From Eledone cirrhosa (Eukaryota): DNA of 64,000 nt. Within the stretch, counting starts at the first letter, position 1; each line of letters begins with the position of its first letter. Where the stretch lies: the NCBI GenBank assembly GCA_964016885.1, contig OZ024747.1, forward strand, positions 56,234,001-56,298,000, in the 5' to 3' direction. The notes beneath the pieces were generated by a model. That model saw only the letters and a list, made by a program, of their open reading frames with translations, was not told the DNA's origin and searched no databases. Both the position numbers and the translations under genes were made by a program. This document shows positions 1 through 64,000 of this stretch, one piece after another.

Positions 1-369
1 ATGTGTGGATGTATGTATGTATGTATGTATGTATGTATGTATGTATGTATGTATGTATGTATGTATCTATGTGTGTCTATGTGTGTATGTATGTGTGGAT
101 GTATGTATGTATGTATATGTATCTATGTGTGTGTCTTAGAAAGATTTATTTCATTTGACATTTTCTATCTTATTTGTTTTCTTCTATTATTTATATTTTC
201 TTTAGTTTGATTTTCAGAGATTTTAAAACATATTTCTTCCATTTTTTCCTGTTTATTTATGTTTACTTTATTGTTTGTTTTTAGCAAATTTTGTTAGATT
301 TATTTTATATTTTTTATTGTAGAAGATTTTTATTTGTGTTCTACGGAAATATATCAAGTGTGAGATCTA

Positions 370-860
370 TGTTTGGTGGGCATGGTGGGTGTGGTGAGTG
401 TGGTGGGAGTGTGGTGGGAATGTGGTGGGTGTGGTGGGAGTGGTGGGAGTGTGTGTATAGGAGCATGTGTGTGGAGTGCTGTGGTGGGTGTGGTGGATGT
501 GATTGGTGTGTATAGGTATGTGAGTATAGGAGTGTGTGTGTGGTGGGAGTGTGTGGTGTGGTGGGTGTGGTGGATGTGGTGGGTGTGTATAGGTATGTGT
601 GTATAGGAGTGTGTGTGTGGTGGGTGTGGTGGATGCGGTGGATGTATAGGTATATGTGTATAGGAGTATGTGTGTGTGTGGTGGGAGTGTGTGTATAGGA
701 CTGTGTATATGTGTGTGTGTGTGTATGTGGTGGGAGTGTATGTATAGGAGTGTGTGTGTGTGTGTTTGGTGGGAGTGTGGTGGGAGTTTGTGTGTGTTGT
801 GTGGTGGGAGTGTGTGTATGAGAGTCTGTGTATAGGAGTGTGTGTTGTGTGGTGGGAGGA
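370..860. repeat. GT-rich compound simple repeat (GTGGTGGGA/GTATAG units)
   Basis: Low-complexity tract; the overlapping His/Thr/Pro ORFs are artefacts. Confidence 0.9.
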
Positions 861-2164
861 TGTTTGCTTGATGTGTACATGTATGCATCAGTATTAGTGT
901 CTGTAAGTGTTTGTGTTTGTTTGTGTGTGTGTTTGTGTGTGTGTGGTGGGAGTGTGTTTGTTTAATGTGTACATGTATGAATCAGTACTAGTGTCTGTAA
1001 GTACGTGTGTGTGTATGTGAGTATGTGTGTGTTAATATAAGTACACACATCAATGTGTTAGTTTAGTGTATATATGTATGTATGTATGTGTATAAGTGTA
1101 TGTGAGCTTTTATATTTGTATGTATATGAAACTGTACATATGTTTGTGTGTCAATATGTGTTTATGAGTATAGGTGTGCTTGTGTAGGTTTAGGTAAGTG
1201 TATGTGTAAGTTTAGGTATGTATGTATGTATAAGTGTATGTGTATAATGTGTGTATGTGTGAGTGTGTGAGTATAAGTATCTTGTTGTGTGAGTATTGGT
1301 ATGTGTGTATGTTTGTTATTTATATGTATATGTTAATAAGTGAATAAGTGTGTGTGTGTGTGTGTGTGCATAAATATGTTTACATAAATGTGTATGTATG
1401 TGTAAGAAATGGAATAAATCTAAGTATGTTTTGTGTGTGTGTGTGTATATAATTGCCTGTGTGTGTATATATCTTTTAGAACTATAAATGTGTGTGTGTG
1501 ACTGTATATGCATTTTATGTGATCAAACATGTGATCTGGGCCAATTGTGTGCAACAGTTTGAAACCATAAAAGTCATATAAGAATGTTAAACCAAGCCAG
1601 AAATGTATCATGTTTGAAATTCAGACCAGTTTTTCAAAATTAATTTCTTTAGGTCTCTGCAAAGTAACATCAATTATTTATGTCAAACAAGCATATTTGA
1701 GACATAATTATATGGTATTTTTCTGCAGAACATAAGAGGCATATACTGGATTGTCCATGTTATATTTATGTTTATATTGATATCCCTTACATCCAGTATC
1801 ATAAGAAAATAAATCAGTTTGAATAAATTATATATAACTGCTGTGAACTCTATATCCTTTTGTATATGTGAACAAATACATTTTTCATTTTTCTATTTCT
1901 AATATTTTGTTTATTATTTTTTCACTTTATTTTCAATATAATCCTTGTAATTTGTTTTACATCATACAATTCTATATACGCGATGAATTTACAGAATCAT
2001 TAAAAAATTGTCTTTCATCTTTTTGAGGGCAATGAAAATTGCACCAGCAAAATACTGCGACTCCATCAGAAGATATGAATCCATATAAACATACAATTCC
2101 TATAACTCCTGAAAAGAGACATCTCCCCATTACTAATATGTATTGTGCAATGAGTTACTTCTTC

Positions 2165-2500
2165 TTCACCCACTTATTCCTGAGAGGGTTGTTGGAGAAG
2201 AGTCCTCAAACACCCCCTCTAGAGGGTGCTGTCAGAAGCAATCATCTCCAACTGATATGGCTGGATCCCCAAGCAAGACCAGCCAAGCTCATGTACGTTA
2301 TCCAGCCATTATCCAGCTCGGGGTCTACCCTTGAGTCTCCTACCAATTGGTTTTGGCCATAAAATCTGTCCAGCAATTTTCCTGTGACATTATAACTGCA
2401 TGCTCATAAAATCGGAGCTGTGGTCTCTCAATTTGGAGGAGTAGTGGCTCCACCTGGAGAGACTCTCTGATCTCTGAGCTATGCACTCTATCGAGTAACA
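2165..2500 (-). mobile_element. Decayed RTE-type LINE 3' end
   Basis: Homologous to 34905-35240 (+). Decayed RTE C-terminal pattern including a DNVHELGW-like peptide. Confidence 0.6.
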
Positions 2501-3357
2501 TTATCTCAAAGACCCTTTGAACCTATTTTGGCCAATAGTATACGCGATCATACTCTTTCAGTCATTACCCAACATTCATGACCATATGTGAGTGTTACAT
2601 CTATTAAAATATTTTTAAAGCAGCCTAGAAGTTTCTTCTTCAGAAGAAGAAGTGACCCATTGCACAATACATCAAATATGTTTTTCAAGAAAATAGTTTG
2701 TCTTTGGTTTAAAGATCACTTTTTAACTGGTAATGAAATAGGAAATAACAATGTATGTGGGGATGGTGGATTAGTAGTATCGGTAGATCACCGAACACCA
2801 TGCTGCATGATATAGAGTTACAGCCCTTTACATTCTGAGTTCAAATCCCTCTGAGGTTAGCTTTGCTTATCATTCTTCTGGGGTCGATTTAATCAATTTT
2901 CTCCTTTCCTCAAAATTGTTGGCCTTGTGCCTAAATCCGAAACCATTATGTATAAGTGCATGTATGTATGTGTATTTGGTGTGTGCTTTGTGATATATAT
3001 ATGCATGTCTGAATTTGTGTATGTGTTTATATATATATATATATATATGTATGTATCGATACAAAGTTTTTATTCACTCTATAAATGTATGCATATATAC
3101 ACATTATAATATATAAAAGGCTGCTTATACAAAAAAGCTTATATGAACAGAGATACATATATATAATCTTATATAAAATTTGCATCGCATACACACATAC
3201 TTTTTGGTAAAAACATTAAAGCAAATTTATAAATTAGTATATTAATATATGACGAGATGTATGGAATTCTAAGTAGCTATCTATATATCAATCTAACAAT
3301 TTAGTAGCTTACCACTAGCAAGGCAAATATCTGAACATTCACACACACACATAGATT

Positions 3358-3402
<45 letters not shown>

Positions 3403-3798
3403 ATAGATATATATATATATATATAGATATAGATATATATATAGAGAGAGAGAGAAAGAGAGCAGGAGGGGAGAGGGGTGGAAGGAGAATGAAAATGAAA
3501 ATTATGTACGTATGAGTGTCTGTGTGTGCGTATGTATATGTGTGTGTGTGTGTCATTTATACTTAACTTGTTCCAACCGATAGGATAAGGCCATGTTGGA
3601 GCACTCCAATTGGGGATGTATTTTCTATAGCAGTCCTTCTTTAGTTCTTTGGTGCCCCAGCATGGCCTCAGCCGGATGGCTGGAACAAGTAAAGGAGTAT
3701 CATCATCATCATCATCATCACCGTTTTACATCCGTTCTTCCACGTTAGCATGGGTTAGACGGGTATATATATATATATATATATATGTATATGTAATG

Positions 3799-3848
<50 letters not shown>

Positions 3849-3932
3849 AATAAAATATAGAGTTATTAACTCATATAGATACCCTGCAATTAACAAGCTC
3901 AAAGTATAAATACTGAGCATTATAATATTAAT

Positions 3933-4120
3933 TAAGGGCGGTGGGTTGGCAGTATCGGTAGAGGGTCGGACGCCATGCTTTCCAGCATAGTTACGTCCCT
4001 TTACGATCTGAGTTCAAATCCCGCCGAGGTTGACTTTGCCTTTCATCCTTACGGGGTCGATAAAATAAAGTACCAGTAATGCACTGGGTAATTGCTGGCC
4101 TTGTGCCTAAAGTAGAAACA
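3933..4120 (+). mobile_element. tRNA-derived SINE family 1, full length with TSD
   Basis: A-box-like TGGCAGTATCGG, B-box GAGTTCAAATCC, core GCCTTTCATCCTTACGGGGTCGATAAA. 14-nt TSD ATTATAATATTAAT at 3919-3932 and 4121-4134. Confidence 0.9.
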
Positions 4121-4741
4121 ATTATAATATTAATATGTGTAGAAGTAAACACAGTAAATCCTGTGTCTAAAATTACGAGGGTAGATTACATCACAAATGT
4201 TATATATCATTCAAACTGAATCATATGGGATTTTACAAGATTTCTCATACATACCATATCAATAACCATTTCATCTCCCGGACAGACTAAATATTTAATC
4301 TGTTTCGCCCTGAATGAATCGTGTTTGTAACAAGTAATCCGTAGGCATTTCGTCAGCGAGAGATAAAACTAAATGTTACATAACACCCATAACGATAAAC
4401 TCACTAAAGTTTACACCTCGTACGTTGAAAGTCATATGCGGTGTGAGTGGTTATGCTAGAAATAATAGCCTATTTACACTCATTTTTATAAGCTCAACAG
4501 ATAAGGAGCCGAAATACAACTAAAATATAGAGTTATTAACTCATATAGATACCCTGCAATTAACAAGGTCAAAGTATAAATACTGAGTGTTATAATATTA
4601 AAATGTGTAGAAGTAAACACAGTAAACCCGTGTCTACAATTACGAGGGTAGATTACACCACAAATGTTATATATCATTCAACCTGAATCATATGGGATGT
4701 TACAAGATTATATATATATATGTATATGTAATGTATACATA

Positions 4742-4782
<41 letters not shown>

Positions 4783-5009
4783 TTATATCTTAAACCAATT
4801 GCTGCATCTATTGAAGTGTAATTTATGTAGAGAATTCATTGCATATTTCTTCATTTTTTAAACCAAATATGGAATAGTATGCAACAGACAAAATATATTT
4901 TATGCAACACCTACTTGGTGCATATTTGCATATATTATGCACGTTGTATTTATATTTTTTTTTATTACTTGCCATAAGCGATACATTCATAAATATACAT
5001 ATATGCATA

Positions 5010-5096
<87 letters not shown>

Positions 5097-5831
5097 CTAT
5101 ATACATACACATACCTCTATATACATAAACCCACACTAGCATGGAAGATAGACGTTAAACGATGATGATGATAATGATGATATATATATATATCACAGAA
5201 GGTTATTTGTCACTAATATACTAACATCTCAATGAAACGAAGATAGCTATTCTCTCTCTGTAAATATATATGTATAGTCATATGTGTATTCCCTCTCTCT
5301 CTCTCCCACTCACTTATTTTCTTTCTCTCCTATCATCTATCTCCTTTGTCTCTCTCTCTTATCCCTTACCCCCCCCCCCTCCCACTTCCGTTTTCCTTCA
5401 TCTTTCCCTCTTTTCCCCCTGTTTTCGCTATGATCAGACGTTTTTCTCCTCGCTCTCTCTCATGCTGTTAATAAGGATTCAGAGCTTACACTCGGTCTCC
5501 TTTTTCACTTCTCCCTCTCTCTCATTGGTTACTGCTACTTACATGTACTACTGTCTCGTGTTTCCCCCCCTCTCTACCAGTATGTTTTTCTTCTGTTTAT
5601 TTTCTTTTTCTGATGTTCTCTACACTATAGTCTCCGTTTTTTTGTTTTCTTTTGTTGTTGTTTTTTACCCTAATAACTACACCTCATAGTTATTAACGCA
5701 CTGTTATGAGATGTACTGTCCTTAATGCGTCGAAACATCAGCGATCCACAGCAGACAGGCGAAGAGCGGGAATTGGCTTCATCTTTGTGTTTCTCTTACA
5801 TTTTCTAAACAATATATATATATATATATAT

Positions 5832-6016
5832 ATAGGAACCAGTAAGACCCCGACGGCTGAGCTCAAGCCGTTTCGACGGCTAATTCTGTAGCCGTCGAAA
5901 CGGCTTGAGCTCAGCCGTCGGGGTCTTACTGGTTCCTATTACCCACTCTACTACCCCAAGTATTGAGTACTTTGGTGCGTTATGGTCCACCTGGTTCCTT
6001 ACCACATTTCCTTCGT

Positions 6017-6017
<1 letters not shown>
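5832..6017 (+). mobile_element. HHR element family A, fold-back copy (3' half of hammerhead)
   Basis: Palindrome 5832-5939 containing GAAA-CGGCT..AGCCG-TC-GGGGTC. Unique tail to 6017 with TATTGAGTAC. Flanked by (TA)n; homologs at 28849, 47078, 19345. Confidence 0.75.
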
Positions 6018-6049
<32 letters not shown>

Positions 6050-6110
6050 CATCATCATCATCATCATCGTTTAACGTCCGTGTTCCACGCTTGCATGGGT
6101 TTGGTATATA

Positions 6111-6236
<126 letters not shown>

Positions 6237-6274
6237 TGGTTTTAACAGTTAATTCAGTAGCATATTCCACTTAA

Positions 6275-6475
6275 CCCTTTAGCATTTAAATTGGCCAGAA
6301 TTCTCTCACCTCTTTCTGTTCAAACCAGCTGTAACTGGTCACTCATACTGATGTTAAAGTATTATTCTCAAAATAAATAATATCAAACTCTCATAGATTT
6401 GATATTATGTTAGATAATTATGTGAATTACATGAAAATATAATAGTAAATATAGATTAATGTAAATACTAAAGGG
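6275..6475. mobile_element. piggyBac-like MITE
   Basis: TTAA|CCCTTTAG...CTAAAGGG|TTAA. Second copy at 41638-41856 and a fragment ending near 21549. Confidence 0.8.
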
Positions 6476-6544
6476 TTAATTTATATTTTTAATATTTCAA
6501 TTATTAGATTGTGGCCATGTAGGGGCACCTTATATATCACCATC

Positions 6545-6950
6545 AACAATTCACATCCACTTTTACATGCATCCATGGGTTGGATGGGTCCTCTCTTCCA
6601 TGGCTTACCTCAATACATTCATTTGTCATCTTTTGTGTGAGGTTCAGCATTTTGAAGTCAGCTCTAATCACATCTGCCCAGTTTTTCTTGGTCTTCCTCA
6701 ATTGCAGATTATTTTCACTGGTATCCCATGACACTTCTTCAGGCAATGATTGCAATCCACATGCATCACATGTGCAATCCCCTCTCTTGCACACTACATC
6801 TGATTCCGTTTAACTCTTATTGTTCATGTGCAATAAGATTACACAACCAACACAATATATTCACTTCATTTTTCAAAAGCCTTTACATAGATCATCTATG
6901 TCTGACTGACACACAACATTGCACTTGACAGACAGGCATCGTACTGTACG
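6545..6950 (-). mobile_element. Decayed RTE LINE 3' end
   Basis: Minus-strand peptide RKTKKNWADVIRADFKML resembles RPRKTWDDLINSDL of the 49.9 kb RTE. Confidence 0.65.
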
Positions 6951-7771
6951 CAGAGATGTGGGGCCACCATACCCTTTTCTCCATCTCTAGTCTAATGTTA
7001 CAACTATTATTCATAGTTGATAACTAATATTTTGGATCATTTGTGCATTGGTAAGACCTCACTTTCAGTCTCTAATTTTCCAATGATGATTATATATATA
7101 TATATATATATACAAATATAAATTAGCGATAATCGTATTTCGGCTATTGGAAATTAGCGAAAAACAACTTCCGAGATGTGTGGCAAGCGCTCCATAGAAG
7201 CTAGTGAACTAGAGCTACAACATAAGTTAAAAGGCCAAACACACTGAGATGATGGTTAAACCATTATCCGCACAGCCATAGAAACGACCAAGTAATTCGG
7301 GTCAAACAAATAAAATATGATTGAAAATTATACCCGGACCCCTGGATGGTTAGTAAAATCCAGCATTTGGGTTTCTGCAACTCCTAAATCAGGTACTGTC
7401 TGCTTAGACAAATAATGTTAAGCTTTCACTTTCTCAACAGGCTTTTAGTTCAAGTGCCAAACCAAGGATTGACCGTTATCAAAACCCACGTGGAGCTCGA
7501 TAAGGGGGGCAACCCTTAGTTTTGGCGGATGAATTCAGTATGTGTGTTATTATTGCAAATTGCAAAATATCACAAAACAAATTAAGTTCTCAACAGAATG
7601 GTTTTAAAATATATATATATATATATAAATTCAAAATATTAATAAATATAGACATTCATGTGATCAAATATATTTTATTATATATATTTCAGAGGTACTG
7701 TGCTGTTTCCTCACTACGTCCTCATCAGATAAAATAAATTGATGTCTGACATATCTCAACTGTGCTGATGG

Positions 7772-7822
<51 letters not shown>

Positions 7823-7870
7823 TGTGTGTAAAAGTTAACCAGAAATAAGAAAGCAAATGACACAATAAAA

Positions 7871-7905
7871 TGGACGTTTCAGACACTGGTCCTTCATCAG
7901 TTAAT
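7871..7905 (-). ncRNA. Minimal hammerhead motif, family B (helix I degraded)
   Basis: Minus strand reads CTGATGA-AGGAC-CAGT-GTCT-GAAA-CG-TC. Relatives near 10010, 10490, 41883 and 42311. Confidence 0.55.
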
Positions 7906-8432
7906 AGAATGAGAAATAAAAGATGGAATCGAAAGATAAAGTGAGAAGAAGAAGGAAATGAAAATAAAATGATAAAAAATTCACATATTTAATCAGCCAT
8001 TTGTGATATTTATATGTATGTATGTGTGTATGTACACACACACACACACAGAGACATACACATATATACACATATACAAACACACACACACATATTTCCT
8101 TCTCGGCAGCAGTGAAACACAGTAAGTTAATGTACCATTATTATTCCTATCAGGCCTCTATGTATATTTCAGGCAATATTTTGAAGACAATAGAAAACAT
8201 TGATTAATTCTAGAGAAAATATATTTCAAGATGAAGATAATGTGAAAAAAAATAGTCATGAATTGTTTTTAATAACAGCACTTGAGAAGCTGCATGTGGG
8301 AGAACCTGAAGGTTTGGTTTAAAAAAACTATAGATCCTTGCAACCCATTTTATTAATGGAGAATTTCATACCCACACACATATATATATGCAGAAATATA
8401 TATCCAAACACACATATACACATATATATGCA

Positions 8433-8483
<51 letters not shown>

Positions 8484-8814
8484 GTATGAGTATATATATA
8501 TATGTATGAGTATATATATATATGTATGTGTATGCATATAGATATATGTATATATGTATGCATATAGATATATGTTTATATGTATGCATATATAAACATA
8601 TATATATTTATATGTATATGGCACGGGGCATGTCCACATACTGTGTAAGTGTACATAACATATTCTAAAATACATAAATGCTGGCTCTTTAAAAACCATT
8701 CCATGTTAAGTTGCCTCTATTAACACCCTTTTACTAATGTAACAATTTTGAATATCAAAATACATGTATATATATACCTATACATATATATAGAAAACAA
8801 TGTGTATAAAAATG

Positions 8815-9060
8815 TTATCTGCTGACAATGAAAGGATTCTTTCTCAGATTGTATAGCATGTGAGCATGTGAGTACATGTAAAAATGTTGCATGTTAATGA
8901 GACAAACACATTAAAGGCAGAAAGGATCTGCAAAGACTGAAATGAAGCAAGCTTGCTCTGTTAAAAATCAGTGTATAAAATCAGTGTACATGAACAATGG
9001 AGAGCTAAGCTGAGAAAAACTGCATATAAGAAGAGTTGGTTGTTGCAGACAGCTGAAATA
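8815..9060 (+). mobile_element. Decayed RTE LINE fragment
   Basis: LLTMKGFF..MLHVNET..L is similar to LLAAKGFSL..LHGSETWAL of the 49.9 kb RTE. Confidence 0.55.
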
Positions 9061-9556
9061 GGCAGAAAAAACTTCATTCCTAAATTCCTTATTTTGGTAT
9101 AGGTTCTTTGGTTAAGTGCCCTTCCTAATACCGACCTCATTGCAGAGTATAATGGGTGTGTTTATTGGGGAACAAGGACTACCACTTAACTTAATGTATT
9201 GTGTGCATTTAATTGTGGCACCAACAGTAGAGAGATTGCTATATTCTTGACAAAACGGAAAAGTCATTTCTCTCCCATTTTGTCTTAATTTAAATTGAAT
9301 GCGCCAATTAGAGGACTTGTTTGTGGTTAGAAAGAACAGCTATATTTCCTTCATTTTAAAAATAGTTGTCGTAAAAACAAAAAAAGTATTACAGAATGAA
9401 TCATCGATACAATATTTCTAAAATCTAAGTAGGATGGTCATGAGTGTAAGGAAATTAAGTCATTGCCATCAGAGAAGATCTGAACACAAATATGTCCTGT
9501 AATGAAAGAGCTAATATAGGGAGAAGTGATGATGAATGATGTTTCGCCCCCCTCCC

Positions 9557-9593
<37 letters not shown>

Positions 9594-9641
9594 GTATAAA
9601 AAAACGAAAAATCAGTGATCCATCTGGACTCAGTTTATTTC

Positions 9642-9730
9642 GTGTTACAATTGTTTCGCCAGCAGGTAGCTCGAGACATGATCACTGTATGGATCTGGCT
9701 GATTCTACGGCTGCAGGTTCCTTCGGACAC
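9642..9730 (-). ncRNA. Hammerhead-like motif with long, poorly paired helix II
   Basis: GTGT-CCGAAGG...GAAA-CAATTG-TA-ACAC followed by AATAAA and GAGTCC. Core has two deviations. Confidence 0.35.
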
Positions 9731-9833
9731 ATGCAATTCTTTCGGAGCAAATTTTCTCACTCATATATATATATATATATATTTATATATCAATGATATT
9801 AATAAATGGAAACTATATTTATAAAACCATATT

Positions 9834-9895
9834 TATTCTATTATATATATTTTCAAGGGAACCAAAACTTTGGTACGCTCTCATCAGATAAAATA
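9834..9895 (-). ncRNA. Type I hammerhead ribozyme motif, family D
   Basis: TATTTTAT-CTGATGA-GAGCGTACCAAAGTTTTGGTTCCCTT-GAAA-ATATATA-TA-ATAGAATA; 8-bp helix I with one G-U. Confidence 0.7.
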
Positions 9896-10611
9896 CAAAG
9901 TTCGGTTTATAAATATTGACATATCCAGGAAGGAGATCTTAACGGTTCAAGTTTTTTGTTGAATTACCAACAAATTAAATATCCCTTTTGCTTATATATT
10001 TATATATATTTCTGATAAAGGATTAGCGTACAAGATTTTCAGACTCTTTTCCTACTATATCAAGCATAAAACCAATAATATATTTCTTCATGGTTCTGTA
10101 TCGTTTGCTTTGTTATTTCCGTTTGCCTTTTGCATATCTATCTATCTATCTCTATATATATATGTGCATGTGTGTGTATACACATTCATACACTTACGTG
10201 AACTCTCAATTTCTTTGAATTCCTACATTGGATTTTTACCTGAACTCTAGTAGATTTTTGCTTATATACCATGACTCACTACCACTTTTCTTTCACTTTT
10301 CTCTTGCCCCGTTACCCATTCTTGTTTCCTCTCCCTCCACTCTACTCTCTACCTGTGTGTTTTCACCTCTTCTCTCCACAACCTCACCATCTTTTATGGA
10401 CCTGTTCATTTTTTTCTAAAAATCATTTTACCGTTTCCACCCAGCCCGTCTCCTCAATCTTTCTATTTCTACTTTAATTTTTCATTCTATCAAATGATGG
10501 AAGACTAACATCTGTAACGTTAAGACTCTTTTTCTACTATATGAAGCGTAAAACTAATAATGTATTTCTGCATTGTACTGTCGTTTGCTTTGTTATATTT
10601 GTTGTCTTTTG

Positions 10612-10669
<58 letters not shown>

Positions 10670-12079
10670 AAGAGAGAGAGAGAGAGAGTCTGTGGTGGTG
10701 ACACCGGGCAGACCACTGATCATGATCATGGGATTCCTTGATACATGAGGAGATGCAGAGTGGGTAAAAGCATATGTAAAATCCCAACTGTGGTGCCAAA
10801 CAGTTTCGGCTAGTGTGTTCAGCAAGCCTTTTCAAGCATGTAGTCACACAAGCCAAAACTGCATGTCATTGTGGTCAAGACTTTACATATCTGCCTCAAC
10901 CCTCCCCCTTCACCCCTCCCCCTCACCCCTCTCTCTCTATATATATTTATCATGTAGGTGGCGCTACGAAAAGTACCCAGCACACACTGTAAATGTGGTT
11001 GGCATTAGAAAAAGCATCCAACCATAGAAAACCAGCCCCAAAACACCCAGCCCTCACTGTAAAGTGGACATGTAAAAGACATGGCAAAAAGCACCCAGCA
11101 CACACTGGCGCCAGAAAGGGCATACTGCCGTAGAAAACCATCAGAAACTCTCCTATATGAGCGAGACATGGTCACCCAACCCAACTTGCCTATAATTGGG
11201 GCACACCCGTCTAACTCTTGCTATAGGGGAAAATAGACATTAATCGACGTTGATGATGATGGTGATATATATATATATCATATATAGTGACACAAATTAG
11301 CTTGAGTTTACACATACAATAGTTCAAAGCCCCTCCACCATGCCCAGCACCATGGAAATAATGAAAGAATATAAATGACATTAAAATGAAAGGTGATATA
11401 GTGCTGCAGCTTACGACTCTAGGATGTTGATTGGGAATAAATGGTATCCTCATCATATAAATACATAAATACATACATATACACATACATATGTATGTGT
11501 CTGTATATATATATATATGTACACATATATGATTTTATATCATCATCATTGTTTTTGATGATCCTGAGAAAGATATATGGGTATATATATATATATATAT
11601 ATACATATATACACATATAATAAAAATAAATCATATACATATGTATATTATACATCATAAGAATCTCATGTATATATATATATATGATAATAATAATTGT
11701 TTCTACTTTTGGCACAAGGCCAGCAAATTTATCGACCCCGTAAGGATGAAAGGCAAAGTTAACCTCGGCGGGATTTGAACTCAGATCGTAAAGGGACGTA
11801 ACTATGCTGGATAATAATAATGGTTTCTTTATTAGCCTCAAATGTTTCTAATGTAGTCCCAAGACCAGTAACTTGGCGAGGGAGAAAGTCAATTAAAGCA
11901 ACCCCTGTACTGAATTATACTCAGTTTCATTGACCCCAGAAGGATCAAAGGCGAATTTGACCTTAGCACAATTTGAACTCAGAACCTAAAGAACTGTAAC
12001 AAATATTTTGTCTCATGCTCCAATGATTTTACCAGCAATCAGGGTTTTATTTATTGTGTTTGATAATTGTTTCTAACAT

Positions 12080-12425
12080 GGAGGCACATGGCTTAGTGGT
12101 TAGAGCATTGGCCTTGCAATCGAAAGGTTGTGAGTTCAATTCTCAGACCAGGTGATATGTTGTTTCCTTGAGCAAGACACTTTATTTCACATTGCTCCAG
12201 TTTACTCAGCTGTAGAAATGAGATGATAGGGACTGGGGTCCCTATCATTCCACTGCAAAGTGGTCGTGGAGGTGCCACGGCAAAAAAGCAGCCAGCACTC
12301 ACTGTAAATGAGGTTGGTGTTAGGAAGGGCATCCAGCTGTAGAAATCAAGCCAGAATCAGTTCCCGTCCCACCCTTGCAAGCAGGGAAAAAGCGGATGTA
12401 AAATGAAAATGAAATGAAATGATGA
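12080..12425 (+). mobile_element. tRNA-derived SINE family 2 with RTE-derived tail
   Basis: A box TGGCTTAGTGG, B box GAGTTCAATTC, core TCCTTGAGCAAGACACTT. 3' GTTGGTGTTAGGAAGGGCATCCAGC is shared with the RTE 3' UTR. Confidence 0.85.
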
Positions 12426-12724
12426 TAGAAGTATAAAACTATTAAGAATTATAATGATGATGATGATTATAACAATAGTTTATGATTTAGGCACAAGGCC
12501 AGCAATGTTTAGGGGAGGGGAATGTTAATTGAATTAACCCCACTGCATTACTGGTGCTTTATTTTATCGACTCTGTAAGGATAAAAGGCAAAGCTAACCT
12601 CGACACGATTTGAACTCAGAAAGTAAAAGGCTGTAACTCTATGTCATGAATCATGGTGTCTAACGCTCTACTGATACTGCCAATCTAGGTAATAATGTTG
12701 ATAAAGATTTGAACATAGAACAAT

Positions 12725-13060
12725 ACAGAATCAATAGGATGTTCCAGAATGTTCAGAAAAGAATGTACCAAGTCCTTGAAAGAAAGTGTGACACTAGGTG
12801 CAGAAGAAAGCAAAAAGTTTTTGTCAAACATTTGGAATAATGAGTATTAGAAGAAAGCTGAATGGGTGAAGGAAATGAGAGAAAATGTAACAAATATGAA
12901 GGAAAGGATACTGAAATTACAGGAATAGCATGCATGCCAGCAAATATAATTCACAATTAAAAAGCTCCTGGACCTGAAGGAGTCCAGGGTGTTTTGTTGA
13001 AGAAGTTGACATCTTTACCTGAGCAAATTGCGGCTCAAATGGATGCCTTGTTAAACAGTT
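12725..13060 (+). pseudogene. R4/Dong-like non-LTR retrotransposon fragment upstream of RT
   Basis: Decayed peptides NRMFQNVQKRMYQ, AEESKKFLSNIW, KAEWVKE and KAPGPEGVQGVLLKKLTSL. Confidence 0.6.
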
Positions 13061-13734
13061 AAATAACTATGGCGGGGTTTCATCCGGTACTTTGTTACGA
13101 GGCTCAAGAGCTAAGAAGGCTCCACAGCAACAATACAACATACATTTTGAAAAAAATATTTGCCTCCTTCCTGCCCCAAAATGGTCTTGTACCACCTTGC
13201 AAAATTTTTCTTGGAGGCCTTGCCTGTTTAAATTACAATGTGTAGGACTGTGCTCTGTCAGAAAGACTCCAATATAACTGGTTTTATAGAAATATTGATG
13301 GCCAGCTGGAAAACATAGTTAATTTCCTGTGGGAACAGTTAAGCTCATTTAACATATGAAGGGGTATATTTCAGATCAGAGAGACAGTTTACCACCACCC
13401 TTATTTGAAGTGACACTCAGCGGCTGCATGTGGATTTGGCAGCCTGACCCTACCAAAAGTATAACAATATTTGTTTCAACACACGTTTTCACATAAAAAA
13501 TCTTGTAAAACAAATACAATAACGAAGTATACACACACATATAAATATATATACGATATATCATAATATAGAACTGTAAAAAACATTCATTTGTATGTAC
13601 TAAATTACATATACACACATATATATATGGTGGAAGGGAGATGTTGCAGGGCTGAAACACTAAACTTACAACTCGACAATGCTGATAACAATCATGTTGA
13701 TAATGCTGATGATGAACATGGAGATGATAATAAT

Positions 13735-14105
13735 AATAATTGTTTCTACTTTTGGCACAAGGCCAGCAATTACCCAGTGCATTACTGGTACTCTATTTTA
13801 TCGATCCCCGTAAGGATGAAAGGCAAAGTTAAACTCGGCGGGATTTGAATTCAGAACATAAAGGTCCATAACTCTATGCTGCAAAGCATGGCATCCGACA
13901 ATCTACTGATACTGCCAATCAATAATTGTTTCTACTTTTGGCACAAGGCCAGCAATTACCCAGTGCATCACTGGTACTCTATTTTATCGACCCCGTAAGG
14001 ATGAAAGGCAAAGTTAACCTCAGCGGGATTTGAACTCAGATCGTAAAGGGACATAACTCTTTGTGTCAAAGCATGGCGTCCGACCCTCTACTGACACTGC
14101 CAATC
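13735..14105 (-). mobile_element. Two tandem SINE family 1 copies
   Basis: Reverse complements of 3933-4120. Further minus copies at about 11695-11810 and 12478-12687. Confidence 0.85.
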
Positions 14106-14246
14106 CATACCACTTGTACCTAAGGTTATTCTCATATCAATATTTTTATATGTACATACCTTCTTTAAATGTACTGCCATATCACACACACATATATATA
14201 TAGGGAGGGAGAAAGAGAGAGAGATTGAGAGAGGGGAGGGGGCAGG

Positions 14247-14283
<37 letters not shown>

Positions 14284-14359
14284 TCACTAAATGAAATAGA
14301 AAAATATCACACTACACCATACATTAACTGAATCAAAATTCTACAAACTGAGAAACACA

Positions 14360-14505
14360 CATATATATATATGTATATGCTTATGCACACAAACACACAC
14401 ACACATATATATATATATATGTGTGTGTGTATGTGTGTATATATATATATGTATGTATATATATATATGTATGTATATATGTATATATATATGTGTATGT
14501 ATATG

Positions 14506-14538
<33 letters not shown>

Positions 14539-14545
14539 GTGTATG

Positions 14546-14592
<47 letters not shown>

Positions 14593-15116
14593 GTATATAT
14601 ATGTATATATATGTATATATATGTATGTATATATATTTGCATATATATATATGTGTATATATATATGTATATGTATATATATATGTATATGTATATATAT
14701 ATGTATATATATGTATATATATATATATGTATATATATGTATGTATATGTATGTATATATATATGTATATATATGTATATGCATATATATATATGTATAT
14801 ATATGCATATACGTATATATATATATATATATATATGTGTGTATATGTATGTATATGCATATATATATATGTGTATGTATATATATATATGCATATATGT
14901 ATATATATATATATATGTGTGTATATATATATATATAAATATGTATATATATATATACATATATGCATGTATATATGTATATATATATGTGTATATATAT
15001 ATATGTATATGTGTATATATGTATATAGATGCATATATATATATATATATATATATGTATAAATATAATACATATACATATATAATACATATACATGTAT
15101 ATATGCGCACACAAAC

Positions 15117-15145
<29 letters not shown>
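14360..15145. repeat. Long (TA)n/(TATG)n microsatellite
   Basis: Direct reading. Similar tracts at 18375-18882, 24420-25050, 37995-38530, 43005-43830 and 44465-44865. Confidence 0.95.
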
Positions 15146-15147
<2 letters not shown>

Positions 15148-15387
15148 ATCAGTGTGAACATGATAGTTATCCTGTACCTGTTTCGTCTCCATGGATAGTA
15201 GTGTGGGACAAAATGGAGGTAGAGGAGTGGGAAGAGGGGGGGGGAGGGGGACATCATATGATGGTGTATGTGTGGACATATTGTGCAGTGACCATGTCAT
15301 ATGAGTATGATAAATTAGCCTAGCACCACTCATCTGTCTGTATGTCTCTGTGTCTTTTCAAATGACTCACTCCTGTCTATCCATGTA

Positions 15388-15423
<36 letters not shown>

Positions 15424-15479
15424 CATACACTGAGTACTTTAAGCCCTGACGTACACTACAATCATCATTAATACTGACA

Positions 15480-16475
15480 CAATTGTTAGAACATCATTTA
15501 AATGGCATTGTGGTATTTCCCTGGGCTTTTTGCATTTTGATTTCAAATCTCGCTGACGTCAACTTTTCCTTTCACCCTTTTAGGGATGATAAAATAAGTA
15601 CCAGACATATACTGAGGTTGATTTAGTAAACTATGCCCTTCCACCCCAGTTTTGGTGGCCTTGTACCTCAATTAGAAATCACTGTTATTACAATTGTCAC
15701 AATCATTAGATCATCCAATAAAATGCTTTGTGGTATATTTTCAGGCTCTTTACATTTTGATATCAAATCCTGCCGTTGTCAACTTTATTTTTCACCCTTT
15801 CAGAGTCGATAATATAAAGTACCATGGAATGTTGATTTTTAATTAACTTCCATTCCTAACAAAATTCGTGATCATGTGTCTAAATAAAAAAAAAATCATT
15901 AATGTTATTACTATTATTGTTGTAAGGGTGGTGGAGCATCAGAAAGCATGCTTAGTGCCATTGAATTATGGCCCTTTATGTTCTGAGTTCAAATCCCGCT
16001 GAGGTTTGTTTTGCCTTTCATCCTTACAGAGTCGATAAAATAAAGTACCACGAACACACTGAAGTTGATTTAATCAAATTTCCCCTCCCCCCAAAAACAT
16101 TGTTGGCCTAGTGCTTAAATCTGAAATCATTATTATCAGCGGTGAATTGGCAGTATCGGTAGAGGGTCGGACATGCTTTCCAGCATAGTTACGTCCCCTT
16201 ATGATCTGAGTTCAAATCCTGCCGAGGTTAACTTTGCCTTTCATCTTTACGGGGTCGATAAAATAAAGTACCAGTAACATACTGATTAATTGCTGGCCTT
16301 GTGCCAAATGTAGAAACAATTATTGTTATCAGGGTTGGATGCCATGCTTTGAAGCATAGAGTTACGACCCTTTATGATCTGAGTTCAAATCCCACCGAGG
16401 TTAACTTTGCCTTTCATCCTTACGGAGGTCGATAAAATAAAGTACCAGTAATGCACTGGGGGTAATTGCTGGCCT
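15480..16475 (+). mobile_element. Cluster of about five same-orientation SINE family 1 copies
   Basis: Repeated TTCAAATC..AACTTT..TTTCA(T/C)CCTT..GATAAAATAA units of differing divergence. Confidence 0.8.
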
Positions 16476-16513
16476 TTAGATTGATGTTAAATGATGATGA
16501 TCATCACACACAC

Positions 16514-16549
<36 letters not shown>

Positions 16550-16984
16550 TTGTGTCTAGGTGTATGCGTACATACATACTTGTATATAGCTACATAGTTA
16601 TTGATTAAAACCTCGGGTACATCTCTCTATTGTATTATATAGCAATGATATCAGTGATAAATATCAGTAAAGTTGTGATTATTCTACAATGTCACATAAA
16701 TATTTCATAACCATTGTGTTAAAAACTTATGTTCTGTTTTGTAATACATAGTTTAACACAGCCCTCTCTCTCTCTACATATATACTGATAGCAACAAATA
16801 AATAGCTACACATACAAACATATATATATATGTGTATACATATGTACGTATATACCAGTGTGTATGTAAATATGTACTAATATATTTACACTACACACTT
16901 AGGCATGTTTTAAATGCATGTATGAAGTGTAGTTGTACATATATATATATGTATGTTGTATGTGTATGTGTGTGTGTGTGTGTT

Positions 16985-17026
<42 letters not shown>

Positions 17027-18371
17027 AAGGAATTTGTAGTTTACTTGAAGCATTGTATATGGTATAAAGAAATTCGAAGTTTGAAAGCCACAACAACGTG
17101 AGTTTGGACGTAGAATAATTAAATCATAAGAAACAGAGCTTGTTTTTGTTTTTTTACCTTAATTTATTTATATGTCCTGATAGTTCAAGATTAACATCCC
17201 TTCTTCCAAGGAAAATAAAGAAACTATTCCAGTGTCCGTTGTGGCTAGATGGGTGAATGGATGGATGGATTCGTTTTGGATGGGTGGATGGATGGATAAA
17301 GGGACAGACAACTATGTAGATAGTTGGTTAGAAAAAATATATATAGATAGATAGGTAGGCAGACAAGTATGTAGATAGTTGGTTAGAAAAATATATATAG
17401 ATAGATAGGTAGATACATAGATAGACAGCCAAGTAGATAGATAGTTAGATGGATAGATAGATAGTTAGGCAGACAAGTATGTAGATAGTTGGTTAGTAGA
17501 GAGATAGATAGAGAAATAGATTGAGGTTGGCATAGGTAGGTATGTAGATAGGTAAATATGGATATGAAGATAGATATGTAGAGAGAGGGTAGAGGAGGAA
17601 GTGAAGAGAAATGTATAGAGAGCTAAAGAACTGAGGAGTAGTAAGAGATAGTGATGTAAGAAAGTAAGTAACACATCCCTATAGGTAGATATTTATATTT
17701 CATCACACACACATTCATATAATTGAATATAGACACACTTGGTTGGACGCACAAATATAGATAAACACACATACACACACACATACACACTCACATACAC
17801 ACTCATATACATACACACATAAACACACATACACACATAAACACATGCATACAGACACACACACATACACACAAAACACACACAAATGCACACACATGCA
17901 CAGGCATGCACACATACACAGACTCATACACACACTCAAATATAAACACCCACAAACACACACAAACACATACATACACAAATATATATATATATATATA
18001 CATACACACATACATACACACATACAGTACATATATAGACTGTAGAAATGCACCCAGGATAACAGAGTCACATACACACTCTCAACCACAAACACGCACA
18101 TATACACATATACACAGATCAATATAGACTGTAGAAAAACACCCAGGATAACAGACACACACACATACACATACACAAACACAAACACACACATACACAA
18201 ACACACATATACACCAACATACTTACACATCAATATAGGCTATAATAATACACAAAGGATAACAAAGACAATAGAATAGTAAAATTTGTAAAATTCCTAT
18301 CATGTTACTTTCCATTTCTTTATCTACCTACCTATCAATGTATGAATCCCTCACTCTCTGTTTCTAACTCT

Positions 18372-18421
<50 letters not shown>

Positions 18422-18456
18422 ATATATATGTGAATATGTATATGTGAATATGTATG

Positions 18457-18487
<31 letters not shown>

Positions 18488-18498
18488 GTATATATATG

Positions 18499-18560
<62 letters not shown>

Positions 18561-18605
18561 TATATGTATATACATATATACATATGTATATATATATATA
18601 TATAC

Positions 18606-18644
<39 letters not shown>

Positions 18645-18759
18645 CATATATATATGTGTATATATATGTATATATATATGTACATATATATATATATTTA
18701 CATATGTATATATATGTATATATACATGTATATATATATGTATATATATATAATATATT

Positions 18760-18852
<93 letters not shown>

Positions 18853-19407
18853 GTATATATGTATATGCATATATATATATATAATGTATGCATATTCAGA
18901 CATGCATACAACACAACACACATAAAAACATTTATTTGTTAGCTGTAATGTCAAAACTATAATATCACAATGTATGTGTCCACATTGATCTCCCTTGCCT
19001 CTTGTATGTCCCACAGCCCTTGTCCATACAATTAAGTCCCTTGCTAGGATTCTTGTCAAAATATACTCTCCCTGGTCCTACTTTTTCAATCTTCCTTAAG
19101 GTTTTTCTTAATATATTTTTCTGTAAATAGATCACATCAACTCAGCAGCAGAAATACACAAATGGAGATGAAGATAATATACACACAGATACACACTTAT
19201 ACATAGAGATAAGTGTGTGTGTGTGTGTGTATGTGTGTGTGTGTGCGTGTGTGTGTGCGTGTGCGTGCGTGTGTGTCTCTGTGTGCATTTATGCAATCAT
19301 ATATTTGAATGTATGCTTACATATATATAAATATATATTATAAAGTGTCGGGACCCGACGTCTGACTCTCACCGTTTCAACAGCTAGTTCCAGACTGATT
19401 TATGTAT

Positions 19408-19460
<53 letters not shown>

Positions 19461-19463
<3 letters not shown>

Positions 19464-19914
19464 ATAAAGTATATATCCCTACACGCAAAAAGCGTCCAGG
19501 GACACATGTATTGTCCAACCATATGCCAATGTGGTTCAATGGCAGGTTAATAAATTAACGAACCAGAACATATATAATCAAGGTTTAGCAAATAAGAAAA
19601 AGTTTCAAAATAAATTTCAAAAAATTCACTGTACTCACTATGGTTACCTTTACCAAATCGGAATTGCTTCCATATCATTCATTCTCATCTCGGGAACAAT
19701 TTCGGATAGCGCCAGTTCGTAATTTGAACTCGGGAATTTTATATTCTCTGAGTGAAAAGAACCTTCTGACGAGAGTTTATCTTTTCAATGGAAGGCTGCA
19801 AGGACTGTCCATTTATTTTTGAGACTCAAAACCAATTCGGTAAAGATAACCATAGTGAGTACAGTGAATTTTTTGAAATTTATTTTGAAACTTTTTCTTA
19901 TTTGCTAAACCTTG

Positions 19915-19922
<8 letters not shown>
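19461..19922. mobile_element. HHR element family E, head-to-head inverted pair
   Basis: Arm 19571-19654 is the inverse of 19839-19922. Tail 19461-19570; (TA)n flanks. Confidence 0.7.
19763..19845 (+). ncRNA. Hammerhead motif with long helix II, G12 mutated
   Basis: CTT-CTGACGA-GAGTTT...AGACTC-AAAA-CCAATTCGG-TA-AAG. Confidence 0.6.
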
Positions 19923-19951
<29 letters not shown>

Positions 19952-20076
19952 ATGTCTATATGTATATTCATGTATGCATGTATATTTATGTATGTATGTT
20001 TATATATATCCAGAGAATATCCAACTGATAAGGTATGATTTTCCTGGGTATGTCTCTATTTATAAAATAAACTTTG

Positions 20077-20139
20077 TATTTTATCTGAAGAAAGCGTAAC
20101 AAAGTGTTTTGGTAACCTTGAAATATATATAATAAAATA
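20077..20139 (+). ncRNA. Type I hammerhead ribozyme motif, family D
   Basis: TATTTTAT-CTGAAGA-AAGCG..CCTT-GAAA-TATATA-TA-ATAAAATA; flanks homologous to the 9.8 kb copy. Confidence 0.7.
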
Positions 20140-20178
20140 AATATGGTTTTATAAATATAGTTTCCATTTATTTATTAT

Positions 20179-20251
<73 letters not shown>

Positions 20252-21604
20252 TTTATTTTTTATCTCATATATATAACTACTTGTTTCATTTACTGAATGC
20301 TGGGGCACTTCCTTCAATACCACACTTGAATATATGAACCCATGTATTTCACATAGTTTTAAAGTCCATGAAAAACAGGTTCTTTGCTTTGTATGGATGA
20401 AACCTGCACCATTATCACAGGCAATTATGGTTGTATGTATGTATATTTTATATAGAAATGATATACATGTCTAGAACTGATTCATTCATTAGAAATCACC
20501 ACAAAATTTCTGATAATTTCAAATAAGTGAAACAGTTCCAGTCCTATTAATAAATTTGTACTGTATCATCTAATGTATTCTGTGCCATATTCAACTGTCG
20601 TCTTTTTCCATTCCTTTTTGGAAACTATTTTTAAATATATCCTTATGTGTGTGTGTGTTGAGTTCTTGCTTGAACCTTAAGTTCACCAAGCTGTACATTA
20701 TCCCAGCTTCAAATGACATTAAGTGACTGAAACTAGATCAGTCTGTCAGAAGTGTATACTCCCCATGCATCAGCTGTTGTTGATTCCTTGTTGCTTTCAG
20801 TGTTAAGAATGTTTCAGTCGAATAAACTGGAGCTACATAAATGAATTGCTTTGCTTAATGTTATAGCTTGTCACCTGGTCTGAAGTTCAAATTCATGACT
20901 ATAAGATGGAGATACCAACAAAGTCTGCAATGACAGAGTGAATATTGACAAAGAATGTGTTTATTGTTACTCACAGCAATGGTTGTTTCTTCACTGTCAA
21001 ACATCCAAAGGTTTCAACAATGATTGGTGTATCAGTTGTTTGAACAAACTGGAGACTGCTCATAAAATGAATGTGTAAGTGGTTGGCCATTCTGCTGACA
21101 TGTATGGCTTTAATTTAATTCTTAGAATGAGGTCAGTGGCATCACTTGTAATATTAACCTGACCTGTGATAAACCACCCTACACTTCCTAACAAGAAAAA
21201 TGAACTTTTTGAGTATGATACACTGTGTAACATGGCTAACCCTTTGAATGAAATTCACAATCCATCCAAAGGACTGTAAAACTTTTCTGGTGAATGTGAT
21301 TTTACTCCAAAGGATAATGTCTATTCCTTAGGCTACAGTAAATGACACTTGCTGAAAATGTCCCATATTAGGATAAAACCTGGTACTTTATGATTACATT
21401 ACTTTATATATACTATGGTATTTTCATGCTAAACACTTTATCTTACATAATATCAAATCTATGAGATTTTATAGTATACATTTTGAGAACAATACCTTAA
21501 CATAAGTATGAACAGCCAGTTATAACTGGTTTAAATGCTAATGGGTTAAACATTCAACCATTGTGTCTTCATATCGGAAAAAGTAATAAACTTATATAGT
21601 CGAT

Positions 21605-21785
21605 ATTGGCAGTATCGGTAGAGGGTTGGACGCCATGCTTTCTAGCACAGTTACGTCCCTTTACGGTCTGAGTTCAAATCCCGCTGAGGTTAACTTTGCC
21701 TTTCATCCTTACGGGGTCGATAAAATAAAGTACCAGTAATGTACTGGGTAATTGCTGGCCTTGTGCCTAAAGTAGAAACAATTAA
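21605..21785 (+). mobile_element. SINE family 1
   Basis: Near-identical to 3933-4120. Confidence 0.85.
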
Positions 21786-22898
21786 TGAGCTAACATTGCT
21801 ATTAAATGGATTCCACCTGGTGACAAGAGACCTACAGGCAGTCTAATGATTACTTGATAAGCAACTTTGAAAGAAGACCTGCAAAAAAGAAAGACTGACT
21901 AGCATCAGACTCCAAACTTGCTCACAACTGGTGACAGTGGAAGTAGATTATGTCCCTTTGCTGTACATCAGCTCTAGGAACAATGTATCAAAGTAAATTA
22001 ACTTCAGTCAATTCTCCCACTGGTCATCACACGGTAACAGACATCTACTACTCTCATGAAGGATGTTGTGTTTTCAATACCATGTCTTTGTTTATTGCTA
22101 TGCAATTACATCATGGGACAATCATTTTAGCCAATCAAACACACAAAATCTGTTAACGTCCCTTTATATTTATCATACATTTCTTGGTGTCAAAATTTCA
22201 GAAAAAAATCTGCTTACTTTCAAAAGTTATGCAAAAAGATTATGAGGGGAACTTTAGGAGTCCTGCCTACCCCACGCATATTAGGGTTAATATTTTCTTT
22301 ACTATATTTACAATGAAATAAATTGTATTTAAATTGATTAATGAAGAATTTGGAGTGATTTAGTAATATAATTATTAGTATTTGTAGTAATATAATTTAA
22401 AAAATTGAATTTTTTTGTCAAATTATGTTCATCTATTTTTAAACACTGTACAGTCGATATTAAGAAAAAAAATCTATGAATGTGTTGGTGTGTGTACATA
22501 TATATATATGTGTGTGTGTGTGTGTGAGTTACTATATATATATATAGGGCAAATTAGAGAACATAGAAATAAAAATAAAATATACACACAGAAAAGATGC
22601 AATGTTTAGACAAATCACAAAGGCAATAAACATAAATGAACTCCAACCAAAATTAAATAGAAAACAGGAATGGAATAGCAACATCACAACTTACAATTAA
22701 GGACAAAAGGAAAACACACACACACATAGAACAAACAACCAACCAGTAACATGTAAATAAACAAATAAAAAAACAAATAAAAACACACACAGACACCCGG
22801 ATGTAACACATGCGCAAACTAAGCACACAACACACACAAAAACAAGATGGCGTAGGACAGAACAAAGGAGAAGCACAAAACAAAGAAAAGAATCCCCA

Positions 22899-22941
22899 GT
22901 CACTGAAGAGGTCACAGAATGTGTGACGAAAGAACTTTGAC
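22899..22941 (+). ncRNA. Type I hammerhead ribozyme motif, family F
   Basis: GTCA-CTGAAGA-G-GTCACA-GAATG-TGTGAC-GAAA-GAAC-TT-TGAC. Confidence 0.75.
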
Positions 22942-23072
22942 AATATATGAACAACCGTCTGGTTGTGGCGCCAACCAGCCAACCGGAAATTTATAAATTT
23001 TTTTTTTTTCATTTATAATTTAATTTATAAATTGGACTGTTTCTTATTGGCAACATTACCCTCCCAAAGTAT

Positions 23073-23139
<67 letters not shown>

Positions 23140-23409
23140 TATATAGACATATATACATATATAAAAATGTACGTCCATACATACATACAGGATACATATA
23201 CACATAATACATAGACATATGATACATACATACACACACAGACACATATATGACTCCTATTTCTACAACCACGTATAGATATGCTCACATATACCATTTA
23301 AAATACCAGTTATCCTTTTGGGCCACATGAGAGATTTCATATTATTTCCAGTTCTATATGTAGCAATGTTTCACTCCTAGATGCCCATATTGACACCAAC
23401 TATACATAT

Positions 23410-23719
23410 ATCATCATTTCATCATCATTTCATTTTACGTCCGCTTTTCCCTGCTTGCAAGGGTGGGACGAGAATTGATGCTGGCTTGATTTCTACAGCT
23501 GGATGCCCTTACAGTGAGTGCTGGGTGCTTTTTTTTCCGTGGCACCTCCACGACCACTTTGCAGTGGAATGATATGGACCTCAGTCCCTATCATCTCATT
23601 TCTACAGCTGAGTAAACTGGAGCAATGTGAAATAAAGTGTCTTGCTCAAGGAAACAACACATCACCCGGTCTGAGAATTGAACTCACAACCCTTTCGATT
23701 GCAAAGCCAATGCTCTAAC

Positions 23720-23720
<1 letters not shown>
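23410..23720 (-). mobile_element. SINE family 2
   Basis: Reverse complement of 12080-12425. Confidence 0.85.
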
Positions 23721-23784
<64 letters not shown>

Positions 23785-23826
23785 ACGAAACATAAGCCAA
23801 TTGCATGAACTCATAATCCTTTATTT

Positions 23827-23882
23827 ACTGCTATATATATTTCGATGGTAGCCATTGAATGGCTATGACCTCATCAGGCAGT
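23827..23882 (-). ncRNA. Type I hammerhead ribozyme motif, family G
   Basis: ACTGC-CTGATGA-GGTCATAGCCA-TTCAA-TGGCTACCATC-GAAA-TATATA-TA-GCAGT then AATAAA; lies in element 23782-23945. Confidence 0.8.
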
Positions 23883-23945
23883 TAGTCACTTCTTAGATAT
23901 GCCAGCTCTGTGTTTATAGTGTTGATGGTAACAGAGCCTTGGGAC

Positions 23946-23991
<46 letters not shown>

Positions 23992-23992
23992 A

Positions 23993-24051
<59 letters not shown>

Positions 24052-24159
24052 ATGTATGTATTTTTGTATGTATAAATGTGTTATGTATTTATGTATGTAT
24101 GTCTATGTATATGCATTTATGTATGCTTGTATGTATGCATGTATATATGTATATCATCA

Positions 24160-24210
<51 letters not shown>

Positions 24211-24452
24211 AGGAACACTATTCACATTATAAAATGTTCAGAGTAGTAACTATGTTAATTTCTATTTCTCAACTCTTGAAATCTAAATATATTCCCTATT
24301 ATAGCAGTACTCATTACTATCTACTGCTCCCTTTGTAGTAATAATACAAAGTTACTGCTTTACTGCTGCATCATAAATATGAATTTACATTTGGATACCG
24401 CACACAAAAATACAAACACACACATATATATGCAAATATATATGCATGTATG

Positions 24453-24485
<33 letters not shown>

Positions 24486-24522
24486 GTGTGTATATATAGA
24501 TATGTATATATATGTATGTATA

Positions 24523-24623
<101 letters not shown>

Positions 24624-24650
24624 GTGTGTATATTTGTGTATATAAATATA

Positions 24651-24694
<44 letters not shown>

Positions 24695-24863
24695 TATATT
24701 TATATGTGTATATATATATACATATATATACATATATATATATATCTATATATATATATGTGTGTTTATATATGTATATATATATATATATGTTTATATA
24801 TATATATATGTTTATATGTATATTATATATGTATATATATATATATATATATGTATGTATATG

Positions 24864-24938
<75 letters not shown>

Positions 24939-25288
24939 GTACATATATATATATATATACATATAAACATATATATAAATATAAACATATATATAAATAT
25001 ATATATATATATGTGTACATATATATATATGTACATGTATATATATGTGTGTGTGTTTCACTGTGTATATGTGTATGTGTTGGTATAATTATGTGCAAAT
25101 TTGTTGTTGTTGTATGTAAAAAGTTTGCTATGTGAACATGAATTATTTATGTTATCCCACAATCAATATCAATTTAACCATATAAACCATTATCTGTTCA
25201 ATGTATTTCATTTCATGATAGTACTTAATCTATATCGTACCCACTCTCACACACACACATACATCCATATATACATACATATATATAT

Positions 25289-25323
<35 letters not shown>

Positions 25324-25525
25324 CATATCATATATGTATTGTCTCACATACACACACTGACATACTTGTACATGCTTACACATATGTATGTGTGCTTAGA
25401 TATATATTCATGCGTCTGTGTGCATCTGTGTGTATGCATGCATCCACATAGTTATACATACATACGTACATACATATATGTAAGCATATATATATATATA
25501 CACAAACATACAAACATACATATAT

Positions 25526-25575
<50 letters not shown>

Positions 25576-25679
25576 GTACACATACACATTATAACAATTC
25601 ATATTTACATGTTTCAAACAGATGCAGTTATGTTGCAGTATGAATTCTGAAATGTGGTGTATTTTAATCATCATCATGA

Positions 25680-27560
25680 TCATCATCAAATCATCCTTTC
25701 TCATTTGTTTTTCCATACTTGCATGTGGTGGATGTGTCTTGTCCAGCACGCCATCCTTCCATTGCATTTCTTTGCTATCTGCATTGTGAGGTTCACTTCT
25801 TATTACCTTTGTCCAGGTACTTTTTAGTTTTCCTTTACTGCAGCTTCTTTTCACTAGCATGTCCTGGCATGTCTTCACCTAACAATCATCATCCATATAC
25901 ATTACATGTCCATATGACCACAGTACTCTCTTTTGCACATTACATTTGATTCCTCTTTTACACAGTTTCTTTCTGAATTCAACCATTTTTCAATTTTCAA
26001 CCATATTAACATCGCATATACATTGAAGCATTCTTGCTTCATTTCTCTCCATATCCTCTGTATTCACTGCCCATATCTCTCTACCATGCAGCATCACATT
26101 TCACACAATGGTATTATAGAGTAAGCCTTTCCTTCAGAGAGAGAAAACCCTCTGTTGTCAACTGGGGTAGTAACCCTTTACATTTCTTTCATCATGTTCT
26201 CTTTCTAGGGACTATATTTTCAGAGCAACCTCATCCTTGGCAAATTAGGTCACCTATTTAACAGAAACAATCAACTACTTCTGTGAAACCTTTTTGGATT
26301 GGGAACATTTTATTTAACTGATGTTCTTACTATTAATTATCCCTGTACATCTGACGCAATAAGGTTTTCTTTTACTGTTAGTTTACCTGCTATTTCACTA
26401 CACCTTTTATGTTTCTCTCATTTACATTACACAGTCACTTTTCCAAGAATGTGTGTGACAAAATATTTAATCCACACATACATGGAAAATAGAGTTTAAA
26501 TGTTTATGGTATCATTATCATTATCATATGCTCATTTGTCCATGCTTGCATGGGTTTTATGGATCTTTTCCAGCACGGCATCACTCGACTTTCATCATCA
26601 CCTCTGTGAGCTTCAATCATTTGAGATCAACTCTCACAACTTCCTTTGCTGGCAGCAGCTGTTCTCACAGACCTAGAAGAATGCATAAAATAATCTAGAG
26701 GTCCAAAAATTTAAAAGTGAGAACTATGGAATGAGGAAGGGGCAGGAAAGGAAAGTATTACATACTAGATGTATGCTTCAGCATGTACAAATAGGAAGGT
26801 AGGTCTTCTGTATTACTGCATAACACCAGAGATCTTGATCCTGTCTCATCGTCTTTGGGAGGTGTATCTTTGCAAGGTCCACTTCTATCACCTCATTACA
26901 AGTCTTCTTAGGTCTTCCTGCTCCATAACTTCCATCAAATTTGACTCTGCAACTTTTTCATGCAGCTGTCATCCTTCATACACATCACAAGTCCATACCA
27001 ACACAATATCCTCTCCTGCACACTGCATCTGATCCCTCATATGCTTAATTTCTCTCTCAGTTCATTTTTGCTGTGCCATTCTTGTATATTACTATTACAC
27101 ATCCATTGAAGCATGCCAGATTCACTTCTTTCCAGTCTTCACTGGTCCTCTACACACAGCACCCAGGTCTCACTACCATGTAATATTGCTGTTTGTATAC
27201 ATGAATCATAACATCTACCCTTCAATGTGAGGGAAAAACCTTTTCATAGTTAGCAGTGGATGTGGATACCTGAACTTATATCATTGCATCCTCAATCTGG
27301 CTACAGTACCATCTGCATAATCATTTACATCGCTATTTTGGTCACCCAAGTAACAGATGCTATCAACTGCTTCTGTGAAACCTTCCAAGAATTTGATAGC
27401 ACTTGTTCCCTGCGAGTGTTTGTTGCTTACAGCTTCTGTGCAATAGCCACAGATAAAACCTATATTCTTAGCTAACCTACCTAAGATCACACTACATAAT
27501 TTGTGTACCCATAGCATACATTTGGGTGAAAAGATGGAATTTCTACTCACCCCTTTCCTT
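25680..27560 (-). mobile_element. Fragmented decayed RTE LINE copies
   Basis: Peptides RNSIFSPKCMLWVHKLCS, ICYLGDQ and KSTWTKVIRSE match the 49.9 kb RTE ORF; interrupted. Confidence 0.7.
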
Positions 27561-27959
27561 TACACACACACACACACACACACATACAGTTTTATGTAAC
27601 ATCATCATCATTAATCATCATTTTAACGTCCACTTTCTCACTTAGCAAGGCTGTATGGGTCTATATAGATCAAGTCAGTACTGAAGCAGAGCTACTGACT
27701 TCCCAGACAGGCCAAGTATCTACATCTGAATTACACGTGGTCTTACATTCTACCGAGTGCGCAGGTGAGGTTGTCTTGTCTTTGACACAACTAAAGGGTC
27801 CTCTCAATACATAAATATATACACTTACAAGTGGTCTTTTTAGCAGAGTTATTGGATCATTATGTATTTATCTAGGTCTCTTTATTCTGAGTTCAAATCA
27901 CAACGTCTAACATTTGCTCACACACACACAAACACATAACAACACATATATATGTATAC

Positions 27960-28007
<48 letters not shown>

Positions 28008-28402
28008 TCTTTATTATATATAGAAATTACCTCTATATGACTAGAATTGTTTCATTCATATGAAATCAGCAGTAATTACTGATCATTTCATACGTATTGA
28101 GTACCTCTTTTTACCCCTAACACAATTTGCGAACCCCTACATATTATGTATATATATATATATATATATGAAAAGATTCAGGACCATGACAGCTGCTCCA
28201 AGTATCAAGTACTCTGATGGCTTATGGTCTAGCTGGTTTTTACCACACCCTATCTGATATATATATATATATGGGGTATGAGTGAAAACCTTGTGACATA
28301 TGACTTAGTATGCAAGTCTTCTCTCACTTAATTCACCATTTTTTTAATATAATCACTTCATAAAATTAATGAAATATAGATTGTAAGCTAAACATTTACA
28401 TG

Positions 28403-28458
<56 letters not shown>

Positions 28459-28650
28459 CAGTGTGTTCACTTTTTACACAAAGATGCATTTGTGAATGTG
28501 GCACGTAAAGCAAATTACATTATTTAAGTCTAATTTTCTGATGAATAAAAATGATTAAAAATAATATTTTTTCAAGAGACGTTAAAGCAAATTCAGGTAT
28601 TTCAAGTTCACATAAAAAGCAAACAGACAGTATATATATATAATTTAATA

Positions 28651-28810
28651 TAGATATGGCTTCTACAGGACTAGAACTGTTTCATTCTTTTGAATGAAAC
28701 AGTTCTAGTCCTATAGACGCCATTTCTAGATTAAACTTGATGTTTACACTCTACTAATGTATTGAGTTCCTTACTAAATAGGGTTACCCACGACTGAACC
28801 TGGCATTCAC
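28651..28810 (+). mobile_element. HHR element family C, fold-back copy
   Basis: GGACTAGAACTGTTTC..GAAACAGTTCTAGTCC palindrome, then ATTAAA and ATTGAGTTCC. Confidence 0.65.
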
Positions 28811-28848
28811 ACATATATTTACACACACACACACAGACACACACACAT

Positions 28849-28966
28849 GAAACGGCTTGAGCTCAGCCGTCGGGGTCTTACTTGTTCCTATTACCCACTC
28901 TACTACCCTAAGTATTGAGTACTTTGGTGCGTTATGGTCCACCTGGTTCCTTACCACATTCCTTCG

Positions 28967-28968
<2 letters not shown>
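28849..28968 (+). mobile_element. HHR element family A, 5'-truncated at GAAA
   Basis: Near-identical to 5897-6017. Confidence 0.8.
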
Positions 28969-29016
<48 letters not shown>

Positions 29017-29243
29017 GGTGTTAGCATTTAGTAAGTCTCTACTAGCTATTAAGCTATCAGTTGATTTGTATGTAGAAACAGATGAGTGAGTGCAAAGGTG
29101 CAGTTACATGTGCAGCTGTTACTGACACACAGACACAGTAGTTTTCATTGCACATATAACTATATTACTTTCACAGTGACAACAAACACACAGACACAGC
29201 TACATACACTAAGTGCAGTGGCACAGTGATACAGCAGTTGCAG

Positions 29244-29320
<77 letters not shown>

Positions 29321-29816
29321 TATCAGTAGCTGGGACCCATGGAAGACGCAGACCCAGGAAGACATGGGATGAGGTTGTGAAAACCGACCTTAAAGAAAGT
29401 AAACCTTTCCACAGAAATGACTAAAGACTACAAGGCTGGCACTAAATGGTGCTGAAGAAGACCCTTCCTGCCACATATAATGTGACCTGACCTACTCCTA
29501 TGTCCTCCTGCACCAGGGAGATGCTGTAAAATGGTTGGTAATTGGAAGGGTTTCCAACCATAGCAAGCTCCCCAAGCAAAGTGTTGTGAGGACCTTTAGC
29601 CATGTCAATGACATAACAACATCCCTAGTGTTTGGTGATAAACATGATAAATGCACCCAGTAGATGCTGTAAAGCAGCTGGTGATAAAAAAGGCCTTCAG
29701 CAATAGAAAGCTTACCAAACAAAGGGTTGAAAGGCCCCTCAGCTATATCATAGACATGACAACCTCTTCAGTACTGACTTTGTCTATGTAGGCCCGTCCA
29801 ATCATTGCTAGTATTT

Positions 29817-29846
<30 letters not shown>

Positions 29847-29848
<2 letters not shown>

Positions 29849-30368
29849 AAATACGTATTTAAGAAAGCCACAACAATGCAAAGGGAAATCTCGAGGTAGG
29901 AAGTGAAATATAGATAGGAAAAACAGGTGAAAGTGAAAATTGAGAGAGACAAAGATGAAAACAAAACAAAGGTAGAAGGGTTACCGTAGTAGAGATTTAA
30001 TCCCAATATTTCGGGCTCACGCCCATCAACGGGGGAAAAGTTCCAAAAGGGGGGAAACAGGCCAAGCGGAGAAAGTTGTGATGTCTTAACGACATCACAA
30101 CTTTCTCCGCTTGGCCTGTTTCCCCCCTTTTGGAACTTTTCCCCCGTTGATGGGCGTGAGCCCGAAATATTGGGATTAAATCTCTACTACGGTAACCCTT
30201 CTACCTTTGTTTTGTTTTCATCTTTGTCTCTCTCAATTTTCACTTTCACCTGTTTTTCCTATCTATATTTCACTTCCTACCTCGAGATTTCCCTTTGCAT
30301 TGTTGTGGCTTTCTTAAATACGTATTTTACACATTTCACAATGCTTCAAGCAAACTTTAACACCCTCT

Positions 30369-30369
<1 letters not shown>
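29847..30369 (+). mobile_element. HHR-like element family H, long palindrome plus tail
   Basis: Arms 29847-30085 and 30091-30329 with loop TTAAC. Tail 30330-30369. HHR-like motif at 30140-30175. Confidence 0.8.
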
Positions 30370-30403
<34 letters not shown>

Positions 30404-30410
30404 ATATATT

Positions 30411-30873
30411 TATTGGTAAAAGGAAAATAAAATGCTGACAAATTGTTCCCAGTGAAAAATAGTTTAATTAGGAATAAGTAAAAATTAGTAATAGTATCGG
30501 TTAGTATTCAGTTTTGGCTTTAAGTTTTTACCGGTTGCGCATTTCTAATGCTTTTCAAAAATAATTTTGAGATAGAGCGCCCGTGATGTTTGCTCTAATC
30601 TAAAATAAATTTGAGATAGAGCGTCCATGATGTTTGCTCTAATCTACAGATTAGAGCAAACATCACGGGCGCTCTATCTCAAATTTATTTTTGAAAAGCA
30701 TTAGAAATGCGCAACCGGTAAAATTTAAAACCAAAACTGAATACTAACCAATACTATTACTAATTTTTACTTATTCCTAATTAAACTATTTTTCACTGGG
30801 AACAATTTGTCAGCATTTTATTTTTATTTTACCAATATATCATAATTCGTGTGTTACACCTCTATTCTTTTAA

Positions 30874-30874
<1 letters not shown>
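30411..30874 (+). mobile_element. HHR element family I, fold-back plus tail
   Basis: Palindrome centred at 30646-30647; left arm has a 44-nt internal duplication. Tail 30841-30874. Homologs at 48334 and 61045. Confidence 0.8.
30688..30723 (+). ncRNA. Variant hammerhead motif (U3-A8, A13C), family I
   Basis: TTT-TTGAAAA-GCATT-AGA-AATGC-GCAA-CCGG-TA-AAA. Confidence 0.5.
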
Positions 30875-30907
<33 letters not shown>

Positions 30908-31123
30908 CGTTTCTGAATTTGTTTAGCAAGATTCTTTATCTGAAAACGTATGTTGAAACCGATATTGTTATACTTTGGGAGGGTCATGTTCCCAATAATA
31001 AACACATGCACCAGTTGCTTTCACTCCAATTTATTATAAATTAAATTATAAATTTAAGAAATTTATAAGAAATTTATAAATTTCCAGTTGGTTGGTTCCA
31101 CAAATGGACGGTTGTTCATATAT

Positions 31124-31168
31124 TGTCAAAGTTCTTTCGTCACACATTCTGTGACATCATCAGTGACA
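31124..31168 (-). ncRNA. Type I hammerhead ribozyme motif, family F
   Basis: TGTCA-CTGATGA-T-GTCACA-GAATG-TGTGAC-GAAA-GAAC-TT-TGACA. Confidence 0.8.
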
Positions 31169-31602
31169 GGGGATTCTTTTCTTTGTTTTGTGCTTGTGTG
31201 TGTGTGTGTGTGTATGCTGTTCAAACCCAAACCCTCACCTCTTGGCAGAAATCTTTTCTACATAGCTTCAGGTTGACCCAAAGCTTGTATTGGGAAGGGA
31301 ATCCAACCATAGAAGGCTTGCCAAGCAAAAGGTTGGGAGGACCCATCTGTTCTGTCAAGGACACAACAGCCTTCCTAGTGTTGGTTCATCTACACAATAT
31401 TCATACCTACTACATGCTGTAAATGGGTGGTGATAGGAAGAGCTCCCAGCTATAGAAAGCTTACCAAATGAAGGTTTGGGAGGACCCTTCAATTATGTCA
31501 AATCCATGACAACAGAAAACACAAGGTAGACATGGAAAAATAGATTTTAATTCCTTGAAACAGAACTGTAAAGCCATAATCTAGTTTGTTGAATGAAGCT
31601 CA

Positions 31603-32220
31603 ATTAATAATTGTTTCTACTTTAGGCACAAGGCCAGCAATTACCCAGTGCATTACTGGTACTTTATTTTATCGACCCCGTAAGGATGAAAGGTAAAGTC
31701 AACCTCGGCGGGATTTGAACTCAGATCGTAAAGGGACGTTCTGATTTAGGCACAAGGTCAACAATTTTTGGGGGTAGGACAAAGTTGATTAAATTGACCT
31801 CAGTTTGTTACTGGTACTTTATTTTATCAACCCCCCATAAGGATGAATTGCAAAGCTAACCTCGGCAGGATTTGATCTCAGAACGTAAAGGCACGAAACT
31901 ATATGCTGCAAAGCATGTCTACTGCTCTACCAATACTGCCAATACAGTGCACCTGAAGGTCAATTAATAATTGTTTCTTATATTTTTAATGTGAACACAT
32001 ATGTGATTGTGTACACAGTATGGAATAAGAGACAAGGCCAGTAATTTGAGGGGAGGGGAAAGTCGATTAAATTGACCCCAGTGCGTGACTGGTACTTTAT
32101 TTTATCGACCCCATAAGGATGAAAGGCAAAGTTAACCTCGGCGGGATTTGAGCTCAGATCATAAAGAGCCGTAAAGCATGGCATCCGACCCTCTACCAAT
32201 ACTGCCAATCCACCGCCCTC
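31603..32220 (-). mobile_element. Three SINE family 1 copies
   Basis: Repeated CGACCCC(G/A)TAAGGATGAAAGG..AACCTCGGCGGGATTTGA-like units. Confidence 0.85.
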
Positions 32221-32255
32221 AAGGTCAATTAATAATAGCAACAAGGACACACTAA

Positions 32256-32560
32256 AAATATTGCATAGGAATTACTAAAGGAATTTTTAAAATCAGATTC
32301 AACAAGCATAGAGTATTTTTATATATAGCCAATAATGAAGGATGAGAAAACTAACAATTTTAACATTGCTGAGTGTATAAGAAACACAAAAACATTTGCA
32401 GCTATGATACAAGTTTTGTAATGAATATGTTACAAGGAAAGTTTGCATTTTGCATAAATCAAGGATTCAATTATTTAAATATGATAGCTGAAATTTTCCC
32501 TAAATGCAGAATAATATTTATAAAGTGGAAATATATTAACAAATTTAAATTGAGTGATGG
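32256..32560 (+). pseudogene. Decayed Penelope-like GIY-YIG endonuclease C-terminus
   Basis: KYCIGITKGIFKIRFNKHRVF followed by YLNMIAEIFPKCR..NKFKL. Resembles the YIGxT..FKxRxxxH and LNxRxE....CRHxNK patterns of Penelope-like element ORF ends. Confidence 0.55.
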
Positions 32561-32868
32561 AACCCAACTTAATGCAAAGTATTTACTGTTTGTGGATGTA
32601 TGTACTTAAGGCAACACAAGATCATTCTCACTCAACATTACAAGTTTAAAAGAAAATTGAGGACATGCTACCATAGATAATCAGTTACATAAAACATCCA
32701 TGGCAGTTATAACAATCACCCAAATTTAAAGAATGGTCTGTTAAGCAAGAGAATTCATGTCATGTAAAAGTAATATCCATACATATACATATAGCATGGA
32801 AAATGGACGTTAAACGAAGATGATGATGATGATGATATATATATATATATATATACATTCATATATTC

Positions 32869-32899
<31 letters not shown>

Positions 32900-32912
32900 A
32901 TACATTCATATA

Positions 32913-32949
<37 letters not shown>

Positions 32950-33927
32950 ACACACACATATATATAGATATGTACATATATATATCATTCTTGTCTCTTA
33001 TTCCATACTGTGTACACAATCACATATGTGTTCACATTAAAATATGCATATGCATATATACTTTTATCTGTAAATATGTTCATATATCTATATATCTATA
33101 TGAGTTAGGGGTATGATTGCATATATCTATCAAAGCGCAAATACTTACACAGACTTACACAGACCCACTCGCCCTTATAACATAATACACACAAAAATAA
33201 ACATACGTACATTCATATATATATCGAAGTAAAGGTGTAACCATTTCCGTTCTGATTTATCAACCACTTCCTTACAAGATTATAGGTGCCAATAACTTGT
33301 CATTCCTGCCATTTGTACCATTCTTTAAGAAATCAAACATGGTGCTAGTAAGCTGGGTAGGATTGGTAAAGTGTCAATATTCTTAACACCTTGTCATCTG
33401 TCTCCAAGATAGTTTTGAAATATATTTCTATTAGTTGGAGACAACATAGGAAATATTAAAATACAACCTCTTTCTATAAGAACCTCCCCCCTGATGGTCT
33501 TATTGGTCTTTTGAAATTATTGTGTATACAAAAATAACATGTGCTTATGTTTATGTCTTTGTATGTGTATGTGTCGGTGTTGGTGTGTGTGTATGCATTA
33601 TTTTTGCACACGTGCATTTAAGAAGAAATATACAAACATATATATATATATACAATTGTGGGTGTATGTGTACATATGTACGAATGTACATATGTATATA
33701 TACATATATCATACCTAATAAATATACATTATATATGTTTATCTATATAGATGTATGTGTATGTATATTTATAGATGCTTGTATGCATATATATATATAT
33801 AGGGAAAAAGCAGACGTAAAATGAAATGATGATAATGATAATGATATATATAATATGTATCTATATGAATACATATATATATTTATTTAGTGAGGCAGTG
33901 TATATATATATATATATTTTTTTTTTT

Positions 33928-33961
<34 letters not shown>

Positions 33962-34904
33962 TAAGGAAATAGATACATTATATTAGAGAGAATGATATCA
34001 TCATAACATTAGTAATACACCACAAAACAAAGATTTGTTTTCTATTTTTTGCCTGCCAAAAATGTCTGCCTTTTCCAAGAAAAATGAAAGGTTCATCTTA
34101 ATTTCCTCCTAGTATCAGGACAAAATCTATAATGACTGATCAGAAAATGATCAAAGATTGAAAACAATGAAATTAGTTCCATTTTCTTTTAGCATTTGGC
34201 AAAACATTAAGATGTTATTTTGATGATAAGAATAAGAATTCTATCTGAAAAAGAAACATCGCCAATGTGATTTCACTTGAAATAGTTAAAAACTAATCAT
34301 AGCAAATTAATTAAGGATGATTATGGATAGAGAATTAATTAAGTGAATACCACACACCAAAAATAAACAAAGGCGATGAAAATATAAAATAAAATCAATA
34401 GATAAAAATTAATCAGAGAGCGATGTGAGAAAAGTAAAGATTTTGTTTGAAAGCAAAAATAAAAGTTGAAAAGAAAGTATTATTTCAAATGTAAGTTGTT
34501 ATTGATGTAACTGTTTAGCCCTAGGTCAGACCTGGTTGAGCAGAAGTATGATCACAGGCAGTAATAAATAAAAAAAATAATCAGAAAATTAGAGAATGAT
34601 TAGGGAAAATAAAAGTTTTTGTAAGAACAAATATAGAAATTGAAGTGAAAATATTCTTTGAAATGAAAGTTATAATTGTTGATGTTGGTGTTGTTGTTTA
34701 ACCCTAGGATGGCCCTTATTGTGCAGAACTGTAGTTTATGAAATTCATTAAAGCTTCAAGTAATCTATATCACCCTTTTAAATAAAACTATAATAATCTA
34801 CAACATTAAAAACATTTGTACCAAAAACTTTTGAATGGTGATCTTAGTCCACTCAGTATCAGAAGCAACAAGCTTCTGCAGTTTCCATTTATCAATTTTC
34901 ATTT

Positions 34905-35240
34905 GGAGTAATGTTACTCAATAGAGTGCAGAGCTCGATGATCAGAGAGTCACTCCAGGTAGAGCCGCTACTTCTCCAAATTGAGAGATCACAGCTCTGA
35001 TACTATGGGTATGTGGTTAGAATGTCTCAGGAAAGAATTGGTGAACTGTTTTTATGGGCAAAACCAACTGGCAGGAAACCCAGGGGTAGACTCTGAGCAA
35101 GATAGTTGGATAACATCCATGAGCTTGGCTGGTCACGCTTGGGGATCCAGCCGGATCAGTTGGAGATGGTTGCTTCTGACAGGACTTACTGGAGGGAGTG
35201 TTTGAGGACTCTGCACTCACAACCCTCTCAAGAATCAGTG
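34905..35240 (+). mobile_element. Decayed RTE-type LINE 3' end
   Basis: WLDNIHELGWSRLGIQPDQLEMVASDRTYWRE; homologous to 2165-2500. Confidence 0.65.
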
Positions 35241-35502
35241 GCAGAAGAAAATAAGAAGAAGCAGAAGAAGGAGGAGGAAAAGAAAAAGAAGACTTACATG
35301 GCATTGATCAACTCAAATCTATAGTAGGTGGCATTGAGTGAGAGTGAACCCGAAATCATGTGGTTGCAAAATAAACTCCTTAACCATATATGAGTGTATA
35401 CATACATCAGCATTATCCTTCTCCTCACCATTTTCCCCTCAAGTATTTAATTATGGCATAGGTTGGATAGGACATTTTGGGGTATTAATTAGAAAAGATA
35501 TT

Positions 35503-35689
35503 AGGCGGTGGATTGGCAGTATCGGTAGAGGGTCGGACGCCATGCTTTGTAGCATAGAGTTACCTCCCTTTATGATCTGAGTTCAAATCCCGCCGAGGTT
35601 GACTTTGCCGCTCATCCTTACGGGTCGATAAAATAAAGTACCAGTAATGTACTGGGGTAATTGCTGGCCTTGTGCCAAAAGTAGAAACA
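35503..35689 (+). mobile_element. SINE family 1 with 19-nt TSD
   Basis: ATTAATTAGAAAAGATATT at 35484-35502 and 35690-35708. Confidence 0.9.
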
Positions 35690-36134
35690 ATTAATTAGAA
35701 AAGATATTGTATATGCTTTCAAATAGACAATATGATTGGGCAAAGAAGAAGAGATTTTAGGGTAGTGTTCGATGGCAAGATGCTATCCTGATGCCAACCC
35801 TTTCTGTCACCATATATAACATAGTGAACCTATTCTAAAAGTTGGGTTCATATACTATATGCATCTACAGCTATATATTCAGATATACATGAGTATAATG
35901 CATATACATACCTATTGATGTAACCATCATAATGATTACACAACATTTGAGTCAGTACATCTAGAAGAGTATATATATCATCATCATCATCATCATTTAA
36001 ACGTCTATCTTCCATGCTAGCATGGGTTAGATGGGAGTTGTCACACTTGAGGTAAGATTGGTCAGGTATGTATACATATATATATTTATATATACGTACA
36101 CACATACATATATATGTATACACACACACACACA

Positions 36135-36241
<107 letters not shown>

Positions 36242-37066
36242 AGAAAGAAAGAAAGAAAGAAGGAACGAAAGAAAGAAAGGGAGAGAAAGAGTGAGGTGGT
36301 AGGAAATATAAATTCATAGCAGATACATATATGTGAAGACTAACATTTCAAATATGCATTAATTATAACAATGATGATGACACAATTAAATTTGATACAT
36401 TTCTAACAATAACATTTCAACTAACACATCAACGTATAATTAATTTGTAAACATATCTTCACTAATGTTTTCTTAATGACAGAAGAGTTTATGAACTTGA
36501 GTCTACTCTTATAGAAATGGATTAATGTCAAAATAGAAAACTAAAGAATACTTTACGAGAGTAGAAAATATCATCATCATTTCATATATACTTTCACTTT
36601 TTCCACAAGCATGGGTTTGACTAAGGTATTGCATTGGAAGAGTCATTAGAACATGAGATAGAATGTTCTGTTATTCATTCAACTCTCAGCATTCAGGTTT
36701 CAAATTCCACCATGGTCAGCTTTGCCTTTCATCATTTTGAGGTCGGTAAATAGATTAACACGCATATCATAGGGTTGCACCTAGAAAGTTTGCCTCCATG
36801 GCACAAGCCTGGGCAAGGTTTGTTTGTGGAAGACCAGCAGTTGCCCATGCATGCCGGTCTCCCATATCCATGCCACCAATGTTGTCCAAAGAAAAGTCAA
36901 TGGCCAATGCAGCACCAGTGCTATTGCAACACATTTCTACTGCTGAGTAAACTAGAGCAACGGGAAATAAAGTGTTTTCCTCAAGGACACAACAACACAT
37001 CACCTGGTCCGAGAATCAACCTCTCAATTGTAAGTCCAATGTTCTAAACACTAAGCCCTGTGTCTT

Positions 37067-37102
<36 letters not shown>

Positions 37103-37486
37103 CATCATCATTTAACATCCACGTTCTCTGCTAGCAAGGGTTGGATATATAACTTTGATAAACTTTGGACAGGTTTGGTCTAGGCTGCATGTAACTTAAT
37201 AGCACTACCTGGCAAAGTTTTGTAAATCATGTTTAATATATATTAATCATACTTTGGACATCATAGGTCACACAAATATGCAATTGTTGCTAGTAGAAAC
37301 ATTCTACATGGTTTATCTGGAGTTTCTTACCCAGGAACTATATAACTTAGCAAAGTCAGTTGAGGAAAATAAATCTGTCGTAATTTTATGTAATGGGAAC
37401 TCGAATTTTGTTGGGGCCAAATGACATGGGGTCCACGCATCATTTGGGCAATATTGCTGGAATATTTTCTACATTATACAAATATA

Positions 37487-37539
<53 letters not shown>

Positions 37540-37656
37540 AAATATATATGTGTGTATATGTATGTATGTGTGCATGTGCACATATTTATATATATATATA
37601 TTATAAGTGTGTGTGTGTATATATATACATATATATATATATTATTAGTGTGTGTG

Positions 37657-37706
<50 letters not shown>

Positions 37707-38006
37707 AGAGGGGTGGGGGTGCATATATATGATAGATCTGATCATATTTTCACTCTATGGAAGTTTCATACTATATGAGAAGAGTAGTTTGAACGATTAA
37801 AGAATATTATATCACTAGAATTCACCATATATATATTCTCTAGAGTTATTTTACACTATAGAGATCTTTGCTAAGTCAATTACTACTAGAGTATGTTTTC
37901 AATTCGATTGTAAACTCCATTCACATAATTACAATATATATTCATATGAATACATATCATCATCATCATTTAATGTCTATTTCCCCTGCTAGCTATATAT
38001 ACACAA

Positions 38007-38067
<61 letters not shown>

Positions 38068-38069
38068 AG

Positions 38070-38111
<42 letters not shown>

Positions 38112-38239
38112 CACAAGTATATATATATATATATACACAAGTATATATATATATATATATACACAAGTATATATATATATATATACACAAGTATATATAT
38201 ATATATATACACAAGTATATATATATATATATACACAAG

Positions 38240-38289
<50 letters not shown>

Positions 38290-38296
38290 AAAATAT

Positions 38297-38327
<31 letters not shown>

Positions 38328-38453
38328 AAAATATATATATATATATATAAAAATATATATATATATATATAAATATATATATATATAAAAATATATATAT
38401 GTAGATATATTATATAGTATGTGTGCATTTGTATGTATGTATTTATACATATA

Positions 38454-38532
<79 letters not shown>

Positions 38533-38900
38533 CTGCTTTCACCCTTAACGGGATTTTCTGAAATTAATATATATATTGTGAATCTATAATATATATATAT
38601 ATATTATAGATTACACATATGCCTATACACACAAATATATTTATTTACTTGTATAAAATTGTTGATTTACTCCTTCAGTACTCAACATTTAATGTGATCC
38701 AGTGTGCAGTCTCTATGGGAGTGAATTGAATCCCCTGCCAAATAAAGCCCAAATAATTGTATCAGATGAAACCCCAACTAATTTCAGAATGAATCATTGA
38801 CTTTATACAAATATATAAACTCTACTGTATGCAGGGCTCTATTACTCATAATGCTGCATAAGCTGAGGCCTATAGACATGGCTAGAATTTGAACACCAAT

Positions 38901-39280
38901 AATCTTTCCTGTAGTGCAGTGTAAAATTAGGGTGCCTGAAGGAGCCCAAGTACCTGAAACTTTAGGGACTCTTTCATGGTTTAATATGGACTTGAGTTGA
39001 GTATTCCTTCTTCTTATTAGTGTACTAAATATAACATTATATACATACATTTATACACACATTATATACATGCATTATAAACATACCTATAATCTTTCCT
39101 GTAGTGCAGTGTAAAATTAGGGTGCCTGAGGGAGCCAAAGTACCTGAAACTTTAGGGACTATTTCATGGTTTAATATGGACTTGAGTTGAGTATTCCTTC
39201 TTCTTATTAGTGTACTAAATGTAACATTATATACATACATTTATACACACATTATATACATGCATTATAAACATACCTAT
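38901..39280. repeat. 190-nt tandem duplication
   Basis: AATCTTTCCTGTAGTGCAG starts at 38901 and 39091; few mismatches. Confidence 0.9.
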
Positions 39281-40179
39281 ACATACATTACATACATTTA
39301 TACATATGAATGTATGTATGTTTGGTGAAGGGGTTTAATTCACAATCACAGGGTTTCTGATTCAATCCCACTCCATAGCCTTTTAGTTTAGTTTCTTCTA
39401 CTATAGACTTGGCTCGCCTTTTGGATTTCTGAAATTTCTTTGATTGTTATCAGCCTTGAAGGAACCACTATAGATGTGCTCCAAAACAAATTATCCACAA
39501 ACGTGGCATCGTTATCGTTGAACAGTTCTATAGGAAGCAAGATTGAAAAGTTGTGTTGATTTCTATGTTACCCACTTTAATTCACTTTCAGCACCATAAC
39601 TTGGCTGGTTGAGTTGCTTTTGATTGGCCAAGCAAGGTGCTGCCATTTTTAGCATCTGCCTGCAAACACCCTGGTAGCCCATTTCTTGTCAGATAACTGT
39701 TGAAAGCAGAGGCACAGCTTTACCTCTGTATAGACATGATGAGAATTTCCGGCTGTTATTAGAACTACCTGATGAAAAGAACCTCTGTTGGTAGGATTAC
39801 TTGTTGAAAAGTTCCTCCATCAGTAGAACTCCCTGTTGAAAACACCTCCCTGTCTTAATTTGCCAATAATTAATTTCCAATACTTGTAGTTGGCAAATTT
39901 TGGGGACCAAACCTAATTTGGTCCAGGTGATGGAAGTGTAAGTATTTCAAATCTTTCTAAGTTAAACTGTTGGATATTCTTAAATTTCTTTCATTGTTAT
40001 CAGCGTGTTTGTTCTATATGGGTGCTGTTTTCTTATGAAGGTATCACTATAGATGTGTTCTGAAATGAAATGTCCATGCATGTGGCATTGTTACCATTGA
40101 CCAGTTCTGTAGCAAGCAAGATTGAAATTCTGCGTTCTCTTCATATTGATCTAAATTCCACCTTTCTCTCTCTCTTCCC

Positions 40180-40250
<71 letters not shown>

Positions 40251-40436
40251 TACACATATATATACACATATATATATATAAACATCCAGGGAGTGTAATG
40301 TGGAGTTACTGTAGGTTCACCCAGGTGAGCACTCGATGTTTAGGTTCACGTTGTTATCGAGGTGTAGAGCTAGACAGAGTGTAGTATAATAAAACAAGGA
40401 CGAATGGTTACTCCTTCATTACATCTATAGATTGGT

Positions 40437-40520
40437 GATGAGCGTTTCGCAATTGATCAGCTCAAGGTTCGATCTGTATCAATCTAGCCCAACTCTGTAA
40501 TCAATGGCTTGTCAGAAATC
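40437..40520 (-). ncRNA. Degenerate hammerhead motif with long helix II
   Basis: CTGACAA-GCcATTGATTA...TGATCAATtGC-GAAA-CGC-TC; downstream CATCGAGTGC; helix I poor. Confidence 0.4.
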
Positions 40521-40562
40521 TGTGATAGTAATGACAGAATGAATATATATATATATATATAT

Positions 40563-40925
40563 ATTAGAAAGCGAGGTTTTTTTACAAAATGAAAAAAAAC
40601 CGAGGTGTCCTACACAAGTGAAAGTATAAAGAAAAAAAGATGAAATCGAAAATGAAACTGGAGTCTTATTTAAAAAAAAATATATATATTTATTTGGTTC
40701 CTTTACCGGTTTTCGCAGTTCTTCTGCTTTTCAAAAGTAGAGTTGAGATGGAGGGTCTGTGGTTTTTCTCACATCAGATGTGAGAAAAACCACAGACCCT
40801 CCATCTCAACTCTACTTTTGAAAAGCAGAAGAACTGCGAAAACCGGTAAAGGAACCAAATAAATATATATATTTTTTTTTAAATAAGACTCCAGTTGCAT
40901 TTTCAATTTCATCTTTTTTTCTTTA
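40563..40925 (-). mobile_element. HHR element family J, palindrome plus tail
   Basis: 149-nt arms around position 40776 with about 2 mismatches. Tail 40563-40626; (TA)n flanks. Confidence 0.8.
40815..40851 (+). ncRNA. Hammerhead motif with U3-A8 covariation, family J
   Basis: CTT-TTGAAAA-GCAG-AAGAA-CTGC-GAAA-ACCGG-TA-AAG, then AATAAA at 40858. Mirror copy at 40701-40737. Confidence 0.65.
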
Positions 40926-40940
40926 AATATATATATATAT

Positions 40941-41290
40941 GGAGGCATATATATGGAGCATTGGCCTTGCAATCGAAAGGTTGTGAGTTCAATTGTCAGA
41001 CCGGGTGATGTGTTGTTTCCTTGCGCAAGACACTTTATTTCACATTGCTCCAGTTTACTCAGCTGTAGAAATGAGATGATAGGGACTGGGGTCCCTATCA
41101 TTCCACTGTAAAGTGGTCGTGGAGGTGCTACGGCAAAAAAAGCACCCAGCACTCACTGTAAATGAGGTTGGTGCTAAGAAGGGCATCTAGCTGTAGAAAT
41201 CAGGCCAGAATCTGTTCCCGTCCCACCCTTGCAAGCAGGGAAAAAGTGGACGTAAAATTAAATGATGATGATGATGATGATGATGATGAT
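40941..41290 (+). mobile_element. SINE family 2
   Basis: Matches 12080-12425; ends in (GAT)n. Confidence 0.85.
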
Positions 41291-41637
41291 ATATATATAT
41301 GTAATTATACACACATACATATATATATATCTATGAGACTTTTATGAAATGCTGGGAAGGGAAGGGATAAAGTTAATGCTAATATAAAGAGTAGTATGCT
41401 CATGCATGGATTTGCTATAAAAAAGCTTATAAAAAGAGTGAAGACCCTTAAAGACAGAAAAAGCAGTTGACACCAGCCACTGTATACATATATACACACA
41501 ACCCATGCTAGCATAAAACATTAACGTAAAAGGATGATAATGATATATATAGGGGTATGTGTGTTTGTGTGTGTAAGCAATAATAACACAAACAACAAAA
41601 CTAACGGCACAATACATGGAAAAATATATTATTTTAA

Positions 41638-41856
41638 CCCTTTAATGTTCAAACCAGCCAAAACCGGCCAGAATTCTCTACCTTCCTCTGTTGAAACTGG
41701 CTGTAACTGGTCACTCAAACTGATGTTAAGGTATTGTTTTCAAAGTAAATACTTCCAAAATCTCATAGATTCGATATTATGTGCAATATTATGTGAGATA
41801 AAGCCTTTACCATGAAAATACAATAGTATATATAGAGTAATGTGAATGTTAAAGAG
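41638..41856. mobile_element. piggyBac-like MITE
   Basis: TTAA flanks; internal homology to 6275-6475. Confidence 0.75.
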
Positions 41857-41861
41857 TTAAG

Positions 41862-42432
41862 GCTTGAAATAGCAGGAATAAAGTCTTAACGTTTTGGACA
41901 CTAGTCCATCATCAAACAATAGAGTTAGTAAAAGAAGATAAATAGAAAGTAAAGAGTGATAAGAGTAAGGAATGGGGAAGATTGAAAAAAAAAATATATA
42001 TATATATATATAAATTCAATATCGAATGACATTTATATAAACATATCAAACATTAAAACAGGAGATAATTTATAAAAAATGTATAATTACAAATGAGTAG
42101 TATCTTGAAATTTAACAAAAATATTAAACGGAAATACCTGACATTCAATCATTATTTTTATCTCAGACATGAGATCGTTATTTATTTTAGTAATATATAT
42201 AGTCAATTGAATATACAAGTGTGGTTTTTTTCCAATAGGTTTTCCCTTTTTTCTCTCTTCCTTCCTGTAATCACTCTTTACTTTTTATTTATCTTCTATT
42301 TCTAACTCTATGTTCAGATGAAGAAGTAGTGTCTGAAACGTTAAGACTCTCTTCCTGCTATTTCAAGCATTAAACTAATATATTTCTTCCATGTATTGTG
42401 CCGTTTGATTTGTTATTTCTGTTTACCTTTTA
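41862..42432. mobile_element. HHR element family B, old head-to-head pair
   Basis: 41862-41990 (-) is the inverse of about 42235-42368 (+). Degenerate cores at 41883-41918 and 42311-42348. Confidence 0.6.
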
Positions 42433-43021
42433 CATACACACACAAATATATATATACATATAATATGTGTGTGTGTTTATCTGTGCTTGTGCCACATAAA
42501 TTAACAGTTTAACAGAAAGAGGTTGATGAAATAAGTACTAGGTTTATATTATTGACTAAAATACCTCCACAGGGTGCCCCTAAAAGTTCACAGTGCAAAA
42601 CTGAATAAAAGTGTGTATGAGACCACAGTAAACACTTGACCAAGATACTACGTAGAAGAAATGAACTTGGGATATCATGACTGCAAAGCTATCTTCTTAA
42701 CCATTCAGCCCTGCCTTGCTACATTACACATTAATAGCTCCAATTTTGATTCAGACACAAACATGAAAGCTGATGAATTAGCAATATAACAGACATGAGT
42801 TCTAATAGAGAATAAAACGTGTGTTAAAGCTCATAGAAATTTATAACTAAATTAAAAGAGATCTATATTGCCAGAATTGGTAATAAGGTCACATATCAAG
42901 GGAGTAAGAGATATGTTTTGGTACGGTGAGTGTTGGCATTTTTTGGTCTTACATATCAAATTGCTGTTTACTAAGTTGTAATGTTTCATATTATATTCAT
43001 AGAAGTGTATATATGTATGTA

Positions 43022-43064
<43 letters not shown>

Positions 43065-43084
43065 ATATATACATATGTATATAC

Positions 43085-43145
<61 letters not shown>

Positions 43146-43170
43146 GTATGTATGTATGTATGTATGTATG

Positions 43171-43224
<54 letters not shown>

Positions 43225-43242
43225 TATGTATATATATGTATG

Positions 43243-43277
<35 letters not shown>

Positions 43278-43382
43278 ATATGTATGTATATATATGTATA
43301 TATATATGTATGTATATATATGTATATATATATATATGTATGTATGTATATATATGTATGTATGTATATATATGTATGTATG

Positions 43383-43421
<39 letters not shown>

Positions 43422-43611
43422 ATATATATGTATGTATGTATGTATATTTTGAAAACATCTCTTTTATATCTATTCAAAATCCACTGGCTAAAATCTTATC
43501 ACACTTAAATAAGATACAACTTATTCACATGGTCTCTGTGTATGCCCTACCACCTCTTAACAAACATAAATATATCACTATATATATAGAGAGACAGATA
43601 CACATATATAT

Positions 43612-43680
<69 letters not shown>

Positions 43681-43746
43681 TAAATATATATATATATATA
43701 TATACATAGTTAGATATACATATATATACATACATATATATACATA

Positions 43747-43806
<60 letters not shown>

Positions 43807-44508
43807 TAACTATATATATATATATACATAGTTTGATATACATATATATATTGTGTGTATTTGTATGTGTACGTACACATATACACGCAAGCATACTTCC
43901 ACACACATCGTTTAGTATGGTCCAGTATTGAGTGAGGTGAAGTGATGGTAAGGGTGGTGGTGGAGGTGTGTGTGTGTTTGTGTGGAGGGGTTAACTGAAT
44001 GAAATACATCTTTGGTGCAGTTTTCGAATCCCAGCTGTGACCATTCCACTTAATATCCATCAATCAAGCCAACCATTTCACCCTCTCTCTCTCACCCTAT
44101 CTCTTTCACCATCTCTCTCAAACTTTCATTTAGCCACTCTGACCTTTTTGCCCATACCTCTTTCTCTCCATTTATCCCCCACCCCGCCCCATATATCCCC
44201 CACATATGTTCAGATTGGTGTGTATGTGTGCAAGGTTAACTCTAAACATTCCATTCCCTAAAATGTATATAGGTATTTATTTTGTATTTGTGCATGTTTG
44301 TCTATGTCTATGTAACATATTATAAACATATATATATATATACATATATATATATCTGTGTGTGTGTTTGTGTGTTTGTGTGTGTGTGTGTGTATACACA
44401 CACACACGTGCATGCACACAGCTACGCATTTCTATTGCCCAATCAATATTTATAATATTGTATGAGAAATATATATATATATTTATTTATACATATATAT
44501 ATATATAC

Positions 44509-44553
<45 letters not shown>

Positions 44554-44586
44554 CATATATATACATATATATACATATATATATAC

Positions 44587-44617
<31 letters not shown>

Positions 44618-44636
44618 CATATATATATACATATAT

Positions 44637-44761
<125 letters not shown>

Positions 44762-44800
44762 TATATACATATATATACATATATATACATACATACATAT

Positions 44801-44864
<64 letters not shown>

Positions 44865-45272
44865 CAAACACGAATTTAACGTCTGTTTTCCATGCTATAT
44901 ACATATACAATTATAAATATATTCACATATGGACAAATGGTGTGTTTATGCTTATATGTGCACATGTGTGTATGTGTTTATGCTTATATGCATGTGTGTA
45001 TATGTGTATCGGTGTTTATTTCATGAAAATGGTAATGGTCGAACATCCAATGGTACATTACCATTTCTGCTACCTATCTTGGGAATCATTTTGGTGACAT
45101 AACAAATTGCTCTACAAATGGAATCTATCAACACTGCCATACTTCCTAATGGTCAAGCTTTTCTTTGCTTTATTCATTAACTTCTTCCTTCTTCTCCCTC
45201 TCTCTCTTTCTTGCTTTTTATTGTATTTTATTTTATTTTTGTTGTTTTTGTTGTTGTTGTTGGTTATTGGTG

Positions 45273-45304
<32 letters not shown>

Positions 45305-46333
45305 TTGTTGATGTTGATGGTTATTGGTGGTAGATCTTGGTAGTTGTTGTTGGTGGTTAGTGGTGGTTGTTGTTGTTGTTGTTGGTGGTGGTTGATGTTG
45401 TTGTTGATGGTGGTTGTTTTCGTTGATGGTTGTTGTTGGTTGTTGTTAGTGATGGTTGTTGTTGTTGGTGGTAGTTGTTTTTATTGGTGTTAGTGATTGT
45501 TGTTGTTGTTTGTGGTGGTGGTGGTGGTGGTGTTGTTTATTATTGTCCATTGCTGCATCAATCTGTATCTATTTGCACTTAAATGCATGGTAAAGATACC
45601 ATTGATAATTACGAAAATTGTGTAATATTCACACCATTTCTATTAACTCTAAATATATCAAATGAATTGAGAGGTTGTTAACTTTATTCAAAATTTTCAC
45701 TCAGTTTCCTTTCATCATCGGATAGATGCATAACGCCGCTGTTGAGAGGACAACACTAAATTGGTATAGCCAAAATCGGTTGGCATTGATATGGCATTAG
45801 AATGTGGTCCCAAGGGACCACATGAGTTCAAATTATCCTGCACAGATGCCAAATATTGAAAAGGAGAAATCATTGACTGGCTCTTTTGGACGAAGCACTT
45901 AACTCCTCATACTTTTGTCAGATAAAAACTGTGTCTTTTATGAAATTACTAAATATGTTGTAACTTGATCTGTGTATTGCTGTATTGGCTTCTTGCTTTT
46001 CAGAACAGGGTTGAATTTTATAGAGGATGAAACATACATACAAACATACATTCATGCATATATATATATATATATATGTTATATGTGTTTATGTATTTTG
46101 TGAAGATGGGTGGCTGAGACGTTAGAGAATTGGATTCAAAATTGTGAGGTTGTGAGTTCAATTCCTTGAGAAAGACACTTTATTTCACGTTGCTCTGTCT
46201 GTCTGGGTATTCAACTGGTAGATAGCATAAACAATTTGAAAGACCAATGGAAACCTTGTTTCCTGGGTCTGATTTGACAAGATCCACCCCACTTGTTAAG
46301 CAAATGATGTCTGGCATCTTGTCGATCAACTGT

Positions 46334-46364
<31 letters not shown>

Positions 46365-47077
46365 CACACTCACACATACACACACACATATATATATATG
46401 TATATATATACATACAGGAGAAGGAGGTGGGACAGTGTATGTGTGTTCTTTTTAGTTGTTTTAGCTATAACAAGCTAAGACCATGAAGGAGTCTAACCAT
46501 CATATGGTTGTATTGGTATGTGTGTATGCACGCACACACACACATATCCCCACATACAAATTAAAGTACACAACATATGCATATGTGTGTGTATATGTGT
46601 ATATATAGTAATTGAATTGACTTTGATTTCGTTTTGGCACCTTGTTTTATCAAATGACCCAGGTGATTTGAAAGGCAATATAATTGAAGCTGGATACGTA
46701 CTCACAACACATGAAACTAAATATTGCAATGTGTATATATATTTCAGTGTTTTGTCATATTTATAGTCTTTAGAACATTACAGAGTTCTACACTTTTTAC
46801 CTTGCCCATAACTCATAACATTGTTGTATATGTCAGTCAAAGAACTTTACTTCTTTCCTGAGTAAGCTATACTAACGTATATCTAAAGTGACTTCTTCAA
46901 AACCACATGATTCTATGTTCAGTTCAACTCTGTGTTTAATTGGTCAACTTGGTCATCTATTTTGTCCTATGGCCATACTCTAGTGCCCCAAATATCAAAT
47001 ACTCTGTTGCGTAATGGTCTAACTGTTTTTAAACTAGTTCTAGAAAGGCATGTATATATATGTATATATATATATAT

Positions 47078-47270
47078 AACGAAGGAAAAGTGGTAAGGAA
47101 CCAGGTGGACCATAACGCACCAAAGTACTCAATACTTAGGGTAGTAGAGTGGGTAATAGGAACAGGTAAGACCCCGACGGCTGAGCTCAAGCCGTTTCGA
47201 CGGCTAATTCTGGACATCCAGAATTAGCCGTCGAAACGGCTTGAGCTCAGCCGTCGGGGTCTTACTTGTT

Positions 47271-47275
<5 letters not shown>
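47078..47275 (-). mobile_element. HHR element family A, fold-back copy
   Basis: Palindrome 47156-47275 with loop CA at 47215-47216; tail 47078-47155. Confidence 0.8.
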
Positions 47276-47317
<42 letters not shown>

Positions 47318-47611
47318 AAACAGATCTCTTTGGATTTGTACGTGTGTGTTATATAGTTATAGAGGTGCGTATGCGCATTTCAATTTATATATTTAATTAT
47401 TGTGTGTCTACCCTGCCTTCCATAGGTTATAGATTCCATACACTGGTGGTTTCCCTGTTTTATTGATGGCACACCCCCTCTCTCTCTCTCTAGTGTGTTA
47501 CCCTTTCTACATATTGTATTTTAAAGAGCTCAGGGTTCCTTGTCCTTTGAGCACATAATTTACAGGGAATAACGAGAGTCTATGGCTCCGTAAATTTATC
47601 TTTATATATAT

Positions 47612-48111
47612 ATCATCATCATCATCATCATCGTTTAACGTCCGTGTTCCACGCTTGCATGGGTTTGGATGGGGGTAGTCCCACTTGAGGCAAGAGTGAT
47701 TGTCTTGCTCGCATAGGACTGTCTGGCGGGTTTTCTTCAGCTGGATGCCCTTCCTAACACCAACCACATTTACAGTGTGGGTCTGGGAGGTTTTTACCGT
47801 GTTGCCTACACGGCCACATTACAGCGTGGACTGTGTGTTTTTTTGTCGTGACACCTACACGACCTCGTTTGTTTTGGACTGGATGTTGTGGGACCAACAT
47901 AACTTTACATTGAAAGGGGTGGTGTGGATGGGTGGGGGTGGTGGGACTGGGGTGTATTTTGTTAGAGATGCCTACTGACTGTAGTAGGCTTTACTTTGTA
48001 TTTAGGTAAGGCGGGTCTTCTCTATTACTGAGTGCCGCCAAAGGTCTCGGTCCAGTGACATTGTCTTGGAGAGGTGTAAGTGTGTGAGGTCGGAATTTAT
48101 CAGCTCGTCCC
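47612..48111 (-). mobile_element. RTE LINE 3' end (5'-truncated)
   Basis: Matches 49393-50020; (GAT)n tail on the minus strand. Confidence 0.85.
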
Positions 48112-48133
48112 ATATATATATATATATATATAT

Positions 48134-48320
48134 ATATAGATGAGATTCTACAGGACTAGAAATGTTTCATTCTTTAGAAATCATCAGATTCCTGATGATT
48201 TCTAAAAAATGAAACAGTTCTAGTACTGTAGAATCTCATCTATATTAAAACTTTTATACTCTGCAATGTATTGAGTACCTTACTTACTGTGGTTACCTTC
48301 GATTCAACCCGGAATAACGT
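48134..48320 (+). mobile_element. HHR element family C, fold-back with CTGATGA on both arms
   Basis: Palindrome 48134-48245. CTGATGA-TTTCTAAA(A/G)AAT-GAAA-CAGTTCTAG-T(A/C), then ATTAAA and GTATTGAGTAC. Confidence 0.75.
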
Positions 48321-48333
48321 ATATATATATATA

Positions 48334-48688
48334 TATTGGTAAACGGAATAGAAAATGCTGACAAATTGTTCACAGTGAAAAATAGTTTAATTAGGAATAA
48401 ATGAGAATTAGTAATTGTATTGGTTAGTAATCAGTTTTGATTTTAAGTTTTACCGGTTGCGCATTTCTAAATGCTTTTCAAAAATAATTTTGAGATAGAG
48501 CGTCCATTTGAAAAGCATTTAGAAATGCGCAACCGGTAAAACTTAAAATCAAAACTGATTACTAACCAATACAATTACTAATTCTCATTTATTCCTAATT
48601 AAACTATTTTTCACTGTGAACAATTTGTCAGCATTTTCTATTCCGTTTACCAATATATAATAACTTGTGTGTTACACCTCTATTCTTT

Positions 48689-48693
<5 letters not shown>
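48334..48693 (+). mobile_element. HHR element family I, fold-back plus tail
   Basis: Palindrome 48334-48655; tail 48660-48693. Variant cores at 48448-48484 (-) and 48508-48541 (+). Confidence 0.8.
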
Positions 48694-48733
<40 letters not shown>

Positions 48734-48800
48734 TTAGAGAGAGTGAGAGTATATTATCATCGTTTTATGTCCACTTTTCTATGCTTGCATGAGTTTCACT

Positions 48801-48846
<46 letters not shown>

Positions 48847-49392
48847 ATTTTCTTCTACCAGAATGTTAATCATAATGATATTTATTATCTTATTAATACT
48901 GCTGCTGTTTCCCTAAATTTTTCATTCATTGTCTTTTAGTAGAATTCATTTAGTTGCCGCTTTACACATGATTTCAACTCATTACGCTTCATATTCTACT
49001 ATCAATATTTTCTATCTTTCTTTGGCTTTTCCCATATATTCTTCATTTATTAAACAATAGTTATTTATTATTGTTATTATTGTCATTATTGTTATTATTA
49101 CTGATTAAATGAACTAAGATCTATCTAGATATATTCACTCACCATGAATACACCCCCGCAAAGATGATAATAATGGTCCATCGAGTGCATTTTGAAGATA
49201 GATACGCTTGCTTACAAAATTCTGTCTGACTACATAAACACCAACTTTCACTTGCATAAATCTATATATATATATGTATATAGCAATCAACTGTGTTTAT
49301 TTTCTGCACTTGAGAATTTCTAAGTTTTCTAAGAATTTAAATCCACTTAATGCTCGAACGGTTTATCTACAAATATAAATACATACATACAT

Positions 49393-51517
49393 ATCATCAT
49401 CATCATTTAACGTCCATCTTCCATGCTTGCATGGGTTTGGACGGGAGTTTTCCCACTTGAGGCAAGATTGGTTGTTCTGCTCATATAGGACTGTCTGGCG
49501 GGTTTTCTATGGCTGGATGCCCTTCCTAACACCAACCACGTGTACAGTGTGGACTGGGAGGTTTTTACCGTGTTACCTACACGGCCACATTACAGCATGG
49601 AGTGTGTGTTTTTTTGTCATGACACCTACACGTCTGGCGGGTTTTCTACGGCTAGGTGCCCTTCCTAACACCAACCACGTTTACAGTGTGGACTGGGAGG
49701 TTTTTACCGTGTTACCTCCACGGCCACATTACAGCGTGGACTTTGTGTTTTTTTGTTATGAAACCTACACGATCTCATTTGTTTCGGACTGGATGTTGTG
49801 GTATCAACATAACTTCACATTTAAGGGGATGGTGTAGATGGGGTGGGGGTAGTGGTACGGGGTGTATTTTTGTTAGAGGTGCCTACTGACTGTAGGTTTC
49901 GCTTTGTATTTAGGCAAGGCGGGTCTTCTGTATAACTGTGTAGCGCCAAAGATCTCGGTCCAGTGACATTGTCTTGGAGAGGTGTAAGTGTGTGAGGTCG
50001 GAATTTATCAAGTCGTCCCAGGTTTTTCTGGGTCTGCCTACTCCGTGGCTACCGTCTATTTTTATTGCTTTGCACTTTTTTATACAGCTGTCGTCTTTCA
50101 TGCGCATCACGTGACCGTACCAACGTAGTCTTCTCTTGAGTAAACAACATCTGATCCCTCTTATTCCTAATTTCTCCCTTTGTTCGTTTATGCTTTGCCG
50201 TTCACGTATATTACTATTACACATCCAGCGGAGCATGCAAGCTTTGTTCCTCTCCAGTCTGCGTATATCCTCTGCACACAATGCCCAGGTCTCACTGCCA
50301 TGTAACTTTGCTGTTCGTATGCAGGCATCATACAGCCTGCCTTTCATTTTAAGAGAGAACCCTTTAGCAGCCAATAGTGGTATAAGCTCTCTGAACTTTT
50401 TCCATCCCGTTCTGACTCTAGCTACTGTACTTTCAGAGCACCCTCCCCCACTGCTGATTTTGTCACCCAGGTAACGGAAGGTATCCACTCTTTCTATAGA
50501 ACCATCTGTGCAATGGAATGAGCTAGTATTCTGTGGGCACTTGCTGCTACTTATTGCACCAGAGCACCAGCCACATATAAAATCTATATTCTTAGTTAGC
50601 TTACCTGTGATCCCACTACATCTTTTATGCACCCATTCTTTGCATTTGAGACATAAAATGGAGTTTCTGCCTACTCCTTTCCTACACACTGAGCATGGCC
50701 ATTTCCCAGATGGGACCGGTGCCCTATTTTCCTTCCTACAAACTAGAACTTTAGTCTTAGACAAGTTAACTTTAAGGCCTTTTGATTCTAGGCCATGCTT
50801 CCATGTTTGGAATTTCTTCTCTAGTGCAGCCATTGATTCAGCTATGAACGTTAGATCATCTGCATATAGGAGTTTCCATGGGCAGCAGGTCTTGAACTCC
50901 TCTGTTATAGCCTGAAGGGCAATAATAAATAGTAGGGGGCTAAGAACGGAGCCCTGATGAACACCAACTTTTACGCTAAACTAAACTCTTCACTATATTT
51001 GTTGTAAATTCTAACCTTGCTGACTGTTTCTTTATACTTGGCTTGTATAGCTCTCACAAGCCATTCATCAACACCTAGTTTTCTAAGAGCCCACCAGATA
51101 ATGGAGTGGGGGACTCTGTCAAAGGCTTTCTCCAAGTCATCAAAAGTTAAGTATAGGGGTTTACTTTTAGCTAGGTACTTCTCCTGTAGTTATCATACAA
51201 TGAAAAGAGCGTCTGTGGTACTTTTACCTGGCACAAACCCGAACTGCATTTCATCTAGATCAATTCGTTCTCTGATTAGTTGCGCTATTACTTTTTCTGT
51301 GACCTTCATAACCTGGTCGATTAATTTAATGCCTCTATAGTTACCCCTATCTCCTTTACACTTGTAGCAGTTAATGATGATGCTGCTACGCCAGTCTTTC
51401 GGAACGGCCCCATTCTGTATGGCTTGGTTTACTATCCGGATGACCATAGTGTGTCCCACCATTCCAGATGCTTTCAGCATTTCAGCAACTATTTCCGAAG
51501 GCCCAGCCGCCTTACCC
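49393..51517 (-). mobile_element. RTE-clade LINE, 5'-truncated, frameshifted RT plus 3' UTR
   Basis: GKAAGPSEI, NYRGIKL, QFGFVPGKSTTDA, GVHQGSVLSP, YADD at 50855-50866, FRYLG and RRLRWYGHVMR; stop at 49910. 3' UTR has a ~140-nt duplication and a (GAT)n tail. Confidence 0.92.
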
Positions 51518-52094
51518 ATATATGTATACATACAAATATATATACATACAAACATATATATATATACATACAAATATACATACAAACATACATATATATA
51601 TATAGGAACGATCGACTTTCATCATATCGGACCGAGGGAACAATGTTTCCGTTGGTCTTTCCAATTGCTAATACTATCTATCGGTCGCAACTCCAGGTAG
51701 AAGGAGCAACGTGAAATAAAGTGTCTTGCTCAAGGACATAACACATTGCCTGGTCCAGGAATCAAACTCACAACCTTACGATTGCGAATCCAATTCTCTA
51801 ACCACTCAGCCACACGCCTTCACTACATACAAATATATATACATACATATATATATACATGCAAATACATATACATACAAATATATATACATACATATAT
51901 ATATGACAAAGTGAGGGTGTATTTGAATATATATAAAAATGTTCTAGCGATGAGTTTTTTCATTTTTATATGAACTCAAAAACACTCTCGCTTCATTTTG
52001 ATCAGAGACAACTTTTTTTTTCATTTAACTTTATCATAACTATGATTAGCTTTCTATTTAGGACAGACACCACAGCTTGAGGTCCACTATACCA

Positions 52095-52268
52095 TTCGGT
52101 AGAGGGTCGGACGCCATGCTTTGACGCATAGAGTTACGGCCCTTGCCATTCTGAGTTCAAATCCCGCCGAGGTTGACTTTGCCTTTCATCCTTACGGGGT
52201 CGATAAAATAAAGTACCAGTAATACACTGGGTAATTGCTGGCCTTGTGCCAAAAGTAGAAACAATTAT
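52095..52268 (+). mobile_element. SINE family 1
   Basis: Matches 3933-4120. Confidence 0.85.
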
Positions 52269-52774
52269 TTTATTTTACATTTTCCCATCAGTGTCTTTGA
52301 CAGCATTTAGTTGTTTTAATGACTGTTCTAGCGACAAGTTTTCTCATTTTTATATGTGTGTATATATATATTTAGAGATGATCCCTTAGCCTTTGTCAAG
52401 GCAGAATTCTAGAAGGAAAACTCTGATATAACACCTGCAACCCTGATGGTATCCAATGATGTTGAATTGTTCTTCTTTTTGGTAAATATCATCTCGGTTA
52501 AGAGAGTGGGACTGGCTTTGTGCAGTGCCTTTGCTCACTATAAAAGCTTCTCGGCACAGGCATTGCTTTATATCTGGAGATCTCTCTGCACTTGTCGTCA
52601 CATGGTACCATGGGCCCAGCACTATGTGTCAATAATTGTCACAGGTGTAGTGTTTGTACCAGAGTTTTCAAGTCGGTGGCTGGACTAAAAAGTCACACTC
52701 GTTCAGCGCATCGGTAGGGGTTCTCCTACATGGATATAAAGTAGTGGCCGTACTCGAAAACGAGTTGGCAGCCA

Positions 52775-52833
<59 letters not shown>

Positions 52834-52939
52834 AAGGGTGGCCGACCAGGCTAGAAGCTGCTAAATGTTTGTCCGGCTTCCTGTCTCTGCTTTTCAGCCC
52901 CATGGATTTTGACTATTATATTCCTTTGTTAAATTTTGA

Positions 52940-52997
52940 ATACCTGATGATGTCACCAGATTCATACTGAACTCGGTCACTGAAATGATCATAGTAT
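52940..52997 (+). ncRNA. Type I hammerhead ribozyme motif, family K
   Basis: ATAC-CTGATGA-TGTCACC...GGTCACT-GAAA-TGATCA-TA-GTAT, immediately followed by AATAAA. Confidence 0.75.
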
Positions 52998-53263
52998 AAT
53001 AAACCTTTTAAGGAATTACACCAGTCCATCCTCCTGTTATTTTATAATAATTAACCCCGTCCTCGCACCACCAACAACACAAACAAAGACGGGTGAGTTG
53101 CATTACGTCGAGTGCTCTCCCTAATAATACAACAAGGTTAACTATATGGAATGACCAGTTCTATCCAGCAAACCTAAATATATATATATCATCATCATGA
53201 TATATATATATATTTAGGTTTGTTGGTTCACCACTGGATAGAACTGGTCATTCCGTATATATA

Positions 53264-54307
53264 TGGAGGCACATGGCTTAGTGGTTAGAACATTGGCCTT
53301 GCAATCAAAAGTTTGTGAGTTCAATTCTCAGACCGGGTGATGTGTTGTTTCCTTGAGCAAGACACTTTATTTCACATTGCTCCAGTTTACTCAGCTGTAG
53401 AAATGAAATGATAGGGACTGGGGTCCATATCATTTCACTGCAAAGTGGACGTGGAGGTGCCACAGCAAAAAAGCAGCCAGCACTCACTGTAAATGAGGTT
53501 GGTGTTAGGAAGGGCATCCAGCTGTAGAAATCAAGCCAGAATCAGTTCCCGTCCCACCCTTGAAAGCAGGGAAAAAGCTGACGTAAAATGATGATGATGA
53601 TGATGATATATATATATATATGTATATATTCATGTGTATGTATATGTATATATATATGTATATATATATATATATATATGTATGTACGTATGTATAGAAT
53701 AAGGAAATACAAAGTTTAGATGATAAGTCCATGATACATATTTTGATGATGACAGTGACTACATGGTTCGACATAGTAACCAGTGCCATGGTCTCATTTG
53801 ACAGTATCTTACATAATAAGGTTACAATCAAGGAGGTAATCCAGAATTGAAGTGACAAGGGAACAGACAAACAGTGATGTTCATGAATAAAATGCCTGTT
53901 CCCTTGTATATATATATATATATATATACAGAGCATTGGCCTTGCAATCGAAAGGTTGTGAGTTCAATTCTCAGACCGGGTGATGTGTTGTTTCCTTGAG
54001 CAAGACACTTTATTTCACATTGCTCCAGTTTACTCAGCTGTAGAAATGAGATGATAGGGACTGGGGTCCCTATCATTCCACTGCAAAGTGGTTGTGGAGG
54101 CGACACAGCAAAAAAGCACCCAGTACTCACTGTAAAGTGGACGTGTAGGCACCACGGATAAAAAGCACCCAGCACTCACTGTAAATGAGGTTGGTGTTAG
54201 GAAGGGCATCCAGCTGTAGAAATCAAGCCAGAATCAGTTCCCGTCCCACCCTTGCAAGCAGGGAAAAGCAGACGTAAAATGATGATGATGATGATGATGA
54301 TGATGAT
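53264..54307 (+). mobile_element. Two SINE family 2 copies (53264-53605 and 53930-54307)
   Basis: Both match 12080-12425. Confidence 0.85.
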
Positions 54308-54390
54308 ATATATATATATATACTAAATAGTGAATCTTGTTACTCTGGAGTTTTGTTCGTTTATCACAGGTTCCTCAGACAAGAACTATT

Positions 54391-54439
54391 TCCTGTCTGA
54401 TGAACTCTGATAAACAGGTGAAATTCCAGAGTAACAAGA
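54391..54439 (+). ncRNA. Type I hammerhead motif, family L, within hairpin 54323-54451
   Basis: TGT-CTGATGA-ACTCTGATAAACAGGT-GAAA-TTCCAGAG-TA-ACA. Diverged mirror at 54335-54384; AATAAA and ATTGAGTAC downstream. Confidence 0.7.
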
Positions 54440-54733
54440 CTCAATATTTAGCCATTATAAAATAAATATTAAGACGCTATTTCAGTATTGAGTACATCTT
54501 TCTCTCAGCCGAGATTGAAACCTTGTCCTGACTCTTGTTCTATACCTACTCATGACTAATACCATATATAATAATTGATTACATAGCACCATATATGGAA
54601 GTAAATGACTTTCCCTTTATCTTTGTCTCTCTGGTTCTCTTTCTCTCTTATGCCTGCACAATCACACGCACATACATACATACAAACACAAATATATATA
54701 TACATAGATGCATACATACATATATATATGATA

Positions 54734-54809
<76 letters not shown>

Positions 54810-55129
54810 GTGTGTGTGTGCGTATGATCAACTTACTTGAACGCAGAGACAAAAATTCCCACACATACAGGCATGCTTACATACATTCACAAGTAAAATA
54901 AATATACATACACATGCATACATATTGATATATATATACATATATATATATATGAAACAGATACACAGATATATACACACAACATACAGACACATACACA
55001 TATGTACTCACATACACACACAATAAAAGAAAAAAAATGAAAACATTTTGGTAAGAGAATTTCTTGGTATAATCTAAAGATTTATTTCTAAAATACTTTG
55101 TGCCAAATTCAGGTGGAGGATGGAAGGAG

Positions 55130-55830
55130 TTGTAATGGTGGTGGCAGTGGTGGTTGTAGTGGTGGTTGAGGTGGTGGTTGTGGTGGTTGTGGTGGTGGTT
55201 GTGGTGGTGGCAGTGGTAGTTGTAGTGGTGGTAGTGGTGGTGGCAGTGGTGGTTGTGGTGGTGGTTGTGGTGGCAGTGGTGGTGGCAGTGGTAGTTGTAG
55301 TGGTGGTAGTGGTGGTGGCAGTGGTGGTTGTGGTGGTGGCAGTAGTAGTTGTAGTGGTGGTTGAGGTGGTGGTTGTGGTGGTTGTGGTGGTGGTTGTGGT
55401 GGTGGCAGTGGTAGTTGTAGTGGTGGTAGTGGTGGTGGCAGTGGTGGTTGTGGTGGTGGTTGTGGTGGCAGTGGTGGTGGCAGTGGTAGTTGTAGTGGTG
55501 GTAGTGGTGGTGGCAGTGGTGGTTGTGGTGGTGGCAGTAGTAGTTGTAGTGGTGGTTGAGGTGGTGGTTGTGGTGGTTGTGGTGGTGGTTGTGGTGGTGG
55601 CAGTGGTAGTTGTAGTGGTGGTAGTGGTGGTGGCAGTGGTGGTTGTGGTGGTGGCAGTGGTAGTTGTAGTGGTGGTTGTGGTGGTGGTTGTGGTGGTGGC
55701 AGTGGTGGTGGCAGTGGTGGTGGCAGTGGTGGTGGCAGTGGTGGTTGGAGTGGTGGTTGTGGTGGTGGTTGTGGTGGTGGCAGTGGTGGCAGTGGTGGTG
55801 GCAGTGGTGGTTGTAGTGTTAGTGGTAGTG
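55130..55830. repeat. (GTG/GTT/GTA/GCA) triplet array with 195-nt higher-order period
   Basis: Marker GAG triplets at 55168, 55363 and 55558. Confidence 0.85.
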
Positions 55831-56252
55831 ATGGTGGTTACAGTAGATATTGCAGTGGTTGTGGTGGATAATGATGATGATGATGATCGTGATCATGATA
55901 ACAATAGTAGTGGTGGTGGAGATGGAGATGTTGATGTTGATGAACATCATCATGAACATCATCATCATCTTCGCCATCATCATCATCATCTTAAGAAAGA
56001 AATGAAATGAATGAGGAAGTGTGGTGGGGGATGGAAAATGACATCAAGAAATGAAAACCAAGAAACGAAAAGCCTATGATAAACAGAAAGAGGTGAGGAG
56101 AAGGGGGAGAGAGGGATGGAGGAGAGGGGGGGAGGGAGAGGAGGCAGAGGGTGAAAAATAAAAGAAGATGGAAACAGGGAGGAAAGTGTTTAAAACAAAA
56201 CAAAAAGTGAAAGAAAAGAAAACAACATAAAATTGATAAAATTATCTAAAAA

Positions 56253-56320
<68 letters not shown>

Positions 56321-56332
56321 TTACTACTACTA

Positions 56333-56368
<36 letters not shown>

Positions 56369-56826
56369 ACAACAACAACAACAGTAATAATGATAATAAT
56401 AATAATAATTTCAACGATGGTGTTAAAAACAACAACAATAAAAAGAACAACAATAATGATGATAATGATGATGATGATGATAATGATGATGATGATGATG
56501 ATGAATGATGTGGATGCAAAACTAGAGAATAATAAAAAATGAAATAAACCCTATAGAAAAGTAAATAATAATAATAATAATGATAATAATAATAGGTTTA
56601 ATTGATAGACAAAACAAAACGAAGCACCCACACCTCCTTTTATCTATCACCCACTCTCTCATATACATATATATATACATATATATACATATATATATAT
56701 ACATATATATACATATATATATGTATACATACACACATATATATATACATATATAGAAAGACTTTCAGTTAGTCAAATTATACACAAACATATACACACA
56801 TATACATATACATATATATATATATT

Positions 56827-56884
<58 letters not shown>

Positions 56885-57037
56885 TATATAGATATACATA
56901 TATATATATATGTGGGTGTGTATGTGTGTGTTTGTATAAGTATGTGTGTGTCTAGATAAGACTTTGATTCCCGTTAGTCAATTGCGGATACAAAATACAT
57001 AGATGTGTACACACAAATATCTACATATGTATGGGAC

Positions 57038-57090
<53 letters not shown>

Positions 57091-57159
57091 ATACATAAAA
57101 TATTATGTATATAAATATGTTATGTATGTGTTATGTTCATATGTTTTAGTATCTCTCTG

Positions 57160-57212
<53 letters not shown>

Positions 57213-57759
57213 ATTTACTGAGATCAAAAAAATGAAAAATAATCAAAAAGGATACATGTGAAATCATAAATATAATAAATCTGCATCTATTATTATCTTG
57301 GATTGACAAGCACCGGATATTTTGGAGGATTTTGTTCTGGAGGAAGATTTTTGTCATTTATCAAATCATATTTCATTTATGTGTTTAGAGAAGCATTTTC
57401 AAAGAACAACCATTTCTTCTTCTTCTTCTTCTTCTTCTTCTTCTTCTTCTTCTTCTTCTTCTGTTGGTAGTGTAGTGTGGTGGGTTGTGCTGGAATGATC
57501 ATGGGTGTGTGAGAGGGGGTTTGGTGTGTGCTTCGGTGGAAAAATAATGATGAAGAAATATAGAAATATATACATACACACATTTATATATATGAAAACA
57601 AATATGGAAAAATTACAACTAACATTTTAAATATGTAACATTTGGATTCTTATAAAAGATGAGCAAGTGGAAAATAGAATGCAAAAAACACATGAAAATA
57701 TTTAGTCTAAAAGACAAAGTAAACAACACATGAGGGAATAAAACTTCAAACCATAGCAG

Positions 57760-58050
57760 TTATATTGTAATATATTATATTTATATTGTTATATATGATA
57801 TTTATATTGTTATATATTGTTATATTGTTACATATTATATTTATATTGTTATATATTATATTTATATTGTTATATATTATGTTATATTGTTATATATTAT
57901 ATTTATATTGTTATATATTATAGTTATATTCTTATATATTATTGTTATATATTATATTTATATTGTAATATATTATATGTATATTGTTATATATTATATT
58001 TATATTGTTATATATTATGTTATATTGTCTTTATACTATGTTATTATTTT
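57760..58050. repeat. AT-rich minisatellite (TATATTGTTATATATTATATT-like unit)
   Basis: Direct reading. Confidence 0.85.
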
Positions 58051-58159
58051 TATATTTTTCTCCACTAAAATACATTGCAGTATTGTTTTTTTGTTTTCAC
58101 TCTTCAATTTGATTGTCAGTGTATGTAACATGCCTTTTGTATGTATGTATGTATGTATG

Positions 58160-58190
<31 letters not shown>

Positions 58191-58279
58191 GTTTGTCCTC
58201 TTCCTTTCAAATTTGTGGAGAAGGATGTTATAGACATTTAGGTAGAGTTAATTTGTGCTTTCTTGACTTTCTCTTCACC

Positions 58280-60102
58280 ATATTTTAAAAAAAGCACATG
58301 AATTACATCCTTGTCAGAGTGCATGACAGATGGGATGTACAGTATGTTCGTTTTCTTTGTGGGGCTGAGTGTTGGATGGATCACTGTCTGGTGCGTGCAA
58401 AAGTGAAATTAATTACAAAACGTAAAATCTGGACTGCAAGTGTTACCCTGCCTAAAAGACTAAATGCTGCTCGTCTTAGGGATAATAGTGTGAAGAGGAC
58501 ATTGCAAAAAGAATTGAATGTTGCAGATATTGGTAAGGAATGGCTGACCCTTAAAAGGTCGTTTTATGATATAGGAAGCGTGTTCTGGGATTGGTGCAGA
58601 GAAAGCATCAAGACTGGTTTAAAGAAAATGATGAACATATAAATAAATTGTTGGCTGATAAGAGGCGTGCTCTGTCATGCTACTTGGCAGCAAAGCCACA
58701 GGAGAAGAATATGTTGCATAAGGAACTCGAGGATGCGAAATCACGTATGAAGGATAAGTGGTGGAGTGAGAAGGCTGATGAGATACAAGCTGCATCAGAT
58801 TCCAATAAAACAAAGCTGTTGTACAATCTCTTGCATGAAGTTTATGGACCATCTTGTTCTCTGGTGACACCGCTTCACAGCAGGGATGGCAAGGAACTTT
58901 TTTGTGATTCACAGGGAACTCTGCAAAGGTGGCGAGAGCACTTTAATGAACTTTTGAATCAGCTGTCTGTCGTCAATGAAGATTTCCTCAATCTAATCCC
59001 TGAGAAACCTATGAAAGTAGCTCTCGCAGAACCACCAACATTAGAGGAAGTTGCAGTAGCTGTCTTGAAGCTGAACAGTGGAGGTCTTGCAGGCATAAAG
59101 AAGAGAAGAGAGCACACATGCCTTATATGCCTCTACCTTTGTCTTCTTCTATATGTCTTGCCAACCCCTGAGGCGCCTTTCTAGCTTTCCGAAAGCATCA
59201 CTTACATTCCTAATCCTGTGTGGAATTTTATAATCAAGATTGCTGTATTGGTTGACAGTGCTTCCCAGGTAGACAAACTGATCAACCACTCCAAGTCGTT
59301 TACCATACACATAGATATTTGGTTTATTGTACTGCTTACAAGGGGCAGGATGGTACATGACAATGGTTTTCTTGAGTCTGACAGTCAATCCTAAGGCAGT
59401 GCAAGTATCAGAAAATGCATTCAAAATGTGTTGCATATCAATCTCTGAGTTTGCTACAAGATCACAATCATCCGCATACAAAAGGTCTCTTATGATAGTG
59501 GTAAGCAGTACACTGAACCAAATATCTATGTGTATGGTAAACGACTTGGAGTGGTTGATCAGTTTGTCTACCTGGGAAGAACTGCCAATCAATACAGCAA
59601 TCTTGATTATAAAATTCCACACAGGATTAGGAAAGTAAGTGATGCTTTCGGAAAGCTAGAAAGGCGCCTCAGGGGTTGGCAAGACATATAGAAGAAGACA
59701 AAGGTAGAGGCATACAAGGCATGTGTGCTCTCTTCTCTTCTTTATGCCTGCAAGACCTCGGTCACATATCGACACCACCTTAAACAGTTGGAATGTTTCC
59801 ACCAGATGTGTCTCAGATGAATCCATGGCGTTCACTGGAGGGACCACATCAGTGATGTTGAGATTTTGGAAGGCTCTCTGTGTGAAAGCATAGAAGCTCT
59901 TGTGCTTAATCAAAGACTCCAAAGGAGTGGTCAACTTGCCAGGATGAAGGATTCTAGGATACCAATACAACTCTTTTATGGAGAGTTAGTTAAAGGAAAA
60001 CAACCTCCACATAAACTGAAAAAGAGGTGTAAGGATTCATTTAAAGCCTCCTTGAAAGACGTTAACATCTCTACTGATACATGGGAAAGCATAGCTGCTG
60101 AT
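58280..60102 (+). mobile_element. Second RTE-clade LINE, rearranged with internal inversion
   Basis: Endonuclease end (NYILVR..GAECWMDHCLVR), linker (RKHQDWF, RWREHFNELLN), inverted RT segment with YADD at 59467-59478 (-), and C-terminus RMKDSRIPIQLFYGEL. Confidence 0.88.
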
Positions 60103-60134
60103 CATATATATATATATATGTATATATAGATATA

Positions 60135-60640
60135 TAATATCTGACCTTGCTCACTTACACCTCTCTAAGACAATGTCACTTGGATCGAGATCTTTGGCGC
60201 CACGCAATAATACAGAAGACCCGCTTTCCCTACATGCAATATTAACCTACAGTCAGTAGGCCCTTCCTAACCAAATATACACCCCATCCTACTTCCCTTA
60301 CTCCCACTCCCCACAACACCACCCTTTCTCTATAAAGTTATGTTGGTACCACAACATCCAGTCCAAACTAAATAGGTTGTGTAGGCGTCACGACAAAAAA
60401 ACACAGTCTACGCTGTAATGTGGTCATGTAGGTAACACGGTAAAAAGCCCCCAGTTCACACTGTAAATGTGGTTGGTTTTAGGAAGGGTATCCAGCCATA
60501 AAAAACCTGCCAGATAGTCCTATACGGGTCAGACACGGTCACCCAATCAATCTTGCCTCAAATAGGACAATTCCCGTCTAACCCATGCTAGCGTGGAAGA
60601 TAGATGTTAAACGATGACGATGATGAAGATGATGATGATA
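60135..60640 (+). mobile_element. RTE LINE 3' end (49.9 kb family)
   Basis: SDLAHLHLSKTMSLDRDLWRH plus UTR and (GAT)n tail. Confidence 0.85.
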
Positions 60641-61044
60641 TATTACATTGAAAATAAGACCAAATACTGTTAATTATAACATATTTTAATTAACACATGT
60701 TCCTTCATTCATTTGTCATATTAAATAGAAGCTAAATAAAAGTATTTTAACTTACCCGATGCTCCAATGTTTTTTTACAGATTTTATATTGAAATCTAGT
60801 ATTTAGCCTCTATTTAAGATGGTAACTGTCATCAGAGGTTGTTCAGTCCAATGGTAAGGAGCATTCTGCTGGAATTTCTGTTTATTGTCAGTCCGTAGAC
60901 TTATGTCTTAGATCCCAATATATCCTAATTTATATGAATATATTTTGAGCCCATTTTGATAAAAAATCCCTTGCTAAAACTATATGGTCTGTACCCTGTG
61001 GTGTACATAAATTTTGTGTTTCCAGCTATATATATATATATATA

Positions 61045-61228
61045 TATTGGTAAAAGGAAAAGAAAATGCTGACAAATTGTTCCCAGTGAAAAATAGTTTA
61101 ATTAGGAATAAGTAAAAATTAGTAATAAGTATTGGTTAGTATTCACTTTTGGTTTTAAGTTTTTACCGGTTGCACATTTCTAATGCTTTTCAAAAATAAT
61201 TTTGAGATAGAGTGCCCGTGATGTTTGC

Positions 61229-61234
<6 letters not shown>
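61045..61234 (-). mobile_element. HHR element family I, solo tail-less copy
   Basis: Equals the left arm of 30411-30600. Variant core at 61161-61196. Confidence 0.8.
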
Positions 61235-61313
<79 letters not shown>

Positions 61314-61354
61314 CGAAACACAAGTCAATTGCATGAACTCATAATCCTTTATTT

Positions 61355-61410
61355 ACTGCTATATATATTTCGATGATAGCCATTGAATGGCTATGACCTC
61401 ATCAGGCAGT
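61355..61410 (-). ncRNA. Type I hammerhead ribozyme motif, family G
   Basis: ACTGC-CTGATGA-GGTCATAGCCA-TTCAA-TGGCTATCATC-GAAA-TATATA-TA-GCAGT; lies in element 61310-61474. Confidence 0.8.
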
Positions 61411-61807
61411 TAGTCAGTTCTTAGATATGCCAGCTCTGTGTGTATAGTGTTGATGGTATCAGAACCTTGGGACATATATATATATTTCAAACTACAATAA
61501 GACCAAAGGGTTATTATGATTATTTATTTGTTCATACATCGCTATGGGCATATCAATATTGCTAGAGTATCCCATCCATTTGTGGAGAAAAAACTGTTTA
61601 TTATCAGTAAATTATTAACTGCATTATGGGTGCTCTACATAAACTGTTTCTCTTCAGGAAATATATATGATAAAAAATAACAATAAATTGATTAATATCA
61701 TAAAACAAATTATCAAGAATAATAAAGGATTGAAAGCAATGTGCATCAAATAAACATAGATTTATAAATTTTACAAGTGCAAAGCATATATATTCATTAT
61801 TATTAAG

Positions 61808-61952
61808 GCTAAAGAGTGAGTCTTGTTACTCTGGAGTTTCGTTTGTTATAAACAGGTGAAACTCCAGAGTAACATACATTTTAGCCTTAGTGATAGTGAA
61901 TATTACAACTCTACTACGGTGTTGAGTACTCCTTTCTCACAGCTGTCGACCA
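61808..61952 (+). mobile_element. HHR element family L, centre-deleted hairpin
   Basis: TGTTACTCTGGAGTTTC..GAAACTCCAGAGTAACA, then GTTGAGTAC; homolog of 54323-54563. Confidence 0.65.
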
Positions 61953-62222
61953 CATAGATACATAGATACATATATATATATATATGACAAGTAAGTATGT
62001 TTTGAAACAGCGAGCGTGTTTGAAGATAGAAATAGAATCTTTTGCTGTATTTTTGACTAAGAAGTTTTAGCCTGATAGTGGGGTTTAAAACCCTCAAAGA
62101 AATGGAAAGAGATGAATATTGACGTACATGTACATCAATACTTATTTTTTCTATTTCTTTGAGGGTTCTAAACCCCACTATCAGGCAGGCTAAAATTTCT
62201 TTAGTAAAAAATATGGCGAAAG

Positions 62223-62291
<69 letters not shown>

Positions 62292-62535
62292 ATGGATATT
62301 AATTTCCTTACCCTGAATGCAAACAAATCTGCATGAAAGAAGTGTAACCCATAAACGTTTACATAAAATCACTCACCAGACACAACCATACAAAATATAA
62401 AGAAAAATTCAATCATAGCCTTCAAACCGATACCCCAATCCTTCCAACATAACAACAACCAACTTGCATCAATTACTGTTATGGAAGGGGTGACAGGCTT
62501 CAACAGGCTGCAGCCACCATATTAAACACTTTTTG

Positions 62536-62577
<42 letters not shown>

Positions 62578-63552
62578 AGAGAGTGTGTGAGATGGTTACA
62601 TGAATATTTACATAACAATGTGGCTAACTAGATAGATAAATAGATTGATAGATAGAGATGGAGGCGGAGAGCTTGCAGGTTATCTAACAAGATAGAGAGA
62701 TATAGAGACAACCTTGAGAGTTAGATGGATAGCTTTCTTAGATTGCTTAATTAGATATATAGATAGGTAAATGGATATAGATAGATTGCTTGATATAGCA
62801 ACATATAGCTAGGTAGATAGATATATGAATTAAATCATATATATACCTAGATTGTTAAAGAGATTGCGAGATCATCTGACAAATATACCGATTTAAGAAA
62901 TCATTTTCTGAACACACACATGTAGTTACTGTATATTATTCATTTATCCTTGTCACATGTTCTGGATACATCCAATCACTTTAAGCTATCACAAATAGAT
63001 CTAATTCTACTGATGGTGATGATGATACTGCTATTGGCCACAAACCCACAAAGTATCTTAATATTCTTTCAATATAAATATTCTATTATCCCCTTTCACT
63101 CACGTTTCACTTTGTATTCCTTTTTAACATTGAAAAGAAAAATGACGTGTCTATATGTATATATATGTATGTATGTATGTAAGTATGTAAGTACGTCTAT
63201 ATGTATGTATATGTATGTAGGTATGTATGTGTATATGTATGTATGTAAGTACGTCTATATGTATGTATATGTATGTAGGTATGTATGTGTATATGTATGT
63301 ATGTAAGTAAGTACGTCTATATGTATGTATATGTATGTATGTATGTATGTGTATATGTATGTAAGTATGTATATGTATGTATATATATATATATATATAT
63401 TTATGTAAGTATATATATATATATGTATGTAAGCATGTATATGTAAGTATGTATGTGTGTATGCATATATATGTATGTATACATATATATATATATATAC
63501 ATATCTTTCTCACTCTCTATCTCTCTATATATATATATGTGTGTGTGTGTAC

Positions 63553-63585
<33 letters not shown>

Positions 63586-64000
63586 AGCATGTATATGTAA
63601 GTAAGTATGTATGTATATATGTATATATATATGTATGTATACATATATATACATATCTCTTTCTCTCTCTCTATATATATATATATGTGTGTGTGTATAT
63701 ATATATATATATTGTACATACACAAATTTTTCTTTAGTTTGGTTTATATTCTTTCAAAGAATCCATTCCTTCTCCTCCACTCTTCATTTATCTTTTGTTT
63801 GCTACTTTTTAATATTATATAAATATAAATATGCATGCATACATACATACATACATACATATATACATATATATGTATATATGTGTGTGTGTGTATGTAT
63901 ATATATATATATATATATTCATACACATACACACACACACATATATATATATATATAAATGTAGAAGTACATAAATTTTATTTTACTTTCAACATATATT

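What the first reader, a model, noticed from the sequence alone, without database searches (positions are those of the whole stretch)
30688..30723. Family I: hammerhead-like core with U3-A8 and fixed A13C
All five arms (30525, 30688, 48448, 48508, 61161) read UUGAAAA-helix II-GCAA-CCGG-UA. A13 is normally invariant, yet C is present at all three loci, while helix II tolerates a loop insertion and a G-U. Helix I is only about 3 A-U pairs, so the call is tentative. It shares UUGAAAA-GCA..UGC-G.AA-CCGG-UA with family J.
Basis: partly seen in the sequence, partly recalled or inferred. Interest (0 to 1): 0.7.

Follow-up and report, generated by a model that had tools for sequence, protein, structure and literature searches.

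The report
Penelope hammerhead with fixed A13C core
The motif is a tiny hammerhead-shaped RNA at the end of a Penelope-type jumping gene that spread to over 10,000 copies with a normally invariant core base changed (A13 to C), and a small excess of copies that start exactly at the predicted cut site suggests its RNA is likely still cut now and then.

Summary
Observation confirmed. The five arms are end pieces (pseudo-LTR) of a young Penelope-like retroelement with RT, Zn-linker and GIY-YIG domains. Exact cores number over 10,000 in this genome: 3,972 have C13 against 74 others in one subfamily, and 98 of 100 listed have C13 in a second. Relatives J and K (about 50% and 70% protein identity) share U3-A8 and ACCGGU-A but keep A13, so C13 is derived and inherited, not repeatedly selected. 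U3-A8 is published; a natural fixed A13C was not found in my searches, though Lünse 2017 could not be read. Most short copies start about 73 nt upstream of the cut site, a likely transcription start, so uncut RNA is the main template. Yet 5' junctions pile up at the predicted scissile bond: 18 of 62, and 15 versus 2 at a same-sequence control site (p about 0.001). Best reading: a weak, dimer-dependent ribozyme that tolerates A13C. Rivals: cutting in trans by A13-bearing family J, or a dead motif with an RT stop. No cleavage assay or RNA data. The scan noted similar cut-site footprints in another genome.

The parts
30691..30720 (+). Minimal type-I hammerhead core: U3-U4-G5-A6-A7-A8-A9, helix II GCAUU/AGA/AAUGC, G12-C13-A14, palindromic helix III ACCGGU, A17
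30688..30690 (+). Helix I 5' strand (UUU); also part of a competing upstream hairpin that is predicted to sequester U3-A6
30721..30723 (+). Helix I 3' strand (AAA); predicted scissile bond lies between 30720 and 30721 (position 0)
   Evidence: hammerhead numbering (PMC3088659); junction peak
30647..30652 (+). CAGATT at about -73: hot spot of 5' ends of copies, likely transcription start (initiator-like; consensus recalled)
   Evidence: 24 of 79 copies start at -79..-65
30648..30873 (+). Right arm: pseudo-LTR piece from the likely transcription start to the long 3' end with tail, then (TA)n
30836..30873 (+). About 37-nt Penelope-type tail, present on one arm only
   Evidence: two 3' ends at 2597 and 2634 of L067
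30411..30602 (-). Left (inverted) arm, short 3' end in (TA)n; core at 30529-30558
30603..30646 (-). Extra short inverted copy of the element's 5' end at the centre of the palindrome
48334..48505 (-). Subfamily Ib inverted arm (4-nt loop II), core 48451-48481
48507..48691 (+). Subfamily Ib arm with tail, core 48508-48538, truncated one base before U3
61041..61235 (-). Solo arm in (TA)n, core 61164-61193 with C11.1>U
40818..40848 (+). Family J core (related element, A13); inverted partner at 40704-40734

Best explanation
The motif is the minimal type-I hammerhead in the pseudo-LTR of a young Penelope-like retroelement whose master lineage fixed A13C, and it likely still cleaves its RNA after A17, rarely, as a dimer predicted to pair through ACCGGU. 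Shown: the element (pLTR-ORF-pLTR with inverted 5' arm, RT, CX4CxxC linker, GIY-YIG), more than 10,000 cores, C13 fixed in all five subfamilies, A13 in both relatives, a main 5'-end hot spot at about -73 and a small 5'-end peak at the predicted cut site. Inferred: transcription starts near -73; RT primes at nicked (TA)n from two sites 37 nt apart upstream of the ORF and mostly copies uncut RNA to its 5' end, then folds back or jumps, which gives the window's palindromes; cutting is not needed for spread, so a 10-100-fold slower core is tolerated; the few cut RNAs leave copies that start at position 0; the element's protein would assist folding, as reported for the anole element.
For: Element: L067 has inverted core at 1645, core at 2448, ORF from about 2660, core at 7353; GIY-YIG PF01541 E 2e-7, above cutoff; RVT_1 E 8.7e-7, just under cutoff. 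C13 fixed: 3,972 vs 74; 98 of 100 listed among 6,212; non-C copies scattered on the tree. A13 in J (first 100 of 11,601), K and the other families in a 664-kb sample. Compensatory differences between I and J in helix II and helix I. No substitution at 10% or more in the 30-nt core vs 19 of 163 flank positions among 147 copies (p about 0.02 by hand). Junctions: 18 of 62 at position 0 vs 2, 2, 1 at +1..+3; 15 vs 2 at the same-context site +7 among 74 (p 0.0012). J shows the same peak (10 of first 30).
Against: No cleavage assay. Helix I is 3 A-U pairs; the active junction lies 4.5 kcal/mol above the dimer MFE with 4-nt flanks and about 10-11 with the upstream hairpin, against 1.3-2.4 for J. A13 changes cost 10-100-fold in minimal hammerheads (as cited in PMC4075628). 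The peak is small (18 junctions against more than 10,000 arms), is not significant in (TA)n-flanked copies alone (5 vs 2, p 0.23), and includes junctions with 1-3 nt microhomology. The two search sets overlap. Copies that start at 0 have lost the core, so their own base 13 is unseen. No helix covariation within family I. PMC11167929 found no RNA reads starting or ending at the cut site of another element.
Confidence: 0.52

Rival explanations
1. Family I RNA is a substrate only. Its C13 core is dead, but it pairs through the shared ACCGGU with RNA of family J (or rare A13 copies of I), which supplies G12-A13-A14 and cuts it in trans.
For: In a dimeric hammerhead the cut strand gives only U16.1, N17 and the 3' strand of helix I (from the structure in PMC4209133). 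I, J and K share ACCGGU-A. A J-enzyme/I-substrate junction scores -12.7 kcal/mol against -11.8 for I/I. J has 11,601 cores.
Against: Only 2 bp of helix I form in J/I, and J/J is far more stable (-20.1). It does not explain why U3-A9 and helix II stay unchanged across I subfamilies. Co-expression is not shown.
Confidence: 0.17
2. The motif is a dead or nearly dead hammerhead carried along by a successful element; the peak at position 0 is an RT stop next to the ACCGGU duplex or a bound protein, or a junction-sequence bias.
For: A13C, a 3-bp helix I and a competing hairpin. Family K is also degenerate, with U.U at 10.1-11.1 and helix I of 2 bp. Hammerhead mutants do not block insertion in vitro (PMC11167929) and Naiad elements thrive without hammerheads (PMC8557442). 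The family is young, so core constraint is weakly tested.
Against: The peak falls on the scissile bond, not at -1 (4 of 62) or +3 where a duplex or helix I would stop RT; the same-sequence control site lacks it.
Confidence: 0.26
3. The hairpin plus palindrome is kept as a binding or dimerisation signal for the element's protein, and the hammerhead look is ancestral residue in all three families.
For: GCA..UGC and ACCGGU-A persist over 50% protein divergence while helix I, position 13 and pair 10.1-11.1 vary.
Against: U3-A8, G5, A6, A9, G12, A14 and UH are also kept; J folds as a hammerhead at MFE and shows the same junction peak.
Confidence: 0.05

Closest known systems
Minimal hammerheads of metazoan Penelope-like elements, including the U3-A8 variant of Schistosoma mansoni Cercyon (Cervera and de la Pena 2014, PMC4209133)
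   Same: Type I, in pseudo-LTRs, short palindromic helix III, U3-A8, mostly solo or inverted truncated copies, predicted dimer activity.
   Different: C at 13; no extra base between 9 and 10.1; 4-nt CCGG insert; helix I of 3 A-U pairs. The paper's descriptor demands cuganga and gaaannuh and would miss it.
Natural core variants of Perreault et al. 2011 (PMC3088659): U3-A8, A6C, A6a, U13a insertion, U15.1-A16.1, U10.1-U11.1
   Same: Natural departures from the core with low but detectable activity.
   Different: No substitution at 13 in the section read; those are rare single examples, this is fixed in more than 10,000 copies. Figures 5, S6 and S7 were not visible.
Anole Poseidon element PAc (Frangieh et al. 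2024, PMC11167929)
   Same: Two RT start sites that define the tail, AT-rich targets, uncut RNA as main template.
   Different: Canonical C3-G8 core overlapping the ORF start; here the core lies about 180 nt upstream of the ATG, and copies record 5' ends at the cut site.
Neptune/Nematis-type EN+ Penelope-like elements (Craig et al. 2021, PMC8557442)
   Same: C-terminal GIY-YIG, CX2-5CxxC linker, tandem and inverted pLTRs, tail, microsatellite targets.
   Different: About 430-aa N-terminal region without Pfam match; clade not placed on a tree.

Membership tests
Hammerhead ribozyme (type I, minimal) | 3-8 Watson-Crick pair with U4, G5, A6, A9 | tested here: met
   U3-A8 in all arms; natural and active per PMC3088659
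Hammerhead ribozyme (type I, minimal) | G12-A13-A14 | tested here: not met
   G12-C13-A14 in 3,972 of 4,046 and 98 of 100
Hammerhead ribozyme (type I, minimal) | A15.1-U16.1 and H17 with helix III (by dimer) | tested here: met
   ACCGGU duplex forms in the dimer MFE
Hammerhead ribozyme (type I, minimal) | Helix II with G10.1-C11.1 | tested here: met
   5 bp, in MFE at most flank lengths; one pair differs compensatorily in J
Hammerhead ribozyme (type I, minimal) | Stable helix I | tested here: inconclusive
   3 A-U pairs, not in the MFE; 4 bp in J
Hammerhead ribozyme (type I, minimal) | Match to an Rfam hammerhead model | tested here: inconclusive
   None among the best 150 of 560 rows shown; 410 rows not seen
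Hammerhead ribozyme (type I, minimal) | Self-cleavage after N17 | not testable with these tools
   Indirect only: junction peak at position 0
EN+ Penelope-like element | Single ORF with RT and C-terminal GIY-YIG | tested here: met
   the copies seen carry frameshifts or stops
EN+ Penelope-like element | pLTRs in tandem, inverted 5' arm, 30-40 nt tail | tested here: met
   L067; window arms
Neptune clade | CX2-5CxxC linker between RT and EN; (TA)n targets | tested here: met
   CDRPNCGIC before GIY-YIG; flanks. Shared with Nematis.
Neptune clade | RT phylogenetic placement with reference Neptune elements | not tested
   No reference set in session
Non-LTR retrozyme | Non-coding head-to-tail tandem units each with a hammerhead | tested here: not met
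   Copies are solo, inverted or flank a coding ORF

The most novel reading that the evidence does not exclude
A natural hammerhead with U3-A8 plus A13C cleaves in vivo, so A13 is not obligatory when the ribozyme works as a protein-assisted dimer; or, more unusual, the C13 family has become a substrate cut in trans by a sister retroelement's ribozyme through a shared palindrome. In either case retrocopy 5' junctions serve as a genomic read-out of ribozyme activity.
Probability: 0.45. Interest if true: 0.72.

Novelty: new variant of a known kind. Interest (0 to 1): 0.5.

Why it matters
What hammerheads do in Penelope-like elements is open: they cut poorly in vitro and are dispensable for insertion in one assay. 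Here three related families give a natural series (intact J, A13C in I, U.U and weak helix I in K) that all amplified, which argues that little cutting is needed. The junction peak offers genomic evidence that some cutting occurs, even in the A13C family. It also shows that descriptors requiring GAAA miss a family of more than 10,000 copies.

Tried and rejected
Rfam scan: only microRNA-hairpin and repeat noise in the rows shown. RNA runs: no RNA holder listed; runs X1 and X4 are contigs of unrecorded kind, useful only for the two 3' ends and the much greater depth of the pLTR than the ORF. A hidden A13 subfamily of I: rejected, 12 A13 copies need 8 changes on the tree, although some cluster. 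The -2 junction peak: rejected as evidence, it recurs at the control site (11 vs 9) and fits TA microhomology. An alternative fold made by C13 (UGCGCA palindrome or G5-C13 pairing): not seen, C13 and natural A13 copies give the same dimer MFE. A splice acceptor at -73: rejected, upstream flanks differ and ends spread over 15 nt. An A13-C17 to C13-A17 swap: recalled idea, no support in passages read, and J and K have A13 with A17. The one-mismatch count listed only perfect matches and gave no spectrum. Single-mutant data for position 13 were not found in the text of PMC9901934; its supplements were listed, not read. Lünse 2017, Nelson and Uhlenbeck 2008, Scott 2013 and Hammann 2012 were not held.

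Full report
Observation. The five arms are at the stated places and read as described. The exact 30-mer occurs 3,972 times in the 3.0-Gb genome G000 and the reversed control 0 times. The arms form two head-to-head palindromes (30411-30873, 48334-48691) and one solo copy (61041-61235), all in (TA)n.

What the repeat is. Of 30 loci from a genome search, several continue upstream into coding sequence. L067 shows the full layout: inverted core, tandem core, an ORF starting 182 nt after the predicted cut site, and a 3' core. The protein has GIY-YIG at its C-terminus (PF01541, E 2e-7), RVT_1 just under the curated cutoff (E 8.7e-7) and a CX4CxxC linker. One arm of each palindrome has a 37-nt tail. 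These features match Neptune/Nematis-type Penelope-like elements as described in PMC8557442 (passages read). I did not place it on a tree.

Is C13 fixed? Yes. With the 3-nt loop, 3,972 cores have C and 74 do not (A 24, G 11, T 39, counted by eye). With the 4-nt loop there are 6,212 cores, and 98 of the first 100 listed have C. In a tree of 94 copies the 12 A13 copies need 8 changes, so they are mostly sporadic mutations. All five subfamilies of three or more copies among 184 keep C13. Among 147 of those copies (the 37 from loci picked for non-C13 left out), no core position has a substitution at 10% or more, against 19 of 163 flank positions (p about 0.02 by hand; one edge position dropped; the sample is not random).

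Polarity. Family K (69-71% protein identity) has U3-A8, A13, a U.U at 10.1-11.1 in most copies and ACCGGU-A. Family J (47-55%) has U3-A8 and A13 in all of the first 100 of 11,601 cores. In the window plus 60 fetched 10-kb stretches (664 kb), the other repeated hammerhead families have A13. So A13 is ancestral and C13 arose once. J differs from I by compensatory changes in helix II (U-A to G-C) and helix I (U-A to C-G), which supports a shared fold, on few families.

Folding. In J the monomer MFE contains helices I and II. In I, helix II forms but an upstream hairpin takes U3-A6. Two I strands pair through ACCGGU; closing helix I costs 4.5 kcal/mol, or about 10-11 with the hairpin, against 1.3-2.4 for J. 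Family I is therefore a poor ribozyme on paper even before A13C, which PMC4075628 (part 1 of 2 read) cites as a 10-100-fold loss.

Where copies start. Among copies picked by a downstream anchor, 24 of 79 in I and 26 of 60 in J start 61-79 nt upstream of the cut site at CAGAT. Ten pairs among the 100 listed Ib cores fold back at an identical spacing there. I infer a transcription start, so most templates were not cut. This agrees with PMC11167929 (parts 1-2 of 4 read), where hammerhead mutants insert normally and cleavage needs the protein.

Footprint at the cut site. I searched for copies that keep the downstream part and lack the core. In I, all 62 matches were classified by script with none dropped: 18 start at position 0, against 2, 2 and 1 at +1 to +3. 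A second search covering the same sequence context seven bases downstream (TA then AAAC) gave 15 at 0 and 2 at +7 among 74, while the microhomology class was even (11 vs 9) (binomial p 0.0012, Fisher 0.0016). The two sets overlap. The excess comes mainly from non-(TA)n flanks (10 vs 0; TA flanks 5 vs 2, p 0.23). Some junctions are exact, to fold-back or tandem template switches (L370, L421, L352, L355). J shows the peak too: 10 of the first 30 by script, and 18 of about 84 by eye after dropping internal deletions and duplications from the first 100 of 270. Per core the rate is about 0.2% in I and 0.4% in J, uncorrected for the flank filter. I designed this test before reading earlier scan notes; one of them reports the same kind of footprint in another genome.

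Mechanism and rivals. The simplest reading is rare cleavage after A17 by a dimer, likely protein-assisted, in an element that does not depend on it. But the cut strand of a dimer does not supply position 13, and a J-enzyme/I-substrate junction is as stable as I/I, so trans-cleavage is open. An RT stop beside the ACCGGU duplex cannot be excluded either, although it would be expected at -1.

Against print. U3-A8 minimal hammerheads in such elements are in PMC4209133 (parts 1-2 of 4 and supplement parts 1 and 3 of 3 read; the GAAA column of its alignment is lost in the text extraction). PMC3088659 (core-variation section and passages read; figures unseen) lists no substitution at 13. Searches for 'hammerhead ribozyme' + 'A13C' (0 papers), A13/C17/G12, core variants and GCAA gave no natural A13C in the listings. 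Lünse 2017, with its large set of variants, was not held; I saw only a review's summary, so prior report there cannot be excluded.

Verdict. A real, new variant of a known kind: works like a minimal dimeric hammerhead, fails the strict GAAA membership feature, and has indirect evidence of residual cutting. Interest 0.5.

Noticed in passing
L172-L200 (family K pLTR); L075:4748-4778: Sister family K has U3-A8, A13, a U.U (some U-A) at 10.1-11.1 and only 2 bp of helix I: a second degenerate hammerhead in the same lineage.
   Followed up: partly
window 23836-23877 (-), 61364-61405 (-), 7696-7728 (-), 20085 (+), 9846-9887 (-): Other repeat families with canonical C3-G8 cores, long helix II and a UAUAUA palindromic helix III.
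   Followed up: partly
window 40704-40848: Family J palindrome; both arms carry an extra A in GAAA, unlike the first 100 listed genomic J cores.
   Followed up: partly
G000:C1, listing: Ten Ib head-to-head pairs among 100 listed cores have exactly the same spacing (111), a stereotyped fold-back about 40 nt upstream of U3.
   Followed up: partly
L067:2660-3961: About 430-aa N-terminal region of the element's ORF has no Pfam match.
   Followed up: partly
window about 29820-30360: A large near-perfect palindrome centred near 30088 lies directly beside the family I locus, flanked by (TA)n.
   Followed up: no
window 48141-48237: Small palindrome with CUGAUGA...GAAA on both strands.
   Followed up: no
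window 26792-27559 and 49911-50683: Two 770-bp stretches 69% identical to each other, possibly old coding retroelement remnants.
   Followed up: no
window 12078-12385, 23401-23724, 40956-41258, 53263-53587, 53930-54278: A roughly 300-bp SINE-like family in five or more copies.
   Followed up: no
window 59081-59339 and 59501-59759: 259-bp inverted repeat at 97% identity around a 160-bp spacer.
   Followed up: no
L007/L069, L011/L077: Another U3-A8 family with A13 and a 10-nt palindromic helix III insert.
   Followed up: no

What the first reader, a model, noticed from the sequence alone, without database searches (positions are those of the whole stretch)
40815..40851. Family J: compensatory U3-A8 hammerhead core
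The core reads UUGAAAA instead of CUGANGA. Known: positions 3 and 8 form a tertiary Watson-Crick pair, so C3U plus G8A is a compensatory change and argues for selection on catalysis. All three helices are present, with a palindromic ACCGGU helix III and AATAAA just downstream. Standard CUGANGA searches would miss it.
Basis: partly seen in the sequence, partly recalled or inferred. Interest (0 to 1): 0.75.

Follow-up and report, generated by a model that had tools for sequence, protein, structure and literature searches.

The report
Penelope retroelement hammerhead, known U3-A8 core
This is one of more than ten thousand copies of a small RNA motif, predicted to cut itself only when two copies pair, that sits in the end repeat of a Penelope-type jumping gene; its swapped core base pair is already published for such elements, and this copy carries a rare extra base and is likely a passive relic.

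Summary
The motif is real (40815-40851), but the reading needs correcting. It is the minimal type I hammerhead in the pseudo-LTR of a Neptune-like Penelope retroelement: 11,725 exact genomic matches, and longer copies run into an RT + GIY-YIG ORF. The window holds a 5'-truncated fold-back insertion with 149-bp arms, so a mirror copy lies on the minus strand. Both arms carry an extra A in GAAA, seen in only 6 matches genome-wide. Helix III can form only between two molecules; helix I is 3 bp; AATAAA is not conserved. U3-A8 is published, including the same UUGAAAA core in a Schistosoma Penelope element (PMC4209133) and in PMC3088659. It is shared by all related families sampled here, so it is likely one old switch. 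The better evidence for selection is a retained core and covarying helix II between families with unalignable flanks. Cleavage is untested. Most copies start 42 nt upstream of the core, not at the cut site, and a sister family of about 10,000 copies has A13C fixed. The scan noted U3-A8 Neptune hammerheads before on other DNA of this genome. Verdict: new member of a known kind, low interest.

The parts
40815..40851 (+). Minimal type I hammerhead motif, U3-A8 core (40818-40824), helix II 40825-40837, GAAA with one extra A (40838-40842), palindromic ACCGGU (40842-40847), predicted cut after A 40848, 3-bp helix I
   Evidence: family form; extra A
40701..40737 (-). Mirror copy of the same motif in the other arm, with the same extra A
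40777..40925 (+). Right arm: 5'-truncated pseudo-LTR copy without the 3' tail, ending in (TA)n
40564..40775 (-). Left arm: pseudo-LTR copy with the ~60-nt 3' tail (40564-40626), abutting an (AT)n tract
40776..40776 (.). Centre of the fold-back; the A 42 nt upstream of U3, the family's main 5' boundary (likely transcription start, inferred)
40776..40806 (+). Predicted 5'-terminal hairpin of the pseudo-LTR; both strands recognisable in sister family J2
   Evidence: fold; J1/J2 alignment
40543..40564 (.). (AT)n microsatellite at the insertion site

Best explanation
The motif is the minimal type I hammerhead carried in the pseudo-LTR of a Neptune-like Penelope retroelement, predicted to self-cleave weakly and only as a dimer, and the window copy is a truncated fold-back insertion that is likely inert. 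Shown: position in both pseudo-LTRs of a full-length element; RT + C-terminal GIY-YIG ORF; more than 11,000 copies; core kept and helix II covarying across families; extra A and 149-bp palindrome at this locus. Inferred: transcription starts 42 nt upstream of the core; two hammerheads (the two pseudo-LTRs of one RNA, or two RNAs) pair through ACCGGU to build helix III; the cut falls after GUA; it would trim or circularise a minority of element RNAs, because nearly all inserted copies retain the uncut motif; C3U plus G8A likely arose once at the base of this clade.
For: Full-length copy L062 has the motif in a pseudo-LTR directly before the ORF and again ~1.4 kb after it. ORF fragments hit GIY-YIG above cut-off (25.9 and 30.9 bits vs 22.6) and RVT_1 below cut-off (E 9.5e-5, 5.9e-6); CX4CXXC linker and CCHH in J1, J2, J3. 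Families J1-J5 keep UUGANAA, G12, A14, A15.1, U16.1; N7 is A, U or C and H17 is A, C or U. Helix II is paired in 20 of 20 cells over J1-J5, reached by 27 of 20,000 shuffles (relatedness not controlled). 100-nt flanks of J1 or J2 against J3 or J4 align no better than shuffled, and endonucleases are 50-59% identical. Co-folding pairs two copies through ACCGGU, 7.3-7.7 kcal/mol better than two monomers for J1. A more distant Neptune-like element in the same genome (L347) has a canonical CUGAAGA core, and the U3-A8 families form one side of a branch against it (support 60/99: not shown, not rejected). Published minimal hammerheads of Penelope elements have the same build and low, dimer-dependent activity.
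Against: No cleavage data. No pile-up of 5' junctions at the predicted cut site: 251 copies genome-wide begin within -2..+7 of it and the first 100 are spread flat by eye; 61 of 102 unselected arms begin 31-49 nt upstream of the core instead, 3 of 102 at the cut site. Sister family J2 has A13C in nearly all copies (36 of 10,477 matches have GAAA) and J6 mostly has a U10.1-U11.1 mismatch. Helix I is only 2-4 bp. In J3 the predicted dimer is not the hammerhead fold. The extra A need not kill the window copy: an insertion in GAAA (U13a) was described as likely tolerated.
Confidence: 0.75

Rival explanations
1. The motif is hammerhead-derived but is now kept as an RNA pairing or protein-binding element (dimerisation through ACCGGU, recognition by the RT), with catalysis relaxed or lost in this clade.
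For: A13C fixed in a family of ~10,000 copies; U-U closing pair in J6; helix I of 2 bp in J3/J4; CCGG palindrome unchanged across J1-J4 and J6; inserted copies almost all uncut; Naiads proliferate without canonical hammerheads (PMC8557442 passages).
Against: The positions kept (U4, G5, A6, 3-8 pair, A9, G12, A14, A15.1-U16.1, H17 never G at family level) are the catalytic set, not what pairing alone needs; U10.1-U11.1 is the best-tolerated mismatch; uncut inserts are also expected if cleavage is slow or followed by religation.
Confidence: 0.2
2. The window copy itself is an active, selected ribozyme with its own poly(A) signal.
For: Core and helix II intact; AATAAA at 40858; insertions in GAAA can be tolerated.
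Against: It belongs to the older subtype with a 3-bp helix I (2.7% mean divergence); extra A in 6 of about 11,700 matches; read-through RNA folds into a 149-bp hairpin (-234.5 kcal/mol) that buries the motif, and the partner copy is antisense; no host exon was apparent in the window's long ORFs.
Confidence: 0.03
3. A chance look-alike inside an AT-rich palindromic MITE-like repeat.
For: AT-rich core, weak fold, no Rfam hit, long inverted arms.
Against: 0 descriptor hits in 150 shuffles; arms are head-to-head copies of a retroelement 3' end with variable centres and a tail on one arm only, not fixed terminal inverted repeats; same motif at the same place in five endonuclease-linked families.
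Confidence: 0.02

Closest known systems
Minimal hammerheads (min-HHR) of metazoan Penelope-like elements, U3-A8 variant of Schistosoma mansoni Cercyon elements (Cervera and de la Pena 2014, PMC4209133; parts 1-2 of 4 of the main text and part 2 of supplementary file 2 read; supplementary file 1 not available)
   Same: Type I topology in pseudo-LTRs, G10.1-C11.1, palindromic 15.2-16.2, short helix I, opposite-strand pairs 100-700 bp apart, U3-A8 core; Fig. S3 lists S. mansoni(4), PLE-associated, with core UUGAAAA and a 3-bp helix I.
   Different: No extra base between A9 and G10.1; 4-bp helix II; 4-nt CCGG palindrome insert; host element is Neptune-like; >11,000 near-identical copies; sister family with A13C.
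Natural U3-A8 hammerheads (Perreault et al. 2011, PMC3088659; section 8 and passages read)
   Same: C3-G8 covarying to U3-A8, reported active in vitro; U10.1-U11.1 and a GAAA insertion (U13a) also described.
   Different: This motif has no self-contained helix III; A13C is not among the variants named in the section read (Fig. 5 and Figs S6-S7 not seen).
Neptune/Nematis clades of EN+ Penelope-like elements (Craig et al. 2021, PMC8557442; passages read)
   Same: RT followed by C-terminal GIY-YIG with CCHH, CX2-5CxxC linker, DKG motif, pseudo-LTRs, inverted 5'-truncated partner, tail at one end, microsatellite insertion bias.
   Different: Tail is ~60 nt here (30-40 bp described); Neptune versus Nematis not resolved, no reference proteins compared.
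Animal non-LTR retrozymes (bioRxiv 10.64898/2026.07.22.740005, parts 1-2 of 5 read; PMC7229834, search listing only)
   Same: Type I hammerhead; related 316-bp (U3-A8) and ~467-bp (C3-G8) tandem families exist in this genome.
   Different: Family J1 is not tandem and is continuous with a coding element.

Membership tests
PLE minimal type I hammerhead | Core YUGANRA ... GAAA ... UH with a 3-8 Watson-Crick pair (family form) | tested here: met
   11,725 exact matches, all 100 listed read TTGAAAA
PLE minimal type I hammerhead | Exact GAAA spacing in the window copy | tested here: not met
   One extra A in both arms; 6 matches genome-wide
PLE minimal type I hammerhead | Helix II closed by G10.1-C11.1, with covariation | tested here: met
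   20 of 20 cells paired in J1-J5; 27 of 20,000 shuffles
PLE minimal type I hammerhead | Palindromic helix III region allowing dimer | tested here: met
   ACCGGU duplex in co-folding for window, J1, J2; not the minimum-energy dimer for J3
PLE minimal type I hammerhead | Short helix I (2-5 bp in published examples) | tested here: met
   3 bp in window/J1b, 4 bp in J1a, 2 bp in J3/J4
PLE minimal type I hammerhead | Unpaired base between positions 9 and 10.1 (consensus, >80%) | tested here: not met
   Absent in J1-J5; also absent in a few published rows
PLE minimal type I hammerhead | Located in both pseudo-LTRs flanking the ORF | tested here: met
   L062
PLE minimal type I hammerhead | Self-cleavage after NUH | not testable with these tools
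   Indirect genomic test (5' junctions at the site) showed no peak; no RNA reads available
Neptune-like EN+ Penelope element | RT plus C-terminal GIY-YIG in one ORF | tested here: met
   GIY-YIG above cut-off; RVT_1 fragments below cut-off; order
Neptune-like EN+ Penelope element | CX2-5CxxC linker and CCHH motif | tested here: met
Neptune-like EN+ Penelope element | Inverted 5'-truncated partner, tail at one end, microsatellite target | tested here: met
   22 of 22 head-to-head pairs up to 2.6 kb apart have the tail on exactly one arm (counted by eye; one further pair 3.6 kb apart has it on both); (TA)n flanks
Neptune-like EN+ Penelope element | Phylogenetic placement in Neptune rather than Nematis | not tested
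   No reference PLE proteins available
Non-LTR retrozyme | Non-coding tandem arrays with one hammerhead per unit | tested here: not met
   J1 copies are dispersed singles or head-to-head pairs continuous with an ORF

The most novel reading that the evidence does not exclude
In this Neptune-like clade the hammerhead has become an RNA dimerisation or RT-recognition element and no longer needs to cut: a sister family spread to about 10,000 copies with A13C fixed, another with an open closing pair, the palindrome never changes, and about 60% of copies record an uncut RNA starting 42 nt upstream of the core. The clade would be a natural series for testing whether Penelope elements need ribozyme cleavage at all.
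Probability: 0.2. Interest if true: 0.55.

Novelty: new member of a known kind. Interest (0 to 1): 0.2.

Why it matters
As given, little: U3-A8 cores in Penelope hammerheads are published. The residual value is as test material for an open question, what pseudo-LTR hammerheads do for Penelope elements: young, high-copy families with an intact core (J1a 0.8%, J3 0.2% divergence), a sister with A13C and one with a U-U closing pair, plus a sharp genomic record of where the template RNA begins.

Tried and rejected
Rfam: no gathering hit in the window; no hammerhead hit on family copy L031 at E<=1, weak HH9 hits only on the tandem families. Canonical C3-G8 version with the CCGG helix III: 0 matches. 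Pile-up of 5' ends at the cut site: suggested by 3 of 100 rows, not borne out by the unbiased pattern. Lower mutation counts in the core among copies (0.7% vs 2.1% in flank) were not taken as selection, since the core is A-rich and most changes fall on C and G. A first covariation count of 24 of 24 cells used an atypical J6 copy; most J6 copies have U-U at 10.1-11.1, so J6 was dropped and the count redone on J1-J5. Two 'mixed' cores are antisense pieces of J2. Expression: no RNA holder listed; two guessed-RNA runs laid nothing, two other runs gave one contig each that keeps the core; none of this is used as evidence on expression. Family K as a C3-G8 sister: it is a ~467-bp tandem repeat with no ORF in the loci fetched. 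Papers not held: Lunse et al. 2016 on PLE hammerhead variants (PMC5785218), Przybilski and Hammann 2007 (PMC1986816), Nelson and Uhlenbeck 2008 (PMC2271363); the first may already cover these families or A13C. Searches that found no paper on this family or on A13C.

Full report
Observation. A type I descriptor finds the motif only when one extra A is allowed after G12; it gives 0 hits in 150 dinucleotide shuffles of the window. The monomer folds no better than shuffles and Rfam does not see it. The motif lies in the right arm of a 149-bp, 99% inverted repeat with a 1-base centre at 40776, so a mirror copy with the same extra A lies at 40737-40701 on the minus strand; the arms differ at 2 of 149 positions.

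The family. The window is from a 3.0-Gb animal genome; my impression that it is a cephalopod is recalled, not tested. The three-A form matches 11,725 times, reverse control 0; the window's four-A form 6 times, 2 of them this locus. Longer copies extend upstream into a broken ORF with RVT_1 (below cut-off) and C-terminal GIY-YIG (above cut-off) hits; 4 of 6 fragments sent hit a family. L062 shows pseudo-LTR with hammerhead, ORF, about 1.4 kb of 3' region, second pseudo-LTR with hammerhead. The protein has DKG, a CX4CXXC linker and CCHH, which by the passages read in PMC8557442 point to Neptune or Nematis, with (TA)n bias attributed to Neptune. Copies sit in (TA)n and often head to head; in 22 of 22 pairs up to 2.6 kb apart exactly one arm has the ~60-nt tail (by eye; a further pair 3.6 kb apart has both). 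The window locus is such a fold-back: tail on the left arm, none on the right. Two subtypes are about equally common among 91 of 102 arms scored: J1a (4-bp helix I, 0.8% divergence) and J1b (3-bp helix I, 2.7%); the window copy is J1b.

Is it a hammerhead? Pattern searches found further U3-A8 families: J2 (10,477 matches), J3 and J4 (3,337 together with J1 mutants, control 1), J5 (most listed rows of 1,189 matches, control 74; a 316-bp tandem repeat) and J6. They keep UUGANAA, G12, A14, A15.1 and U16.1, vary at N7 and H17 as hammerheads do, and exchange helix II pairs: 20 of 20 cells paired over J1-J5, reached by 27 of 20,000 shuffles (five related families, so not a probability; J6 left out because most copies have U-U at the closing pair). 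Flanks of J1 or J2 against J3 or J4 align no better than shuffled and the endonucleases of J1, J2, J3 are 50-59% identical. That, not the U3-A8 pair, is the case for selection. Co-folding joins two J1 copies through ACCGGU, the dimer arrangement described for PLE minimal hammerheads.

The compensatory claim. No C3-G8 form with the CCGG helix III exists in the genome. Among 30 GIY-YIG loci, every motif found behind the J1, J2 or J6 endonuclease is U3-A8; one more distant element, L347, has CUGAAGA, and the U3-A8 families form one side of a branch against it and two unlabelled rows with weak support (60/99, 151 columns, long branches). One old switch is thus compatible with the data, not shown. 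The variant is in print: PMC4209133 reports U3-A8 in Schistosoma Cercyon elements with about 1,300 hits and lists a PLE-associated UUGAAAA core with a 3-bp helix I; PMC3088659 reports natural U3-A8 cores and cites in vitro activity.

Does it cut? Untestable here. The genomic record is against efficient cutting of the RNAs that were inserted: 61 of 102 arms chosen without regard to the hammerhead begin 31-49 nt upstream of U3, with a sharp edge at A-42/-43, 3 begin at the cut site and 16 run beyond the 300 nt examined; 251 copies genome-wide begin within -2..+7 of the site, spread flat over the first 100 listed. J2 shows the same upstream edge in 11 of 30 arms, J3 does not. I read A-42 as the transcription start, in line with the internal pseudo-LTR promoter of Drosophila Penelope (PMC2377424 abstract and section 16; PMC6765202 passage); an RT stop at the conserved hairpin that starts there is the alternative. 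J2 has C in place of A13 in nearly all copies (36 of 10,477 with GAAA) while its sister J6 has GAAA, so the change is derived and did not stop expansion. For the window copy, read-through RNA forms a 149-bp hairpin that buries the motif; the extra A may or may not be tolerated (U13a).

Earlier notes of this scan report U3-A8 hammerheads of Neptune elements and of ~318-bp retrozyme-like repeats elsewhere in this genome and reach the same verdict; they were seen after my own reading and are not counted as support. Unseen material that may bear on novelty: Lunse et al. 2016 (not held), supplementary file 1 of PMC4209133, figures of PMC3088659.

Verdict. A real, family-level hammerhead motif of a known kind in a known setting; this copy is a slightly damaged passive insertion. 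Interest 0.2. The bolder reading, that catalysis has become dispensable in this clade, is given 0.2.

Noticed in passing
window 30415-30845, 48335-48660, 61048-61235: Three insertions (five motifs) of sister family J2, whose hammerhead has GCAA in place of GAAA (A13C); about 10,000 copies, only 36 with GAAA; linked to its own RT/GIY-YIG ORF (L263).
   Followed up: yes
window 40776; G000:C1 copies in L148-L177, L208-L262: About 60% of J1 arms start within 12 nt of a sharp 5' edge 42 nt upstream of the core, at the first base of a conserved hairpin; several perfect palindromes are centred on that base. Likely transcription start or RT end point.
   Followed up: partly
window 40627-40925; L149/L150, L036, L049: The two arms of fold-backs share private changes (the extra A here), so one arm is copied from the other or homogenised later.
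   Followed up: partly
L128-L147 (e.g. G000:C1:6519946-6521556): J5: 316-bp tandem retrozyme-like repeat with U3-A8 core and a helix III that covaries (ACAUG/CAUGU versus ACAAG/CUUGU); weak Rfam HH9 hit.
   Followed up: partly
L268-L297 (e.g. G000:C1:5738327-5752443): Family K: ~467-bp tandem arrays with canonical CUGAUGA hammerhead, 9,365 matches, arrays also head to head.
   Followed up: partly
L319-L345 (J6 clade): U3-A8 hammerhead with U10.1-U11.1 mismatch about 450 nt after the endonuclease, in 12 of 15 loci of this clade.
   Followed up: partly
L347, 386 nt after the GIY-YIG match: Neptune-like element with a canonical C3-G8 minimal hammerhead, the nearest C3-G8 relative found.
   Followed up: partly
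L013, L015, L051, L095, L105, L134 and others: At least six further dispersed repeat families with canonical CUGANGA hammerheads; the genome is very rich in hammerhead-bearing repeats.
   Followed up: no
window 49910-51618 (-) and 58570-59655 (+): Broken LINE-type reverse transcriptase fragments (RTE-like by recalled motifs; not scanned against a library).
   Followed up: no
window 40940-41290: A SINE-like dispersed repeat ending in (ATG)n directly right of the insertion, also seen in L019.
   Followed up: no
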